A stretch of DNA of 64,000 bases from Candidatus Eiseniibacteriota bacterium (GCA_963717935.1 CAVQXP010000004.1:1344001-1408000); one strand, 5' to 3'. Counted from the stretch's first letter, positions 1 through 64,000 are shown. The notes: generated from the sequence alone by a model not told the origin. A program made the numbers and translations.

Positions 1-1
1 G

Positions 2-463
2 AAGATCACCGAGGAGACCGGAGCGCAGATCGACATCGAGGACAGCGGCGAGGTGCGGATCGCGGCCATCAGCGGCGAGTCCGGCCGCCGGGCCGAGGAG
101 TTCATCCGCAACATCATCGAGGATCCCGAGGTCGGCCGGGTCTACCAGGGCAAGGTGCGCAGCATCGTCACCTTCGGCGCATTCGTCGAGATCGTGCCGG
201 GGCGCGACGGGCTGCTGCACATCTCGGAGATCGACTACCATCGCGTGGCGCGCACCGAGGACGTCCTCAACCTGGGCGACATCGTGATGGTGAAGGTCAT
301 CGGCGTGGACCGCGACGGCAAGATCAAGCTTTCGCGCAAGGCGCTGCTGCCGGAGCCTCCGGGATACGTCGCGCCGCCGCCGCGTGAAGGTGGCGACCGG
401 GACCGTGGGCACGATCGGGACCGCGGCCGGGACCGCGACCGGGGCCGCGGACCGCGTCGCTAG
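2..463 (+). CDS. pnp: Polyribonucleotide nucleotidyltransferase (PNPase), C-terminal KH/S1 part (5'-truncated by window edge)
   Basis: Frame from nt 2 reads KITEETGAQIDIEDSGEVRI (KH) then S1 domain (YQGKVRSIVTFGAFVEIVPGRDGLLHISEI) and an R/D/G-rich tail; followed by an M16 peptidase as in the common pnp-M16 synteny. Confidence 0.95.
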   Translation, partial: KITEETGAQIDIEDSGEVRIAAISGESGRRAEEFIRNIIEDPEVGRVYQGKVRSIVTFGAFVEIVPGRDGLLHISEIDYHRVARTEDVLNLGDIVMVKVIGVDRDGKIKLSRKALLPEPPGYVAPPPREGGDRDRGHDRDRGRDRDRGRGPRR

Positions 464-549
464 CTGCAGGCAGTCACAGGCTGTGCCGGGTGGCAGGGTG
501 ACCTGCCACTCGGCGTTTGGGGATGGATCGCAGCCCCCGGGGACGAGCG

Positions 550-1836
550 ATGGACACTGACCTCTACCGCAAGACCGTCCTGCCCTCGGGGCTCACCCTG
601 CTCACCGAGCGCATCCCCGACCGGCGCTCGCTCGCGCTGGGCGTGTGGGTGCGCAACGGCGCGCGCGACGAGCCGGGCGAACTGCTCGGCATCTCGCACT
701 TCATCGAGCACATGATGTTCAAGGGCACCGAGCGCCGCGACGCCCGTGCCATCGCGGCGAGCCTCGAGTCGCTGGGCGGCCACCTGGATGCATTCACCGC
801 CCGCGAGGAGGTCTGCTACTACGCCCGGGCGCTGGCCGAGCACCTGCCCGAAGTCGCGGACGTGCTGGCCGACATCGTCTGCCGCTCGAGCTTCGCGACC
901 GCCGACGTGGAGCGCGAGAAGTCGGTGGTGCGCGAGGAGATCGCCTCGGTCGAGGACAACCCCGAGGACAAGGTCACCGAGATGCTGGCTGGGCAGGTCT
1001 GGCCCGGGCATTCGCTCGGCCGGCCCATCCTGGGCACGGCGGACACGGTGGGCCGTCTCGACAGCGCCTGCCTGCGGGGCTACTTCCGCAGCCGCTACCG
1101 CTCCGAGGACCTGGTGATCGCGGCCGCGGGCGCGGTCGAGCACGAGCGCGTGGCCGAGGTCGTCGCTGCGCACTTCGCTCCGCCCGACGGACCGGCCCTG
1201 CCGCTCTCCGGCGCGCCCGCAGGCTTCGTCCCGGGCGTGGAGCACGAGACGCGAGAGGACCTGCACCAGCTCTACCTCGCGCTCGGCACGCGAGGCCTGG
1301 GCTACAACGACTCCGACCGCTACGCGCTGATCGTGCTCAACACGCTGCTGGGCGGCGGGATGAGTTCGCGGCTCTTTCAGAGCGTGCGCGAGGAGGCGGG
1401 GCTCGCCTACTCCGTGTTCTCTGCGGCGGACTTCCACCGTGAGACCGGGCTGGTCTCGATCCAGCTCGGTGTGGCGCCCGACCGCGGTCGCGAGGCGCTC
1501 GAGCGGGTGCGCCATGAACTCGAGAAGCTGGTGCGGGACGGGCCGTCGCAGGAGGAGGTCGCCGCGGCGCGCTTCCAGATCAAGGGGAGCGTGGTCATGG
1601 GGCAGGAGAGCGTCTCGAGCCGCATGGTCCACGTCGCCCACGAGGAGATCTACCGGGGCGCCTACACGTCGCCCGACGAACAGCTCGAGCGCGTCCTCGC
1701 CGTGACCCGCGACCAGGTCGTGGAGCTGGCGCGGCGCGTGCTGCCCCCCGGCCGCTTCGCGCTGAGCGCGATCGGTCCGGCGACCGGCCAGCAGCTCGAC
1801 GAGCGGGACTGGCCGGTGGAGACGGACCCGGCCTAG
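550..1836 (+). CDS. M16 family (pitrilysin/insulinase) zinc peptidase
   Basis: Inverted zinc motif HFIEH (GISHFIEHMMFKGT), LGGGMSSRLFQSVRE motif; ATG at 550 within ORF 517..1836. Confidence 0.92.
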   Translation: MDTDLYRKTVLPSGLTLLTERIPDRRSLALGVWVRNGARDEPGELLGISHFIEHMMFKGTERRDARAIAASLESLGGHLDAFTAREEVCYYARALAEHLPEVADVLADIVCRSSFATADVEREKSVVREEIASVEDNPEDKVTEMLAGQVWPGHSLGRPILGTADTVGRLDSACLRGYFRSRYRSEDLVIAAAGAVEHERVAEVVAAHFAPPDGPALPLSGAPAGFVPGVEHETREDLHQLYLALGTRGLGYNDSDRYALIVLNTLLGGGMSSRLFQSVREEAGLAYSVFSAADFHRETGLVSIQLGVAPDRGREALERVRHELEKLVRDGPSQEEVAAARFQIKGSVVMGQESVSSRMVHVAHEEIYRGAYTSPDEQLERVLAVTRDQVVELARRVLPPGRFALSAIGPATGQQLDERDWPVETDPA

Positions 1837-3047
1837 GCCATGCCCGCCTTCCCCGCGGGCGCGGCGCACAGCTCGCGCAACACCGCGCCGAGCCGCGCGA
1901 TCCCCTCGGTGATGCGTGCCTCCGGCATGTTGGAGAAGTTCAGGCGCAGGGTGTTCTCGTGCCCGCCGTTGGGGAAGAACGAGCCGCCGGGCACGAACGC
2001 CACGTTCCGCTCGAGGGCGCGCACCAGCGCCTCGCGGGCGCTGACGCCCTCGGGGAGCGTCGCCCACAGGAACAGGCCGCCCCGCGGGCGCGTCCAGGAG
2101 ACCCCGGGCGGGAACTCCGACTCGAGCGCGCGCAGCATGGCGTCGCGCCGCCGCCGGTAGACCTCGCGGATGCGCGCGATGCTGGCGTCGAGGTCGAAGC
2201 GCTCGAGGTAGGCGAGGATCTGATACTGCGCCAGCGTCGAGGTGTGCAGATCGGCGCCCTGCTTGACCAGCGCGTACTTCTCGTAGATCTCGCGCGGCGC
2301 GGCCAGCCAGCCGACGCGCATCCCGGGGCAGAAGATCTTCGAGAAGGTCCCGAGGTAGACCACCGGGCCGGCGCCGGCCAGCGAGGTCAGCGACGGCGGG
2401 GTCGTCCCCTCGTAGCAGAGCTCCCCGTACGGGTCGTCCTCGACGACGGTCAGCCCGTGGCGAGCCGCGGCGTCGAGCACGGCGTGGCGCCGCTCCAGGC
2501 TCCAGGTGCGCCCGCTCGGGTTCTGGAAGTTGGGCACCACGTAGATGAGCTTCGGGCGCCGGCAGCCGGCGATGCAGCGTTCCAGCTCGTCGGGGACCAT
2601 GCCGTCGTCATCGGTCGGCACCTCGACGAAGCGCGGGCGGTAGGCCCGGAAGGCGTTGATCGCGCCCAGGTAGGTGGGGCTCTCGCACAGCACCTCGTCG
2701 TCGTCGTCGAGGAAGATCTTGCCGGTCAGGTCGAGCCCCTGCTGCGAGCCGGAGGTGACCAGGATCCCGGAGGCCTCGACCGCGGTGCCGAGCCGGGAGT
2801 TCATGCGGCGGGCGATGGTCTCGCGCAGCCCGGGGTGCCCCTCGGTGGTCGAGTACTGCAGGGCCCGCGGGCCCTCCCGGTCGAGCACGTCGGCCATCAC
2901 GACCTTCAGGTCCTCGATGGGGAAGAGCTCCGGGGCCGGCAGCCCGCCGCCGAAGGAGATCACCTCGGGCCGCTGCGTGATCTTGAGCAACTCCCGGATC
3001 TCCGAGGCCTTCATCCCGTCCAGGCGGCGCGCGAATCGTGCGGTCAT
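1833..3047 (-). CDS. PLP-dependent aminotransferase, class I/II (LysN/2-aminoadipate transaminase-like)
   Basis: ISFGGGLP, VPNFQNPSG, EDDPY, GTFSKIFCPGMRVGW (PLP lysine); ATG 3047 preceded by GAGGAGGA. Confidence 0.9.
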   Translation of the reverse strand: MTARFARRLDGMKASEIRELLKITQRPEVISFGGGLPAPELFPIEDLKVVMADVLDREGPRALQYSTTEGHPGLRETIARRMNSRLGTAVEASGILVTSGSQQGLDLTGKIFLDDDDEVLCESPTYLGAINAFRAYRPRFVEVPTDDDGMVPDELERCIAGCRRPKLIYVVPNFQNPSGRTWSLERRHAVLDAAARHGLTVVEDDPYGELCYEGTTPPSLTSLAGAGPVVYLGTFSKIFCPGMRVGWLAAPREIYEKYALVKQGADLHTSTLAQYQILAYLERFDLDASIARIREVYRRRRDAMLRALESEFPPGVSWTRPRGGLFLWATLPEGVSAREALVRALERNVAFVPGGSFFPNGGHENTLRLNFSNMPEARITEGIARLGAVLRELCAAPAGKAGMA

Positions 3048-3064
3048 GGTGTCCTCCTCGAGTC

Positions 3065-4577
3065 TCAGACGATGGGCCGCGTCGAGGCGGCCTGGATTTC
3101 CGTGGTGTCGGGGTGGCCCGTCTCCTGCCGGATCGCCGCGGCCAGTCGCGCGACGCCCTCCCGGATCTGCGTCCTCGTCCGGGTAGGAGAAGTTGAGGCG
3201 GATGAACTCGGCCGGCGGCTCGTCGGCGAAGCACGCCCGGCCCGGCAGGTACGAGACGCCGGCCTCCGCGGCGCGCGCCAGCAGGGCCGCGGGGCGCACG
3301 CCCTCCGGCAGCCGGCACCAGAAGTAGAAGCCGCCCTGGGGGCGCTGCCAGCCGAGGCCCGGCACCGCGGCTTCGCGCAGCGCGCCGTCCATCGCGTCCC
3401 GCCGCCGGCCGGTACGCCCGGCGCACGGCGCGCATGTGGCCACTCATGCGCCCGCCCTGCATGAACCGGTCGAGCACCCACTGGCCGAGCGTGTTCGAGT
3501 GCAGGTCGGCCGTCTGCCGGGCGAGCGCGAACTGCCGCACCACCGCGCGCGGGGCGACCAGGAAGCCGAGCCGCATGCCGGGGAAGAGCAGCTTCGAGAA
3601 GGTGGAGAGGTAGAGCACGTTGCCCGCCGGGTCCAGCGCCCGCAGCGAGGGCACCGGATCGCCCTCGTAGCGCAGCTCGGAGTAGGGATCGTCCTCGAGG
3701 ACGGGCACCTGGTAGCGGCGCGAGAGCGCGAGCAGGTGCTGACGGCGCTCGAGCGGGAGCACCGCGCCCGAGGGGTTCTGGAAGGTGGGCAGCGTGTAGA
3801 TGAGCTTGGGCCGGAAGCGCGCCAGGACGCTCTCCAGCACGTCGGTGCGCATCCCGTGCTCGTCGGTGGGCACGCCGATGAGGCGCGCCCGCGCGCCGCG
3901 GAAGGTCTGCAGCGCGCCGATGAACGAGGGTTGCTCGACGACCACGGCGTCGCCGGGGTCGAGGAAGATGCGCGCCGCGAGGTCGAGGCCCTGTTGCGAG
4001 CCGGACAGCACCAGCACCTCGTCCGGGGTGCAGCCCACTCCGCGCGCGGCCATCATCTGCGCGAGCGTCGCGCGCAGCGCCGTGAGCCCCTCGGTGGGGC
4101 TGTGCAGCAGGGCGGCGGGGCCGGTGTCGTCCAGCACCTCCGTGATGAGGGCGCGCAGCTCGGCGAAGGGCAGCAGCTCGGGGGCGGGCATGCCGAAGGA
4201 CAGCGGGATCGCGTCGGCGCGCTCGGTGAGCCGCAGCAGGTCGCCCACGAGCGGATCCTGGAAGCCCGAGACGGCGGCCCCGAAGAGCTGCCGCCAGGGC
4301 AGCTCCTGCTCCGTCGTCCGGGTGGGCGGGGGCCGTCTCGGGGAGCGTGACCATCGTGCCCCGCCCGACGTGCGCGTCGATCAGCGCGTCGGCGCGCAGC
4401 TCCTGGTAGGCGATCAGCACCGTGCTGCGGCTGACGCCGAGCGCCTGCGCGAGACGGCGCTCGGGTGGCAGCCGGAAGCCAGCCGGGAGCTTGCCGGCAA
4501 GTGATCAGGTCGCGGACCTGCCGCGCGATCTGCTGGTAGATCGGCTCGTGACTGCTGCGATCGATCGAGATCTCCAT
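3065..4577 (-). CDS. MocR/GabR-family transcriptional regulator (GntR HTH + aminotransferase-like domain), frameshifted in this sequence
   Basis: N-terminus MEISIDRSSHEPIYQQIARQVRDLI, HTH ...LGVSRSTVLIAYQELRADALIDAHVGRGT, PLP domain (PTFQNPSG, EDDPY, STFSKLLFPGMRLG) spread over several frames; about 4 frameshifts (~4500, ~4300, ~3410, ~3170); GGAGGT upstream. Confidence 0.85.
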
Positions 4578-4600
4578 GTCGACCTCCGGGCACGACGGTA

Positions 4601-4738
4601 CTTGGATGCCGATTGGCACCGACCAATCGGCATCCTAGCCGTTCGCGACCGGGTGTTCAAGCTCCAATCGGTCCGCCAGTGTTCGGTCCAATGTAGTTGA
4701 TTGGATTGATTGGACTGTCAACGTCCTCGCGGATTGGC
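4601..4738 (-). promoter_or_regulatory. Promoter/operator region of the MocR gene with repeated CCAATC boxes
   Basis: Minus strand TTGACA (4721-4716) ... TACATT (4695-4690) with tandem TCCAATCAA x2 in the spacer; inverted repeat GGATGCCGATTGG/CCAATCGGCATCC at 4604-4616/4623-4635. Confidence 0.6.
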
Positions 4739-4887
4739 CTTGCCACACGATTGCAGGCCGCGTGAGACGCAAAGAGCTCAGGTGTCCTGCTTCCGCCTCT
4801 GTCTCTCGCCGGCTGCACGGTCTTGGAGGGGCCCATCGGGGCTCGAGGGCCCGTCCTCACGGGGGCCGAGACCCCCCAGAGACGGGT

Positions 4888-4916
4888 TTGACAGTGGATT
4901 GGGTGGCCGACATAGT
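4888..4916 (+). promoter_or_regulatory. Sigma70-type promoter for the DUF3108 operon
   Basis: TTGACA (4888-4893)-N17-CATAGT (4911-4916), 60 nt upstream of ATG 4976. Confidence 0.55.
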
Positions 4917-4975
4917 GTCGAGCGATGGGAGCGACGCCTCGGCCGGCACCGGACTTGCGTTCCGTCGGGAGCGTC

Positions 4976-5840
4976 ATGAAGCCGCGACTCCGTCCCCTCA
5001 GGCGCCTGTTCACCTCTCCGGCGCGGGCTCTTGCCGGCGTCGTTCTGGCGCTCGCCCTGACCGGCGCCTCGCCTGCGGCGGACTCCACCCTGCCCGTGCC
5101 GCCCGACAGTGCCGACATCGCCTCGTCCATCCAGGTGCCGGGCCCCGGCCAGCACGAGGTGCTGCCCGCCCCGGCCCGGGCCTTCGGCGCGCGGGAGTCG
5201 CTCAAGTTCTCGGTGCAATACGGCTTCATCCACGCCGGAACCGCCTGGCTCGAGATCCCCGAAGTGCGCAACTACAAGGGGCACGAGGTCTACCTGTTGC
5301 TGGCGCGCGCCGAGTCGAACGCCTTCTTCAGCCGCTTCTACAAGGTCCGCGAGCGGATCGAGTCGCTACTGGGACCGCCGCGGCCTCTACAGCCGGCGCT
5401 ACGTCGAGGACCGCCGCGAAGGGAAGTACCGCCAGCAGAGCGACATCGTCTTCGACCCGGTCCGCAACGAGGCGGTCTACTCGGACGGGCGCACCTTCCC
5501 GGTGCCGGCGCGCGTGCAGGACGCGCTCTCGGCGTTCTACTACTTCCGCACCCAGGCGCTGCCACTCGGCGGCAGCATCGTCTTCCACTATCATGCGAGC
5601 CGGAAGAGCCAGCCGTTGCAGGTCAAGGTGCTGGGGCGCGAGCGCATCGAGACGCCGGCCGGCACCTTCGATTGCGTCGGCGTCGAGCCCATCCTGAAGG
5701 CCGGGGGCATCTTCAAGAACTCCGGCCGGCTGGTGATCTGGGTCACCGACGACGAGCGCCGCATGCCGGTGCTCATGAAGAGCAAGGTCGCCATCGGCTC
5801 GATCAGCGTCGTGCTGGTCGAGGCCAAGGCGGGGGGCTGA
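4976..5840 (+). CDS. DUF3108-domain exported protein (one frameshift near 5365)
   Basis: Signal peptide, then GARESLKFSVQYGFIHAGTAWL...FYKVRERIES; continues in another frame YWDRRGLYSRRY...ETPAGTFDC...WVTDDERRMPVLMKSKVAIGSI, typical of DUF3108. Confidence 0.8.
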
Positions 5841-6787
5841 TGTCGCGCTACCGGGAAGCGGATCTCACGCGGCTTGCGGTGGGCTCTTTCGAGCAGCGCG
5901 CCACGCACGTCCGGATCGAGGATTTCGCGCGGCCGCTCGCGCCCGAGGCCGCGGCGGCCGTGCTGGACTCGCTCCCGGACCAGCTGGCGGCGCGGGCGCT
6001 GCGCGAGGTCGTGGACCGCGTCGCCGAGGCACACCGGCGGGGACGTCCGGTCGTGGCCATGTGCGGTGGCCACGTCGTCAAGGTGGGCGTGTCGCCCTGC
6101 CTCGTCACCCTGCTCGAGCGCGGCGTGATCACGCACCTGGCGCTCAACGGCGCGGCCGCCCTGCACGACATCGAGATCGCGCGCGCGGGCCGGACCTCCG
6201 AGGACGTCGAGGCGAACCTGCAGGCGGGCTCCTTCGGCATGGTGGACGAGACCGGCGACTTCATGAACGCGGCGATGCGCGAGGGGGCGCGGCGTGGCGA
6301 GGGACTGGGCGAGTGCTGGGGGCGGGCGCTCTGCGAGGAGGCCGCGACGCACGCCGGGGCGAGCCTCGTGGCGGTGGCGTGGCGGCTCGGCGTGCCGGCC
6401 ACGGTCCACGTGGCCGTGGGCACGGACACGGTCCACTACCACCCGCGCTGCGACGGGGCGGCGCTCGGGGAGACGTCGCTGCGCGATTTCCGCATCTTCG
6501 CGGCGACGCTGGCCGAGGCGCGCGGCGCGGCCGTGCTCAATTTCGGCTCGGCCGTGGTGCTGCCCGAGGTCTTCCTCAAGGCGCTCGTGGTGGCGCGCAA
6601 CCTGGGCGCCGGCCTGGAGGGCTTGACCACCGCGAACTTCGACCAGGTCCAGCACTACAGGCCGCGTGTGAACGTGGTCGAGCGCCCGACGCGGGCCGAA
6701 GGGGCCCGGGGCTACTCCCTCACGGGCCACCACGAGATCATGGTCCCGCTCTTTGCGGGCGCCGTCCTGGCCCGGATCGCCCGCTGA
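5840..6787 (+). CDS. Conserved hypothetical protein, deoxyhypusine-synthase-like fold
   Basis: Motifs MCGGHVVKVG, HLALNGAAALHDIE, TSEDV, GSAVVLPEVFLKAL, GHHEIMVPL; translationally coupled (TGATG) to the upstream gene. Confidence 0.7.
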   Translation: MSRYREADLTRLAVGSFEQRATHVRIEDFARPLAPEAAAAVLDSLPDQLAARALREVVDRVAEAHRRGRPVVAMCGGHVVKVGVSPCLVTLLERGVITHLALNGAAALHDIEIARAGRTSEDVEANLQAGSFGMVDETGDFMNAAMREGARRGEGLGECWGRALCEEAATHAGASLVAVAWRLGVPATVHVAVGTDTVHYHPRCDGAALGETSLRDFRIFAATLAEARGAAVLNFGSAVVLPEVFLKALVVARNLGAGLEGLTTANFDQVQHYRPRVNVVERPTRAEGARGYSLTGHHEIMVPLFAGAVLARIAR

Positions 6788-6866
6788 CCGCGGGTAGCCC
6801 GGGCCAGGGCCGGGCTCGGCACAGGCCTTGCGTTTCGCTGTCCCCAGCCCGGACGGGCCGAGACGT

Positions 6867-6896
6867 TTGACAGCGCAGGCAGCCGCCGCCTACAAT
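6867..6896 (+). promoter_or_regulatory. Near-consensus sigma70 promoter of the polysaccharide export operon
   Basis: TTGACA (6867-6872)-N18-TACAAT (6891-6896). Confidence 0.7.
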
Positions 6897-6902
6897 TCAA
6901 CT

Positions 6903-7140
6903 CCCCTTCGCACCGCGACTTGCGGTGCTCGACTAGCTCCACGGCGGAGGCTCACCAAGACGCGTCTTGCTACTGCTTCGGGCAGGGCTGGTTAGTTATT
7001 TGACCCTGCTGATGGATCGTGGACCGGGTTTGACCCCGGCGCCGATCGCTTGCGTCTGGTAGGCCAGAGGATTCTCGGACCGCCGTACACCCCGGCTCAT
7101 CCATCATGATGCGCAGGGTCTCGGGGAAGTCCCCATTCCT
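6903..7140 (+). ncRNA. Candidate structured 5' leader (cis-regulatory RNA) of the wza operon
   Basis: About 240-nt UTR with successive hairpins: GCACCGC/GCGGTGC 6910-6928, CTCC/GGAG 6937-6949, CAAGAC/GTCTTG 6956-6969, cTTCGg loop ~6976-6981, GCAGGG/CCCTGC 6982-7009, CCGGG/CCCGG 7024-7039, TCTGG/CCAGA 7055-7068. Confidence 0.4.
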
Positions 7141-7149
7141 GGAGTGGTC

Positions 7150-7893
7150 GTGAAACGTCTCGCTGTCTTCGCCATCGCACTCACGCTCGCGCTGTCCCCC
7201 GGTCCCGTCTCCGGGGCGGCGCCTCCGGTCGACACCCCCATCGACCAGATCGACTGGGGCCAGACCCCGGAATACCGCATCGTTCCGGGTGACATCCTGG
7301 TGTTGAACTTCGGTCCCCGTGAGGGCATTCCCACCGACCTGGTTCGCCAGGCGGAAGTGCGCCTCGATGGCCGCATCACGGTCTTCCCGATCGGAGATGT
7401 CGTTGCCGCGGGCCGCACGCCGGTCGAGCTCCAGACCGAGTTGATCCGGCTGCTGGCCGGCGAATACAGGCAGCCCCGCGTCACGGTCGAACTCGTGAAG
7501 TCGGTCGCGAACCGCGTCCACGTGCTGGGGCGGGTGAAGAAGCCGGGCTCGCAGGTGGTCCAGTCGCTCCCGACCCTGCTGCAGGTCATCGCCGAGGCCG
7601 GGGGGTTCGAGGACGATGCGGCGCGCAACAGCGTGATCGTCATGCATCGGGTCGGCCTCGGCTCCGTGAGCGTCGCCCGCATCCGTGCGGGCCATCTCCT
7701 GCGGGGTGGTGGTGACGTCCCGCTCTCCCGCTTCGACATCGTTTACGTGCCGCGCTCGACCATCGGCAACGTGGACGTCTTCGTGGAACAGTTCTTCTCA
7801 CGCACCATTCCGGTCGGGTCCGCAGCCTTTCTCGGCTGGGAACTCTTCAACCTGGACAAGGTCTTCGCGTCCGGGCGCACCGTGGTCCGATAA
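7150..7893 (+). CDS. wza: Polysaccharide export protein (Wza/OPX family, Poly_export + SLBB)
   Basis: EYRIVPGDILVLNF, VRLDGRITVFPIGDVVAAGRTP, VHVLGRVKKPG, TLLQVIAEAGG, LSRFDIVYVP; GTG at 7150 after GGAG. Confidence 0.88.
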   Translation: MKRLAVFAIALTLALSPGPVSGAAPPVDTPIDQIDWGQTPEYRIVPGDILVLNFGPREGIPTDLVRQAEVRLDGRITVFPIGDVVAAGRTPVELQTELIRLLAGEYRQPRVTVELVKSVANRVHVLGRVKKPGSQVVQSLPTLLQVIAEAGGFEDDAARNSVIVMHRVGLGSVSVARIRAGHLLRGGGDVPLSRFDIVYVPRSTIGNVDVFVEQFFSRTIPVGSAAFLGWELFNLDKVFASGRTVVR

Positions 7894-7905
7894 GGGGAGA
7901 CCCGC

Positions 7906-9310
7906 ATGACGCCCGAGATCGTCCCGGCACCCTCCAGTTCCCAGCGCGCCACCGCCCGGGAGTTCTTCGCGGTGGTGTTCCGCCGGCGCTGGATCATCAT
8001 CGGGCTGTTCGCGGCGACCCTGGGCACCGTGCTGGCCGTGACTCTGGGCACGCCCCGGTACTTTGTCTCGTCCGGGCAGGTGTTGGTGCGGCGGGGCGAG
8101 CAGCAGAGCGCGATGAACCCCGTGCGCCAGGTCGCGAACGAGTGGGAGATCGAGCTTGGCAGCGAGATCCAGACGGCGAGGAGCCGGCCGGTCCTGGAGC
8201 ACGCCCAGAAGCTTCTGGACAAGGAGCGGCTCGGCCAGCCGGCCGTGGTGTTGGACGAGCGCCGGGTGGAGGTGGGGGTGACCGGCAAGAGCAACGTGCT
8301 GGTGCTCGGCCTACCGCGACCGTGACCCTCATGTGGCCGAGCGGGGATGTGACGCGCTGCTGCGTGCCTACATCGACTACCGGCAGAGCTCCCGGCTCAG
8401 CTACCCGCGGCCCTTCTTCGACCGCGAGATCACGCAGGCCGCGGCCGAGCTGCGGCGCTGGACCGAGCTGCGCCGGGAGTTCTCCAACCAGACCGGGATG
8501 GTGGATCTGGTCGAGCAGCGGCGGTCGACGATCCTGCTGCGGGGTAATCTGGAACAGCACCGGGCCTCCGTTGCGGGCGACCTGGCCGAGGCGGCGGCGC
8601 AGTACCGCATCATGGGCGAGCTCAAGGAGAACCCGGACGTCGACCAGCCGAGCCTGTTGCAGCCCAGCGGGGTCGACGGCACGATCGACCTCGTCAAGCG
8701 GCAGGTCGTCGAACAGCAGGGCCGCATCGCCCGGCTGCTCGAGCGATACCGGGGCGATTCGCCCGAAGTCGTGAATGCCCAGGTCACTCTCGACACGCTG
8801 CGCGGGATGCTGCAGCGGGAGGCGCAGGCGCGTTACGTCATCGCGCGCTCGCGCATGCAGGTGGCGCGTGCGAAGCTGGACGCGATGGACCGTGACATCG
8901 AAGTGGTGGACGCCACGCTGGCTCGGATGCCGGACATCGAGGCCCGCCTGGTCGAGATGGACAACCAGATCAGCACCTGGAAGGCCCGCTATGCCGACCT
9001 CGCGAAGAGCAGCGACCAGGCCCGGGTCAACGAGAACACGGTCCCGCTGATCGCGGTCTACCTGCTGAACCCGGCCAGCCCCGCGCGGACAGAGAATTCC
9101 AGCGACTACGTGCGGCTCGGGCTCGCGCCGGTCTTCAGCCTGGTCGTGGGCGTCGGCCTGGCGTTCTTCGTCGACGGTCTCGATCTCACGGTCCACACGT
9201 CCGGCCAGGCGGAGGAGGAAGTCCGGCTGCCGGTGCTCGCCGCCATCCGGGAACGGAGGCGGGGCGGTCGGCGTCCCCGTCACCGCGAACCGGAGAAGAC
9301 GCCGGCATGA
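7906..9310 (+). CDS. Polysaccharide co-polymerase / chain-length determinant (Wzz/GumC, Wzc N-terminal-like), frameshift near 8310
   Basis: N-terminal TM after VVFRRRWII, coiled-coil periplasmic region, C-terminal TM LVVGVGLAFFVDGLD...LPVLAAI; split between ORFs 7906..8325 and 8333..9310. Confidence 0.85.
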
Positions 9311-10114
9311 CCCGCCTCTTCGACGCCCTCAGCAAGGCCCGGTCGGCTGCGCCGACCCGCGGTCACGCGGGTCCGCCGGCGCAGCTCGCGATCGCCGCCG
9401 TCCCGCCGGTCCCGATGAAGACGGCCCGCCCTGCGATGGAGCACGCCGCCCCGCCGGGCGACGAAGCTCGCCGCCGGATCGTGGCTTTCGACGGGTCTCC
9501 GGAACTTCCGACCGACGTGCGGAGCGAGATGACCGGCCTGCGGATCAGCCTCGAGGCCGCCCTCACGCAGCGCATCCCGCGCATCGTGATGTTCCTCGCC
9601 TCGCAGGGCGGCGAAGGCACTTCCACGGTGGCCGCGCAGTTCGCCCAGTCGCTGGCGGGCGACGAGCGCCTGAGGGTCCTGCTGGTGGACGCGCATGCCC
9701 GGCGTCCCGCCTATCTCGCCCGACGGTTCGCCCGCGGTGGCGCGCCCGGCGCGCGCCAAATCGCGCCGGGAGACGCAGTCCGGAGTCCGGAGCCCGGACC
9801 TGCTGCCCCTCCCGGAGGGCGCGTTCGAGGCGAGCACCCTCACCCCGGTTTCACTGCGCGAGTCGCTCGACGCGATCGCCAGTGGCTACGACTGGATCGT
9901 GATCGACGGGCCCCCGGTGCTGGAGTCGCCCGACGCGGCCACGCTCGGGGCGGTGGCCGACGGGGTCGTCGTCGTGGTGCAGGCGGGGCGCACCAAGCGG
10001 CCCGTGCTGACGCGTTCCGTGGACCTGGTGGGCCGGGCCGGCGGACGCGTGCTCGGGATCGTGCTCAATCGCCGCCGTCTGGAGATCCCGGGATTCATCT
10101 ACCGGCGGATCTGA
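9307..10114 (+). CDS. CpsD/CapB-family BY-kinase-like P-loop protein (frameshift near 9710)
   Basis: ASQGGEGTSTVA (Walker A variant), VLLVDAH (Walker A'), YDWIVIDGPPV (Walker B), DGVVVVVQAGRT, LGIVLN. Confidence 0.85.
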
Positions 10115-10130
10115 TCCGCCAGCCACCGCG

Positions 10131-11341
10131 GTGAGCGACCCCCGACTCGTGCCCGAGGAGCCTGTGCCGCCCGCAACGCGATCCCCTGGCTCCCGCGCGT
10201 CGGCCCGCCTGTCCGCCCCGCTCGCGCTCGCGAGTGCGTGGGCGGGAGACGCCCTCGCGCTCATCGTAGGAGGGAGCCACGCCACCGGATCGGGGGTGTG
10301 GGTTGCGCTCGGAGGCCGCGAACTCTGCCTCTCCGACCTGGATGTCTATGCCGTGGTCCGGGATCGCGCCGCCCAGCGCGCGGCGGAGACCCGCGCCCGT
10401 GCCGACCGCCCCGGGCTGCGCGGGCGGTTGCTGGCCTGGGGGCTCGCAGCCCCGCTCGAGGTGGCCTTCCTCGTCCCCGCGGACCTCGCGCGCCTGCCGG
10501 CGCGTCCCGCCACGCTCGAGTTGGCGCGCCACGGGCTCGTCATCGCGGGTGACCCGGCCTGGCGCGACCGCGTCCAGCGCTGGGAGCCGGGGGACGTGAG
10601 CCGCGAGGAGATCCTGCTGCTGCACGAGAACCGCGCTTTCGAGCTGTTGCTCGCCTGGCCGTCGCTCGCCGCTCGCGATCCGCTGGCGCGCCTGCAGGCG
10701 CGCCACGCCGTGCTCAAGTGCGCGCTCGACGTGGTGCGGGTCGAGGCGCTCGGCCGGGGCGAGTACCCGATGGACCCCGGGCGCTCGTGGAGTGGGCCGG
10801 CCGGCCAGGGTGCTCCGTTCCGGGCGGGTCCGGGCGGACGGCGTTCCTCGCGTTGCTCGAAACGGCGGTCGCCTGGCGCGCGGGCCAGGTCGGGGAACTC
10901 GATGCCGCCGGGGCGCGGGACGAGTGGCGGACGGCGGTGGCGGCCTGGGTCGCGACGTGGCGGACGTGGGTGGGGCCCTCGTACGGCGACGCTGTCCGCA
11001 GCGCCCGGCGCGCCCGCCTGCGGCGCCGGCTGCGCCGCGCACTCTCCTGGCCCACGCGCAGCGGCTTCGGTCCTCCGCTCGGCGGGCGGTTGCGCCATGC
11101 GCTGTGTGGCACGCCCCAGCACCGGGCGAACGCCTCGGCCGCGGTCCTGCTCCTGGCCGCGACGGAGGAAGGCTGGAGCGGGGCGGACCCGCCGTTGCCC
11201 GGGCGCGCGAAGCGCTCGCTCGCGGCGCTCGGCGTGGCGCCGGCCGCGGCGCTCGCGGATTGGGCCGCCGCGGCGCGCGCCGTGGTCGGTGCGTGGGACT
11301 GCTGGGTGCTCGACGGCCAGCGCACCGCGGAGCCCGCGTGA
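10131..11341 (+). CDS. Putative nucleotidyltransferase-fold (Pol beta superfamily) protein, frameshift near 10775
   Basis: ALIVGGSHATGSG...LSDLDVYAVV matches hG[GS]..DhD motif; helical C-terminus continues in ORF 10718..11341; stop overlaps next start (GTGA). Confidence 0.6.
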
Positions 11342-12489
11342 GACGGCGCCTGGCCGTGCTGCTCGTGGACGCGCTCGGCTGGGAACTGGCGGCGCGCACG
11401 CCCGGCTTCGCCGCCGAGCTGCCGCACCGGCGCCGGATCGAGACCATCCTGGGCTTCAGCTCCGGCGCGCTGCCGACGCTGTTCAGCGGACGGCTGCCGG
11501 CCGAGCACGGGCGCTGGCTCATGTACCGGCGCGCGGGGAGTGCCGGCACGCCCTTCCGCGGCTTCCGCTGGCTCGGGATGCTGCCACCGAGGCTGCGGCG
11601 AAGCTGGAAGCTCTCGGTGCTGCTCACCCGGCTCGTCGCGCGGCGCGGCGTGCGCGGCTACTTCAGCCTCTACCAGGTCCCCCGCGAGCTGCTCGAGGAG
11701 TTCGATCTGGCCGAGCGCGACGACATCTTCACCCCGGGTGGTCTGCCCGGGGACTCGCTGTGGGACGCGGTGGCACGCGCCGGCATCCGCTCGCAAGGCT
11801 GGAACTGGCGCACGCCCGAGCCCGAGGCCCTGGACGCGATGGAACGCGCGCTCGAGCGCGGACCCGAGGACTTCCTGTTCTGCTACACTGCCGGGCTCGA
11901 CGCGGCGCTGCACCGTGAGGGGTCGGGTGGTACGGACGTGCGCGAGCGGCTGGCGCGCTACGACGCCTGGCTCACGCGCAACGTCCATGCAGCCCGGCGG
12001 CGCGGCGAGGAGTTGCGGCTCGTGCTGCTCTCCGACCATGGCATGTTGGACGTGCGCGACACCGTGGACGTGATGGGCGCGCTGGCGGGCCTTTCCTGCC
12101 GCTGGCCACGGGACTATGTGCCATTCTTCGACTCGACCTTCGCTCGCTTCTGGTGGCGGTCCGCTGCGGCGCGCGGGGAAGTGCGAGCCGCGCTGGAGGG
12201 CGTGCGCGGCGGCCACTGGCTCGAGGATGACGAGCTCGAGCGAGCCGGCGCGCTCTTCCCGGCGCGCGAATACGGGGAGGACATCTACCTGCTCGACCCT
12301 GGAGTGCTGATGGTGCCATCCTTCATGGGCTCGCGCCCGCTCGCCGCCATGCATGGCTACGATGCGGCGCATCCGGAGATGGCCGCCCTGCTCGCTGCGA
12401 GCCATCCCGTGCCCGCGGGTGTGCGCCACCTGAAGGACGTCCGCGGTTACCTCGAGGACGGGCTGGCCTGGCTGGCGGAGGCCCGGTGA
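11338..12489 (+). CDS. Alkaline phosphatase superfamily protein (type I phosphodiesterase / nucleotide pyrophosphatase)
   Basis: LLVDALG, GFSSGALPTLFSG, LDAALHREG, LSDHGM, AMHGY metal-binding motifs. Confidence 0.85.
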   Translation: MRRRLAVLLVDALGWELAARTPGFAAELPHRRRIETILGFSSGALPTLFSGRLPAEHGRWLMYRRAGSAGTPFRGFRWLGMLPPRLRRSWKLSVLLTRLVARRGVRGYFSLYQVPRELLEEFDLAERDDIFTPGGLPGDSLWDAVARAGIRSQGWNWRTPEPEALDAMERALERGPEDFLFCYTAGLDAALHREGSGGTDVRERLARYDAWLTRNVHAARRRGEELRLVLLSDHGMLDVRDTVDVMGALAGLSCRWPRDYVPFFDSTFARFWWRSAAARGEVRAALEGVRGGHWLEDDELERAGALFPAREYGEDIYLLDPGVLMVPSFMGSRPLAAMHGYDAAHPEMAALLAASHPVPAGVRHLKDVRGYLEDGLAWLAEAR

Positions 12490-14069
12490 GGCCCGGCGAG
12501 GTCGCCCATTCCGTCTCGCGCGGCGCCTTCTGGCTCGTCCCTGGAGAAGGTGGCGGCGCTGCTCTCGAGCGTGGCCTACTCGGTGCTGTTGCTGCGCTGG
12601 CTGGGGCCCAGGCAGTTCGGGATCATGACGCTCGCTCTGGCCTGCGTGGGGTTCGCCACGGCGGCGACCGGCAACTTCGAGATGTTCCTCGAGCGCTACG
12701 CCGCCGAGTACGGGGCGCGCGGTCTGATGCCGCACCCTGCGCCGCGCCCACCTCCTCGCGCTGGGCATCAAGCTCGGGCTCGGGCTCGTCGTGAGCGCGG
12801 TGCTGCTGGCCCTCACTCCGTGGCTCGCCCGCTTCTTCGCCGTCCCCCAGTTGCTCGTGCTCGTGCCGCTCCTCACGGCGATGGTGGCCTTCGACGGGTT
12901 CTCCACCACGGGCCGGGCCACGCTCTACGGGACGCAGGAGTTCCGCTGGCTCTCGCTGCTGGCCGTCGTCTTCCACGTCGTCAAGATCATCCTGGTGGCC
13001 ATGCTGTGGTGGGGCCGCCACGGTCTTACCGCGCTGGCGCTCGGGCTTTCGGTGCTGACCGTGGCCCTGGCTCTGGCGCAGACCGCGGTGCCGCTGTGGA
13101 TCACGCGTCACGCCCGGGACCGCGAGCCGCCGGCTCCCGAGCGCTCCTGGCGCGGGCTGTTCCGCAGCATGCTCGGCTATTGCGTGCCCCTGCTCGGCGC
13201 GCGCATCACCTTCATGTCGGGGCAGAACCTGAGCACGATCGTCCTGGGGAAGCTGTTCAGCCCCGGGCTCCTGGGCTACTTCAAGTTCGCGTTCCAGACC
13301 ATCGAGCGCTTCAACGACCTGGTGAACGCGGTGCCGTCCTCGCTCCTGCCCTCGCTCACCCGTCTCGTCGCGCAAGGGGAGCGAGAGCGGCTGCGCCTGG
13401 TCTTCGACCAGGCCCTGCGTCTCATCCAGGCGCTGGCCTGCGCTGCTCTCCTTCGGTTTGTTCGTCTTCGCCCGCGAGCTGACGCTGCTCATCGGCGGCT
13501 GGTCGTTCGAGCCGGCCGTCCCCCTGCTGCGCGTGCTGGCCCTGGTGCCCATGGCCCGCACGGCCCAGCAGCCGCTCACCATGCTGTTCCAGTCGCTGCG
13601 GCGTCCCGGCACCGTGCTGGCTCTGTCCGTGGTCAAGTTCATGACCGAATTCGGCGCCTACTTCCTGCTGGTGATCCCGCTGGGCGTCATCGGCGCGGCC
13701 TGGGCCAACCTGGCCGGCGCCACGGCATCCTACGTCGTGGCGATGGTGCTGCTGGGGCGCATCATGCCGGCGGGCGCGCGGAAACGAGTGCGTGCCGGTC
13801 TCACCCCGCTGGTCCTGCTGCTGCCGTTGCTGGCCATCACCCTGCTGGGAGAGTTGCGCTTCCATGGCGTGCCCCGGATCCTCTTCCACCTCGCACTGGT
13901 GCCGCCCGCAGGAGTGGGGATGTTCGCGCTGGGGTTGGTGCGCCGGGAGGATCTCGAGAAACTGGCGGACGTGCCGCTGGAGCGGCCCTGGACGCGGGTG
14001 GTGCGCGGGAGCCTGCTGCTCACGCTCAGCTTCTTCGCCCGCCTGGCCGGAGTGCGGAGGGCCGCGTGA
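12486..14069 (+). CDS. wzx: Wzx-type oligosaccharide flippase (frameshifts near 12540, 12735, 13445)
   Basis: VSRGAFWL..., RWLGPRQFG, multiple TM helices, LGYFKFAF, SLLPSLTRL; pieced from four frames. Confidence 0.8.
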
Positions 14070-14776
14070 ACGGGCTGCGGGTGCTGGTGATCATCCCGGC
14101 GCACGATGAGCAGGAGAGCCTGCCGCGCACGCTCGACGAGCTGCGCGCGGTCGTGCCGGGGGTGGACCTGCTGGTGGTGGACGACGGCTCCCGTGACGCC
14201 ACCGCCGGGGTGGCGCGCGCGCGCGGCGTGCGCGTGCTCCGCCACGTCTTCAACCAGGGCGTGGGCGCGGCGCTGCAGACCGGGTTCCGCTGGGCCGTCG
14301 AGCACGGCTACGACGTGGGCGTGCAGCTCGACGCGGACGGCCAGCACGACCCCGCCTACCTGGCGGTGCTGCTCGAGCCGGTGTGCGCCGATCGCTGCGA
14401 TGTGAGCATCGGTTCGCGCTACGTCCAGCGTTCCGGCTACCAGGCCCCGGCCGCGCGCCGCATCGGCATGGCGCTGTTCTCCAGCCTGGTGAGCGTGGTG
14501 CTGCGCACCCGGATCACCGACACGACCTCCGGCTTCCGCGCCTACGCGCGGAGGGTCATGGAGCTCTGCCAGCACGACTTCCCGCGGGACTTCCCGGATG
14601 CGCCCCTGCTCATCACGCTCGGGCGTCGTGGCTTCCGCATGGAGGAGGTGCCGGTCGAGATGCGCGAGCGCCGGGCCGGGCGGTCCTTCTACACGTTCGG
14701 CACGTCCTTGTACTACCCCTACAAGAACCTGCTGGCCTCGCTGATGGCGCTGCTCCAGCGGCCAGCGCAGCCCTGA
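14066..14776 (+). CDS. GT2 glycosyltransferase, DPM/polyprenol-phosphate glycosyltransferase-like
   Basis: VIIPAHDE, VVDDGSRD, NQGVGAALQTG, QLDADGQH, DTTSGFRA. Confidence 0.9.
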   Translation: MNGLRVLVIIPAHDEQESLPRTLDELRAVVPGVDLLVVDDGSRDATAGVARARGVRVLRHVFNQGVGAALQTGFRWAVEHGYDVGVQLDADGQHDPAYLAVLLEPVCADRCDVSIGSRYVQRSGYQAPAARRIGMALFSSLVSVVLRTRITDTTSGFRAYARRVMELCQHDFPRDFPDAPLLITLGRRGFRMEEVPVEMRERRAGRSFYTFGTSLYYPYKNLLASLMALLQRPAQP

Positions 14777-14786
14777 GGGCCATTCC

Positions 14787-15179
14787 ATGATGTTCCTGTC
14801 GAGGACCCAGGTCATCGCCGCGATCGGTGCGGTCCTGCTCGTGCTCTACGTGCTGGACCTGGTGCGGCGCCGCAAGCTGTCCGAGGAGTACTCGCTGCTC
14901 TGGGTGATCTCGACCGTCGTCGTGGCGGCGCTGGGGTTCTCGACGCCACTTCTGGTCTGGGTGAGCCGCAAGCTCGGTATCGTGCAGGAGAACTCGACGG
15001 TGTTCGCCTTCGGGCTCGCGTTCAACCTGGCGATGCTGCTGCACCTCTCGGTCCGGCTCTCGCGGCTGGGCCAGGAGAACCAGGCGCTCTCGCGGGAACT
15101 GGCCCTGCTGCGCCACGAACTCGAGGAGTCGCGCGCGGGCGGTCCGCCGGCGGCCGCGCCGACGGCGGACCGGGCATGA
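14787..15179 (+). CDS. DUF2304-family small membrane protein
   Basis: VRRRKLSEEYSLLW, three TM segments, C-terminal LSRELALL; follows a DPM-like GT2 as usual for this family. Confidence 0.8.
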   Translation: MMFLSRTQVIAAIGAVLLVLYVLDLVRRRKLSEEYSLLWVISTVVVAALGFSTPLLVWVSRKLGIVQENSTVFAFGLAFNLAMLLHLSVRLSRLGQENQALSRELALLRHELEESRAGGPPAAAPTADRA

Positions 15180-16183
15180 AGCGGCCGCTCCAGCTGCTCG
15201 TGGGGGTGGCCATCTCGGTGGCCGCGGTGTGGTTCTCCATGCGGGGGGTGAGCGCCCCGGAGGTCTGGCGGGCGCTGAGGCACTCCAACCTGCTGCTGTT
15301 CGGCGCCGTCATGGCCCTGACGCTGGCCAGCTTCTGGATCCGGGCCCTGCGCTGGCGCTCGCTCCTGTCCGGGGTGCAGCGGCCCTCGCTCCACAGCCTC
15401 TACAGCGCCACCATGATCGGCTTCATGGCCAACAACATGCTGCCCTTCCGGCTGGGCGAGTTCGTGCGGGCCTGGGCGCTGGCGCGCCGCGAGCGCTGCT
15501 CGACCACCATGGTGATGGCGACGGTCGTCGTGGAGCGCGTGGTGGACATGCTCGCGCTGCTCGGCATCCTGGGCGTCACCATCCTGGTGCACCCCATCGA
15601 GCCGGGCAGCAAGGCGGCGGAGTTCACCCACGCGGGCGCCGGCTCGCTCATCGTGCTCACGGTGGGGCTCACGCTCCTGCTCGTCGTGCTCGAGCGCACG
15701 CCCGGGCTGGCGCGCCGCGTGGTCCACCGTCTCTCGGCCCGGCTGCCCGAGCGCCACCGTGGCCGCGCGGTCGCCGCGCTCGACCATTTCGTCGAGGGCC
15801 TGGGGCTGTTCCGCGACCTGCCCCGCCTGCTGTGGGTCTTCCTGCTCTCGTTCGTGCTGTTCTCCTGCTTCGCGGTGGCGCTGCAGCTCAGCATGGAGGC
15901 CTTCGGCATCCACCTGCCGTGGTACGCGGGCTTCACGGTGCTGGTCATCTCCGCGTTCGCCATCATGGCGCCGGCCGCCCCGGGTTACATCGGCACCATG
16001 AACCTGGCGTGCGTGGCCGGGCTCGCGCTCTTCGGGGTGACCAACCGCGAGCTGGCCAACTCCTTCTCGTGGTTCTACTGGGCGGGGCAGTGGCTGCCGG
16101 TCACCGTGGTGGGCCTGTTCTACCTGCGGCGCGAGGGGCTCTCGCTGCGCTCGCTCAACCAGGCCCAGGAAACGAGCTCATGA
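15176..16183 (+). CDS. Lysylphosphatidylglycerol-synthase TM-domain (flippase-like) protein
   Basis: RALRWRSLL, IGFMANNMLPFRLGEFVRA, TVVVERVVD, PAAPGYIGT. Confidence 0.85.
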   Translation: MKRPLQLLVGVAISVAAVWFSMRGVSAPEVWRALRHSNLLLFGAVMALTLASFWIRALRWRSLLSGVQRPSLHSLYSATMIGFMANNMLPFRLGEFVRAWALARRERCSTTMVMATVVVERVVDMLALLGILGVTILVHPIEPGSKAAEFTHAGAGSLIVLTVGLTLLLVVLERTPGLARRVVHRLSARLPERHRGRAVAALDHFVEGLGLFRDLPRLLWVFLLSFVLFSCFAVALQLSMEAFGIHLPWYAGFTVLVISAFAIMAPAAPGYIGTMNLACVAGLALFGVTNRELANSFSWFYWAGQWLPVTVVGLFYLRREGLSLRSLNQAQETSS

Positions 16184-16212
16184 CCCCGCGAGCCGGGCGG
16201 CTCGGCGGCGAT

Positions 16213-17419
16213 TCAGCGCGGGTAGTGCCCGACGACCTTGCGCACCGCGGCGACGACGTCCTCGACGTCGCGCGGCGTCATGTCCGGGAAGAGCGGCAGG
16301 GTGACGGCGCGGCGGTAGGCGTCCTCGGCGACCGGGAAGTCGCCGGCGCGCACGCCCAGCCGGTCCTGGAAGTAGGGATGCAGGTGGATGGGGATGAAGT
16401 GCACCGAGGCGCCGATGTTCTCGGCGCGCAGCTCCTGGATGAAACGCGCGCGGTCGCAGGTGAGCCGCTCCAGCTCCAGCGCGACCGGATAGAGGTGCCA
16501 GGCGTGCACCGACCCCGGCGCGCACCTGCGGCCGGCGCACCTCGGGAACCGCGGCGAGCAGGGAGTCGTAGAGCGCCACGAGCTCCCGGCGCCGCTGCTG
16601 CATGCTCTCGAAGCGCTCCAGCTGCGCCAGGCCGATGGCCGCCAGCACGTCGCTGAGGTTGTACTTGAAGCCCGGGGCGGTCACCTCGTAGTACCAGGAG
16701 CCCGTGTCGCCGTAGCGCTTCCAGGCGTCGCGGTCCATGCCGTGCAGCGAGAGCAGGTTCATGCGCGCGGCCAGCGCGTCGTCGTCGGTGACCGCGGCGC
16801 CGCCCTCGCCGGTGGTGAGGTTCTTCGTGGCGTAGAACGAGAAGGCGGTGACGTCGGAGAGCGAGCCCACCGGCCGGCCGCCCAGCGAGGCCCCCAGCGC
16901 GTGGGCTGCATCCTCGACCACGGGGATGCCGCGTGCGCGGGCCAGCTCGCCGATGGCGTCGAGGTCGCAGGGATGCCCGGCATAGTCCACCGGGAGGAGG
17001 GCGCGGGTCTTCGCGGTGAGCGCGCGCTCGACCGCGCGCGGGTCCAGGCACAGCGTGTCGGGCTCGACGTCCACCAGCACCGGGCGCGCTCCCACGTGCT
17101 CGATGACGTTCACGCAGGCCACGAAGGTGTAGGTCGAGGTGATCACCTCGTCGCCGGGGCCCACTCCGAGTGCGGCGAGCGCAAGGTGCAGGGCGCCCGT
17201 GGCCGAGTTCACCGCGAGGCCGTGGCGCGCTCCCGCGAGGGCCGCCACGCGGTGGCCCAGTTCCACCGTCCGCGGGCCCGTCGTGATCCAGCCGGATTCG
17301 AGCGTCTCGAGCACGAGTTCCTTCTCGCGCGCCCCGATGGAGGGCCGGGAGAAGGGCAGGAACGTGGCGCGCACGGGGGTGCCGCCGCGCGAGGCGAGGG
17401 GATCGGGCACGGGAGTCAC
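16213..17419 (-). CDS. DegT/DnrJ/EryC1/StrS nucleotide-sugar aminotransferase (frameshift near 16515)
   Basis: SGWITTGP, NSATGALHLAL, EDAAHA, FSFYATKNLTTGEGG, GFKYNLSD; C-terminus HAWHLY...SVHFIPIH...TLPLFP in ORF 16213..16509. Confidence 0.9.
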
Positions 17420-17514
17420 GGCCGGCCGGTCGAGGTCGGAGCACAGGTTGGCATCAGGCGTGCGATTCTAGGGCACCACGCGCCCGGGTTCCAACTGCCT
17501 GCTCCGGGATCGCG

Positions 17515-18986
17515 GTGAGCCGGCGCTTCGTCCGGGACACGCTGGGCCTCGCGGTCAGCCAGTACGTGGCGCGCGGGATGCTGCTGGCGCGCGGCGTGCT
17601 GGCCGCGGTCGCCCTGGGGCCCGCGGGCTTCGGCCAGTGGAACGCGCTCAATCTGATCCTCGACTACGGCGGCTACGCCTCGGGTGGCGCCCTGCAGGGA
17701 CTCGACCTGCGGCTGCCCGCGCCGACCGCGCGGGGCGACGCGGGGGAGGCCCGGCGGTTGCTCGCCGGCGCCTGGAGCATGGTGCTCGCAGGCGGGACGC
17801 TGTTCGCGCTGCTGCTCGTCGCCGCGCTCGCGAGCGGACGGCCCACGCTGCTGCGCGGGCTCGGCTGGAGCGCTCCGCTCCTGATGCTCGCGGCCGCACT
17901 GCTCCAGCTCGTGTTGCAGTACCACGGCTCGGCCCTGCGCGCGCGCGGGCGCTTCGGTGCGGTGAGCGGCTCGGCGGCGGCGCAGGCGCTGCTGGGCGGT
18001 GGGCTGGGGCTCGCGCTGGTCTGGCGCTTCGGGATCCATGGACTGCTGTGGGGCTGGCTCGCGGGCACGCTCGTGGCCCTCGTCTGGGTGCGCCTCGCGG
18101 CGCCCGACGTGCCGCTGTGGCCCGGCGCGCCGGCGGAGGGCGCCAGGCTGGTGCGCGGGGGATTCGTGGTCTTCGCCTTCTTCATCGTCTCGCTCGTCCT
18201 GCGCTCCGTGGACCGGCTCGCCCTCATCCACTACGGCACGCCCGCGGATCTCGGCGCCTACAGCCTGGGGCTCATGGCGGCCGGGCTCGTGCTGTACGTG
18301 CCCGAGGCCGCGGCCGCGGTGCTCTATCCGCGCATCGCCGCGGCCGCAGGGGACGCGCGGGGCCTGGAGTGCCGTACGCGGGCAGGTGGTGCGCGCGCAC
18401 CGCGCGCTGGCGGTGTCGCTGCCACTGGCGGTGGCGGTCGCGATGGTGTGGGTGGCGCCGGCGCTGTCGTGGTGGCTGCCGCGCTACCGGGACGCGGCCG
18501 AGGCCGTCCGGTTGCTCGCCCTGGGCGCGCTGCTGCTCTCGGCCTCGACGCTGCCGGGTTACTGGCTGCTGGGCAGCGGTCGCGCGCGGTCCCTGCTCCT
18601 GGCCGGGCTGGCGTGCGCCGTGGTGACCGCCCTGCTGGTCTTCGGGGTCGCGGCCCGCGCGCCCCGGCCGTCGCCGGTGGCCGTCGCCGCGTGCGCCGGC
18701 TACGGCGTCTTCGCGGCGGCGATCGCCACGCTCGCGGCGCGCGATCTGCGCCCCGGGCCGAGGCGGAGGGCTGACCTTCGCGGTGTCGAGCTTCCTGCCC
18801 GCCCTGTGGGCCGCGGCGGCCGCTTTCGCCGCCTGCCGGATCGGGCCGGCGGAGCCGGCCCTCGCCGCGGGGGCGCGCACGGTCGCCGTGGCGCTCGTCT
18901 ACGCGCCCGTGCTGTGGTGGCTGGGGCGTGGCCTCGGTCTGCGCGCGCTCGCCAGCCAGTGGGTCCGCCCGGAGGCGCGCGCATGA
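17515..18986 (+). CDS. wzx: Wzx-type oligosaccharide flippase (frameshifts near 18370 and 18780)
   Basis: LGPAGFGQW, many TM helices, VDRLALIHY, LGAYSLG, VLYPRI. Confidence 0.75.
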
Positions 18987-19053
18987 TCCCGCCGTCCTTC
19001 CCGTGGCCGACCTTGCAGGCGGTGGTCCGGCCGTGCCGTCGGGGACTCGCGCC

Positions 19054-21645
19054 ATGACGCGCCGGCAGGCCATCGGCGTGATCGCGGGCAGCCTCGCGGC
19101 GCACGGCCTGCTGCTCGCCGGATTGGCGGCGGCGCTGCCCGGGCCGCTGCGTCTGGCAGCGGCGTTCGCGGTGCTCGTCCTGGTGCCCGGCTGGGCCTTC
19201 GTCGTCCTCGGGGCGCGTGCCGCCCGGCGGCGCGTGGCTCGCGGCCGGCTGGGTGTTCGGCCTCGGGGTGGCCTGGAACGCCGCTCTCGTGCTGTTCGCG
19301 CGCGCGGCCGGGCTGCCCTTCCTCGCGCTTCTTCCCTGGACGCCGCTCACGAGCGTGCTGCCCTGGGGGCTCGTGCGTCTGGCGCGCCGGCGGAGCGCAG
19401 ACCGCGCGGGAGAGCGGGCTCGCTCGCGCGGCCGTTGCTGGCCGTGCTGCTCGCCGCTGCGTTCGCGGCCGTGCACGCGGCCCGCTTCGGGCCGCCCCTG
19501 GGGTACCTGAGCGACACGCCGGACCACGTCGGGACGCTGCGGCGCATGCTGCAGTCCGGGGATCTGTTCCCCGCCGATGCCTTCTTCCGCGATGCGGGCC
19601 GCGCGGGCGCGGACCCGCGCAAGGGTCTCTGGCACGGCATCGTCGCGCTGCTCGCGCAACTGGCGAGTGCTCGGTCCGCTCGAGGCCTGGCGCTGGCTCA
19701 GCGCCCTGGTCGCGCCGTTCCTCGTGCTCAACGTGGCCGCCCTGGGCTTCCTGTGCCGCGGCTCCACCGGCGCGGCGCTCGCGGCCTGGGTGCTGATGCT
19801 GACCTACGGGGGTGGCCTGGGGCAGAGCCCGGTCCGCCAGGCGGTCTACGCCACGCGCGTCGCGGACCAGTTGGCGCTCGCAGCCTCGGTCGCGGTGCTT
19901 GCGGACCTGGGCCGGCGCGCCTGGTCCACGCGCCTGGCCGCGGTGGCGCTGGGCTTCGCGGCGGTGACGGTGCACGTCTTCTCGGCCATCCAGTTCGCGC
20001 TGGTGCTTCCCGCGCTCGGGCTCGGGCTGCTGCTGCGCGACCGCCGTTTCGGCCCCGAGGCTGCGCCGGCTCGCCGGGACGGCCCTGCTGCTTGGCGTGG
20101 TCTGCCTGCCCTACCTGTTGTTCCGGGCGCAGCAGGCCTACGCGCCGACGAACGTGATCCATACCGAGCCCCAGGGGCTGACCTGGCTGGTCGGCTCGCT
20201 GCGCGTGGTGTCCATCGAGCAGCTCTGGGGCTGGCTGGGCCTGGCCTGGGTGCTCGTGCCACTGTCCTGGCCCTGGCTCTGGGCGCGCGGGCGGGGGAAC
20301 GTCGCGGTGCTCTTCCTGCTGACCTCCTCGCTGGCGGTGGCGCTGATCGTCTACGACCCGCCGGTCGTGGCGTTGCTGCAGCCGCGGCTCGGGTACCTGC
20401 TCATGCGCATGGTCTGGATCGTGCCCTTCGCCGTGCTCGTGGCCTGGCTGCTGCCGGAACTGCGTCGCAGGCGCGCGGACGGGCGGGGCCTGGTGGGCTC
20501 GCGCAGGGGCGGGAGCGCTGCTCGCCCTGGCGCTCGCGCTGCTCGCGCCCTCGGTCCGCGACGCCGTGCGCGCGCTCCGCGGTCCCGGGCCGGGCGCGGC
20601 GGTGGAGCAGGAGGAGGACCCGCGGCGCTGGCAGGCCGATTTCGACTGGATGGCGCGGCACCTCGACCCCGGCTGCGTGGTGCTCTCCGATCCCGCGACG
20701 TCGTACCTGGTGCCCATGATGACCGGGCGCTACGTGGCCACGCTCGTGGACCAGCACAGCTCGCCCAACGATTCGCTCGGGCTCACGCGCATCCTCGACG
20801 CCCGCGACGCGCTCGACCCGTACGGGACCTGGGAGCGCACGCGGGAGGTCGTCCGGCGCTACGGCGTGGGCGCCATCGTGCTCAACGACCGCTTCGAGGA
20901 GCCGCTGCCCCTGGACTACTGGGCGCCCCGGCATCCCTGGTTCCTCGCCGCGCGCGCGCGCTTCGATGCGCACCCCGAGGTCTTCCCGCCGCTCCACGAC
21001 ACGGGCGACCTGGTCGTGTACGGGCTCCGGAAGGCGGGGCTCGACACCCTGTCCGGCCCCGCGACCGCGCGTCCCTTCGTGGAGGCGTGGGCGCCGGGAT
21101 CGATCGCGGGCACACCTGTCTCTCGAGACCCGCTGGAGCGCGCTCCCGAGCTCGTCGGGTTCACGCTCGCCACCCGCGTGGCCGCGCCGGGCGACAACCT
21201 GACCGGAGTGGCCCGCTGGCGCGCGGCCCGTCCAGCCGGTGCGGGGGCGTGGCGCGTCGTCGTGCGGTTCGACCGCGCCCTGCCTGCGGGTTTCGCACCC
21301 CCGGCGTTCATCGGCAAACCGGCGCGGAAGCTCCTCGAGCGGCTGCGGCGCGAGCGCTATGGCTTCCGTTCCTACCACCTGCCCGCCCGCGGAGACTACG
21401 GCGTGGACCTGTGGAAGGGGGATGAAGTGGTGCAGGATTCCTTTGCGCTGTGGGTGCCCCCGGACATGGCCGAGGGGACCTACCAGGTCGAGATGCGCAT
21501 GCTGCGGCAGCCCCACTACCCGAACCTCCGGCTGAGCGAGTGGTTCTTTGATCGCGACCACGACCCGGGCGCGCCGGGGGGGACGCTCGTCGTGAGCCGC
21601 GGAGCGGCCGGGTCCGGTTTGAACCGGTGCGGGAACGCTCGCTAG
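19054..21645 (+). CDS. Large polytopic membrane protein, GT-C-like, with C-terminal extracytoplasmic domain (about 5 frameshifts)
   Basis: Hydrophobic segments across frames (LVLVPGWA, SDTPDHVG loop after TM, VHVFSAIQ), followed by soluble domain VVLSDPATSY...RRYGVGAIVLN...DLVVY; ends at TAG 21645. Confidence 0.55.
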
Positions 21646-21859
21646 AATGTTCCAGACTCGTGCCGAGTCGTGGGGCGGCCCCCCCGAGACGCTGGCACCG
21701 CACCTGTCATCGCGGATGGACCACGCATCCACGTCAGCCCAAGGGAGCCAGTGACTTGCCGACCCGCAACCAGGCCATGACCGCCCCCCCAGTCCCGCAG
21801 GTCCCACGCCGCCCGTCCCGCCGTCCCGGAGCGAGTCGCGCCCGTCGCGGGGTGGCCCG

Positions 21860-22964
21860 TTGAGCCGGCGTCGCATCGTCTGCGTCGCGGGCGTGCGCCC
21901 CAATTTCATGAAGGTGGCCGCCCTCCTGCGCGCGCTGCGCGGGCACAAGACGCTGGAGGGCCTGCTGGTCCACACCGGCCAGCACTACGACGCCAGCATG
22001 TCCGACTCCTTCCTGTCCGACCTGGAACTGCCCGAGCCGGTCGCCCACTTCCACGTGGGCCCGGACCTGCCGACGCGGCAGACCGCCCGCATCATGGAGG
22101 CCTTCGAGCAGGCGCTGGCCGGGCTCGCTCGCCGACCTGGTGCTGGTCGTGGGGGACGCCAACTCGACCCTGGCCTGTGCGCTCACCGCGGTGAAGTGCC
22201 GCATCCCCGTGGTGCACGTCGAGGCCGGGCTGCGCAGCTTCGACCGCGCGATGCCCGAGGAGATCAACCGCATCCTGACGGACCAGATGGCCGAACTGCT
22301 GTTCGTCACCGAGCAGAGCGGCATCGAGAACCTGCGCCGGGAGGGGGTCCCGGACGGGCGCGTCCACCTCACCGGCAACACCATGATCGACACGCTGGTG
22401 CACCTCATGCCGCGCATCGACGCGGCGCGCACCGCGGAGAGCCTGGGCCTGGAGCACGGCGGCTACGCCGTGGCCACGTTCCACCGCCCGAGCAACGTGG
22501 ACGACCCGGTCCGGCTTGCCGCGCTCGTGGACCTGCTGGCCGAGCTGGCGGGGAAGCTGCCGGTCGTGTTCCCTGTCCATCCTCGCACGCGCGGGACCCT
22601 CGAGGCCGCCGGCCTGTGGGAGCGAGTGGCGGCCGTGCCGGCGGTGCGCATCCTGGGGCCGCAGTCCTATTTCGACTTCCTGTCGCTGATGAAGGGTAGC
22701 CGCTTCGTGCTGACCGACTCCGGGGGCATCCAGGAGGAGACGACCTTCCTGGGTGTGCCGTGCGTCACGGCCCGGACCTCGACGGAGCGGCCGGTCACCA
22801 CCGAGATCGGCACGAACATCCTGGTCGGGGAGGATTTCGACCGTTCGCGTGAGGCCGTCGGCCGCATCCTCGCCGGCGAGGCACGCCGCGGCGCGATTCC
22901 CCCCCTGTGGGACGGCCACTCCGCGGAGCGGACGGTGGCGGTCCTGGAACAGCGATCGGCGTGA
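21860..22964 (+). CDS. wecB: UDP-N-acetylglucosamine 2-epimerase (non-hydrolysing), frameshift near 22130
   Basis: GVRPNFMK, HTGQHYD, VVGDANST, HVEAGLRSFDRAMPEEINR, TDSGGIQEE, ERPVT. Confidence 0.92.
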
Positions 22965-24103
22965 GCGCCTCGCGGCCGGGCCTGTTCTTCCTGTCGGATC
23001 AGCTCGAGTCGCCGCCGCGGCTCGGCTACCAGATCCACTTGCTGGCGCTGATCCGTGCGGTCGGCCCGCTCGTGCCGACACGCGGATTCTGCTGGATGGC
23101 CGCGTCGCCGGCCCCGCCTGCCGGCCTGGTCGCGCTGGATCCGGCCGCCGCACCGCGGGGCAGGCTGGCCCGCAAGCGCCACTACGTCGCGCGCGCCTTC
23201 GCGCACATCGACCGCGAGGCCGCGCCCGGCTCCGTGGTCTGGGTGCGGAACTACTCCACCGCCCTGCTCGCGCTCCCCGGGCTCCGCCGACGCCGGCGCG
23301 CGGGGATCCGCAGCGTCTACGACGCATCGTGCATCCTGCGGCTCGAGGTGCCGGACGCCTCGAACCGTCTCGCCGCCTCCCTGAGCAGCTTCGTCGAGGA
23401 GTGCCTGCGGCCGCACTTCGACCGGGTGCGCACGCTGAATGGCCCGATGCGCGACTACCTGGTCAGGCACGGGGTCCCGGCGGAGCGGATCGTCGTGATC
23501 CCGGTGGGTGCCGAGCCGCAGGCCGAGCACTGGCGCCTGCGCGACGCGCCCCGGCGGCTGCTCTATGTCGGCAGCGCCATGGCTTGGCAGGGCCTGCCCA
23601 AGCTGCTCGAGGCGATGCGCATCCTCGAGCGGCGGTCCCCGGAGGTCCGGCTGAGCCTGGTGGGCCCCACGGCCGCGGAACTCGCGGGGCTGGCCCTGCC
23701 GGCGAACGTGCGTGCGCTCGGACACGTGCCCCACGCGGAGATCGGCCGCGTGTATCTCGAGCACGACCTGTTCGTGCTGCCGCGGCCGCGCTCGCCGCTC
23801 ACCGAGACCGTGACGCCCATGAAGATCCTCGAAGCGATGGCCTTCGGGATGCCGATCCTGGCCACGGACCTCGAGGCCATCCGCTGGGCGACGGGGCCGG
23901 ACGGGGCGTTCCTGCACCGCGACGGCAGCCCCGAGACGCTGGCTGCGGCCATCGAGGCGGCGCTCGCCGATTCGAGCGCCCTGGCCGCGACCGGCGCTCG
24001 AGCGCTCGAGCGCTCGGCCCGCTTCAGTTGGGAGGAGATCGGTCGTGGCATCGTCCGCGAACTGTTTCCGCGAGGTGAGTCACCCCCCGTTCCGACGACG
24101 TAG
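22961..24103 (+). CDS. GT4 (group 1) glycosyltransferase
   Basis: LLYVGSAMAWQG, VPHAEI, PMKILEAMAFGMPILAT, RFSWEEI. Confidence 0.88.
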   Translation: MSASRPGLFFLSDQLESPPRLGYQIHLLALIRAVGPLVPTRGFCWMAASPAPPAGLVALDPAAAPRGRLARKRHYVARAFAHIDREAAPGSVVWVRNYSTALLALPGLRRRRRAGIRSVYDASCILRLEVPDASNRLAASLSSFVEECLRPHFDRVRTLNGPMRDYLVRHGVPAERIVVIPVGAEPQAEHWRLRDAPRRLLYVGSAMAWQGLPKLLEAMRILERRSPEVRLSLVGPTAAELAGLALPANVRALGHVPHAEIGRVYLEHDLFVLPRPRSPLTETVTPMKILEAMAFGMPILATDLEAIRWATGPDGAFLHRDGSPETLAAAIEAALADSSALAATGARALERSARFSWEEIGRGIVRELFPRGESPPVPTT

Positions 24104-24915
24104 CCGGACTGAACCGCGCCGGGCTCTCCGGAGCGCCTGCTAGCTAGCGAGCGCCGCCAACTCGGCCGGGGCTTCCTGGCAGCGACAGTGCGCCTCCTCG
24201 TGCCCCGCACGGGGGGATATCCGACCAGCTCGAGTGGACGCGGGGAATGAACCAAGTGATTCGTTCCAGCGTCGCGAACTCGACGGCCTTCGAGGCCGCG
24301 CCGCGGTCCCCGACGCTGGATCACTGCGGTCTTGAACAGGCCGATTGCGGGTCTGGCCAGCGCGCTGTCGCGCGAGTCGCCGGGAGGGCCGGCCGGGGGC
24401 TCGTTCCCGACGTCAGCCAACCGCCCGGCGCAGCGGATCGACAGGCACTGCCCCCGCGTTCGCGATGATGCACCAACCCGGTTCGCAGTGCGCCTGATCT
24501 CGCCCGCCTCCATGTTCGCGTTGTCCGGTTGAAGAGACTGAGTGTCTCGCCGCCTCCAGCCGGTGGCCCTGAGCGCATGAACGGGGCGCGCTCTGGGCGC
24601 AGGCGCGGACGCGCGCCCATTGGACGGCCTGCCGAGGGTGCGCTAGACTTTGTCATAGACTGGCGCGATTCCAACCCGGGTCGTGCCCCGCATCGAATGT
24701 GGCGCCGACAGGAGCCCGATCGCATCTCATTGTCCCAGGCGATGCACCAGATTCCCGCCCGACATCCGACCGCGCACCGGGGCTGTGGACCGACGGCCCC
24801 GGATGCTAGACTTGATGCTCCGAGGCATGGGCCTCATCCCTCGGCGGGCGGTCCGTCTAGTGCCGTGCCGGCAGCGTCCGGGTAGCGTGGACAGATGGAA
24901 ACGGGGGATTTGTTG

Positions 24916-26766
24916 ATGAAACGACCGACGTACATCCTCGGGATCTCGGCCTTCTACCATGACAGTGCGGCCGCCCTCATTCGCGACGGCGAGATTGTCG
25001 CCGCGGCCCAGGAGGAGCGCTTCTCCCGCAAGAAGCACGACCCCCGTTTCCCCGCCCACGCGGTAAAGTACTGTCTTGCGTTTGCCGGCCTCGAACTTGG
25101 GGACGTGGACTACGTCGTTTTCTACGACAAGCCGATGCTGAAGTTCGAGCGCCTGCTCGAGACCTACTACGCCTTCGCTCCGCGTGGCGTGGCCTCCTTC
25201 GTCACCGCCATGCCGGTCTGGCTGAAGGAGAAGCTCGCGCTCAAGCGGCTGCTCCGCGACGAGCTCGAGAACCTCGGCCGGGGCCCGGTCCGCGGCAAAC
25301 TGCTCTTCCCAGAGCACCACCTGTCGCACGCCGCGAGTGCCTTCTACCCGTCGCCCTACGACGAGGCTGCGGTCCTCACGGTGGACGGCGTGGGCGAGTA
25401 CGCCACGACCACGGGCGGACACGGCCGGGGAAGGGACCTGCGAATCACCCGACAGATCGACTTCCCGCACTCACTCGGCCTGCTCTACTCAGCCTTCACC
25501 TACCATACCGGCTTCAAGGTGAACTCCGGCGAATACAAGGTCATGGGCCTGGCGCCCTATGGCGAGCCTCGCTATGTGAAGACACTCTATGAGCATATCA
25601 TCGACGTGCGACCGGACGGCTCGTACCGGCTCGATATGAAGTACTTCGAGTACGCCACCGGCCTGAAGATGACCAGCGGCGCATTCGACGAGTTGTTCGG
25701 GCACAAGCCCCGTGATCCCGAGAGCACGCTCACGCAGCACGAGATGGACATGGCCGCCTCCCTGCAGGTCGTCACCGAGGAGGTCATGCTCAAGCTCGCC
25801 TGCCACGCGCACGAGCAGACCCGCTCAAAGAACCTGGTGCTGGCCGGTGGGGTCGCGCTCAACTGTGTGGCCAACGGTCGGATCCTGCGGGAGGGGCCTT
25901 TCGAGAATGTCTGGATTCAGCCCGCCGCGGGCGATGCCGGCGGCGCGGTCGGCGCGGCGCTCGCGGTGTGGCACATGTATCTTGGCAATGGGCGCCAGAG
26001 CGACGGGCGGACCGACCGCATGAAGGGCGCCTACCTTGGCCCGGAGTTCAGCGACGACGAGGTCGAGCGCCGACTTGCGCGCCTGGGCGCGGTCGCCACG
26101 CGCATCCCGGACGACGACGTGCTCTACCGCGAGGCCGCCCGGCTGATCGACGAGGGCAATGTCATCGGCTGGCACCAGGGCCGCATGGAGTTCGGCCCCC
26201 GCGCGCTCGGCGCGCGCTCGATCGTGGGTGACGCGCGAAACAAGGAAATGCAGAAGAAGATGAATCTGAAGATCAAGTACCGCGAGTCGTTCCGGCCCTT
26301 TGCGCCCTCGGTCATGCTCGAGATGGTCAACGAGTACTTCGACCTCGACCGCGAGTCCCCGTACATGCTGCTGGTCGACTACGTCAAGAAGGGGCGCCAG
26401 AATCCGATGACCGAGGAGCAGGAGCGGCTCTTTGGCATCGACAAGCTGAACATCATCCGGTCTGACATCCCAGCCATCACGCACATCGACTATTCCGCGC
26501 GTATCCAGACCGTGGACCGCGCCACCGCCCCGCGGTACTGGAACCTGATCAACGCCTTCAAGGAGCGCTCGGGCTACGGCATCGTCGTCAACACCTCGTT
26601 CAACGTTCGCGGCGAGCCGATCGTGTGCACGCCCGAGGATTCGTACCTATGCTTCATGCGCACCGAGATGGACTACCTCTTCTGCGGGAACTGGATGATG
26701 TCGAAGACCGAGCAGCCAAAGCTGCGCGACGACGTCGACTGGCGCCGGCAGTACGAACTCGACTAG
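24916..26766 (+). CDS. Carbamoyltransferase, NodU/CmcH/TobZ family (SxtI-like)
   Basis: ILGISAFYHDSAA, AAQEERF, EHHLSHAASAF, DGVGE, GEYKVMGLAPYG, AGGVALNC, EFGPRALG, KYRESFRPFAP, NTSFN. Confidence 0.95.
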   Translation: MKRPTYILGISAFYHDSAAALIRDGEIVAAAQEERFSRKKHDPRFPAHAVKYCLAFAGLELGDVDYVVFYDKPMLKFERLLETYYAFAPRGVASFVTAMPVWLKEKLALKRLLRDELENLGRGPVRGKLLFPEHHLSHAASAFYPSPYDEAAVLTVDGVGEYATTTGGHGRGRDLRITRQIDFPHSLGLLYSAFTYHTGFKVNSGEYKVMGLAPYGEPRYVKTLYEHIIDVRPDGSYRLDMKYFEYATGLKMTSGAFDELFGHKPRDPESTLTQHEMDMAASLQVVTEEVMLKLACHAHEQTRSKNLVLAGGVALNCVANGRILREGPFENVWIQPAAGDAGGAVGAALAVWHMYLGNGRQSDGRTDRMKGAYLGPEFSDDEVERRLARLGAVATRIPDDDVLYREAARLIDEGNVIGWHQGRMEFGPRALGARSIVGDARNKEMQKKMNLKIKYRESFRPFAPSVMLEMVNEYFDLDRESPYMLLVDYVKKGRQNPMTEEQERLFGIDKLNIIRSDIPAITHIDYSARIQTVDRATAPRYWNLINAFKERSGYGIVVNTSFNVRGEPIVCTPEDSYLCFMRTEMDYLFCGNWMMSKTEQPKLRDDVDWRRQYELD

Positions 26767-26790
26767 CCCGACCGGAGGAGGGAGACCACG

Positions 26791-27186
26791 ATGTCGAAAG
26801 TCTCTGACTACCAGACGCGCCTCGGCTCCATGCAACTGGCGGGGGCTTTTGCGCTGCTCTTCCTAGTCCTGCATCTGCTGCACCAACGTTCCGACCCGCT
26901 GTTCCTCCACATCGCGGTCGGCTGCCTGGTGCTCGGGGTGTTCTTCTATCGCCTGCTGACGCCGGTCTTCTGGCTCTGGTCCCGCTTCGGCACGCTCCTC
27001 AACAAGGTGATCGGGCCGCTCGTCTTTGGCCTGCTCTTCTACGGCTTCCTGACGCCGATTGCGCTGCTGCGCCGGCTGGCAGGCGGCAAGGGTCTGCCGA
27101 CCGGCTTCGCGCCGCCGGGGGAGAGCGCCTGGATCAAGCGCGGGGACGAGCCGTTCAAGCCCGCCGAGTTCGAGAGGCAGTTCTAG
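26791..27186 (+). CDS. SxtJ-family small membrane protein
   Basis: TM helices, LTPVFWLWSRFGTLL, LFYGFLTPIALLRR, SAWIKR...ERQF; directly after the carbamoyltransferase; GGAGG RBS. Confidence 0.8.
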   Translation: MSKVSDYQTRLGSMQLAGAFALLFLVLHLLHQRSDPLFLHIAVGCLVLGVFFYRLLTPVFWLWSRFGTLLNKVIGPLVFGLLFYGFLTPIALLRRLAGGKGLPTGFAPPGESAWIKRGDEPFKPAEFERQF

Positions 27187-27202
27187 CCCGCCGGGTCGCG
27201 CG

Positions 27203-28579
27203 ATGACCGATCCCCGGCACGCACGGAACGTCAGGGTCCTCTTCGGGCTCGTCACCCTGGCGGGTTTCGTCACGGTGATCATCGGGCTGCTGTTCACCGA
27301 GCGGCTGCTCACTCCGTTTGCAGACCACCCGCACATCAATCCGATCAATGTGCGCTACATCCGCCTTGTGCAGATCCGCTATCTCGTCCTTGGAGCGTCG
27401 CTATCCGCGCTCGGGCTGCTGCTCCCACGCATCATCGGGTTCCGGGACTGGCTGGCGGGGCAGCCCCGCGCGATCAACGTCATCCTGCTGCTGTCCTTCG
27501 TCGCGTGGCCGTGCGCGATTCTTGAGCTGGCGCTCTGGGCGCACCCGCAGTTCTCGACCGCCGAGACCCTCAAGCGCTCGATCAGCTACGTTCCCTCCGC
27601 GTTCAGCGTCCACCGCATGGTAGAGCGCGAGCAGACCGTGCTTGCCCCCGACCTGCTGAACCGCAGGCCCATCTACTCGATTCGAAATGGCTACCGAAGC
27701 CGGCCCTTCGACGTGCGCAAGCCGGCGGGGGAGATCCGCATCTTCATCATCGGCGGGTCCCACGTCCTGGACGCCTGGTCCTACGGGGAGCAGGACTGGC
27801 CCACCGCGACCGAGACCCGTCTGCACGAGCTCGGCTTCCGCAACGTGCGCGTCATCAATGCCGGCACGGCGGGCCACCGCACCTTCGACGCGCTGGGGCG
27901 ACTGGTCTCGGAGATCCACCTCTACGCCCCCGACTACGTGGTGCTCTGCTGCACGTACAACGACCTCAAGTTCTTTCCCTGGGTGAGCCCGGAAAGAACC
28001 CTGCTCAAGGGCATCGAGCCGCTGCCGGGCCCGACGCACCGCCCGATCGGGTTCCTGCGCTGGCTGCTCGAACACAGCCAGCTCTATGTGCGCGCGAGCA
28101 ACGCCGTTGCACAGCTCACCGGGCGTGTCGCGAAGCAAGCGGGCGGCGACCTCGACGTCGCCCCAACCGAGGGCGGCTACCAGGAGATCAGCCCCTACGC
28201 GCTGCGGCAGTATCAGCTGCAGCTGCGGGTCTTCGCGGACATTTGCACGAACGCCGGCATCCAGCCGGTATTCTTCACCGAATCGCGGCTGATCACCCAG
28301 GCCAACTACGCCGAGATTGAGAAGAAGGGTGGCTACCGGACCACGATCAGGCTCGCCCCGGGAACCCTGGCCGACACGTATCGGCAGTGTGACTCGCTGC
28401 TGCGTCTGGTGGCCGAGGAGAAACACGCCTACTTCTTCGATCTGGCGAAGACCGTAAGCGGCATCGAAGCCGACTTCCGTGACCCGATTCACCTTGAACC
28501 ACAGGGTAGCGCTGTCGTCGCGGCGAGCGCGGCCGACTACCTTTCCACCATCCTCAAGAAACGAAAGAGCGAGAGGTGA
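27203..28579 (+). CDS. Membrane-anchored SGNH/GDSL hydrolase-family protein (SxtL-like)
   Basis: Three N-terminal TM segments; block I IIGGSH, block II INAGTAG, block III TYND, block V DPIHL. Confidence 0.82.
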   Translation: MTDPRHARNVRVLFGLVTLAGFVTVIIGLLFTERLLTPFADHPHINPINVRYIRLVQIRYLVLGASLSALGLLLPRIIGFRDWLAGQPRAINVILLLSFVAWPCAILELALWAHPQFSTAETLKRSISYVPSAFSVHRMVEREQTVLAPDLLNRRPIYSIRNGYRSRPFDVRKPAGEIRIFIIGGSHVLDAWSYGEQDWPTATETRLHELGFRNVRVINAGTAGHRTFDALGRLVSEIHLYAPDYVVLCCTYNDLKFFPWVSPERTLLKGIEPLPGPTHRPIGFLRWLLEHSQLYVRASNAVAQLTGRVAKQAGGDLDVAPTEGGYQEISPYALRQYQLQLRVFADICTNAGIQPVFFTESRLITQANYAEIEKKGGYRTTIRLAPGTLADTYRQCDSLLRLVAEEKHAYFFDLAKTVSGIEADFRDPIHLEPQGSAVVAASAADYLSTILKKRKSER

Positions 28580-28582
28580 AGC

Positions 28583-28732
28583 ATGGACTTCCTGACTGAC
28601 CTGTGGGTGTTCCTCAAGGAACGCAAGAAGTGGTGGCTGCTCCCCGTCATCGTCGTGGTGCTCGTGTTCGGCATCGTCCTCGTGTTCGGGGGCGCCTCTG
28701 CACTCTCGCCGTTCATCTACGCCCTGTTCTAG
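28583..28732 (+). CDS. 49-aa SxtK/DUF5989-family membrane peptide (absent from the ORF track)
   Basis: Translated by hand: MDFLTDLWVFLKERKKWWLLPVIVVVLVFGIVLVFGGASALSPFIYALF*; GAGGTG RBS; RKKWWLLP and PFIYxLF hallmark motifs. Confidence 0.88.
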   Translation: MDFLTDLWVFLKERKKWWLLPVIVVVLVFGIVLVFGGASALSPFIYALF

Positions 28733-29027
28733 CAGCACGGAGCGTAGGGCGGGGGGGGGACGTCGGCGCGCGATCGAAATCACACTCACCATGGGTCTGA
28801 CTGCCCCCGCTGCTGCGCCCCCCACGCCGGGCGTCCGGGGCGCGGCGCGCTTGCGTGCCAGTGGGTCCGCAGGAAGGCCGGCATGTGGCCGGGGTCCGCG
28901 CGTTCCGGCAAGTTGCCGCCGTCAGGTCGCCTCTTTCACCCGTACCAAAGCCGGTGTCATCGGTCATGCAAAAGTCCCCACTTGCGGTCAGTGAAAGTTC
29001 CCCACCCGCACCGAGAGGAGGAGCGGG

Positions 29028-30353
29028 ATGGCAGAGCAGCAAGTGGAGGAGCGTGGGACCATGGGCGCCGAGGGATTGGCCCTCGGGGAGGAACGCATGG
29101 TCCGGGAAGACCGTTGGCAGGAGATCCACCGACTGCATCGTGACGAGGGCGTGCCGATCGCCGAGATCGCCCGCCGGCTGGAGCTCGACCGCAAGACCGT
29201 CCGCCGCTGCCTGAGCCAGGGGGCGTGGCAGCCCTACCAGCGGCCGATCCGCACCGACACGCTACTCGCCGAACATGCCGAGCACCTGCGGCGCCGGGCG
29301 CCCGAGGTCCACTACTCGGCCCAGATCCTGTTCCAGGAGCTGCGCCAGCGCGGCTACGGGGGTAGCTACCCGACGGTGAAGCGGTTCGTGCAGCCGCTGC
29401 GCCGGGCCGAGACGCTGGCCGAACGGGCGACGGTGCGCTTCGAGACCCCGCCGGGCCAGCAGAGCCAGATCGACTGGGGCTCGAGTCGGGCGCGCTTCCG
29501 CCATGAACCGGTGGTCCTGCACTGGTTCGTGCTGACCCTGGGCTACAGTCGGCGCAGCTACTTCGACGTCGCGCTCAACGAGCAGTTGCCCCAGTTCCTC
29601 GACGCCCACGAGCGCGCCTTCGATCACTTCGGCGGCCGCACCCGCGAGCACCTCTACGACCGCCCACGCACCATCTGCAGCCCGGCCGGGGACGGGACGG
29701 TGATCTGGAACTCGACCTTCAAGAGCTTCGCCGACTACTGGGGCTTCGAGGCCCGGCTGTGCCGGCCCTACCGGGCCCAGACCAAGGGCAAGGTCGAGTC
29801 GGGGGTCAAGTACGTGAAGCACAACTTCGTGCCGGGGCGCGACTTCGTCGACCTGCTCGACACCCGCGAGCAACTGGCCGAGTGGAACGCCACCATCGCC
29901 GACCTGCGCGTGCACGGCACCACCCATGAGCGGCCGCTCGACCGCTTCGCGGTTGAGCGTGGCCATCTGCTGCCCACCACCCAGCACCCCAGCTACCGGC
30001 TCGAGACCCGCTACGGCCGGATCGTGGCCGACGACTACCTGGTGAGCCTCGACACCAACCGCTACTCGGTGCCCTTCACCCTGATCGGCCAGACCGTGGA
30101 GGTCGAGCGCCGTGCGGGCGAGGTGCGGATCCACCACGCGGGCCGGCTGGTGGTGGCCCACTCCGAGCTCAGTGGCCGTCACCAGGTACGCGTGCTGCCC
30201 GAGCATGGACCCGGCGCCAGCGCCCGCAACCCCCGCCTGCGCAGCTCCACGGCGCCGGCGACGACGTCGCTCCACCAACCCCACGGACTCGACGTCGAGG
30301 TCCGCGACCTGGCGCTCTACGAGGTGCTGTGCGGCCCGGGAGGTGAGGCATGA
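29028..30353 (+). CDS. istA: IS21 transposase IstA
   Basis: HTH (IAEIARRLELDRKTVRR), RFETPPGQQSQIDWG, LYDRPR, TKGKVE (DDE residues), RVHGTT; alternative in-frame ATGs at 29061 and 29097. Confidence 0.95.
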   Translation: MAEQQVEERGTMGAEGLALGEERMVREDRWQEIHRLHRDEGVPIAEIARRLELDRKTVRRCLSQGAWQPYQRPIRTDTLLAEHAEHLRRRAPEVHYSAQILFQELRQRGYGGSYPTVKRFVQPLRRAETLAERATVRFETPPGQQSQIDWGSSRARFRHEPVVLHWFVLTLGYSRRSYFDVALNEQLPQFLDAHERAFDHFGGRTREHLYDRPRTICSPAGDGTVIWNSTFKSFADYWGFEARLCRPYRAQTKGKVESGVKYVKHNFVPGRDFVDLLDTREQLAEWNATIADLRVHGTTHERPLDRFAVERGHLLPTTQHPSYRLETRYGRIVADDYLVSLDTNRYSVPFTLIGQTVEVERRAGEVRIHHAGRLVVAHSELSGRHQVRVLPEHGPGASARNPRLRSSTAPATTSLHQPHGLDVEVRDLALYEVLCGPGGEA

Positions 30354-31126
30354 ACCCGCTCCAACTCGAGCGCCTGAGCGAGCAGTTGCAGCGACTGCGG
30401 CTGTTCAAGAGCCGCGAACGGCTCGAGGCCCTGCTCCAGGAGGCCAGCGGTGAGGAACTGAGCTACGCCGACTTCCTCGACCGGCTGCTCACCGAGGAGG
30501 TCACCTCCAAGACCGCCAAGAACGTCACCATGCGCACCAGCCTGGCCCGCTTCCCGTTCGTCAAGAGCCTCGAGAGCTTCGACTTCGGCTACCAGCCCTC
30601 GATCGACAAGAAGCAGCTCCAGACCCTGGCCAACTGCCACTTCATCGAGCACGGCGAGAACGTGCTCCTGCTCGGGCCCCCGGGCGTCGGCAAGACTCAC
30701 CTGGCCGTCGGACTGGGCTTGAAGGCCATCGAGTGCGGCTACCGAGTGCTGTTCACCACCGCCGCCGGCATGATCGCCGCCCTCGGCAAGGCCCTGGCCG
30801 AGGGCCGGCTCGACGAGAAGCTCAAGCTCTACACCGTGCCACGGCTCTTGATCATCGACGAGATCGGCTACCTGCCCATCGACCAGACCGGCGCCAACCT
30901 GTTCTTCCAACTCATCAGCCGGCGCTACGAGAAGGGGCCGATGATCCTCACCAGCAACCAGAGCTTCGGCAGCTGGGGCGACGTCTTCGGGGACCGGGTC
31001 ATCGCCGCCGCCATCCTCGACCGGGTCCTCCACCACGCCGTCACCGTCAACATCCGCGGCAACAGCTACCGGCTCAAGGACCGCCTCAAGGCCGGGCTGC
31101 TGCAGCCGGCCGAGACCGTCAGCTAA
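30350..31126 (+). CDS. istB: IS21 helper AAA+ ATPase IstB
   Basis: Walker A GPPGVGKT, Walker B LIIDEIGY, TSN, AILDRVLHH, GNSYR; ATGA overlap with istA. Confidence 0.95.
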   Translation: MNPLQLERLSEQLQRLRLFKSRERLEALLQEASGEELSYADFLDRLLTEEVTSKTAKNVTMRTSLARFPFVKSLESFDFGYQPSIDKKQLQTLANCHFIEHGENVLLLGPPGVGKTHLAVGLGLKAIECGYRVLFTTAAGMIAALGKALAEGRLDEKLKLYTVPRLLIIDEIGYLPIDQTGANLFFQLISRRYEKGPMILTSNQSFGSWGDVFGDRVIAAAILDRVLHHAVTVNIRGNSYRLKDRLKAGLLQPAETVS

Positions 31127-31272
31127 CCCTGGGGTGGGGAGATTTCAATGACCGCAGGTGGGGAGATTTGGGTGACCGTTGACAGCCGGGAGACCCGACG
31201 AGGCGAGCCCGACGGACACCACGCTTTGCCCATGGGTGGCCCGCCTGTTCCCGACGATGTGTTCGGGGGCAT

Positions 31273-32349
31273 TCACGGGCGAACCTTTGCTGCCAGCCGG
31301 CGGGCTAGATCCTTGGCCGACTGCCAGGGCGTCTCGCCGCGGATCCCCGCGGTTCCCAGACGGATTTGCTGCCAGAGCAACGAATAGAACAGGTTGGACC
31401 CGTCGAACAACCGATTCGGATCTCGAAGCTTCCAGGCCAGCATCTGGCGCAACCAGGGCGGATAGACGGCTTGAAATGCCCCGAGGGATTCTCTCGTAAA
31501 GCTCCGGACGATCCTCCACGCCTCGTCCCTCGCCTCGAATGGCAGATCTTCATGGGATCTCCGGGTCCCCACGCTCAACGCCAACAACCGCCAAGCCGAT
31601 ATCCTCCGCAAGTGAGATGTGCCCGCGGACCGCTCCTCTGCAATCTGAGCCAGCACGCCCAAAGCCCGATAACAACTCGAAAACCGGACTATATCCATCC
31701 GGCGGTGCTGCGCAGAATCAGGTCGATGACACGCATGATAGAACACCTCGTCCACATAGCCCACACGCTTGGCTGAACGCAACGCCCGATGCAAGAAGAT
31801 GCTATCCTCGTAATTGCTGAAGTCCTCCGGAAAGCGCAATGCGCCGAAGCGCTCTCGTGAGAAGAGCTTTGTGCAACAACTCAATCCCGCTCTGATATAC
31901 GCTCTCGCGGCTTCCGTATCATCCGCCATGTCCGAGATCCCTGAAAACGAGCGAACCGGCATCGCCTCTCCCGGCCCCTCCTTGCCGAAGGTGAGCCGAC
32001 AACCAACCAAATCGCACTGCCCGTCCCCGGCCAGGGCGCACAGCCGCGTGTACATCTCGGGCTCTATCCAGTCATCCGCATCGACAAAACCAACCCAACG
32101 GCCGCGTGCCACGTCCAAGCCCCGGTTGCGTGTAGACGAAACCCCCAGGCGCGAGGGGTTGTTCAGTAGGCGAATGCGCGGATCGTTCGCGGCAATAGCG
32201 GTCAAGATAGGCAGGCCGGCATCCCCCTCCCCATCGACCACGAAGATGAATTCGATGTCGGCAAGGGTCTGGCGTAGCAGAGAGTCCACGCATGTCCGCA
32301 ACATCTCATCGGGCACTTGATACACTGGAACAACGACGGACACCTTCAT
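31273..32349 (-). CDS. GT2 glycosyltransferase
   Basis: MKVSVVVPVY, FVVDG, GVSSTRNRGL, FVDADD, YED; visibly more AT-rich than the flanks. Confidence 0.9.
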   Translation of the reverse strand: MKVSVVVPVYQVPDEMLRTCVDSLLRQTLADIEFIFVVDGEGDAGLPILTAIAANDPRIRLLNNPSRLGVSSTRNRGLDVARGRWVGFVDADDWIEPEMYTRLCALAGDGQCDLVGCRLTFGKEGPGEAMPVRSFSGISDMADDTEAARAYIRAGLSCCTKLFSRERFGALRFPEDFSNYEDSIFLHRALRSAKRVGYVDEVFYHACHRPDSAQHRRMDIVRFSSCYRALGVLAQIAEERSAGTSHLRRISAWRLLALSVGTRRSHEDLPFEARDEAWRIVRSFTRESLGAFQAVYPPWLRQMLAWKLRDPNRLFDGSNLFYSLLWQQIRLGTAGIRGETPWQSAKDLARRLAAKVRP

Positions 32350-33167
32350 GTCGTGTGCCCACGATCGATGTGCCCGGCCCATCTTCCGGGCGTACGAGCA
32401 GGCGGGAAAGACCGAGCGCAGTTCGGCAGCGGGGGCGGGGCGACGCGGATGCGCCGGCGCATGGCTTCGCTAGCAGGGTGCAACAACAGGTCTCCTGCAG
32501 CACTGGAGCCCAGCAGGCGCGCGCGAGGGAAATCGTTGACGACAACCGGTGCGCATGGCACCGGTCCGTTCAGCCAGCGAAGAGCCTCGATCATCGAGCG
32601 GACCATGTCGGACGAAGCAACTGCCTCTTCTCGCTCCTCTCGGCCTTCCGTGGAGCTTGGAGATGCGTTGACGGGGTGTGGCGGCCCGGTCGATCCACGG
32701 CCTCTCTTCTCCTACAAAGAGAGAGGGCCGGCAGGGTGAACCAGGAACTGGGCGATTGTGTCGCGACGTATCTCGGATTGCAAGGGTGCGCGGTGGTGGC
32801 GACGGCGCTCGTGCGACATCCCCGGCGCGGATGGGCGGCCGGCGGTGTCGTGCACGCGGCCGCCGGTCGCCGCGGTGCCCGGTGCTCTGGGCTCGTCCAG
32901 TTTGATGAAATCACTGCGGCATTTGTGCAGCAGATCGGCGGCAGCACGAGCGCGCGGGAGAGTGCCCCTGAGCCCGCGGTCATGAGGCATTCTGGCCAAT
33001 CCGCTGAACCGGCCTCGCTGAGCGGGCAGCGAGCTGGGTCTTCAGAGGTTGCGAGGGCGTGGGGGCTGTTGAGCGCGGATCGGAAGGGATGCTAGGCTCG
33101 GGATCGTTCGTGCCGTTCCCCGTCCTTCCACCACTTCTTCGTAGACGTCAGCGTATGGAGGCGTTGA

Positions 33168-35003
33168 ATGCCGGGCCTGATGATTGTCGTCGGACCTCCG
33201 CCCTCGGGCCTCCTACCGGCCGAAACTGAGTGGCTCACGCCGGAAGCCGCGTGTGCGCGTGAACAGGTGTACGCGGGGCCACGCACCGAAGTCACCTTCG
33301 CCGCCCCACCCCACTACCCACGCCTGTCTTCCTCGAGTCCCGACTTCGAGTTGTTCGTCGAGGGACTGGTCTATGACCGGACCGATGACGAGCTGGTGGT
33401 CTTCGCCACCGAGCTTGCCCGAGTGGCACTCGCCGGCAGGCCGATCGATGAGCCCGTCCGCAGTTTCATGGCTGAAACGGATGGCGAGTACGTGTTCCTG
33501 CTCGTCCTCAAGCCGAGCGGTCGGGTGATTGTCTTCAACGATCCCTGGGGGCGCTTGCCGCTCTACACCGCCCAAACGCCTGCTGTGTTCCTGCTCGGTC
33601 GGGAACCAAAGGACCTGCTCGCTTATCTGCCCGAGATCCGCTTCGACCGCTACGCGATCACCGAATGGCTGGCATTCGAATACACACTGAACCCGCGGTG
33701 GTTCGTGGAAGGTGTCGCTCAGGTGCCACCCGCGACGCTCTTTGACGTCACCGTCGGCGATGGCGCCGTGCGCGCCGCGCGGGAGGTCCTCATCGCCCAG
33801 GACTTCAGCGTGACCACGCCGCTCCGTGACCGCGCCGAGGCGGTCCGCCGCTACGCGGCGCACTACCTCGATGCCTACGCGGCACGCGTTGCCAAGCTCA
33901 CCGAGCAGGGTTTCAGGCTCACCGCCGACCTGAGCGGGGGCTTCGACACGCGCGCCGTCTTCGCCGGCGCGCGCCGGCTCGATGCCCCGGTCGAGTTCTA
34001 CACCGACGAACTGGTCACCGGCGACGAGACCGCCGCCGCCACTCGCCTGGCTGAGGCCGGCGGGGCGAGCGTGGTCCGAGTGCGCGGCGGCGGGTTCACG
34101 CGTGATGCCGCCGAGTGGCGTCGCGCTACGTTCCTGACCGGTGGTCGCGTGAACTGCAACACGATGATGGGAGCAGTGCTGCTCTCGCGGAGGCGCAAGG
34201 AGATCCTCAAGGACCGGGTCGCCCGGTTCATGGGCTTTGGCGGAGAGCTGGTGCGCCGGCCGTACGTGCAGCCCCACGGCTATCGGAGTTTTTCCGAGGC
34301 TCTCGCCGACGACGTGTACACGCGATACATCAAGGTCGCGGACGGCTGCCGACTGCTCGGTCTCGAGGCCCCCGGATTCCGGCAGCGCATGGCCGGCGCG
34401 GTGGAGGGCTGGAACGAGCGCAACGACGCGAACCGCGCCCGACGGCTCTACTTCGTGTTCCACTACGGGTTGGTCAATGCGGGAGAGGACCGCCAGCGCT
34501 GGTACTTCTGGACCGTGACCCCGATGTGGGCCCGCCCTGTGGTGCAATTCGCCTACCGTCGGCTCGAAGCGCAGGCGGTCGGCTACCCATTCTTCGTCGA
34601 GATGCTGCGGAGCATCTACCCGCAGGCGCTCGAACCCCCGCTTCACGGCAACCCCACCAACCTGACTTCCCGGTTCGAGGTCTGGTTTTACGCCGCCAAG
34701 ACGGAATTGCTGGTGCAGTTGCGCAATCTCCGTGTCTATCGCCGTCTGCGCCGTGCCCTCTCACCCCGCGAGCGCTGGGCCATGCTGGCGACCAAGGAGG
34801 AGTTCGCCTGGTTCCGCGAGCAATTCGAGGCGACGTTCCGCGAGAGCAAAGCGGTGCGCGCCACGTTTGACGAGGCCGCGGTCATGGCGTTCGTGCAGCC
34901 CACCCAGGCGACCCAGCGTCTCAACCAGTTGCTGACGTCCGTCTACTTCGTGGCTGAGGTCGGCAAACGATTCTCCACGGTGCGGCTGGACCGCCAGCCT
35001 TGA
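33168..35003 (+). CDS. Asparagine-synthetase-like ATP-dependent amide ligase lacking the N-terminal Cys
   Basis: NDPWGRLPLY, PP-loop LSGGFDTR, GFGGE; N-terminus MPGL instead of MCGI; GGAGG RBS. Confidence 0.8.
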   Translation: MPGLMIVVGPPPSGLLPAETEWLTPEAACAREQVYAGPRTEVTFAAPPHYPRLSSSSPDFELFVEGLVYDRTDDELVVFATELARVALAGRPIDEPVRSFMAETDGEYVFLLVLKPSGRVIVFNDPWGRLPLYTAQTPAVFLLGREPKDLLAYLPEIRFDRYAITEWLAFEYTLNPRWFVEGVAQVPPATLFDVTVGDGAVRAAREVLIAQDFSVTTPLRDRAEAVRRYAAHYLDAYAARVAKLTEQGFRLTADLSGGFDTRAVFAGARRLDAPVEFYTDELVTGDETAAATRLAEAGGASVVRVRGGGFTRDAAEWRRATFLTGGRVNCNTMMGAVLLSRRRKEILKDRVARFMGFGGELVRRPYVQPHGYRSFSEALADDVYTRYIKVADGCRLLGLEAPGFRQRMAGAVEGWNERNDANRARRLYFVFHYGLVNAGEDRQRWYFWTVTPMWARPVVQFAYRRLEAQAVGYPFFVEMLRSIYPQALEPPLHGNPTNLTSRFEVWFYAAKTELLVQLRNLRVYRRLRRALSPRERWAMLATKEEFAWFREQFEATFRESKAVRATFDEAAVMAFVQPTQATQRLNQLLTSVYFVAEVGKRFSTVRLDRQP

Positions 35004-35010
35004 TCGCCCG

Positions 35011-35250
35011 GTGCGCCGTGAAGAAGCGCATGTCCCCAGCGGGTGTGAGTCCTGCCCGGCGGTTGTTGCTCCAGTCGGTGGCAAATCGGAGCGTCACGAG
35101 AGGCCATGAACTCGGCGAAGCCTCTGATGCAGGGGGGCACTGCAGGGTGAGCCGGCGAGCAGGCAGGCCGTGACGCGAGAGATTGCCGCGCAGGCCTCGA
35201 AAGGGATGCCGCGGAAGCCGACTCCGCTGCGTCTGGCGGAGCGCGGCCGA
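35011..35250 (+). mobile_element. ORF-less 5' fragment (domain I) of a bacterial group II intron
   Basis: Begins GTGCGCCGTGAAGAAGCGC (GUGYG 5' consensus) and continues GGGTGTGAGTCCTGCCCGG...GCAGGCCGTGACGCGAG...GCAGGCCTCGAAAGG...GCCGAC, recalled as resembling bacterial group II intron 5' ends; no RT ORF or domain V seen. Confidence 0.7.
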
Positions 35251-35305
35251 GGCAAAATCCGGGAGCTCCTCGCTCCAGCCTGGCTCTCCCGGACCTGAAT
35301 CTCCA

Positions 35306-36547
35306 TCAGGCTCCGGGCGCGGACGGCTCCGGTCTCGGCGCCCGGAGGGAGAACTCCGCGTAGACCCGCTCCAGTCTCTCGGCGATGATGGCCCAGGAGT
35401 ACTGGCGTGCCCGTTCGCGCAGGGCGGCCGGGTCCCAGGTGCGGCTGAGGGCGGCGTCGAGCGCGATGGCGAGTGCCGCTGCGTCCCCGGCCGGGACCAG
35501 CAGCCCATGCCGGTCCCGCTCCACGATCTCCCGAGTGCCTCCAACGGCGGAACTCACCAAGGGACGGCCCGCGGCCAGCGCTTCAAGGGCGGCAAGCGGC
35601 ATGCCCTCGTTCATGCTGGGCAGTGCCACGACGTCGGCGGCGGCGAGGAGATCGGGAACTCGGCCGAAAGGCACCGGACCGAAAAGACGTACGTGTTCGC
35701 CGAGGCCGCACAACCGGACTTGTGCTTCGAGCTCCGACCGGAGCGGGCCATCACCGACGATTGCCAGCGTTACGTCCCGGCGCCTTTCGCGCACCGCGCG
35801 GAAGGCATCGATCAGCACCCGGTGCCCCTTCACGGCCACGAGGTTGCCGACGCTTACAATCAGGTGGCCGGCGGCCGGCAGGCCCAGCGCGCGCCGGCCC
35901 GCGTCCCGATCGCCCGACTGGAAGGACTCCACGTTCACCCCGTTCGGGACATAGCGCAGGCACCGCTCTTCTACGCCGAGGTTCCTCGCGATGTCCAGGA
36001 GCTCACGCGAGACCACGACCACGCAGTCAGCCCGTCGGAGCGCCCAGCGGCTCCAGTGCCGGGTCCTCCACGGTCCCCGGATGGCTTCCGTGTGGAGATC
36101 CGAGCCGTGTGCCGTAATCACCGCGGGCAGGCCGCTGGCACGGGCCACGAGGACTGCGGCAAGCCCCATCGGGTACAGGCGATGTCCATGCACGACACAG
36201 GCATCGCGCGCATGCCGCAGTCGGACCCACAGGCCGATCAGGAACAACTGGAGCGGCTCCGTGAACACAAATAGCAGCGGAACGTGGATGTATCGTGGCC
36301 GCAGGACACGCAGCCCCGCGGTCGTCTGGTCGTCTTGCCGGCCAGCGGCGTTCTGCGCGGCCATGCGCCGCTCGCTGGCGTAGCGGGGCAGAGGCGGCAG
36401 CAGAATCTCGGGGGAAACCACGGTCACGCGCCAGCGTTGTGCGAGGACGTGCACTTGCTGGGATACCGAGAGGCGCACCCCCCCATTCAGTCGATGGGGC
36501 GGAAGGAAACCCTGGGTGAAGAGCAGCACATGTGGGGTGCGGTCCAT
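35306..36547 (-). CDS. GT4 glycosyltransferase
   Basis: VHGH, TAHGSD, VPNGV, VGNLVAVKGH, VGDGPLR, PSMNEGMPLAALEALAAG. Confidence 0.92.
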   Translation of the reverse strand: MDRTPHVLLFTQGFLPPHRLNGGVRLSVSQQVHVLAQRWRVTVVSPEILLPPLPRYASERRMAAQNAAGRQDDQTTAGLRVLRPRYIHVPLLFVFTEPLQLFLIGLWVRLRHARDACVVHGHRLYPMGLAAVLVARASGLPAVITAHGSDLHTEAIRGPWRTRHWSRWALRRADCVVVVSRELLDIARNLGVEERCLRYVPNGVNVESFQSGDRDAGRRALGLPAAGHLIVSVGNLVAVKGHRVLIDAFRAVRERRRDVTLAIVGDGPLRSELEAQVRLCGLGEHVRLFGPVPFGRVPDLLAAADVVALPSMNEGMPLAALEALAAGRPLVSSAVGGTREIVERDRHGLLVPAGDAAALAIALDAALSRTWDPAALRERARQYSWAIIAERLERVYAEFSLRAPRPEPSAPGA

Positions 36548-36875
36548 GGAGGCACGTTCCCTGTGGAAGCAGTGCCGCTTGCGGCACCAAGGCACCCACA
36601 TAGCCCTAGCCCGCCAGCGCATCCCTGTCAAGGTCACGAGCCCGAAGGTTCTCGCGACCGGTCATTTTTCACGACTGGAACAGGGGCCGGCTGGCGCGCG
36701 GGAGGCCCGCAGGCCCCACCCTTTGCGGCGAGCGTGATCGGCGACCGGAGGGACCTCCTGTGCTAGGATTGCGCACGCGAATTCATCGCGTCCCTTGGGG
36801 GTTTGAGCGCCCGCTTTCCCCCGTCACCCGAGGGGGGTCTTATCGCCCATCCTCAATCGTGAGCACCCATCTCCA

Positions 36876-38426
36876 ATGAGTCCGCTTTCCGACCCCGAGG
36901 TTCCCCCCGCGACGCCGCTCCCGTCTGGAGTTGGCAAGGGCCACGCACCGCAGATTCTCCACAACACGGGCGTGCTGGCCATCTCGGGGCTCTTCGTGCG
37001 CGGCATGGGGATGGTGATGATGGTGATCCTCGCTCGCAGCTTGGGGGCGGAGGGCTACGGCACCTACCAGCGCGCGGAAGCATTCGTCTACATGTTCAGC
37101 ATCCTGGGGAGTCTCGGGCTGGACATGATCCTCACCCGCGAGGTTGCCCGCCGCGGTGCTCGAGCCCCCGAATACCTGACGGGGGTCCTGATCCTCAAGC
37201 TGCTGCTGGCTCCCCTGTGCTTCGCGCTCATCCTCGGCTTCGCGTATGCACGCGGCTACCACGGGGAGTTCCTCTGGGGTATCTGGTGCTACAGCTTCGT
37301 CTTGTTCCTGACCACGACCGCACAAACCTGCGACGCGTACTTCCAGGGGCTCGACGAGATGGGCTACATCGCGATCACGAACATCGCCAATCAGCTGGCT
37401 TTCGTGGCCCTGGGAGGTGCCTGCGTCTGGCTCGGCAAGGACCTGCGCTGGATCCTCTCGGCGCTCGTCGTGGCGGCGGCGGTTCGGCTGATCGTCTCCA
37501 CCTACATCATAACGCGCCTGCGGCTCCTGTTCGCGAAGCCCCGGCTGGGCACCCTCCTCTATCTGCTCAGGCAGTCCATCCCCATCGCGTTCGCGGCCAG
37601 CTTCGTCATCGTGTACCAGCAACTGGACGCCGTGCTGCTGGGCGAGCTCAAGGGCAATACCCAGGTCGGCTGGTACAAGGCCGGCGTCAAGTTCCTCCTC
37701 TTCTTCACGGTTCTGCGCGAGAGCTTCCTGGTCGCGGTCTATCCCGTATTCGCCTCGGTCGCGCAACGCGGCCGCGAGCACATGGGCACCCTGGTGACCC
37801 GCGCGGTGCGCTACCAACTGATCATAGCGCTGTACTTCATCATCTGCTTCGTCGTCCTTCCGCGGGTGGCCCCCACGCTGCTTGGGGACGCGTTCGCGAA
37901 CACCGCTGCGATTCTCCCCATCATGGCGTTGATGCTCGTGCCGCAGACCATCAGCATCACCATGGGACGCGTGCTCGTCGCCTCTGGCAACCAGAAGCGC
38001 ATCATGGCTGCGACCGGACTCGCGCTGGTCGTGAACGTGGCGCTCAACCTGTCCCTCATCCCGCGATTCGGCTACATGGGGGCGGCCGCCGCCGCTGCGA
38101 CCAGCGAACTGGCGGTGGCCAGCATGAACGTATACTATGTGCAACGCTACGTGGCCCGCACCCAGATCCTCCGGGCGATCCTGCGGCCGGTCGTCGCGGC
38201 CGCGATGACCGGCGGCGTGCTTTACCTGTTGCCCGGCCTGCATCTCTACCAGGCGCTGCCGCTGGCGGGGATCTTCTACGTTGCCGGTCTCTTTGCCCTG
38301 CGCACCTTCTCTACCGAGGAGTTGAGCCAGTTCCGGACCGCTCTCCAGTCGGCGTGGGCGCGGTTGTGGAAGAACGGCGGGGGTACGGGTGGTGGCATCG
38401 ACCCCGGTATGTCCGCGGGGGTCTAA
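36876..38426 (+). CDS. wzx: Wzx-type flippase
   Basis: ILHNTG, LARSLGAEGYG, LGLDMILTREVAR, LDAVLLG, VGWYKAG, NVALNLSLIPRFGYMGAA; intact. Confidence 0.9.
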   Translation: MSPLSDPEVPPATPLPSGVGKGHAPQILHNTGVLAISGLFVRGMGMVMMVILARSLGAEGYGTYQRAEAFVYMFSILGSLGLDMILTREVARRGARAPEYLTGVLILKLLLAPLCFALILGFAYARGYHGEFLWGIWCYSFVLFLTTTAQTCDAYFQGLDEMGYIAITNIANQLAFVALGGACVWLGKDLRWILSALVVAAAVRLIVSTYIITRLRLLFAKPRLGTLLYLLRQSIPIAFAASFVIVYQQLDAVLLGELKGNTQVGWYKAGVKFLLFFTVLRESFLVAVYPVFASVAQRGREHMGTLVTRAVRYQLIIALYFIICFVVLPRVAPTLLGDAFANTAAILPIMALMLVPQTISITMGRVLVASGNQKRIMAATGLALVVNVALNLSLIPRFGYMGAAAAAATSELAVASMNVYYVQRYVARTQILRAILRPVVAAAMTGGVLYLLPGLHLYQALPLAGIFYVAGLFALRTFSTEELSQFRTALQSAWARLWKNGGGTGGGIDPGMSAGV

Positions 38427-38524
38427 GGGGATGACGCTCGCCATCCGGCAAGCGGATTGGCACGGGCCCCCGCCCGAGCCGCTGCGTGCGGACTCACGGG
38501 CAGGCCGAGGAGACCTGGACGTCC

Positions 38525-40078
38525 ATGAACCCGCTTCCCGCTGATTCCGTCCCCGTCCGCCTCCCGCACTACCGGCTGCGGGACGGCGGGTTGTACTTCC
38601 TCATCTCCCAGCGGCCCGTGGCCGTGCTCAACGCCCACGAGCAGGAGGTGTGGGAGTCGTTGGATGGCTCGGTCCGCGTACGGGACTTGGCCGCCCGTTT
38701 TCCCGCCGGGGCTGGCGAGGCCGCGCTCCGCCGGTTCGTGGAGCTCGGAGTCTGTCTGCCGATCGCGACGAGCTTCCCCGAGGGACGTCGGCGGGTCGTA
38801 GTCATCGAGCCCCACATGGACGACGGCACGCTGAGCCTGGGCGGGACGATGTGGAGCCGTCGCGCGCAGTGCGAGTTCACCATCGTCACGGTCGCGGGCC
38901 GCTGTAACTTCACGAGCTACTACTACCTCGAGCGCGACTACTTCGACGTGGACGAGGTGTCGGCGCTGCGCCGGGCCGAGAGCGCACTGGTGGCACGCGC
39001 CATCGGTGGGCGCCACGTGGTGCTCGACCTGCCCGAGGCGCCGCTGCGCTACCGGGCCGGGAACTGGGCCCTGGACTGGTACCGCCGGCACCGCGCCTCG
39101 ATCTCGGCCTTCATCAGCCACACCTCGGGGCCCGAGGAGCTGCGCGCGTGGACCGAGGCGATCCGGCAGGCGCTGCGCGAGCTGCCGGCCGACGAGGTGT
39201 GGATGCCCATCGGCGTGGGCCCGCACACCGATCACGAGCTCACCCGGAACGCCTCCCTGACCCTCCTGGCGGAGGATCCGGAGTTGTTTTCGCGGTGCGC
39301 GGTCCGCCTCTACCAGGAGGTGCCCTACGCCGCGCGGTTCCCGCGCTTCACGGCTGCGATCGTGGAGGAGTTGACGCGCTCCGGCGCGAAGCTCGAGATC
39401 GAGAGGGTCCCCGTCACGGAGGCGTTCCCCGACAAGCTGCGGCTCATCTCGTACTTCGGCTCCCAGTTCAAGCTCCAGGTCCTGCGACCGGACATCGAGG
39501 CCTCGGCCCGAGCTGCCGCCGGCGACGGCGGCGGGATGGCGGAGATTCTCTACCGCGTCGTGGCCCCGCCGAAACGCCTGGATTTCTTGGCGCTCTCCGT
39601 GGGCGCGCCGGAGGTGCGGCAGCTGGCGCAGGAACTCGGGCCCTGGATCGAGCGGCACCGGCGTGCCCGTCGGATTCGCGTGTTCATCCGCCCGCCTGCG
39701 GGCCGCTGGGTGGAGGACATGCAGTTGTTGCTGGACGCCTTCCCTGCGGCCCGCTTCGCTGTCCGAGCCTCCAGGGCAGCGCTGGCGGAGGCGACGGAGG
39801 TCCGCTCCCCGCGCATCGAGGTCAGTCCCATCGGCCAGGGCGCCGCCGCGTGGGTGCTGGGCGTGTCTGGCGCCAACCTGCGGGGGCCCGCGCCCACCCT
39901 CATGATCGCGTTCGCAGACCGCATGCGTGAGGGCCGCCGCCTGAGCATGCTGCTTCCACTGAGTGACACGCTGGTCGTGCCCAGCATGAACCACCTCGCG
40001 CTCGCGCTGCGCCTCCTGGCGGACGTCGACGACCCCCGGCGAGCGTCGGAAGATCCGAAGGGATCCGCCGGGCCCTGA
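38525..40078 (+). CDS. PIG-L/LmbE-family N-deacetylase with N-terminal PqqD/RRE-like domain and C-terminal extension
   Basis: EPHMDDGTLSLGG, RRAES, GVGPHTDH, YQEVPY (PIG-L); N-terminal LNAHEQEVWESLDGSVRVRDLAARF...LRRFVELGV. Confidence 0.75.
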   Translation: MNPLPADSVPVRLPHYRLRDGGLYFLISQRPVAVLNAHEQEVWESLDGSVRVRDLAARFPAGAGEAALRRFVELGVCLPIATSFPEGRRRVVVIEPHMDDGTLSLGGTMWSRRAQCEFTIVTVAGRCNFTSYYYLERDYFDVDEVSALRRAESALVARAIGGRHVVLDLPEAPLRYRAGNWALDWYRRHRASISAFISHTSGPEELRAWTEAIRQALRELPADEVWMPIGVGPHTDHELTRNASLTLLAEDPELFSRCAVRLYQEVPYAARFPRFTAAIVEELTRSGAKLEIERVPVTEAFPDKLRLISYFGSQFKLQVLRPDIEASARAAAGDGGGMAEILYRVVAPPKRLDFLALSVGAPEVRQLAQELGPWIERHRRARRIRVFIRPPAGRWVEDMQLLLDAFPAARFAVRASRAALAEATEVRSPRIEVSPIGQGAAAWVLGVSGANLRGPAPTLMIAFADRMREGRRLSMLLPLSDTLVVPSMNHLALALRLLADVDDPRRASEDPKGSAGP

Positions 40079-40518
40079 GGAGGTGCGCCGTCGAGGCGTG
40101 CCGCCGCAGCGCAGCGCGTGTTCTTCGAGTCGTTGCCCGGGCTGCGGATGCGGCAGTCGATGGTCCGCCATGCTAGAATCACTCGATGCCCAGGCAGAAC
40201 CGGCGCCCGCCCTCGCGGCCATCCCGATGGTGGAGGACGGGTGACCAGGAGCGATGCGAGGCCCCTCGGGTTGGCTCCCGCGGCCGTTCCGGTTCCCATG
40301 TGGCTGGTTCCACGCCATCGAGATTTGCCACGACGATGCGGCCTTCGGCCCCGGCGATGTCGGAGTAGCGGGTCGGTTGGGCGGCGAATCTCGCAGACCG
40401 GGGCCTTGCGTGCTAGTCTCGGCTAGAAATGGGCTGCTTGCGCTCCGAATCAGGATTCGAGGCGCGGGTGGTTTTGTGTGGCCGGATTTCGAGTCTCTTT
40501 CAAGACAGGCGTGGACAC

Positions 40519-41303
40519 GTGGACAACTTCTCGATGGCGCTCGTCGGGCCCTATCCGCCTCCCCGTGGCGGGTATTGGTCCACCTCACGCGTTTCCAGCG
40601 GCGACTCGCCGCTCTGGCCATCCCGTCGTGGGCCTGCTACCAGCCTTTGCCCACATCGGGCCCCGAGGAGCACGTTATCCCGGCTGCCCGCAGGTTCTCC
40701 CGGCATTGCTGGATTCCTGAGCATGCGCGGCGACGCAGCACGAGCACCGTGCACCTTGGCTCGTACTGGGCGCCGGCCGCGCGTGCGATGCTTTTGCACC
40801 GCAAGAAGGTCGTCATGACCTTCCACGATCAACAAAGGGGGGGCAGGATGTGGCAGGCCACCTCATGGCTGGAACGATGGGTGAGCCGGTGGCCCTTCCG
40901 ACACCTGCGGGTCTGGTGGGTTGTCGCGAGCCGGGAGGTGAGGTGGCAGTTGATCGAGAGGGGGGTGCCTCCGGCAAGGATCTCGATGGCCCCTGCCTGC
41001 ATCTCGCCCCGGGCTGGCGCACACGCATCGAGCCTGCCCGCCTACGTCGGGGACTTCCTCCAGAGGTATTCTCCTGTGCTGTCAGGCTACGCTTGGAGGC
41101 TGACCCGCGATGCGCGGGGCGTCGGCGTCTATGGGTTCGACCATTACATCGAGATGATTCGGTCGCTCAAGGCCGACCTCCCGAAGATCGGTCTGGGGCT
41201 CTCGCTGCCGCGGGTCTCCGACATCGACTACTTCCGCGCCCTGAAGGCGCGTGTCGACGACAACTTCCCACCACTCCTGGATCTCTACCGTGCGATCGCA
41301 TAG
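40519..41303 (+). pseudogene. GT4 glycosyltransferase remnant with frameshift and internal deletion
   Basis: MALVGPYPPPRGG / LVHLTRF N-terminus, KVVMTFHD, YGFD; jumps from YFRALKARV straight to the terminal DDNFPPLLDLY, with no nucleotide-binding E-x7-E region. Confidence 0.65.
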
Positions 41304-41342
41304 TCGAGGGGCCGTCCGCATCATCCACCACGGGGACAGTTC

Positions 41343-42290
41343 ATGAAAGCACTTGTCACCGGCGGGGCCGGTTTCATCGGCTCCAATGTCGTGAGCGCCC
41401 TGATGGAGCTCGGCCACGAGCCGGTCGTGCTGGACGACCTGTCCAGCGGCTACCGGGAGAATCTCGTCGCCGGTGTTCCATTCGTGGAGGGGGATGTCCG
41501 CCATCTGGAGACCGTCGCGCGGGCGATGGCGGGGTGCCAGGTGGTCTTCCACCTGGCGGCCAGCGTCGGCAACGTGCGCTCCATCGAGCATCCGCAGACC
41601 GATTCGGCCATCAACGTCCTGGGCACCCTCAACGTGCTGGCGACCGCCAGGGCCTGCCGGATCGATCGGGTGGTGTTCTCGTCGTCGGCGGGCATCTTCG
41701 GGGAATTGAAGACGCTGCCGATCTCCGAAGACCACCCCCAGGATCCCGATTCCCCGTACGGCACCAGCAAGCTGGCCGCCGAGAAGATGTGCCTCGTCTA
41801 CAACAAGCTGTACGGGATGCACAACGTCTGCCTGAGGTACTTCAACGTCTATGGCCCCCATCAGCGCTACGACGCCTACGGGAACGTGATTCCGATCTTC
41901 GCCGACCGGATCCTGAAGAAGGAATCCCTGACGATCTTCGGGGATGGCGAGCAGACCCGCGATTTCGTCAACGTGCGCGATGTCGCGGCCGCCAACGTCC
42001 AGGCGGGATTGACGCAGGGTGTGCGTGGCGCCTTCAACATCGGCAGCGGTACCCGCATCACGATCAACGAGCTGGCGCGGGCCATGCAGGAGATCGCGGC
42101 CGTCCAGAACGAGCTTCAGTACGCCGCGCCCCGGATGGGTGACGTGCGCGACAGCCTGGCGGACATCCAGGCGGCCCGGTCGGCCTTCGGCTTCGACCCG
42201 CGGACCCCGATCGTCCGGGGCCTGGCGGAGTACTGGGACTGGTTCAGCGGCGATGGACTGACGTTGAAGCGCCTGGGGATCGCGACATGA
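41343..42290 (+). CDS. NAD-dependent nucleotide-sugar epimerase/dehydratase (extended SDR)
   Basis: TGGAGFIGS, SSSA, YGTSK, LRYFNVYGP, GDGEQTRDF. Confidence 0.92.
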   Translation: MKALVTGGAGFIGSNVVSALMELGHEPVVLDDLSSGYRENLVAGVPFVEGDVRHLETVARAMAGCQVVFHLAASVGNVRSIEHPQTDSAINVLGTLNVLATARACRIDRVVFSSSAGIFGELKTLPISEDHPQDPDSPYGTSKLAAEKMCLVYNKLYGMHNVCLRYFNVYGPHQRYDAYGNVIPIFADRILKKESLTIFGDGEQTRDFVNVRDVAAANVQAGLTQGVRGAFNIGSGTRITINELARAMQEIAAVQNELQYAAPRMGDVRDSLADIQAARSAFGFDPRTPIVRGLAEYWDWFSGDGLTLKRLGIAT

Positions 42291-43180
42291 GAATCCTCAT
42301 CCTGGGTGGCACCGGCATGCTGGGTCACCGGCTGTGGATCGACCTGCAGGGAGAGCACGAGGTCTGGGTCACCGTCCGCGGGGACCGCGATCTCTTCCCG
42401 GACGTGCCGCAGTTCCCCGCCGGCCGGATCGTCCGCCGCGTGGACGGGCTGGCGTCCGATGACGTGATCCAGGCCCTGGCGGCGGTCCGCCCGGAGCTCG
42501 TGATCAACTGCATCGGGCTGATCAAGCAGATGGAGCACGCGGGCGACCCGCTCCCGGCGCTCTCGATGAACGCAGTCCTGCCGCACCGGATGGCGGCGAT
42601 CTGCCGCGCCGTCGGCGCCCGGTTCGTCCACATCAGCACCGACTGCGTCTTCTCCGGCCGCAAGGGCAGCTACTCGGAATCCGATCCCTCGGACGCGGAA
42701 GACGTCTACGGGCGGACGAAGTTCCTCGGGGAGGTCCCGGGACCGGGCGCCATCACCCTGCGCACGTCGATCATCGGGCAGGAGCTCAAGAACCGGCTCG
42801 GCCTGGTCGAGTGGTTCCTCGCGCAGACCGGCACGATCAAGGGCTACCGCCGGGCGATGTACTCCGGGTTCACCACCCGCGAGCTGGCGCGGGTCATCCT
42901 GCGGCACGTGATCCCGGCCCCGGGGCTGGAGGGGCTGTACCACGTCTCCAGCGGGCCGATCAGCAAGTACGACCTGCTCCGGCTGGTGAAGGAGGCGTAC
43001 GGAAGGGACGTCGAGATCCTCCCCGAGGACCAGTTCATCTGCGACCGCACGCTGGATTCGACGCGCTTCCGGAAGGCGACGGGGTACGTCCCGCCCGCCT
43101 GGGAGGAGATGATCCGGGAACTGGCGTCGGATGTGGCATTCTACGATCGGCTCCGCAAGCTGTCCCCGGCCACCCTGTGA
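42287..43180 (+). CDS. RmlD-like nucleotide-sugar 4-reductase (QnlA/WbvR-like)
   Basis: LGGTGMLG, INCIGLIKQ, HISTDCVFSG, YGRTK, LRTSIIG, ISKYDLL, DRTLD. Confidence 0.85.
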   Translation: MRILILGGTGMLGHRLWIDLQGEHEVWVTVRGDRDLFPDVPQFPAGRIVRRVDGLASDDVIQALAAVRPELVINCIGLIKQMEHAGDPLPALSMNAVLPHRMAAICRAVGARFVHISTDCVFSGRKGSYSESDPSDAEDVYGRTKFLGEVPGPGAITLRTSIIGQELKNRLGLVEWFLAQTGTIKGYRRAMYSGFTTRELARVILRHVIPAPGLEGLYHVSSGPISKYDLLRLVKEAYGRDVEILPEDQFICDRTLDSTRFRKATGYVPPAWEEMIRELASDVAFYDRLRKLSPATL

Positions 43181-43233
43181 GTCCCGTTGTCGAATCGTCT
43201 GGTGCTTCCGACACCTCATCGAGGATGAAAGAC

Positions 43234-44292
43234 ATGCTAGAGAACAAGCGGGTCCTGATCACGGGGGGCACGGGCTCCTTGGGGAAAGTCCTGGTGCGCA
43301 GGCTGCTGTCGGGCGAGCTGGGGACCCCCCGCAAGCTCCTCGTCTTCTCGCGTGACGAGGGGAAGCAGCATGCCATGCGCGTGGAGTACATGCAGAAGAC
43401 CAGCGCGACCGATGAGGTGATCTACCAGAACTTCAAGGATCTGCTGGAATTCCGGATCGGCGATGTGCGCGACTTCCACAGCATCGCCTCCGCCCTCGGT
43501 GAGGTGGATGTCGTGTTCAGCGCTGCCGCGCTGAAGCAGGTCCCGACCTGCGAGTATTTCCCGTATCAGGCGGTGATGACGAACATCGGAGGGCCCGAGA
43601 ACATCGTGCGGGCGATCCAGGAGCTGCGCCTGCCGGTGGAGACGGTCGTCGGCATCTCGACGGACAAGGCCTGCAAGCCCGTCAACGTGATGGGGATGAC
43701 CAAGGCCATCCAGGAGCGGGTGTTCATCCAGGCCAACATGCGGTGCTCGGACACGCGCTTCATCTGCGTCCGCTACGGGAATGTCCTGGCGTCGCGCGGG
43801 TCCGTCATCCCGTTGTTCCACGAGCAGATCCGGAACGGCGGGCCCGTGACGATCACGACGACGGACATGACTCGCTTCCTGCTGAGCCTGGATCAGGCGG
43901 TCGACACCGTCTTCGCCGCGATCCGCGAGGCCCGACGGGGTGAGACGTACATCCCCCGCGTGCCCTCGGCCAATGTCACCGACATCGTCGAGGTGCTGAT
44001 CGGCGACCGGCCGATCCAGACCGTCGTCACCGGCATCCGTCCGGGCGAGAAGGTCCACGAGATCCTCGTCTCGGAGGAGGAGTGCCATCGTACGGTGGAT
44101 CGGGGTAGCTACTATTCCATCCTGCCCATGTTGCCGGAGATCCAGAGCGAGAAGGAGTTCAAGCCTGCGCTCTGCGGGGAGTACAGCTCTGCCGGGAGCG
44201 TGATGGACCAGAAAACCCTGGCGGAACTGCTCCGGAAGCATCGACTGAGGGTCGAGGATCAACTGATCATCGAAGGAGAGCTCCTGCGATGA
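43234..44292 (+). CDS. fnlA: UDP-GlcNAc 4,6-dehydratase/epimerase (FnlA/WbjB/CapE type)
   Basis: TGGTGSLG, FSRDE, IGDVRD, AALKQVPTCEYFP, STDKA, MGMTK (MxxxK), RYGNVLASRGSVIP, GIRPGEKVHE. Confidence 0.85.
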   Translation: MLENKRVLITGGTGSLGKVLVRRLLSGELGTPRKLLVFSRDEGKQHAMRVEYMQKTSATDEVIYQNFKDLLEFRIGDVRDFHSIASALGEVDVVFSAAALKQVPTCEYFPYQAVMTNIGGPENIVRAIQELRLPVETVVGISTDKACKPVNVMGMTKAIQERVFIQANMRCSDTRFICVRYGNVLASRGSVIPLFHEQIRNGGPVTITTTDMTRFLLSLDQAVDTVFAAIREARRGETYIPRVPSANVTDIVEVLIGDRPIQTVVTGIRPGEKVHEILVSEEECHRTVDRGSYYSILPMLPEIQSEKEFKPALCGEYSSAGSVMDQKTLAELLRKHRLRVEDQLIIEGELLR

Positions 44293-45377
44293 AGGTTCTG
44301 ACGCTTCTGGGCACCCGCCCGGAGATCATCCGTCTGAGCCGGGTGATCGAGGGTCTGGACCGGCTGTGCCAGCATGTGCTGGTCCACACAGGCCAGAACT
44401 TCGACCCGAACCTGAGCGACATCTTCTTCGAGCAGTTGCGCCTGCGCCGGCCGGACCACCATCTCGGGGTGACCGGCGAGACGTTCGGTCAACAGATCGG
44501 CCGGATCCTGGTCGCGGTGGATGGTGTGCTCCGTGAGGAACGTCCGGATGCCCTGTTGATCCTCGGGGACACGAACACCGGGTTGTGCAGCATCCTCGGG
44601 AAACGGATGGGCATCCCCGTGTATCACATGGAGGCGGGGAACCGCTGCTATGACGACCGCGTGCCGGAGGAGGTCAATCGACGCGTGATCGACCATTCGA
44701 GCACGATCCTGATGCCCTATACGCAGCGCAGCAAGGAGAACCTGCTCCGGGAGGGCATCGACGCCCACCGCATCTACGTGACCGGCAATCCGATCAACGA
44801 GGTCATCCAGCACTACGATGCGGAGATCCGCGCCTCGCAGGTGCATGCGCAACTCGGCGTGGAGCCGGGCCGTTTCGTCCTGGTCACGATGCACCGCGCC
44901 GAGAATGTCGATGTCGATTCCCGCCTCAAGAACCTCGCCCTGGCGCTGGACCAGGTGCAGCGGAAGTACGACTGTCCGGTGGTCTGCAGCCTGCACCCGC
45001 GGACGAAGCACAAGATGCAGCAGTACGGGGTGGGGGTCGACAACGACCGGGTCCGCTTCACCACGCCCCTGGGGTTCTTCGATTTCGTGGCGTTGGAGCG
45101 CACGGCGCTCTGCGCGCTCTCCGACAGCGGGACGGTCCAGGAGGAGTGCTGCATCTTCCACGTTCCCACCGTGACGATCCGCGACGTCACCGAGCGGCCG
45201 GAGACCATCGAGTGCGGGAGCAACATGCTCTCCGGCTGCGAGCCGGCAGTGATCCTGCGCTGCATGGAGACGGTGCTGTCGCAGCCACCGTCGTGGGCGC
45301 CGCCGGTCGAGTACCTGGCGAAGGCCGTGTCGGCGACGGTGGTGAAGATCGTACTCGGCGGGGGGACGGTCGTGTAA
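44289..45377 (+). CDS. wecB: UDP-N-acetylhexosamine 2-epimerase (WbjD/FnlC/QnlB type)
   Basis: GTRPEIIRLS, HTGQNFD, LGDTNT, HMEAGNRCYDDRVPEEVNR, HRAENVD, DSGTVQEE. Confidence 0.9.
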   Translation: MKVLTLLGTRPEIIRLSRVIEGLDRLCQHVLVHTGQNFDPNLSDIFFEQLRLRRPDHHLGVTGETFGQQIGRILVAVDGVLREERPDALLILGDTNTGLCSILGKRMGIPVYHMEAGNRCYDDRVPEEVNRRVIDHSSTILMPYTQRSKENLLREGIDAHRIYVTGNPINEVIQHYDAEIRASQVHAQLGVEPGRFVLVTMHRAENVDVDSRLKNLALALDQVQRKYDCPVVCSLHPRTKHKMQQYGVGVDNDRVRFTTPLGFFDFVALERTALCALSDSGTVQEECCIFHVPTVTIRDVTERPETIECGSNMLSGCEPAVILRCMETVLSQPPSWAPPVEYLAKAVSATVVKIVLGGGTVV

Positions 45378-45620
45378 GGATCGTGGCCCTGGCCGCCGCG
45401 GGGTCGGCCTCCCCAACGGCCTTGCAGCGACCGCGAAAGTCGCGGCGCCACGGGATTGCGCGGTGGCTCCCGTCGTCGTCTCGCCATTCCCGCAAGGAAG
45501 GCGGTTCCGCCGCTGCCGCTCTCGGCCTTCCTCCCGGTCTACGACGAGCGGCCCCCTCGAAGCCTTCCTCGCGCCGCTGCGGTGGCACTTCACGGAGTGA
45601 CGTTCCAGGACGACCGCCGT

Positions 45621-47063
45621 TTACTGGGAGGATGTGCGACCGCGGGCGGCTGCCGGTGCGGTGAGCAGGCGATGGGCAGCGACCATCAGGGCGAACATCA
45701 TCCAGACCTGGAACGCGTAGTTGATGTTGCGCAAGTACTCGACCTTGATTTCGTCCACGAGGAAGATGAGCATCTGCACGCGGGCGATGATCATGTAACT
45801 GCGCAAGAAGTCCGGGTGCCGCAGGTCGTCCGTCGTCGGCCGGGTGATCCGGAACAGGGTCCACAGCAGCCACGCGAAGATGGCAAATCCGATGAAGCCC
45901 ACGTTGTTCGCGAGATAGAGCGGAAGCGAGTGCGGCCAGTGGTAGACTTGGGTGCCGCTGAGTGGCGAGTAATAGGGCCCGTGTCCCAGGAGCGGATGCT
46001 CGAAGATGCGGTCCCAGGCTCGCGGCCACACCACCGAGCGGTTGTCGGGCACGAAACCGACGACGGTCGAGCCGGCGAGACGCTCGAACAGGTCCCCCGT
46101 GCGCGTGTAGGTTGCGACGAACCAGTTCATGCCGATCAGTCCCGCGGCCACCACCCCGGTCGTGACGGTCACCCCGACCATGGTGAGGCGACGCCGTACC
46201 AGCCACAAGAGGTAAAGGATTCCGATTCCGAGCGCGATGACCCCACCCCGGGTGACCGTCGCGAACATGACGAACACGACCAGCGCCAGCAGGCCGCCGT
46301 ACGCGGTGCGGAGCAGGATCGACTCCGCACGCAGAAGCAGGAACAGGATGAGCGGTACATAGATGGCGCAATACTCGCAGAGCAACTCGTAGTCATAGAA
46401 GGTGGAACCGACGCGGATGCCGAAGGCGGACGCGCCCGGGCTCGAGAGTCTCTCGAACTCGATCCAGCCGGAGATGAATGTCTGGCCCGGATGGGTCATC
46501 TCGAAGATGGCGACGAGGCAGACAAGCAGCACCGAGATGGTCTGGAAGCCGAGCAGGCTCTCGAAGTCCCGCCGGGTCTCCGGAATGCTCGCGACCAGGT
46601 AGAACATGAGCCAGGTGACCGCCATCATCAGGAAGTTCCCGATGCCCTGAAACAGGCCCGCGCCGTCGAGGTTGTAGAAGGAGACGACGTAGGAGATGAA
46701 CAGCATGACCAGCGGGGTGTCGATCGGCGAGCGCTGCGGCGGGGCGCTCTGCCGCAGCGAGACCCGCAGTAGCCAGATCACCAACATCAGCGCGACCAAG
46801 TACACATTCGTGTTGCCGAAGGTGGTGGTGCGCGGGAAGGGTAGGGCGACGGCCATGATGCCCAGCCCGGAGGTCGTGTTGAGGCGCCAGGCCAGGCCGA
46901 ACATCAGGAAGGCCGTGAGCACCGAGAGCACGCGCTTGTTGGGCATGATGTACTGGAGGCCCAGCACCGCGCCGGTGCTGGCCATGAGGAGAACCACGCC
47001 GACACGGTCGAGCAGCCCGGCCCGCGGGCTGGGTGACCGCGCTGGGCGGGGCGCGACGCTCAT
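45621..47063 (-). CDS. O-antigen ligase/polymerase family (Wzy/WaaL-like) membrane protein
   Basis: About 12 TM segments, RVGSTF, TVTRGG, R..VW...IFEHPLLGHG, PHSLPL..GFIG (Wzy_C motifs). Confidence 0.85.
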   Translation of the reverse strand: MSVAPRPARSPSPRAGLLDRVGVVLLMASTGAVLGLQYIMPNKRVLSVLTAFLMFGLAWRLNTTSGLGIMAVALPFPRTTTFGNTNVYLVALMLVIWLLRVSLRQSAPPQRSPIDTPLVMLFISYVVSFYNLDGAGLFQGIGNFLMMAVTWLMFYLVASIPETRRDFESLLGFQTISVLLVCLVAIFEMTHPGQTFISGWIEFERLSSPGASAFGIRVGSTFYDYELLCEYCAIYVPLILFLLLRAESILLRTAYGGLLALVVFVMFATVTRGGVIALGIGILYLLWLVRRRLTMVGVTVTTGVVAAGLIGMNWFVATYTRTGDLFERLAGSTVVGFVPDNRSVVWPRAWDRIFEHPLLGHGPYYSPLSGTQVYHWPHSLPLYLANNVGFIGFAIFAWLLWTLFRITRPTTDDLRHPDFLRSYMIIARVQMLIFLVDEIKVEYLRNINYAFQVWMMFALMVAAHRLLTAPAAARGRTSSQ

Positions 47064-47734
47064 GCCCGCTCGAAGCGCTTGCGCAGCAGGAAGACGAGGT
47101 TGCCCCAGCCGTCGCGCCACCGCTGCAGCTTGACCTCGCCGGCGCGGACTCCGTAGGGGATGTGCTCCTCGCCGAAGCGCAGACCGCGGAGCAGGGCCTC
47201 GAGCTTGATCTCCTCGCTGAAGGCCATGCCGTCGGAGGTCAGGTGCAGGCGTTCGCGCGCGGAGCGCCGGAACACCCACATGCCGGACTGGCTGTCGCGA
47301 ATGGGCCTCGAGAACAGCAGCGCCGCGGCGATCGTGAGCACGCCGTTGCCGATGCGGTTGGTGAGGCCCATGGCGCGCCCGTCGGCCAGCGGGAAACGGC
47401 TGGTCGAGAGGAAGTCGAGACGCCGCGCGATCAGGGCGTCCACGAGCCTGGGGATCTCCTCGGGGGGGTACGTTCCGTCGCCGTCCATCGTCACCACGAT
47501 GTCGCTCTGGACCGCCCGCAGACCGGCCTTGTAGGCCGCCCCGTAACCGGACGTCTTCTCGGGCACGACACGGGCCCCCAGGGAGGTGGCCACTTCGGCG
47601 GTGCGGTCGGTGCAGTTGTTGTCGACCACCACGATCTCGTCCACCGCCCGCGGCATCCGACGGATGACCTCCCGGACGCCCTCCTCCTCGTTGTAGCAGG
47701 GGATGACGACCCCGATCGTGAGGTTGGAGTGCAT
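47060..47734 (-). CDS. GT2 glycosyltransferase, DPM-synthase-like
   Basis: VVIPCYNEE, VVDNNCTD, GYGAA, MDGDGTY, DSQSGM, GEVKLQRWRDG. Confidence 0.9.
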   Translation of the reverse strand: MHSNLTIGVVIPCYNEEEGVREVIRRMPRAVDEIVVVDNNCTDRTAEVATSLGARVVPEKTSGYGAAYKAGLRAVQSDIVVTMDGDGTYPPEEIPRLVDALIARRLDFLSTSRFPLADGRAMGLTNRIGNGVLTIAAALLFSRPIRDSQSGMWVFRRSARERLHLTSDGMAFSEEIKLEALLRGLRFGEEHIPYGVRAGEVKLQRWRDGWGNLVFLLRKRFERA

Positions 47735-48058
47735 GGGCAGGGTGAGAACCTTCCCGATTTGGAGGGCGGCATGGCAGCCGCGGGCGGGCAGACTCGGGCG
47801 GGAGTCTAGCAGCGGCGCGCGTGGCCCGGCAAGGCTCGGAGGCCCCGCGGTCGCGGGGCCGGCCTTGGCCCGGCCCCGCGTGCGCCCGTATGATGGAGCA
47901 TCGTCTGCAGGCACCATTCTCCACGCCGCCTCGGAACGAGGCGGCGTCCCCTCGCTGGAGGCCGCGGTGGAAGATTCAGGACAGCGAGAGATTCTGGCTC
48001 GAACGCAGGGGCGTCGTCGCCGTGGACCGGAAGCGGAGCCGCCCGGCGTGAGTCCCGC

Positions 48059-48778
48059 GTGACGATCGACCCCCGGAAGGTCGCGGTCGTGGTGCCGGCC
48101 TGGAACGAGGCCGGCAAGATCGGCGATGTGGTGCGCAAGGTGCCGCGCCGGCTGGTCTCGTGCGTGATCGTGGTGGACGACTGCTCGAGTGACGGGACCG
48201 CGGACGAGGCGCGGGCGGCGGGGGCGGAGCGGGTCGTCCGGCACGAGCGGAACCGCGGCGTGGGCGCCGCGATCCGCACCGGCCTCATGGAGGCGAAGCA
48301 GGCAGGCTACGAGTTCGCGGCCATCCTCTCGGGGGACGACCAGCACGAGCCGGAGGAGCTGCCGCGCGTGCTCGAACCGCTCTTCGCCGGCGAGGCCGAC
48401 CTGGTGCAGGGCTCCCGCTGGCTGCCCGGCGGGGCCACCCCGGGCATCCCGCCTGCGCGCCGCTGGCTCACGCGCATCTATCCGGTGCTCTTCCGGCTGG
48501 CCAGCGGCGCCCCGTGCACCGACGGCACCAACGGCCTGCGCGCCTTCCGCCTCTCGCTGCTCGACGACCCGTGCATCCGGCTCGAGCAGGACTGGCTCGA
48601 CCGCTACGAGCTCGAGCCCTACCTGCTCTACCAGACCCTGCGCTGCGGCCACCGCGTGCGGGAGGTCCCCATCACGGTGCGTTACCATGGACGCGGCACC
48701 AGCAAGATGCACCTGCTGCGCGACGGCTGGCGCATCCTGCGACCGATCGTCTACCTGCGGCTCGGTCTCAAGCACTGA
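48059..48778 (+). CDS. GT2 glycosyltransferase, DPM-synthase-like
   Basis: VVVPAWNE, VVDDCSSD, NRGVGAAIRTG, SGDDQH, DGTNGLRA. Confidence 0.9.
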   Translation: MTIDPRKVAVVVPAWNEAGKIGDVVRKVPRRLVSCVIVVDDCSSDGTADEARAAGAERVVRHERNRGVGAAIRTGLMEAKQAGYEFAAILSGDDQHEPEELPRVLEPLFAGEADLVQGSRWLPGGATPGIPPARRWLTRIYPVLFRLASGAPCTDGTNGLRAFRLSLLDDPCIRLEQDWLDRYELEPYLLYQTLRCGHRVREVPITVRYHGRGTSKMHLLRDGWRILRPIVYLRLGLKH

Positions 48779-48797
48779 TCCCACCCGGAGGATTCAG

Positions 48798-49805
48798 ATG
48801 ACGTCGAATCGACCTGAGGAGAAGGGTCCAGCCGCAAGCGGAGTCCACACGCTGGCGGGTCGCCGCGTGCTGGTCACGGGCGGAGCGGGTTTCGTGGGCT
48901 GCAACCTGGTGCGCCGCCTGCTGCGCGAGGGGGCCCGGGTCACGGTCCTGGACGACCTCTTCACCGGGCGCCGCGAGAACCTGCCCGAATCGGGCTTCGA
49001 GTTCGTGCACGGCTCGGTCTGCGATTCGCCGGCGGTGGAGCGGCTGGTGGGGCTGAGCGAGGTCATCATCCACGCCGCCGCGCGCAACATCGTGGTGTCC
49101 ACGCGCGACCCTCGCGAGGACTACGAGACCAACATCGGCGGCACGCTCAACGTGCTGCTGGCCGCGCGCGCCGCGGGCGGCCGGCGGATCGTCTACACGT
49201 CTTCCACCTCGGTCTACGGCAACCCCCGCTACATGCCGGTCAACGAGGACGACCACCTCTCCCTGCTCACGCCCTACGCCGTCTCGAAGCTCGCGGGCGA
49301 GAACTACTGCATGGCGTTCTACGAGTCCTACGGGTTGACGACGACTGCCGTGCGCTACTCGAACATCTTCGGTCCGGGGCAGGACCCGGCGAACCCCTAT
49401 TGCGGCGTGGTCGCCAAGTTCGCCGAGGCGTTGTTCGCGGGGAAGCCGCCCGTCATCCACGGCGACGGCAACCAGACGCGCGACTTCACCTTCATCGACG
49501 ACGCGGTCGAGGCGACCCTGTTGGCCGCGACCTCGGAGCGGGCCATCGGCGAGGTCTTCAACGTGGGCACGGGTGTCGAGACCCGCGTGAACCAGCTCGC
49601 GGAGATCCTCATCCGCACGATCGGGGTGGACGCCGTGCCGGTGCACAACGACCGGCGTGACGTGGACAACATCCGCCGGCGCGTCGTCAGCATCGAGAAG
49701 GCCCGGCGCGCGCTGCGCTGGGTGCCGGAAGTGACGCTGGAGGAGGGCCTGCGGCGCACGGTGGAGTGGCAGCGCGGAGTGCAGGAGCGGGGCGTTGCGC
49801 GTTGA
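48798..49805 (+). CDS. NAD-dependent nucleotide-sugar epimerase/dehydratase
   Basis: TGGAGFVG, SSTSVYG, YAVSK, RYSNIFGP, GDGNQTRDF; GGAGG RBS. Confidence 0.92.
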   Translation: MTSNRPEEKGPAASGVHTLAGRRVLVTGGAGFVGCNLVRRLLREGARVTVLDDLFTGRRENLPESGFEFVHGSVCDSPAVERLVGLSEVIIHAAARNIVVSTRDPREDYETNIGGTLNVLLAARAAGGRRIVYTSSTSVYGNPRYMPVNEDDHLSLLTPYAVSKLAGENYCMAFYESYGLTTTAVRYSNIFGPGQDPANPYCGVVAKFAEALFAGKPPVIHGDGNQTRDFTFIDDAVEATLLAATSERAIGEVFNVGTGVETRVNQLAEILIRTIGVDAVPVHNDRRDVDNIRRRVVSIEKARRALRWVPEVTLEEGLRRTVEWQRGVQERGVAR

Positions 49806-50019
49806 ACCAGGGCGGCCGGCGGCGGCCACCCGTGGCCTCCGCCGGGTCCCGGTGACCCGGTCGGGCACCGTTTGCGACCGCCCGGTCTGCACCGGTGGCG
49901 GGATCTGGACAGCCTGTCCCGGTCGCCGGGGCGGGCCCGAGCGGGCCCGCCTGGCGGTGGGGCCGGGTGGAGGCGGGTGGTCCGGGCGCCGGGAACTCGT
50001 GGCCGACCCAAGGTTTGCC

Positions 50020-50049
50020 TTGCGCCTGCCGTCAGCGATTTGATAACAT
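50020..50049 (+). promoter_or_regulatory. Sigma70-type promoter (extended -10) of the priming-GT operon
   Basis: TTGCGC (50020-50025)-N18-TAACAT (50044-50049) with TG at 50041-50042. Confidence 0.5.
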
Positions 50050-50055
50050 TCTTGC

Positions 50056-50341
50056 GTTGTGAGGGCCCCGTCGAGTTCCCAGTGGAGGAGGCGCTAGCGC
50101 TCCGTTGCTACAGCGGTTCGCCGTAGGATCGGCCAACACGTTGGTCGCCCGAACGACCTGGCCACCTACCGAGCCCAGGATATGCTTCCGAGGATCGACA
50201 ACTTGCGGTTTCCCCCCCTGTTGCTCGTGGTCGGTCAGACCGGGTCCGAGTGCGATTGCATTAGGCGAGAGCTTTGAGCCGAGGGTTTCTCCACACCCTC
50301 GGCTCTTGCTTCGCGGGCAACGCAACAGAGAGCAAGCATCT
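50056..50341 (+). ncRNA. Candidate structured 5' leader of the priming-GT operon
   Basis: About 285-nt UTR: CGG-TTCG-CCG hairpin 50114-50123, strong stem GAGCCGAGGGT/ACCCTCGGCTC ~50276-50305; shares motifs with leader 6903-7140. Confidence 0.35.
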
Positions 50342-51262
50342 ATGGAGCCCAACATCCTCGCCTCCACGCACAAGAGCGCGGCTCCGGGCGCCGACGGCTG
50401 GCCCCCCCAGCTGGGTGAGTCCGCGCGGGTATCCCCCCGGGACGGGACGGCGGCCGTTTCGAGGCCCGTGGTTGCGACCGGCACACACGCGATGGCAGGC
50501 CTCAGCGGCGCGGCCGCGGCCGTCCGTAACGGCGGGAACGGCCCCGTGAGAGCGAACGGAAACGGCAACGGCAACGCCGGCTGGCCCGAGTTGGTCCTGC
50601 TCCCGGGCGGCGCGCTCGCCCGGGCCCTCCCGGCCTACGAAGCACCGGCCGAGACCGGCCTGTACCTGTGCTTCGGCAAGCGCTTGCTCGACCTCCTGGG
50701 TGCGTCGCTCGGCCTCCTCCTCAGCTCGCCGTTGCTGTTGATCGCCGCGATCCTCATCAAGCTCGAATCTCGCGGGCCCGTGATCTACAAGTCCGTCCGC
50801 GTCGGCCGCGGCGCGCGGCCCTTCACCTTCTTGAAGCTGCGCTCGATGGTGGACGGAGCGGACCAGCACCGGCACAAGCTCTCCCACCTGAACGAGACCG
50901 ACGGTCCGGTCTTCAAGATCGCGGCCGACCCCCGCATGACACGCGTCGGCCGGCTGCTGCGCGTGACCAGCATCGACGAGATCCCACAGCTCTGGAACGT
51001 GCTCCGGGGTGAGATGAGCCTCGTCGGGCCGCGCCCGCCCATCGCCGAGGAGGTCGTGCAGTACGAGCCCTGGCAGCTGCGTCGGCTGGACGTGGTGCCG
51101 GGCATCACGTGCCTCTGGCAGATCAGCGGCCGCAGCCGCATCGGTTTCCAGGAGTGGATGCGGCTCGATCTGGAGTACATCCGGCACCGCTCGTTCTGGC
51201 TCGACCTGAAGATCCTGATTCGGACGATCCCCGCGGTGCTGTCCCGCGAGGGCGCCTTCTGA
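50342..51262 (+). CDS. Priming phosphoglycosyl transferase (bacterial sugar transferase, WcaJ/EpsL-type C-terminal domain)
   Basis: KRLLDL, single TM, KLRSM, DPRMTRVGRLLRVTSIDEIPQLWNVLRGEMSLVGPRP, PGITCLWQISGRS, DLEY. Confidence 0.95.
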   Translation: MEPNILASTHKSAAPGADGWPPQLGESARVSPRDGTAAVSRPVVATGTHAMAGLSGAAAAVRNGGNGPVRANGNGNGNAGWPELVLLPGGALARALPAYEAPAETGLYLCFGKRLLDLLGASLGLLLSSPLLLIAAILIKLESRGPVIYKSVRVGRGARPFTFLKLRSMVDGADQHRHKLSHLNETDGPVFKIAADPRMTRVGRLLRVTSIDEIPQLWNVLRGEMSLVGPRPPIAEEVVQYEPWQLRRLDVVPGITCLWQISGRSRIGFQEWMRLDLEYIRHRSFWLDLKILIRTIPAVLSREGAF

Positions 51263-51381
51263 TCCCGCCCGCCGGACCGGAGTAGCCGCCGAGGACCCGC
51301 CGCCGGCCGACCGGCCGTCGCGCCCCCGTCTCCGTACCCTGCCCGCGATCTCATCGCCAGCGTGCTCACCGTGGGTGCAGA

Positions 51382-51651
51382 ATGGCCGATCTCCTAGTAG
51401 TATCAGGCTCCGCTCTTCGTGGACCGGTTCTGGCCAGGCTTCGTGGGACAGCCTCGGCATCTGGAGCGGGAGCTGGACGGGAGATGGATGGGCGCGCGCG
51501 GTGCGTGGATCGCACTCAGCCGCCCCACGATCCCCAACAGATGGGCGCCTGCAACGGCAGGCGCTTCCTGGAGGCCATGGCGTGGGAGGACTCTGCGGTG
51601 GAGTCGCTCCGCGCCTACCGGACCCTGTGCGAGCCAAGACCGAACGCCTGA
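51382..51651 (+). pseudogene. Degenerate C-terminal remnant of a GT4 glycosyltransferase
   Basis: DPQQMGACNGRRFLEAMAWEDSAVESLRAYRTLC resembles the terminal helices of GT4 enzymes; no upstream domains. Confidence 0.45.
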
Positions 51652-52826
51652 GGCTGCTGCTGGTCGAGAGCGGCACCGCCGTCGGCGGCACCGAGCGGGT
51701 GGTGTGGGAGCTGGCCACGCGCCTGCCCCGCGCCCGCTGGGACGTGCGCGTGTGGCTCTCGCCGGTGCCGGGCGTGGACGAGTTCGCCAGCGCCCTCGAG
51801 GCTCACGGCCTCCCGGTCACCCGGGTCGCCGAGGTGGATTCGCGCTGGGACTGGCCCTGCATGCTGGGGACCTGGCGGCGACTCCGGCGCGAGCGGCCCG
51901 ACCTGCTTCACGTCCACCATGTGTGGCCCGCGGCCGACCGCTACCTCGCGACGCTGGCGGAGGCCGCAGGCGTGCCCCACCTGGTGGTGACCGAGCACAT
52001 CGAGGGTCACGCGCACTCCACCGCGCAGGGCCGGCTCAAGCGGCGCGAGCTCGCGCGGGCCGAGGTCGTCACGGCGGTCAGCGCGGCGGTGGCCGATTCG
52101 CTGATGCGTGATTATGGCGTGGACCGCGCGCGGGTGCGGGTCGTGCCGAATGGCGCCGAGTTGCCGGACGAGGATGCCGAGCAGCCCGCGGCGCGGCGCG
52201 TGCGCGAGCAACTCGGCGCGGGCGCGCTGCGGCCGCTGTGGGTATGTGCGGGGCGGCTCGAGCACCAGAAGGGCCAGGACGTGCTGCTCGACGCGCTGGC
52301 GGAGGTCCGCCGGCGGGGGCTCGAGTTCGTGGCGGCGCTGGCGGGCGAAGGCTCGCTGCGCGGAGCGCTCGAGCAGCGAGCCCGCTCGCTCGGGATCGAG
52401 GCCAACGTGCGCTTCCTCGGGCAGGTCGAGGACCTGGGCCCGTTGCTCACCGCCGCGGACGCGGTGGTGCTGCCGTCGCGCTGGGAGGGCATGCCGCTCG
52501 TGCTGCTCGAGGCGCTGGCGCGCGCGCGCCCGGTGGTGGCGAGCGCGGTGGGCGGCGTGCCCGAGGTGGTGACGGACGGAGAGCACGCGCGGCTCGTGCC
52601 GCCCGAGGACGCCCGCGCTCTCGCCGAGGCGCTCGAGGACTTCCATCGCCATCCCGACCCGGCGCTGCGCCTGGGGCGCCACGCGGCGGCGCGGGTGCGA
52701 GAGAGCTTCACCTGGCCGCGCGTGGTCGAAGCCTTCGAGTCGGTGTACGACGAGGTGCTGGGCCTCGCGAGCTTCGCCGTCGAGGACGCCCGCACGCCGG
52801 ACGCCGGACGCGGGGGCCCGCGATGA
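51627..52826 (+). CDS. GT4 glycosyltransferase
   Basis: VGGTERVV, HVHH, TEH, VPNG, GRLEHQKGQD, PSRWEGMPLVLLEA. Confidence 0.92.
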   Translation: MRAKTERLRLLLVESGTAVGGTERVVWELATRLPRARWDVRVWLSPVPGVDEFASALEAHGLPVTRVAEVDSRWDWPCMLGTWRRLRRERPDLLHVHHVWPAADRYLATLAEAAGVPHLVVTEHIEGHAHSTAQGRLKRRELARAEVVTAVSAAVADSLMRDYGVDRARVRVVPNGAELPDEDAEQPAARRVREQLGAGALRPLWVCAGRLEHQKGQDVLLDALAEVRRRGLEFVAALAGEGSLRGALEQRARSLGIEANVRFLGQVEDLGPLLTAADAVVLPSRWEGMPLVLLEALARARPVVASAVGGVPEVVTDGEHARLVPPEDARALAEALEDFHRHPDPALRLGRHAAARVRESFTWPRVVEAFESVYDEVLGLASFAVEDARTPDAGRGGPR

Positions 52827-53845
52827 GGATCGGGGTGGTGGTGTCGTGCTACCGGCAGGAGCGGTTCCTCGCCCGGACCGTGGCGGCGATCGAGCGCGCG
52901 CTCGAAGGCGAGGACTGGCAGGGCGTGCTGGAGTTCGCCGCGCCGTCGGACGAGCCGCTGCCCCCGCGTTCGGGACGCTGGCGGGTGATCTCGAGCTTCG
53001 ACCCGGTGACGCGGCGTCCGTCGCGTCCGCTCACGCCGGGCGCGGGCCGCATGCTGGGCTTCGCCGCCTGCGGGGGCGACTGGGTGTTGTTCGCGGACTC
53101 CGACATGGAGCTCGACGCCTCCTGGGTGCGCGCGATCATCGCGACCGCGGCCCGCGAGCCCCGGCTGGGCGGGATCGGTGGCCGGATCGAGGAGTGGTTC
53201 GTGGATGGCCCCGTGGAGCGGCCGGGCAAGCACGACATGTACGGCACGGGAGACCGCGACCGCGCCGTGGGCTATTTCGGGAACGTCGCCTTCTACCGGC
53301 GCGAGGCGCTGGCCGCCGCCGGCGGCTACGACGTGCGGCTCAGCTCGGACGAGGATTTCGAGCTGGGCATGAGGCTCCGCTGGCTGGGGTTCGAGTTGCG
53401 CTCGCTGGGCGTGCGCGCCGGCCGGCACTGGAGCGCGCCGCGCCCGAGCTTCCCGGAGCTCTCCCGCCGCTGGCGGACGGGGCTGTGCTTCGGGCAGGGC
53501 CAGGTGTTGAGGCTCTATCTCGGGCGCCGCGGATTCGGCACGCTGCTCGGGAGGCAATGGCTCTACATCGCCACGCTCGGGATCTGGTCGCTGGGCGTGG
53601 CGACGCTCGTGGCGTGGCTCGTGTCGGGTGACCCTCGCCTGCTCGCGCGCTGGGTGGTGCTCCTGCTGGCGTTGCTCGCGTTCATGACCGTCCGCAAGCG
53701 GAGCCCGCGGCTCGCGGTGCATTCGCTGCTCACCTGGACCCTGAACGGGCTCGGTATGCTGGTCGGGTTGACGCGGCCGCCGCGCGCGGAGCGACCGGCG
53801 GTCGCCGGCGCCGCGGGGCCCGGTGGCGGGGAGGCGGCATGCTGA
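52823..53845 (+). CDS. GT2 glycosyltransferase with C-terminal TM helices
   Basis: MRIGVVVSCY, FADSD (DxD), GGYD, EDFELGMRL, C-terminal hydrophobic segments. Confidence 0.85.
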   Translation: MRIGVVVSCYRQERFLARTVAAIERALEGEDWQGVLEFAAPSDEPLPPRSGRWRVISSFDPVTRRPSRPLTPGAGRMLGFAACGGDWVLFADSDMELDASWVRAIIATAAREPRLGGIGGRIEEWFVDGPVERPGKHDMYGTGDRDRAVGYFGNVAFYRREALAAAGGYDVRLSSDEDFELGMRLRWLGFELRSLGVRAGRHWSAPRPSFPELSRRWRTGLCFGQGQVLRLYLGRRGFGTLLGRQWLYIATLGIWSLGVATLVAWLVSGDPRLLARWVVLLLALLAFMTVRKRSPRLAVHSLLTWTLNGLGMLVGLTRPPRAERPAVAGAAGPGGGEAAC

Positions 53846-55058
53846 TCCACGCCGCCACCGACAACGACATCCATCCCCCGTTGTTCGGCGGGCCGCAGCG
53901 CACCTTCGGGCTGTTGCGCGGCCTGGCCCGCCGCCACGAGGTCGAGGCGCTCTGCGTGGTCCCGAACCGGAACCAGGCCCCGCGCGAGGAGCGCGCGGCG
54001 GGGGTGAGGATCCTGCGCCGCAAGGCCTGGTACACGAGCGCGGTGTGGCGGCTCGAACAGGCGCGGCTCGCGCCCATGTTCCTCGCCGCCGCCGGGCACA
54101 CGCTCGCGGCGGGGCGCCTGGCGCGCGCCTTCTCGGCGCCCGCGGAGGCGCTGCTGGCCGACCTGAATCTGAGCGGGCTGTTCGGTGCGGACCCGGCCCC
54201 GCTGAAGGTCTACACGGCGCACAACGTCGAGTTCGACCATTTCCGCACGGCTCGCGCCGAGGTGGTGGGGCCTGCGTTCTGGGGCGCGCGCCTGCGCGCC
54301 CTCGAGACGCGCGCGGTGGAGCGCGCCGGCCTCACCGTGGTGTGCGGCGACGAGGACGCGGCGCGGCTGCGGGAGCTCTACGGGGCCCGCGACGAGTCGC
54401 TGGCCGTCATCCCGAACGGCTTCGACGAGACCGCGGTCCACGCGCCGTCCCCCGAAGAGCGCGCGCGGGCGCGCGCGGCCCTCGGCCTGGGCGAGCGCGA
54501 GTACGCGGCGCTCTTCGTGGGCTCGGACTTCCCCCACAACCGTGCGGCGCTCGCCTGGCTCATGGACCGCGTCATGCCGCCGCTGGCGGGCGAGGGCTTC
54601 CGGTTGCTGGTCGCGGGCTCGGTCACGCGCTCGCTCGCCGGGCGGCGCGAGGGCTGGCTGCTCGCGCGGCCCGAGACGCCGGACCTCGCGCCGATGCTCC
54701 AGGCTGCGGACGCGGGCCTCAACCCGGTGACCAGCGGCGGTGGCAGCAACGTGAAGCTCCCGACCTATCTGGCGGCCGGGCTCGCGGTGCTGAGCACGCC
54801 CTTCGGGTTGCGTGGCTTCGCGTCACTCAAACCCTGGGTCGTGACTGCGGGATTGGAGGGGCTGACCGAGGCGCTGCGCACGCGCCCGGCCGGCTGGCTG
54901 GCGCGCGGACTGCCGATGCCGGTCGAGGTGGTGGAGCACGCCTGGGGCCGGCTGGGCGAGCGGTTGGGCGAGATGCTGGAAGCGAAGCGACGGGGCAAGG
55001 ACATCCACACCGCCCGTGGGGGCCCCTCGGCGTCCGCGGTGGGGGGGCGGGCGCATGA
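53839..55058 (+). CDS. GT4 glycosyltransferase (probable frameshift near the 3' end; true stop likely TGA 55056-55058)
   Basis: PPLFGGPQR, AHNVE, IPNG, LFVGSDFPHN, SGGGSNVKLPTYLAAG; the tracked ORF runs on through the next gene out of frame. Confidence 0.8.
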
Positions 55059-56182
55059 GAATCGCGATGATCGGGCAGAAGGGCATCCCGGCCACCTACG
55101 GCGGCATCGAGCGCCACGTCGAGGAGATCGCGCGACGGCTCGCGGCCATGGGACACCAGGTGGACGTCTTCTGCCGGCTTCACTACACGGCGCCGGGGAC
55201 GACCTGCCACGGCGTCCGCCTGCTGCGGCGTCCGAGTGTGCACACCAAGCACTTCGACACCCTGACGCACGTGGTCTGGGCCACGGCCGAGTCCATGATG
55301 CGACGTTACGACATCGTCCAGTTCCACGCCCTGGGCCCGTCGGTGTTCGCGTGGCTGCCGCGTCTGAGCGGGGCCCGCACCGTGGTCACCGTGCACGGCC
55401 TCGACTGGCAGCGCGAGAAGTGGGGCATGGTTGCGTCGTGGTTCCTCAAGCAGTGCGAGGGGCCGGCCGCGCATTTCCCGGACCGCACCATCGTGGTCTC
55501 GAAGACGCTGCGCGACTACTTCAACGCCCACCACCACTGCGACGCCGCGTTCATCCCCAACGGCACGAACCTGCTGCCGGCGCGCCCGGCGCGCAGGATC
55601 CTGCAACTCGGGCTCACGCCCGGCAAGTACGTGCTCTTCGTCGGGCGCCTGGTGCCCGAGAAGGGCGTGCACTTCCTGTGCGAGGCGTTCTCGAAGATCG
55701 ACACCGACATGAAGCTCGCGCTGGTGGGGGGCACCGCGGCCTCCGAGGACTACGTCAACCTCATCCGGGGCTACGAGAGCGACCGCATCCGGCTGCTCGA
55801 CTACGTCTACGGCGAGGGGCTCGAGGAGCTGTGGAGCAACGCCTACCTGGTGGTGCAGCCCTCCACCATGGAGGGGCTCTCGATCGCGTTGCTCGAGGCG
55901 CTCTCCTACGGGCGCTGCGTGCTGCTCTCGGACATCCCCGAGAACCTGGAGGTGGCCGAGGAGTGCGCCGTGCCGTTCAAGAGCCGCGACGTGGAGGACC
56001 TGCGTGTCAAACTCGAGGCGCTGCTGCGCGACCCCGCCCTGGTGAAGAGCTTCGAGTCGAAGGCGCAGGAGCACATCCGCCAGCACTACTCGTGGGACCG
56101 CGTGGCGAAGAACACCGAGACCGTCTACCTGGACCTGCTCGGGGGCCGCCGCCGGCGCGGCCAAGAGCGCCTCACAGAATGA
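55055..56182 (+). CDS. GT4 glycosyltransferase
   Basis: MRIAMIGQKGIPATYGGIERHVEE, HGLDWQREKW, VGRLVPEKG, EGLSIALLEALSYG. Confidence 0.93.
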   Translation: MRIAMIGQKGIPATYGGIERHVEEIARRLAAMGHQVDVFCRLHYTAPGTTCHGVRLLRRPSVHTKHFDTLTHVVWATAESMMRRYDIVQFHALGPSVFAWLPRLSGARTVVTVHGLDWQREKWGMVASWFLKQCEGPAAHFPDRTIVVSKTLRDYFNAHHHCDAAFIPNGTNLLPARPARRILQLGLTPGKYVLFVGRLVPEKGVHFLCEAFSKIDTDMKLALVGGTAASEDYVNLIRGYESDRIRLLDYVYGEGLEELWSNAYLVVQPSTMEGLSIALLEALSYGRCVLLSDIPENLEVAEECAVPFKSRDVEDLRVKLEALLRDPALVKSFESKAQEHIRQHYSWDRVAKNTETVYLDLLGGRRRRGQERLTE

Positions 56183-56368
56183 GTGCAGGCGGGCCTGCAG
56201 GGCGGACGCCTGGCGCTCGTGCGCGAGGCGCCGCTCCGGCTGCCGGTCTGCGGATGCAGCAGCAACCTGCGTGGTTTGCGAGCGGCTGCGCCGCCACGGT
56301 ACGATAGCCGCTGTCCCCCTTCGACTGACGAATCCACATTCCACACTCAGGCGTATGGGGGTCGCACG

Positions 56369-57994
56369 TTGTCCGATGATTCTCTTGCGGGCGATTCGCG
56401 CTCGCTCGGCAGGCGCAGACGGCCGCTCCTTCTCCGGATTGCGCCTCCCATTCTCCTGTTTGTCATGTTCATGGGTTTGTATGGAACAGTCCGATCAAAT
56501 CAGCTGACCCAGGACTCGATGACCTACGCGGCTTCGGTCATCCAGCCGGACACGGCCTTTTTTCACCCGCATCACATCCTATACAACGGCGCCATGCGGA
56601 TGGCCTTCCTCGGTGCTGCACCTTGGCTGAACGGCCCGGACGCCCGACTCCGCTTCCTGCAGTACGTGAACATCTCGCTCAGTGCGTTGCTTCCTGTCGT
56701 CGTCTACGCAGTTTGCATGACCATCGGGGTGCAGATACTGCTCTCGCTGGGGTCAGCCCTGTTGTTTGGGCTGTCCTCGGCCTTCTCCGTCTACAGTTCG
56801 CAAATCGAAGTCTACAATGTGACCGCTCTCTGTCTTTCGCTTGCCGTCCTAGGTCTGACCACGAGAGGTGGATGGCGAGGTCTCCTCGTTCCTGCGGGAT
56901 ATGCACTCGCGATGTGTTTCCACCAGACCGCGCTCTTCTTCGGACTGGCCATCCTGATTACGCATCTCCTGGCCGCGGAGAAGCAGCGCATGTGGATGCG
57001 GCTGTTGCGGGATCTTGTCGTCCCGCTGCTGGCCGTCGGAACCGTTTGCGCGGTCGTGGGTACGAGCCTTGGTCATGCGAGCCCAAGAGCCCTTTGGGCC
57101 TGGCTCACAACCTATGCGCACCTGGGAATCTGGGGCACGACGGGGCTGTCGATCCAGACCCTGCGCGCCGCGTGGATCGGCGGGCGAAGCGCATTCATCG
57201 ATAGCCCCGGTCACCTGCAAAACTACCTTCTTGTCGTGCTCTTGGGACTTTATGTGGCGGTCAGTCTTGTTGGTGAGGGGAAGCGTACGATCGCAGAACG
57301 TAAGTTCGTGGTCGCGCTGTTAGCATGGTGGATTGTCTCGGCGGTGTTCAATGTGTGGTGGGATGGGGGGAACCGCGAGTTCTGGATACTGCCGACGCTC
57401 GCGGCCGTTGTCCTTCTGGCAGCCATCGATGGGGGTGGGGCGGGGATGAAGAGCCTGTGGGTTCGCAGCACCCGGTCCGTGATGCTGATTCTCTGCCTCC
57501 CTCTGCTGCTGACTTCCTACGTTATGCACTATAGGTCAAACCAGCGGCCGAACGAATTCAGGGCGACTGCCCTGGTCTGCGCGGAGGTCATGCGCGACGG
57601 CGACATGATGCTCGCCGTCGGCGGGGACCGTGCCGCATACTACCGCGTGTACCTGATTCCCCGACGAATCGACGTCGCGACCTTGAACGGCTACGATGTC
57701 GCTGGCGTTGCCTTGCGAAGAGGGACCCAGGAGGCGTTCACCCGCGCGTTGCTCGACGTCATCGCTGAGAGGATCGGGGCGACCACGTCCCGCGGGGGCC
57801 GGGCCTTCGTTGATTCGTGGATTCAGGGAGGGGATCTGCCTACGACCCGGTTGGTCAGAGATTTGGACGTCCCGGCGTTCATGGTCGGCCTGGACGAACG
57901 GTTTGTTCTGGAGCCTGTCCACCGCGAGGGGGGGGCTCTGATCTACAGAGTTCTGGCGAAGAAGAGCGGACCGGGGCCTCTCGGCGGCCGATGA
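56369..57994 (+). CDS. Polytopic membrane protein, GT-C/ArnT/DUF2723-like
   Basis: TM1 followed by QDSMTYA...FHPHHILY, SSQIEVY, FHQT; about 10 TM helices then a soluble tail; more AT-rich than neighbours; start (TTG 56369) uncertain. Confidence 0.6.
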   Translation: MSDDSLAGDSRSLGRRRRPLLLRIAPPILLFVMFMGLYGTVRSNQLTQDSMTYAASVIQPDTAFFHPHHILYNGAMRMAFLGAAPWLNGPDARLRFLQYVNISLSALLPVVVYAVCMTIGVQILLSLGSALLFGLSSAFSVYSSQIEVYNVTALCLSLAVLGLTTRGGWRGLLVPAGYALAMCFHQTALFFGLAILITHLLAAEKQRMWMRLLRDLVVPLLAVGTVCAVVGTSLGHASPRALWAWLTTYAHLGIWGTTGLSIQTLRAAWIGGRSAFIDSPGHLQNYLLVVLLGLYVAVSLVGEGKRTIAERKFVVALLAWWIVSAVFNVWWDGGNREFWILPTLAAVVLLAAIDGGGAGMKSLWVRSTRSVMLILCLPLLLTSYVMHYRSNQRPNEFRATALVCAEVMRDGDMMLAVGGDRAAYYRVYLIPRRIDVATLNGYDVAGVALRRGTQEAFTRALLDVIAERIGATTSRGGRAFVDSWIQGGDLPTTRLVRDLDVPAFMVGLDERFVLEPVHREGGALIYRVLAKKSGPGPLGGR

Positions 57995-58160
57995 ACGGTT
58001 TCTCCGGGCCTCCTCACCCGAGGGCAGGCGGTGAACGAGCGCAGTCCTGGAGGAAGGTGGGTCCCATCGGTTTGCGCTGTGACGCCGCGTCTGAGTCGTA
58101 GCCCGGGGATAGTGCCCCTCTCCGGAGCCTGCGCTATAGTGCGGCTGACCCGAGGTCCAA

Positions 58161-59225
58161 TTGAGCCCTTCCTCTGAGAACCACTCTGTCCTGATCCTGG
58201 CCGGGGGCCGCGGCGAGCGCTTCTGGCCATGGAGCCGCCCCGAACGGCCGAAGCAGCTCCTCCCGCTGGCCCGCGGTGGCCGTACCCTGCTCGGTGCCAC
58301 GCTCGACCGCGCCCTGCGCCTGGTCCCGCGGGAGCGCGTGCTCATCCTCACCGCGCGCGACCTGGTCGAGGCGGTGCGTGCCGAGTGCCCCGGCGTGTCC
58401 GTCGTCGGCGAGCCCGTCCCGCGCAACACGGCACCGGCCATCGGCGCGGCGGCCGCGTGGTTCCAGGGCCGCGGCTCCGGCGCTTTCATGGTGCTCCCGT
58501 CCGACCACGTCATCGACGACTTGGACGCCTTCGTCGCCGATGCCACCCGGGCCTTCGAGGCCGCCGGGAACGAGCGCATGCTGCTCACCTTCGGCATCCC
58601 CGGCTCCCACCCCGAGACCAACTTCGGCTACATCGAGCGCGGTGCGCAGGTGGGGCCCCGGCTCCACCGCGTGGCGCGCTTCACCGAGAAGCCCGATCGC
58701 ACCCGGGCCGAGCAGTACCTGGCGGGCGGGAAGCACCTCTGGAACAGCGGCATGTTCGTCTGGCGCCCCGACGTGTTCCTGGCGGCGCTCGAGGCGAGCC
58801 GGCCTGCGCTGGCTGCGCCCCTGCGCGCCATCGCGGCGGCTGCCGGCGACGAGCGCGGCTTCGAGCGGGCGCTCGATCCCGTCTTCCCGGGGCTCGAAGC
58901 GATCTCGGTGGACTACGCCGTGCTCGAGCACGCGCCCAACACGCTCGTGCTCGAGGCCGCCTTCGACTGGGACGACCTGGGCTCGTGGGGCGCCTGGGCG
59001 CGCCGCCAGCCCCGCGACGGGCACGGCAACGTGCTCTTCGGCGACGCCGTGGCTGTGGACTGCCGCTCCTGCATCGTGGTGGGCGAGGGTGGCACGGCCG
59101 CCGCGCTCGGTCTCGAGGACATGGTGGTCGTGCACGTGGACGGCTCGACCCTCGCGTGCCGCCTGGCGGACACCGACCGCGTGCGCAAGGTGAGCGAAGC
59201 CGTCCGCGAGCGGGGGAGGCGATGA
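58161..59225 (+). CDS. manC: Mannose-1-phosphate guanylyltransferase
   Basis: ILAGGRGERFWPWSR..PKQ, EPVPRNTAPA, PSDH, FGYIE, FTEKP, WNSGMF, ISVDYAVLE, WDDLGSW; no C-terminal PMI cupin. Confidence 0.93.
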   Translation: MSPSSENHSVLILAGGRGERFWPWSRPERPKQLLPLARGGRTLLGATLDRALRLVPRERVLILTARDLVEAVRAECPGVSVVGEPVPRNTAPAIGAAAAWFQGRGSGAFMVLPSDHVIDDLDAFVADATRAFEAAGNERMLLTFGIPGSHPETNFGYIERGAQVGPRLHRVARFTEKPDRTRAEQYLAGGKHLWNSGMFVWRPDVFLAALEASRPALAAPLRAIAAAAGDERGFERALDPVFPGLEAISVDYAVLEHAPNTLVLEAAFDWDDLGSWGAWARRQPRDGHGNVLFGDAVAVDCRSCIVVGEGGTAAALGLEDMVVVHVDGSTLACRLADTDRVRKVSEAVRERGRR

Positions 59226-59932
59226 GCCGCAGCGCGCTCGGCCTGGCGCCTGTCCTGGCGCTGGGGGCGCTGCTTGCGCTGGCCGGATGCGCGAGCGTGC
59301 CGCCGTACGCGGGCCGCGCGGCTCGCGGGCCCGCTGCGACGCCGGCGCCGCGCGAGACGCCGGCCGCGCGCCCGACGCCTTCGCCCATCGCGCCGCAACC
59401 CGTGCCGGCCGCGGTGGACACCGCGCCCTCGCGCGACGCGCTGGACGTGCTGGCCACCATCCCCGAGCCGCTCGCGCCCGAGGAGCGCGTGCCCCCGCCG
59501 GAGGTCGCATCCGCTTCGGCGGCGGAGGATTCCGGGCGCACCGACGTGCCCGTGCCGGCCCTCACGCCCGTGCTCGGCGAGCGGCCCCTGCCCGAGGTCG
59601 TGGCGTCCACGGACACGACCTCGCCGCCGGCTGCTCCCGCTCCCCGCGCGCTGGTGGATCCGCCGCCCGCGCCGGGCCTGGCCGCTCCGGCCGTGACGGA
59701 CACGTGCTGGCGCGTGCAGATCGCGGCTTCGGCCGAGCGGAGGAAGGCCGAGCGCTACCTGGAGGCGGGCCGCTCCCAGCTTCTCGTTCCCCTGGTGATC
59801 GAGTCGGAGAAGGGGCTCTTCAAGGTGCGCACGCGCGACTGCCTGGACAGGCAGGCCGCTGATGGGCTGCGCCGGCGCGCGCTGGACGCCGGCTTCGACG
59901 GGGCGTTCCGTATCAGGGGGAGGAAGGCGTGA
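59222..59932 (+). CDS. SPOR-domain lipoprotein
   Basis: Lipobox LAGC, Pro/Ala-rich linker, C-terminal WRVQIAAS...LFKVR...GFDGAF. Confidence 0.8.
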   Translation: MSRSALGLAPVLALGALLALAGCASVPPYAGRAARGPAATPAPRETPAARPTPSPIAPQPVPAAVDTAPSRDALDVLATIPEPLAPEERVPPPEVASASAAEDSGRTDVPVPALTPVLGERPLPEVVASTDTTSPPAAPAPRALVDPPPAPGLAAPAVTDTCWRVQIAASAERRKAERYLEAGRSQLLVPLVIESEKGLFKVRTRDCLDRQAADGLRRRALDAGFDGAFRIRGRKA

Positions 59933-61197
59933 AGCGTTTCCTGCTGCTCTACGAGGGCTCGCGCTGGGAGCGGCTGAGTCCCCTGGCGGATCTGTCGCCC
60001 GTGCCCGGCCTGCGCTTCGGCGCCTCGACCCTGGGTGCCCGCTGGGTGGGTGCGCTGGGTCTGCCGCTGCTCGCGATCGAGGCGCGTGCCGAAGTGCTGG
60101 CGGCGTGGCGCGAGCCGCTCGCGCTCGCGGGCGAGCGGCCTGCGGCGGACGACGAGGTCCTGGCCGTGAACGCGGCGGCGCTGCCCGGCGGCTGGCTCGC
60201 GGCCCTGGTCGAGGGCGGCCCGCCGACGCTCTTCGTGGCGGACGGGGAGCCGGTGGCCGCGCGCCTGCGCTTCGGCGCACTCACGCCCTGCCTTGGCGCG
60301 GGTGCCAGCTTCGAGGCCCGGCTCGCGGACCTGGGCCTGGCGCGCGTCGAGGCGGAGGCCGACTCGCTGCGCTGGCCGTGGGACCTCGTCATCCGCAACC
60401 CCGCCGCGCTCGAGGCCGACCTCGCGCGCCTGCCCGGCCGCATCGCGGGGGCGGTGGACCCGAACGTGGCGCTGCTCGAGCGCGCGCGCATCACCGTCGA
60501 GGCCGGCGCCCGCGTGGACCCCTTCGCGGTGCTGGATGCGCGTGGTGGTCCGATCCTGATTGGTCGCGATGCCGTCGTGCTGGCGCACAGCGTGATCGTG
60601 GGGCCGTGCGTGATCGGTGCGGGCAGCCACGTGCTGGGCGGTGTGGTGGGCCACTCGACCGTGGGACCGCAGTGCCGCCTGGCCGGCGAAGTGGAGGACA
60701 GCCTCTGGCAGGGCTGGGCCAACAAGCGGCACCACGGCTTCGTGGGACACAGCGTGGTGGGCGAGTGGGTGAACCTCGGGGCGCTCACGACCACCAGTGA
60801 CCTGAAGAACAACTACGGCCCGGTGCGCGTATGGGCCACGGGCGGCGAGCGCGACTCCGGCTCGAACAAGGTGGGTTCCATCATCGGCGCCCACGTCAAG
60901 ACCGGCATCGGCACGTTGCTGCCGACCGGATGCTCCATCGGCGCGGGCGCGAACCTCTTCGGCGGTGGAAGATTCGCCCCGAAACGCCTGCCCGCCTTCT
61001 CGTGGTGGGACGGCGAGCGCACGGTCGAGCACCGGCTCGAGGCCTTCCTCGAGACCGCGGCGGTCGCGATGGGCCGCCGTGGGGCCACCCTGCAGGCCGC
61101 GGACGCGGTGCTGCTGCGCGGCCTGTTCGCCGCGAGCGGCGACGAGCGGGAACGCCGGATCGCCAACGAACTCGAGACCCGGGCCGGCCGGGGCTGA
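59929..61197 (+). CDS. GlmU-like putative sugar nucleotidyltransferase with hexapeptide (LbH) repeats
   Basis: LSPLADLSPV..LRFG, WPWDL, GPILIG, GEVEDS, NKRHHGFVGHSVVGEWVNLGA, SDLKNNY, KTGIGT. Confidence 0.8.
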   Translation: MKRFLLLYEGSRWERLSPLADLSPVPGLRFGASTLGARWVGALGLPLLAIEARAEVLAAWREPLALAGERPAADDEVLAVNAAALPGGWLAALVEGGPPTLFVADGEPVAARLRFGALTPCLGAGASFEARLADLGLARVEAEADSLRWPWDLVIRNPAALEADLARLPGRIAGAVDPNVALLERARITVEAGARVDPFAVLDARGGPILIGRDAVVLAHSVIVGPCVIGAGSHVLGGVVGHSTVGPQCRLAGEVEDSLWQGWANKRHHGFVGHSVVGEWVNLGALTTTSDLKNNYGPVRVWATGGERDSGSNKVGSIIGAHVKTGIGTLLPTGCSIGAGANLFGGGRFAPKRLPAFSWWDGERTVEHRLEAFLETAAVAMGRRGATLQAADAVLLRGLFAASGDERERRIANELETRAGRG

Positions 61198-61230
61198 GGC
61201 TGTCAGCCGAAGACGCGGCCCGCGACGACC

Positions 61231-61260
61231 TTGACCGGAAAGCGTCCGCATCACTAAACT
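61231..61260 (+). promoter_or_regulatory. Putative sigma70 promoter for galT-glgA
   Basis: TTGACC (61231-61236)-N18-TAAACT (61255-61260). Confidence 0.45.
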
Positions 61261-61350
61261 GCAGCGCACTTCCTGGCACCCGGCTCCCCGGTCGGGCCCT
61301 GGATGGGTCGGGCCGCGGACGGCGGCATTCGTGGAACTTCGGAGAGCCTC

Positions 61351-62364
61351 ATGCCGGAATTGCGCAAGGATCCGGTGGTTGGCCGGTGGGTGATCATCTC
61401 CACCGATCGCAGCCGCCGTCCCACGAACTTCACCCCGGTCCGCGTCGAGAAGACCACGAACTTCTGTCCCTTCTGCCCCGGGCAGGAGGACAAGACCCCA
61501 CCCGAGGTCTACGCCTGCCGCCAGGACGGCGGTGGCCCCAACAGCACGGGCTGGAAGGTCCGGGTCGTCCCGAACAAGTTCCCGGCCCTGCAGATCGAGG
61601 GGGCTCTCGACCGTCGCGGCGAGGGGCTCTACGACAAGATGAACGGGGTGGGCGCTCACGAGGTCGTGATCGAGGGGCCCGCGCACGGTCTGGACCTCGC
61701 GGACCTTCCGTTGGAGCACCTGGTGGAGGTGCTCAAGGCCTACCGCGAGCGCATGATGGACCTGCACCGCGACCGGCGCTTCCGCTACGTCCTCATCTTC
61801 AAGAACCACGGTGCCGGCGCTGGCGCCACGCTCGAGCACACGCACACCCAGCTCATCGCCACGCCCATCATCCCGAAGATCCTGATGGAGGAGCTGGAGG
61901 GGGCGCGACGCTACCATGAACTCAAGGAACGCTGCGTGTTCTGCGACATCATCCAGCAGGACACCGCGGACCACAACGGGCGGCGCGTCGTGGCGATGAA
62001 CGACCGCTTCCTCACCATCGAACCCTTCGCCCCGCGTTTCCCGTTCGAGACCTGGATCCTGCCGCGCCGCCACGACTCGTCGTTCCAGGTCGTGCAGGAC
62101 GACGACGAATTCAAGGACCTCGCGAGGATCCTCAAGGACACGCTGGGGCGGCTCAACCGCGCACTCGACCGGCCACCTTACAACTTCGTGATCCACACCG
62201 CCCCGGTGACCGAGGGTGAGCTGGAGTACTTCCACTGGCATCTCGAGATCATGCCCGTGCTGACGCGGGTGGCGGGCTTCGAGATCGGCTCGGGCTTCTA
62301 CATCAACCCGACCCCGCCCGAGGACGCCGCGCAGTACCTGAGGGAGATCGCGGTCGAAGACTGA
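61351..62364 (+). CDS. galT: Galactose-1-phosphate uridylyltransferase family (GalT-like, HIT superfamily)
   Basis: MPELRKDP...R..RP, CPFCPG, VPNKFPAL, GAHEVVIE, KNHG..AGATLEHTHTQ (HxHxQ), HWHLEI, AGFEIGSG. Confidence 0.92.
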   Translation: MPELRKDPVVGRWVIISTDRSRRPTNFTPVRVEKTTNFCPFCPGQEDKTPPEVYACRQDGGGPNSTGWKVRVVPNKFPALQIEGALDRRGEGLYDKMNGVGAHEVVIEGPAHGLDLADLPLEHLVEVLKAYRERMMDLHRDRRFRYVLIFKNHGAGAGATLEHTHTQLIATPIIPKILMEELEGARRYHELKERCVFCDIIQQDTADHNGRRVVAMNDRFLTIEPFAPRFPFETWILPRRHDSSFQVVQDDDEFKDLARILKDTLGRLNRALDRPPYNFVIHTAPVTEGELEYFHWHLEIMPVLTRVAGFEIGSGFYINPTPPEDAAQYLREIAVED

Positions 62365-62407
62365 CCGGCCTTCCGGGACCTCCGTTGCCCCACTCCAGCC
62401 GCAGGAC

Positions 62408-63958
62408 ATGAGCCGCTCCGCTCTGGCGGTGGTGCATCTCGCGAGCGAGATGGCGCCGCTCGTGAAGGTCGGCGGGCTTGGCGACGTGGTCGGTTCGCTT
62501 GCTGCAGAGCAGGCGGGGCGCGGGCACCGCGTCACGGTCTGCGTGCCCGCCTATCGCGCGCTGGCGGTCCCCGAGGGCTGGACGCGCGAGGTGCTGGCCG
62601 GCGCCGACGTGCCGTGGGGGATGGGCCGCGAACGCGCCCGCTTCGAGTTGCTGCACTCCCCGTCCCGCGCCGACGCTCCGGGCTCGTTGCGCGTGCTGTT
62701 GGTCGGACATGCCGGCGAGCGGCGCTTCTTCGAGCGGCCGGGCATCTACACCGAGCCCGCGACCGGGGCCGGCTACCCCGACAACGCCGAGCGCTTCCTG
62801 TTCTTCGCGCGCGCCGCCCTCGAGGGCCTCAAGGCCCTCGGCGAGCCGGTGGACGTGCTGCACGCCCACGATCAACAGGCGGCCTGGGCGCCCTGCTTCG
62901 TGCGCACCCTCGAAAAGCGTGCCCGGATCTTCCGTGGTTCCGCCACCGTCTTCACCATCCACAACCTCGGCTACCAGGGCATCCACGACCCGTGGGTGCT
63001 GGGGCTGGCGGGTTTCCCGGGGCACCTCTTCCACGCCGCGAGTCCGTTCGAGTTCTGGGGACGTGTCAACTACATGAAGGTCGGGCTCGCCTTCGCCGAC
63101 CTGCTCTCGACCGTGAGCCCGCGCTACGCGCAGGAGATCCAGCAGGACGGCGAGTACGGTTTCGGCCTCGAGGGCGTTCTGCAGCGCCGTGGCGCGGACC
63201 TGCGTGGCATCCTCAACGGCATCGACGACGTGGTCTGGGACCCGGCGCGCGACCCGTACCTGACGCGGCCCTACGACCGCGAGCACCTCGAAGGCAAGCG
63301 TGCCAGCCACGGGGCGTTGGCGGCCGAGTGCGACTTCGCGCCGGGCCGGCCCATCGTCGGCATGGTCACGCGACTCGTGGACCAGAAGGGCCTCGACCTG
63401 GTCGAGCAGGCCGCAGCGGAGCTGCTCGAACTCAACGCGAACTATGTCGTGCTGGGCTACGGCCAGTCGCGCTACGAAGAGCTGCTGGAGGGCCTCATGC
63501 TCGAGCATCCCGACCGGGTGCACCACTGTGCCCGGCAGGACGAGCGGCTCGCGCACCTGATCGAGGCCGGCGCCGACCTGTTCCTGATGCCCTCACGCTA
63601 CGAGCCGTGCGGCTTGAACCAGATGTACTCGCTGCGCTACGGCACGGTCCCGGTGGTGCGCGAGACCGGGGGGCTGGCGGACACCGTGGAGGAGTTCGAC
63701 CTGGGCTCCCGGCAGGGCACGGGCTTCCTCTTCGGCCCTTACGAGCCCGAGGCCATGGTGGGCGCGCTCAAGCGCGCGCTCGCCATCCAGAAGCAGCCGG
63801 AGCTGTGGCAGGCCCTGCAGCGTAACGGCATGGCCCGTGATTTCTCCTGGCGCGCCAGCGCCGACGGCTACGACCGGCTCTACGAGGACGCGCTCGAGCG
63901 GGTGCGTGCCGGGACGGTGCCCACGCTCGAATCGGTGAAGGCGACGCTCAAGGTCTGA
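62408..63958 (+). CDS. glgA: Glycogen synthase (GT5)
   Basis: ASEMAPLVKVGGLGDVV (KxGGL), HAHD, TIHNLGYQG, TVSPRYA, NGID, RLVDQKG, MPSRYEPCGLNQMYSLRYG. Confidence 0.95.
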   Translation: MSRSALAVVHLASEMAPLVKVGGLGDVVGSLAAEQAGRGHRVTVCVPAYRALAVPEGWTREVLAGADVPWGMGRERARFELLHSPSRADAPGSLRVLLVGHAGERRFFERPGIYTEPATGAGYPDNAERFLFFARAALEGLKALGEPVDVLHAHDQQAAWAPCFVRTLEKRARIFRGSATVFTIHNLGYQGIHDPWVLGLAGFPGHLFHAASPFEFWGRVNYMKVGLAFADLLSTVSPRYAQEIQQDGEYGFGLEGVLQRRGADLRGILNGIDDVVWDPARDPYLTRPYDREHLEGKRASHGALAAECDFAPGRPIVGMVTRLVDQKGLDLVEQAAAELLELNANYVVLGYGQSRYEELLEGLMLEHPDRVHHCARQDERLAHLIEAGADLFLMPSRYEPCGLNQMYSLRYGTVPVVRETGGLADTVEEFDLGSRQGTGFLFGPYEPEAMVGALKRALAIQKQPELWQALQRNGMARDFSWRASADGYDRLYEDALERVRAGTVPTLESVKATLKV

Positions 63959-64000
63959 GGAGCGCGGGCGTCACCCGGGGCCGTGGACCGGCCGGAGCCG

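Follow-up and report, generated by a model that had tools for sequence, protein, structure and literature searches.

A carbamoyltransferase cassette in a surface-polysaccharide locus

The window analyzed here is a 64,000-nucleotide stretch of DNA from Candidatus Eiseniibacteriota bacterium (GCA_963717935.1, CAVQXP010000004.1:1344001-1408000). At 24916..28732 the initial annotation had placed a four-gene cassette, and all four genes were found there on the + strand:

24916..26766, + strand: CT, an O-carbamoyltransferase of 616 aa, NodU/CmcH/TobZ family (Pfam PF02543 and PF16861)
26791..27186, + strand: SxtJ-like small membrane protein of 131 aa (PF19588, 22.9 bits)
27203..28579, + strand: membrane-anchored SGNH enzyme of 458 aa (Lipase_GDSL_2, 31.1 bits; motifs; fold)
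28583..28732, + strand: K, a DUF5989/SxtK-type peptide of 49 aa (PF19451, 80.7 bits)
28712..28729, + strand: codons of the hexapeptide FIYALF (FxYxxF motif), with the codon of Tyr46, the proposed carrier, at 28718-28720

The genes follow one another in the order CT, SxtJ, SGNH and K with intergenic gaps of 24, 16 and 3 nt, and GAGAGG is found upstream of the K start codon; an in-frame ATG at 24895 provides an alternative start for CT. Neighboring genes for export, Wzz, a flippase, a priming transferase and many glycosyltransferases bear out the claim that the cassette sits in a surface-polysaccharide locus. Scanning of 32 flanking ORFs showed that IS21 and polysaccharide genes are all that surrounds the cassette in the window. 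MBOAT genes, said to be missing from the window, were not found among these 32 ORFs either, and the sole MBOAT match in the 3.0-Mb genome is located ~1.09 Mb from the cassette. The window contains no toxin-pathway genes, indicating that the locus is not a saxitoxin (sxt) cluster, and the absence of CgnB/C/E-like families from the 32 flanking ORFs indicates that it is not a crocagin-type RiPP cluster.

The K family and its C-terminal motif

K matched DUF5989 (PF19451) over its full length (residues 1-49 of 49; 80.7 bits against a cut-off of 27). It is composed of an amphipathic N-terminal helix, the basic stretch KERKKWW, one transmembrane (TM) helix and an uncharged tail (ASALSPFIYALF), and was confirmed to end in SPFIYALF, with TAG as the stop codon. 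The family is large, with 6107 clusters at 50% identity, and is spread across many bacterial phyla and DPANN archaea, including 78 of the 401 cyanobacterial genomes sampled; our literature search found no paper on this tyrosine-tailed membrane family.

Eighty K loci were fetched by the pattern [EAQ][RT]KK[WF]WL[LFV]P, the tail playing no role in their selection. Among the 6024 six-frame ORFs of at least 40 aa from these loci, a C-terminal F.Y..F was found in 85, namely all 80 K ORFs, all four MBOATs and one other. Conservation of the tyrosine at position -4, which the initial annotation had proposed as a check, was complete in the K ORFs read from genomes (80/80 loci and 40/40 cyanobacterial ORFs, 120/120 together). 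The 40 cyanobacterial tails, divergent ones included, read PFIYTLF (32), PFIYTII (6), PFIYSIF (1) and VFVYPFF (1), and the motif was located at the C-terminal end of 170 of 189 database K proteins, with 18 more carrying it followed by an extension. The C-terminal F.Y..F of K is far beyond chance.

According to the available portion of PMC12148441, the published acyl-shuttle motif is FXYXXF at the extreme C-terminus, the PatA peptide being FIYANF. As a single-pass microprotein with an FxYxxF end and an invariant tyrosine, K has the features of a DltX-type shuttle. The genome's own MBOAT terminates in GLSFIYFKY, and by eye its last 46 residues share the layout of K, with an amphipathic helix, a basic cluster, Trp and a TM helix, after which small residues lead to FIY. 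A Pfam search with K at E <= 0.1 returned DUF5989 alone and no DltX (PF12459), the K profile retrieved no DltX chain from the PDB at E <= 10, and membership of K in the DltX family was rejected on the absence of such matches. Compared profile to profile, K and five MBOAT tails matched with a probability of 11%. Because these sequence comparisons gave no match, the likeness of K to DltX and the MBOAT tails rests on motif and layout.

The three partner proteins

CT scored 338 bits against Carbam_trans_N (PF02543) and 231 bits against Carbam_trans_C (PF16861); with both the Kae1-like N-terminal and the YrdC-like C-terminal domain it is a full member of the NodU/CmcH/TobZ family, and the nearest solved structures are NovN (9s2t, E 9e-97), GdmN and TobZ. 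In a quick tree, the CTs linked to K formed one supported clade (SH-aLRT 99; 60/70 rows), inside which the CT of the window grouped. As no signal peptide or TM segment was seen by eye, CT was taken as cytoplasmic. To our knowledge, the characterized TobZ, NovN, GdmN and NodU members work alone on soluble substrates, without SxtJ or K partners.

In the SxtJ-like protein, three hydrophobic helices precede a basic C-terminal tail, and its match to PF19588 (22.9 bits, E 1.4e-4) falls slightly short of the curated threshold of 24.4. When the protein was used to seed a profile, 71 small ORFs adjoining K genes were recovered, and read-through proteins in the database join PF19588 to PF19451. AF2 modeled the helices of a relative confidently (pLDDT >90); for a read-through SxtJ-K protein, the tail reached a pLDDT of only 52-62, with a pTM of 0.47. 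Across 60 aligned sequences the only invariant residues are W63 and P89, followed by two Arg at about 79%, and the alignment offers no His, Ser or Asp as a catalytic-type candidate; no relatives outside its own family were found. The proposal that SxtJ replaces the MBOAT thus gained no support of its own, as SxtJ bears no catalytic-looking residue.

The SGNH enzyme has three N-terminal helices followed by the SGNH domain at about residues 178-457. It is slightly below the cut-off for Lipase_GDSL_2 (31.1 against 32.9 bits), and its assignment to the SGNH hydrolase superfamily is supported by Foldseek and by the presence of blocks I, II, III and V, with Ser186, Gly221, Asn/Asp253-254 and His430 as key residues. 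The catalytic residues had been described as intact, and Ser186 (GGS) and His430 (DPIH) were indeed invariant in 28/28 aligned cassette SGNH proteins, of which at least 90% also kept N219 and Gly221 of block II and D254 of block III. The block II Gly retained in the cassette enzymes is replaced in the proven transferases PatB and OatA, as stated in the available part of PMC12148441, which is a counterpoint to a transferase role in the relay considered below.

By fold, the best solved relatives of this enzyme are carbohydrate acetyl-esterases; within the genome, its closest paralogue is found in an AT3-SGNH acyltransferase, as the SGNH domain of that protein (E 4e-29). By sequence, its closest solved full-length relative is CgnD (8a2n, E 8e-17), which, as described in the accessible sections of PMC10070186, frees the C-terminal crocagin core in a cluster that also encodes a carbamoyltransferase, CgnI. 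K could by this analogy be a RiPP-like precursor whose C-terminal residues are cut by the SGNH enzyme and carbamoylated. RiPP cores usually vary, however, whereas the supposed core of K is almost invariant from archaea to cyanobacteria; moreover, K spans the membrane with a conserved TM helix, its family sits in polysaccharide loci, and enzymes resembling CgnB, CgnC or CgnE were not found in the flanking ORFs. We regard this explanation as highly improbable.

Linkage of the cassette genes across genomes

Linkage was counted where K had 3.5 kb or more of sequence on each side, which was the case in 49 loci. In agreement with the co-occurrence that had been suggested as a check, CT was found near K in 48 of them, SxtJ in 46, and an SGNH gene within 5 kb in 34, with none found in the remaining 15. 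MBOAT genes were rare, occurring within 7 kb of K in 4/80 loci, and all four encode an F[IL]YFQF tail fused to the MBOAT; AT3 genes were near K in 5/80. No other conserved candidate loading enzyme was found near K in the 131 of 239 selected neighbor ORFs covered.

These counts bear on the possibility that K is a tyrosine shuttle supplying the SGNH enzyme with another acyl group, such as acetyl, from a donor other than CT, which would modify the same glycan on its own. Acetyl and D-alanyl are the groups carried by the known FxYxxF shuttles, according to the portion of PMC12148441 available, and this explanation is also in line with the acetyl-esterase fold relatives of SGNH and with the AT3 acyltransferases adjoining K in some loci (at 132 nt in L028 and 43 nt in L039). 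Nevertheless, K almost never occurs without its own CT clade, MBOAT and AT3 genes are scarce near K, and no other loading enzyme is conserved among the 131 neighbor ORFs covered; we consider it very unlikely.

In a survey of 401 cyanobacterial genomes, with at most five SGNH candidates per genome scored and kinship ignored, cassette-type SGNH proteins (E <= 1e-12) were present in 63/74 K-positive versus 79/327 K-negative genomes, and at least two copies were present in 52/74 versus 12/327. Strong cassette-type SGNH proteins were absent from 11/74 K-positive genomes; a search at a looser threshold covered five of these 11 and gave 5-16 weaker matches in each. One genome has an array of five SGNH genes on the same strand behind CT, SxtJ and K, and another has seven behind SxtJ and K.

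Predicted membrane topology

The N-terminal flank of the K helix is the more positive one in 79/80 sequences, which by charge bias places the N-terminus inside. For the first TM helix of SGNH, the N-flank is more positive in 28/40 sequences and the C-flank in 4, with 8 equal; of the 43 SGNH proteins examined, 28 carry a single TM helix and five carry three. From the charge bias of both proteins, the K tail and the SGNH domain are therefore predicted to share the outer face, and not to lie on opposite faces, an arrangement that had been named as fatal to the relay.

A possible carbamoyl relay

The initial annotation had proposed that the cassette may carbamoylate the exported polysaccharide by way of a tyrosine relay resembling that of DltX. 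Gene content, motif conservation and gene linkage were observed and the topology was predicted, all in line with this proposal; its use of SxtJ as an MBOAT substitute gained no support of its own. We tentatively favor the relay, giving it slightly less than an even chance. Its first step, established for the enzyme family, would be the formation of carbamoyl-AMP by cytoplasmic CT from carbamoyl phosphate and ATP. SxtJ and the basic N-terminal part of K may then form a membrane module on which CT docks to place the carbamoyl group on the phenol of Tyr46, if the 12-residue uncharged tail of K dips back into this module, coming from the outer face. On the model of DltX-DltD and PatA-PatB, the tail carrying carbamoyl-Tyr would swing to the outer-face SGNH enzyme and carbamoylate Ser186, from which the group would be handed on to a hydroxyl of a polymer sugar. 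In loci with more than one SGNH paralogue after K, a single donor module would serve all of these transferases.

There are counterpoints. CT is taken as cytoplasmic and Tyr46 is predicted to be outside, and SxtJ offers no His, Ser or Asp candidate; in addition, no SGNH gene was found within 5 kb in 15/49 K loci. The missing sequence match of K to DltX and the low AF2 confidence for the tail also count against the relay. Carbamoyl-serine enzymes are usually long-lived, and onward transfer from the SGNH serine could thus be slow.

The chief competing explanation makes K and SxtJ non-covalent membrane subunits of CT, tethering or activating it at the inner face for direct carbamoylation of a lipid-linked repeat unit (of a small molecule in the case of sxt clusters); the FIYxxF tail would then be no more than a packing or recognition element, and SGNH would have an esterase or editing function of its own, such as has been proposed for SxtL. 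This explanation requires no transfer across the membrane, and it is consistent with the tighter linkage of K to CT and SxtJ than to SGNH (48/49 and 46/49 versus 34/49), with the missing catalytic signature of SxtJ and with the direct action of the CT family on hydroxyls of soluble substrates (NovN, GdmN and TobZ). However, it leaves unexplained why the tail has to form the exact C-terminus and its Tyr at -4 is invariant, within a motif otherwise confined to MBOAT tails, why it is predicted on the face opposite CT, and why cassette-type SGNH genes are enriched in K-positive genomes and form arrays directly after K. We consider the subunit explanation unlikely, although it deserves serious attention.

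Returning to the relay, a broader hypothesis, which we put forward cautiously and hold to be somewhat less probable than its converse, is that a third kind of envelope-acylation relay exists beside MBOAT-SGNH and AT3-SGNH, with DUF5989/SxtK peptides as its free-standing tyrosine carriers, and that sxtI-J-K-L is a recruited copy. An ATP-dependent CT docked on SxtJ would load carbamoyl, and one or several outer-face SGNH enzymes would unload it onto glycans, in organisms spanning DPANN archaea to cyanobacteria. If true, a very large uncharacterized family would gain a function.

Comparison with known systems

As far as they are described in the portions of the sources available, the DltX-DltB-DltD and PatA-PatB/AlgI systems have in common with K the C-terminal FxYxxF, the invariant Tyr and a short outer-face tail after the TM helix. 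DltX is likewise a free-standing microprotein, of about 50 aa, and in these systems, as predicted for the cassette, the partner is an outer-face, membrane-anchored SGNH protein. Unlike them, the cassette encodes no MBOAT, carrier protein or acyl-CoA donor alongside K; its linked donor enzyme is an ATP-dependent soluble CT with the three-helix SxtJ, and the group would be carbamoyl. Sequence homology of K to DltX or the MBOAT tails is undetectable. If the relay exists, the acyl-Tyr shuttle, known to date from MBOAT and AT3 acyltransferases, would acquire another donor chemistry, based on ATP and carbamoyl phosphate, and carbamoyl as a further group, providing an undescribed way to decorate cell surfaces. 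In the AT3-SGNH class (OatA/OafA type), the outer-face SGNH takes acetyl from a Tyr of its membrane partner (PMC12148441, available portion); there the Tyr lies in the AT3 domain and the parts are fused, whereas the cassette has no AT3 and carries its Tyr on a separate 49-aa peptide.

The crocagin cluster contains a similar trio, the SGNH protein CgnD, the carbamoyltransferase CgnI and a peptide whose C-terminal core is aromatic, but CgnD is a slow leader protease acting on a soluble precursor (PMC10070186, accessible sections), while K is a conserved membrane protein. TobZ, NovN, GdmN and NodU are two-domain enzymes like the CT of the window, which differs in belonging to the separate K-linked clade.

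The same four kinds of genes are found in sxtI-sxtJ-sxtK-sxtL, listed in this order with sizes of 1839, 405, 165 and 1281 bp in the available part of PMC2679770; published accounts list SxtJ and SxtK as 'unknown' and propose SxtL as a decarbamoylase. Cyanobacterial non-toxin cassettes are similar, with CT, SxtJ of ~408 nt, K of 165 nt and SGNH of ~1266 nt; SxtK was placed in DUF5989 by gene size, gene order and the naming in the initial annotation. The order in the window differs, the toxin-pathway genes of sxt clusters are absent from it, and the acceptor is presumably a glycan. The relay, if true, would give SxtJ and SxtK a concrete, testable role for the first time since the sxt clusters were described, and SxtL a different one, that of final carbamoyltransferase.

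The Gtr and Arn systems modify periplasmic glycans by the same three-part logic, with a cytoplasmic activating enzyme, one or more small membrane proteins and an outer-face transferase. They use undecaprenyl-phosphate carriers and flippases, whereas the carrier in the cassette would be a peptide tyrosine. If true, the relay would also explain how surface glycans could receive carbamoyl groups after export.

Composition and genomic setting of the cassette

Within a surface-polysaccharide locus of the source genome, four genes stand close together:

24916-28732, all on the same strand: four-gene cassette, with intergenic gaps of 24, 16 and 3 nt

The first gene encodes a complete O-carbamoyltransferase (Pfam Carbam_trans_N, 338 bits; Carbam_trans_C, 231 bits), whose closest solved relatives are NovN (E 9e-97), GdmN and TobZ. 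The second encodes a 131-aa three-helix membrane protein with a Pfam SxtJ score of 22.9 bits, slightly below the cut-off of 24.4. W63 and P89 are invariant in SxtJ and two Arg residues are conserved at about 79%; no catalytic residues were offered by this conservation check, and an atlas search returned matches confined to SxtJ's own family. In the third gene product (458 aa), three helices at the N-terminus precede an SGNH domain; Ser186 and His430 are invariant in 28/28 homologues from such cassettes, and the Gly of block II and the Asn-Asp of block III are likewise retained. In Foldseek, the SGNH model matched generic SGNH esterases only and did not specifically resemble PatB or DltD. The last gene encodes a 49-aa SxtK-type peptide, here called K (DUF5989, 80.7 bits), with the C-terminus ...SPFIYALF-stop.

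An IS21-type element lies directly downstream of the K gene, within the polysaccharide locus (28995-31126, or 29028-31126 by a narrower delimitation), and contains an IstA-like transposase (rve and Mu-transposase C domains) and an IstB ATPase. The G + C content is 0.65-0.68 across 24-48 kb of the window, compared with 0.70-0.77 in the flanks.

The sole MBOAT of the source genome (L001, G000:C4:254840-258553; 468 aa) is located 1.09 Mb from the cassette and has its own tail, ...GLSFIYFKY. By eye, its last 46 residues are laid out like K, and the ORF after it (322 aa, no Pfam match) presumably encodes the outer-face partner of this MBOAT. In addition, a 795-aa AT3-SGNH fusion of the OatA/OafA type is encoded at L126:4892-7279 (G000:C4:668891-671278); within this genome, the cassette SGNH has its closest paralogue in the SGNH domain of this fusion (E 4e-29). 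As the MBOAT, the AT3-SGNH fusion and the candidate cassette occur in one genome, all three kinds of envelope-acylation module are therefore present.

Conservation of the tyrosine tail

FXYXXF is described in PMC12148441 as the 'acyl shuttle' motif of DltX and MBOAT C-termini, the Tyr of which is acylated and then serves as donor to an SGNH enzyme. A profile search with K recovered 6107 cluster representatives among 1.84 billion at E <= 0.001. Among 189 database proteins (40 plus 149 new), which are best-scoring members and hence biased towards the consensus, the C-terminus reads F[IV]Y[TAS][LIV][FG] in 170, the motif is extended by unconserved residues in 18, and the remaining one is apparently frameshifted. 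F.Y..F closes all 80 K ORFs taken from 80 genome loci; these span many phyla, Woesearchaeota and Nanoarchaeota among them. The retrieval pattern for these loci targeted the KKWWLLP segment, which makes conservation of this segment among them circular, but not that of the tail. As a control, a C-terminal F.Y..F was found 85 times among the 6024 six-frame ORFs of at least 40 aa in the 80 loci, namely in the 80 K ORFs, all four MBOATs and one 45-aa ORF.

The Tyr at position -4 was likewise present in 40/40 K ORFs from 39 cyanobacterial loci, detected with the Pfam model at E values as weak as about 1e-9; their tails are PFIYTLF (32), PFIYTII (6), PFIYSIF (1) and VFVYPFF (1), with a variable final residue. 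The most divergent K (tail VFVYPFF) yielded no candidates as a query, and the far edge of the K family is therefore sampled by the cyanobacterial set alone.

Gene linkage and distribution

The cassette is accessory: nine of 40 further related genomes yielded K, and none of seven from the same genus did. Where K has at least 3.5 kb on either side (49 loci), a carbamoyltransferase lies within 3 kb of K in 48 and an SGNH gene within 5 kb in 34, and SxtJ accompanies K in 46 (37 initially, six farther in the same operon and three inside over-long ORFs). An MBOAT occurs within 7 kb of K in only 4/80 loci, all four ending in their own F[IL]YFQF, and AT3 was found near K in 5/80. A Pfam scan of 131 of the 239 selected neighbouring ORFs, covering 27 loci out of 49, identified MBOAT in two loci, consistent with the 4/80; the remaining ORFs were searched with MBOAT and AT3 HMMs from three seeds each, by which distant members were possibly missed.

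In a quick tree of the carbamoyltransferases, those linked to K formed one clade (60/70 rows, SH-aLRT 99), together with a four-row archaeal clade. Of the seven carbamoyltransferase rows located more than 1.7 kb from K, five lie outside the K-linked clade; L050_7935, a second carbamoyltransferase near K in its own locus, also falls outside. More generally, a second, very divergent copy outside this clade was observed at some K loci (L003, L004, L030, L050, L056 and L067).

In four loci of DPANN archaea (L029, L049, L052 and L060) the cassette order is SxtJ, carbamoyltransferase, SGNH, K, with no SGNH match in L052. These cassettes adjoin B12-radical-SAM genes and, in L049, also PEP-mutase and cytidylyltransferase genes; the DPANN locus is probably one for a phosphonate-decorated surface glycan.

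K was detected in 78 of the 401 sampled cyanobacterial genomes, 74 of them above the cut-off. With scoring limited to at most five SGNH candidates per genome and relatedness uncorrected, cassette-type SGNH (E <= 1e-12) was found in 63/74 K-positive versus 79/327 K-negative genomes, and at least two copies in 52/74 versus 12/327. At L128 (G353:C31:51500-63574), the carbamoyltransferase, SxtJ and K precede five SGNH paralogues on the same strand, and two further ones lie close by; at L127 (G275:C1:2550500-2570400), SxtJ and K are followed by seven SGNH genes, and no carbamoyltransferase was found in the 4.4 kb past SxtJ. Such arrays after K suggest one donor supplying many transferases. Small cyanobacterial genomes (L113-L118) harbor a divergent K subgroup with the tail PFIYTII, together with SxtJ and the carbamoyltransferase, and have no SGNH within 6 kb of K; in small-genome cyanobacteria, 5-16 weaker SGNH matches (ORFs of ~320-345 aa) are dispersed over the genome.

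Topology and structure models

The N-terminal flank of K is the more positive side in 79/80 cases, and the last 13 residues carry no charge in 76/80. Among 43 SGNH proteins, 28 have one N-terminal transmembrane helix and five have three; in 28/40 the greater positive charge is on the N-flank and in 4/40 on the C-flank. These flank charges predict an outward orientation for both the K tail and the SGNH domain.

A search for longer database proteins (P0190-P0302) returned many apparent SxtJ-K, K-SxtJ, K-carbamoyltransferase and K-SGNH fusions. At the junctions examined, Q or W mostly replaces the stop, with a lysine in two K-carbamoyltransferase cases, and several look frameshifted. Natural fusions were thus rejected as a clue to topology, since the junction residues and frameshifts point to read-through or gene-calling artefacts; the likely explanation is that genes were called with a wrong genetic code and stop codons were read through. 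In an AF2 model of one SxtJ-K read-through protein (alignment of 25 of the 37 SxtJ-K proteins found), the SxtJ helices were confident and the K tail was not (pTM 0.47), and a structure search with this model gave generic helical matches only (Z <6).

A possible carbamoyl relay and its alternatives

The initial annotation had proposed carbamoylation of the exported glycan through a Tyr-peptide shuttle. In the covalent relay considered here, the carbamoyltransferase would load a carbamoyl group onto Tyr46 of K, from where it would pass to Ser186 of the SGNH protein and finally to the glycan. We advance this reading tentatively, at somewhat less than even likelihood. The carbamoyltransferase depends on ATP and carbamoyl phosphate and lacks an export signal, so that loading of Tyr46 would have to take place across the membrane. 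SxtJ offers no catalytic residues and SGNH is not always near K, both of which count against the relay, as does the low-confidence placing of the K tail in the AF2 model. In a less likely alternative, K and SxtJ serve as non-covalent membrane subunits and the carbamoyltransferase acts directly; only a small share of the probability falls to K carrying another acyl group.

A similarly small share falls to K as a RiPP-like substrate, a reading raised because, among solved structures, CgnD (PDB 8a2n) is the nearest full-length relative of the cassette SGNH. According to PMC10070186, the crocagin cluster of CgnD also encodes a carbamoyltransferase, and proteolysis by CgnD, the crocagin 'protease', is very slow and PMSF labelling absent. 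The native reaction of CgnD may be worth re-examining.

Comparison with known systems

In literature searches with subscription journals outside their coverage, full-text queries gave no mention of DUF5989 and no paper on 'acyl shuttle' or DltX with relevant carbamoyl use, and no mechanism was found for SxtJ/SxtK or for carbamoyltransferase, polysaccharide and SGNH in combination. Reviews describe SxtJ and SxtK as of unknown function or as partners of SxtI; for SxtL, they presume a decarbamoylase role. A table in PMC2679770 lists sxtI (1839 bp), sxtJ (405 bp), sxtK (165 bp) and sxtL (1281 bp) in that order, and these sizes and this order match the non-toxin cyanobacterial cassettes, in a comparison of size and order.

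Unlike PatB and OatA, the cassette SGNH retains the canonical block II Gly, which argues against the relay. K resembles DltX and the MBOAT tails in motif and layout; profile comparisons indicated no sequence homology beyond these, which also weighs against the relay (K against the PDB gave no DltX and chance TM matches only, E >1; hhalign of K against five MBOAT tails gave 11% probability). In DltX-DltD, the tail and the SGNH domain both face outward, as is likewise predicted for K and the cassette SGNH.
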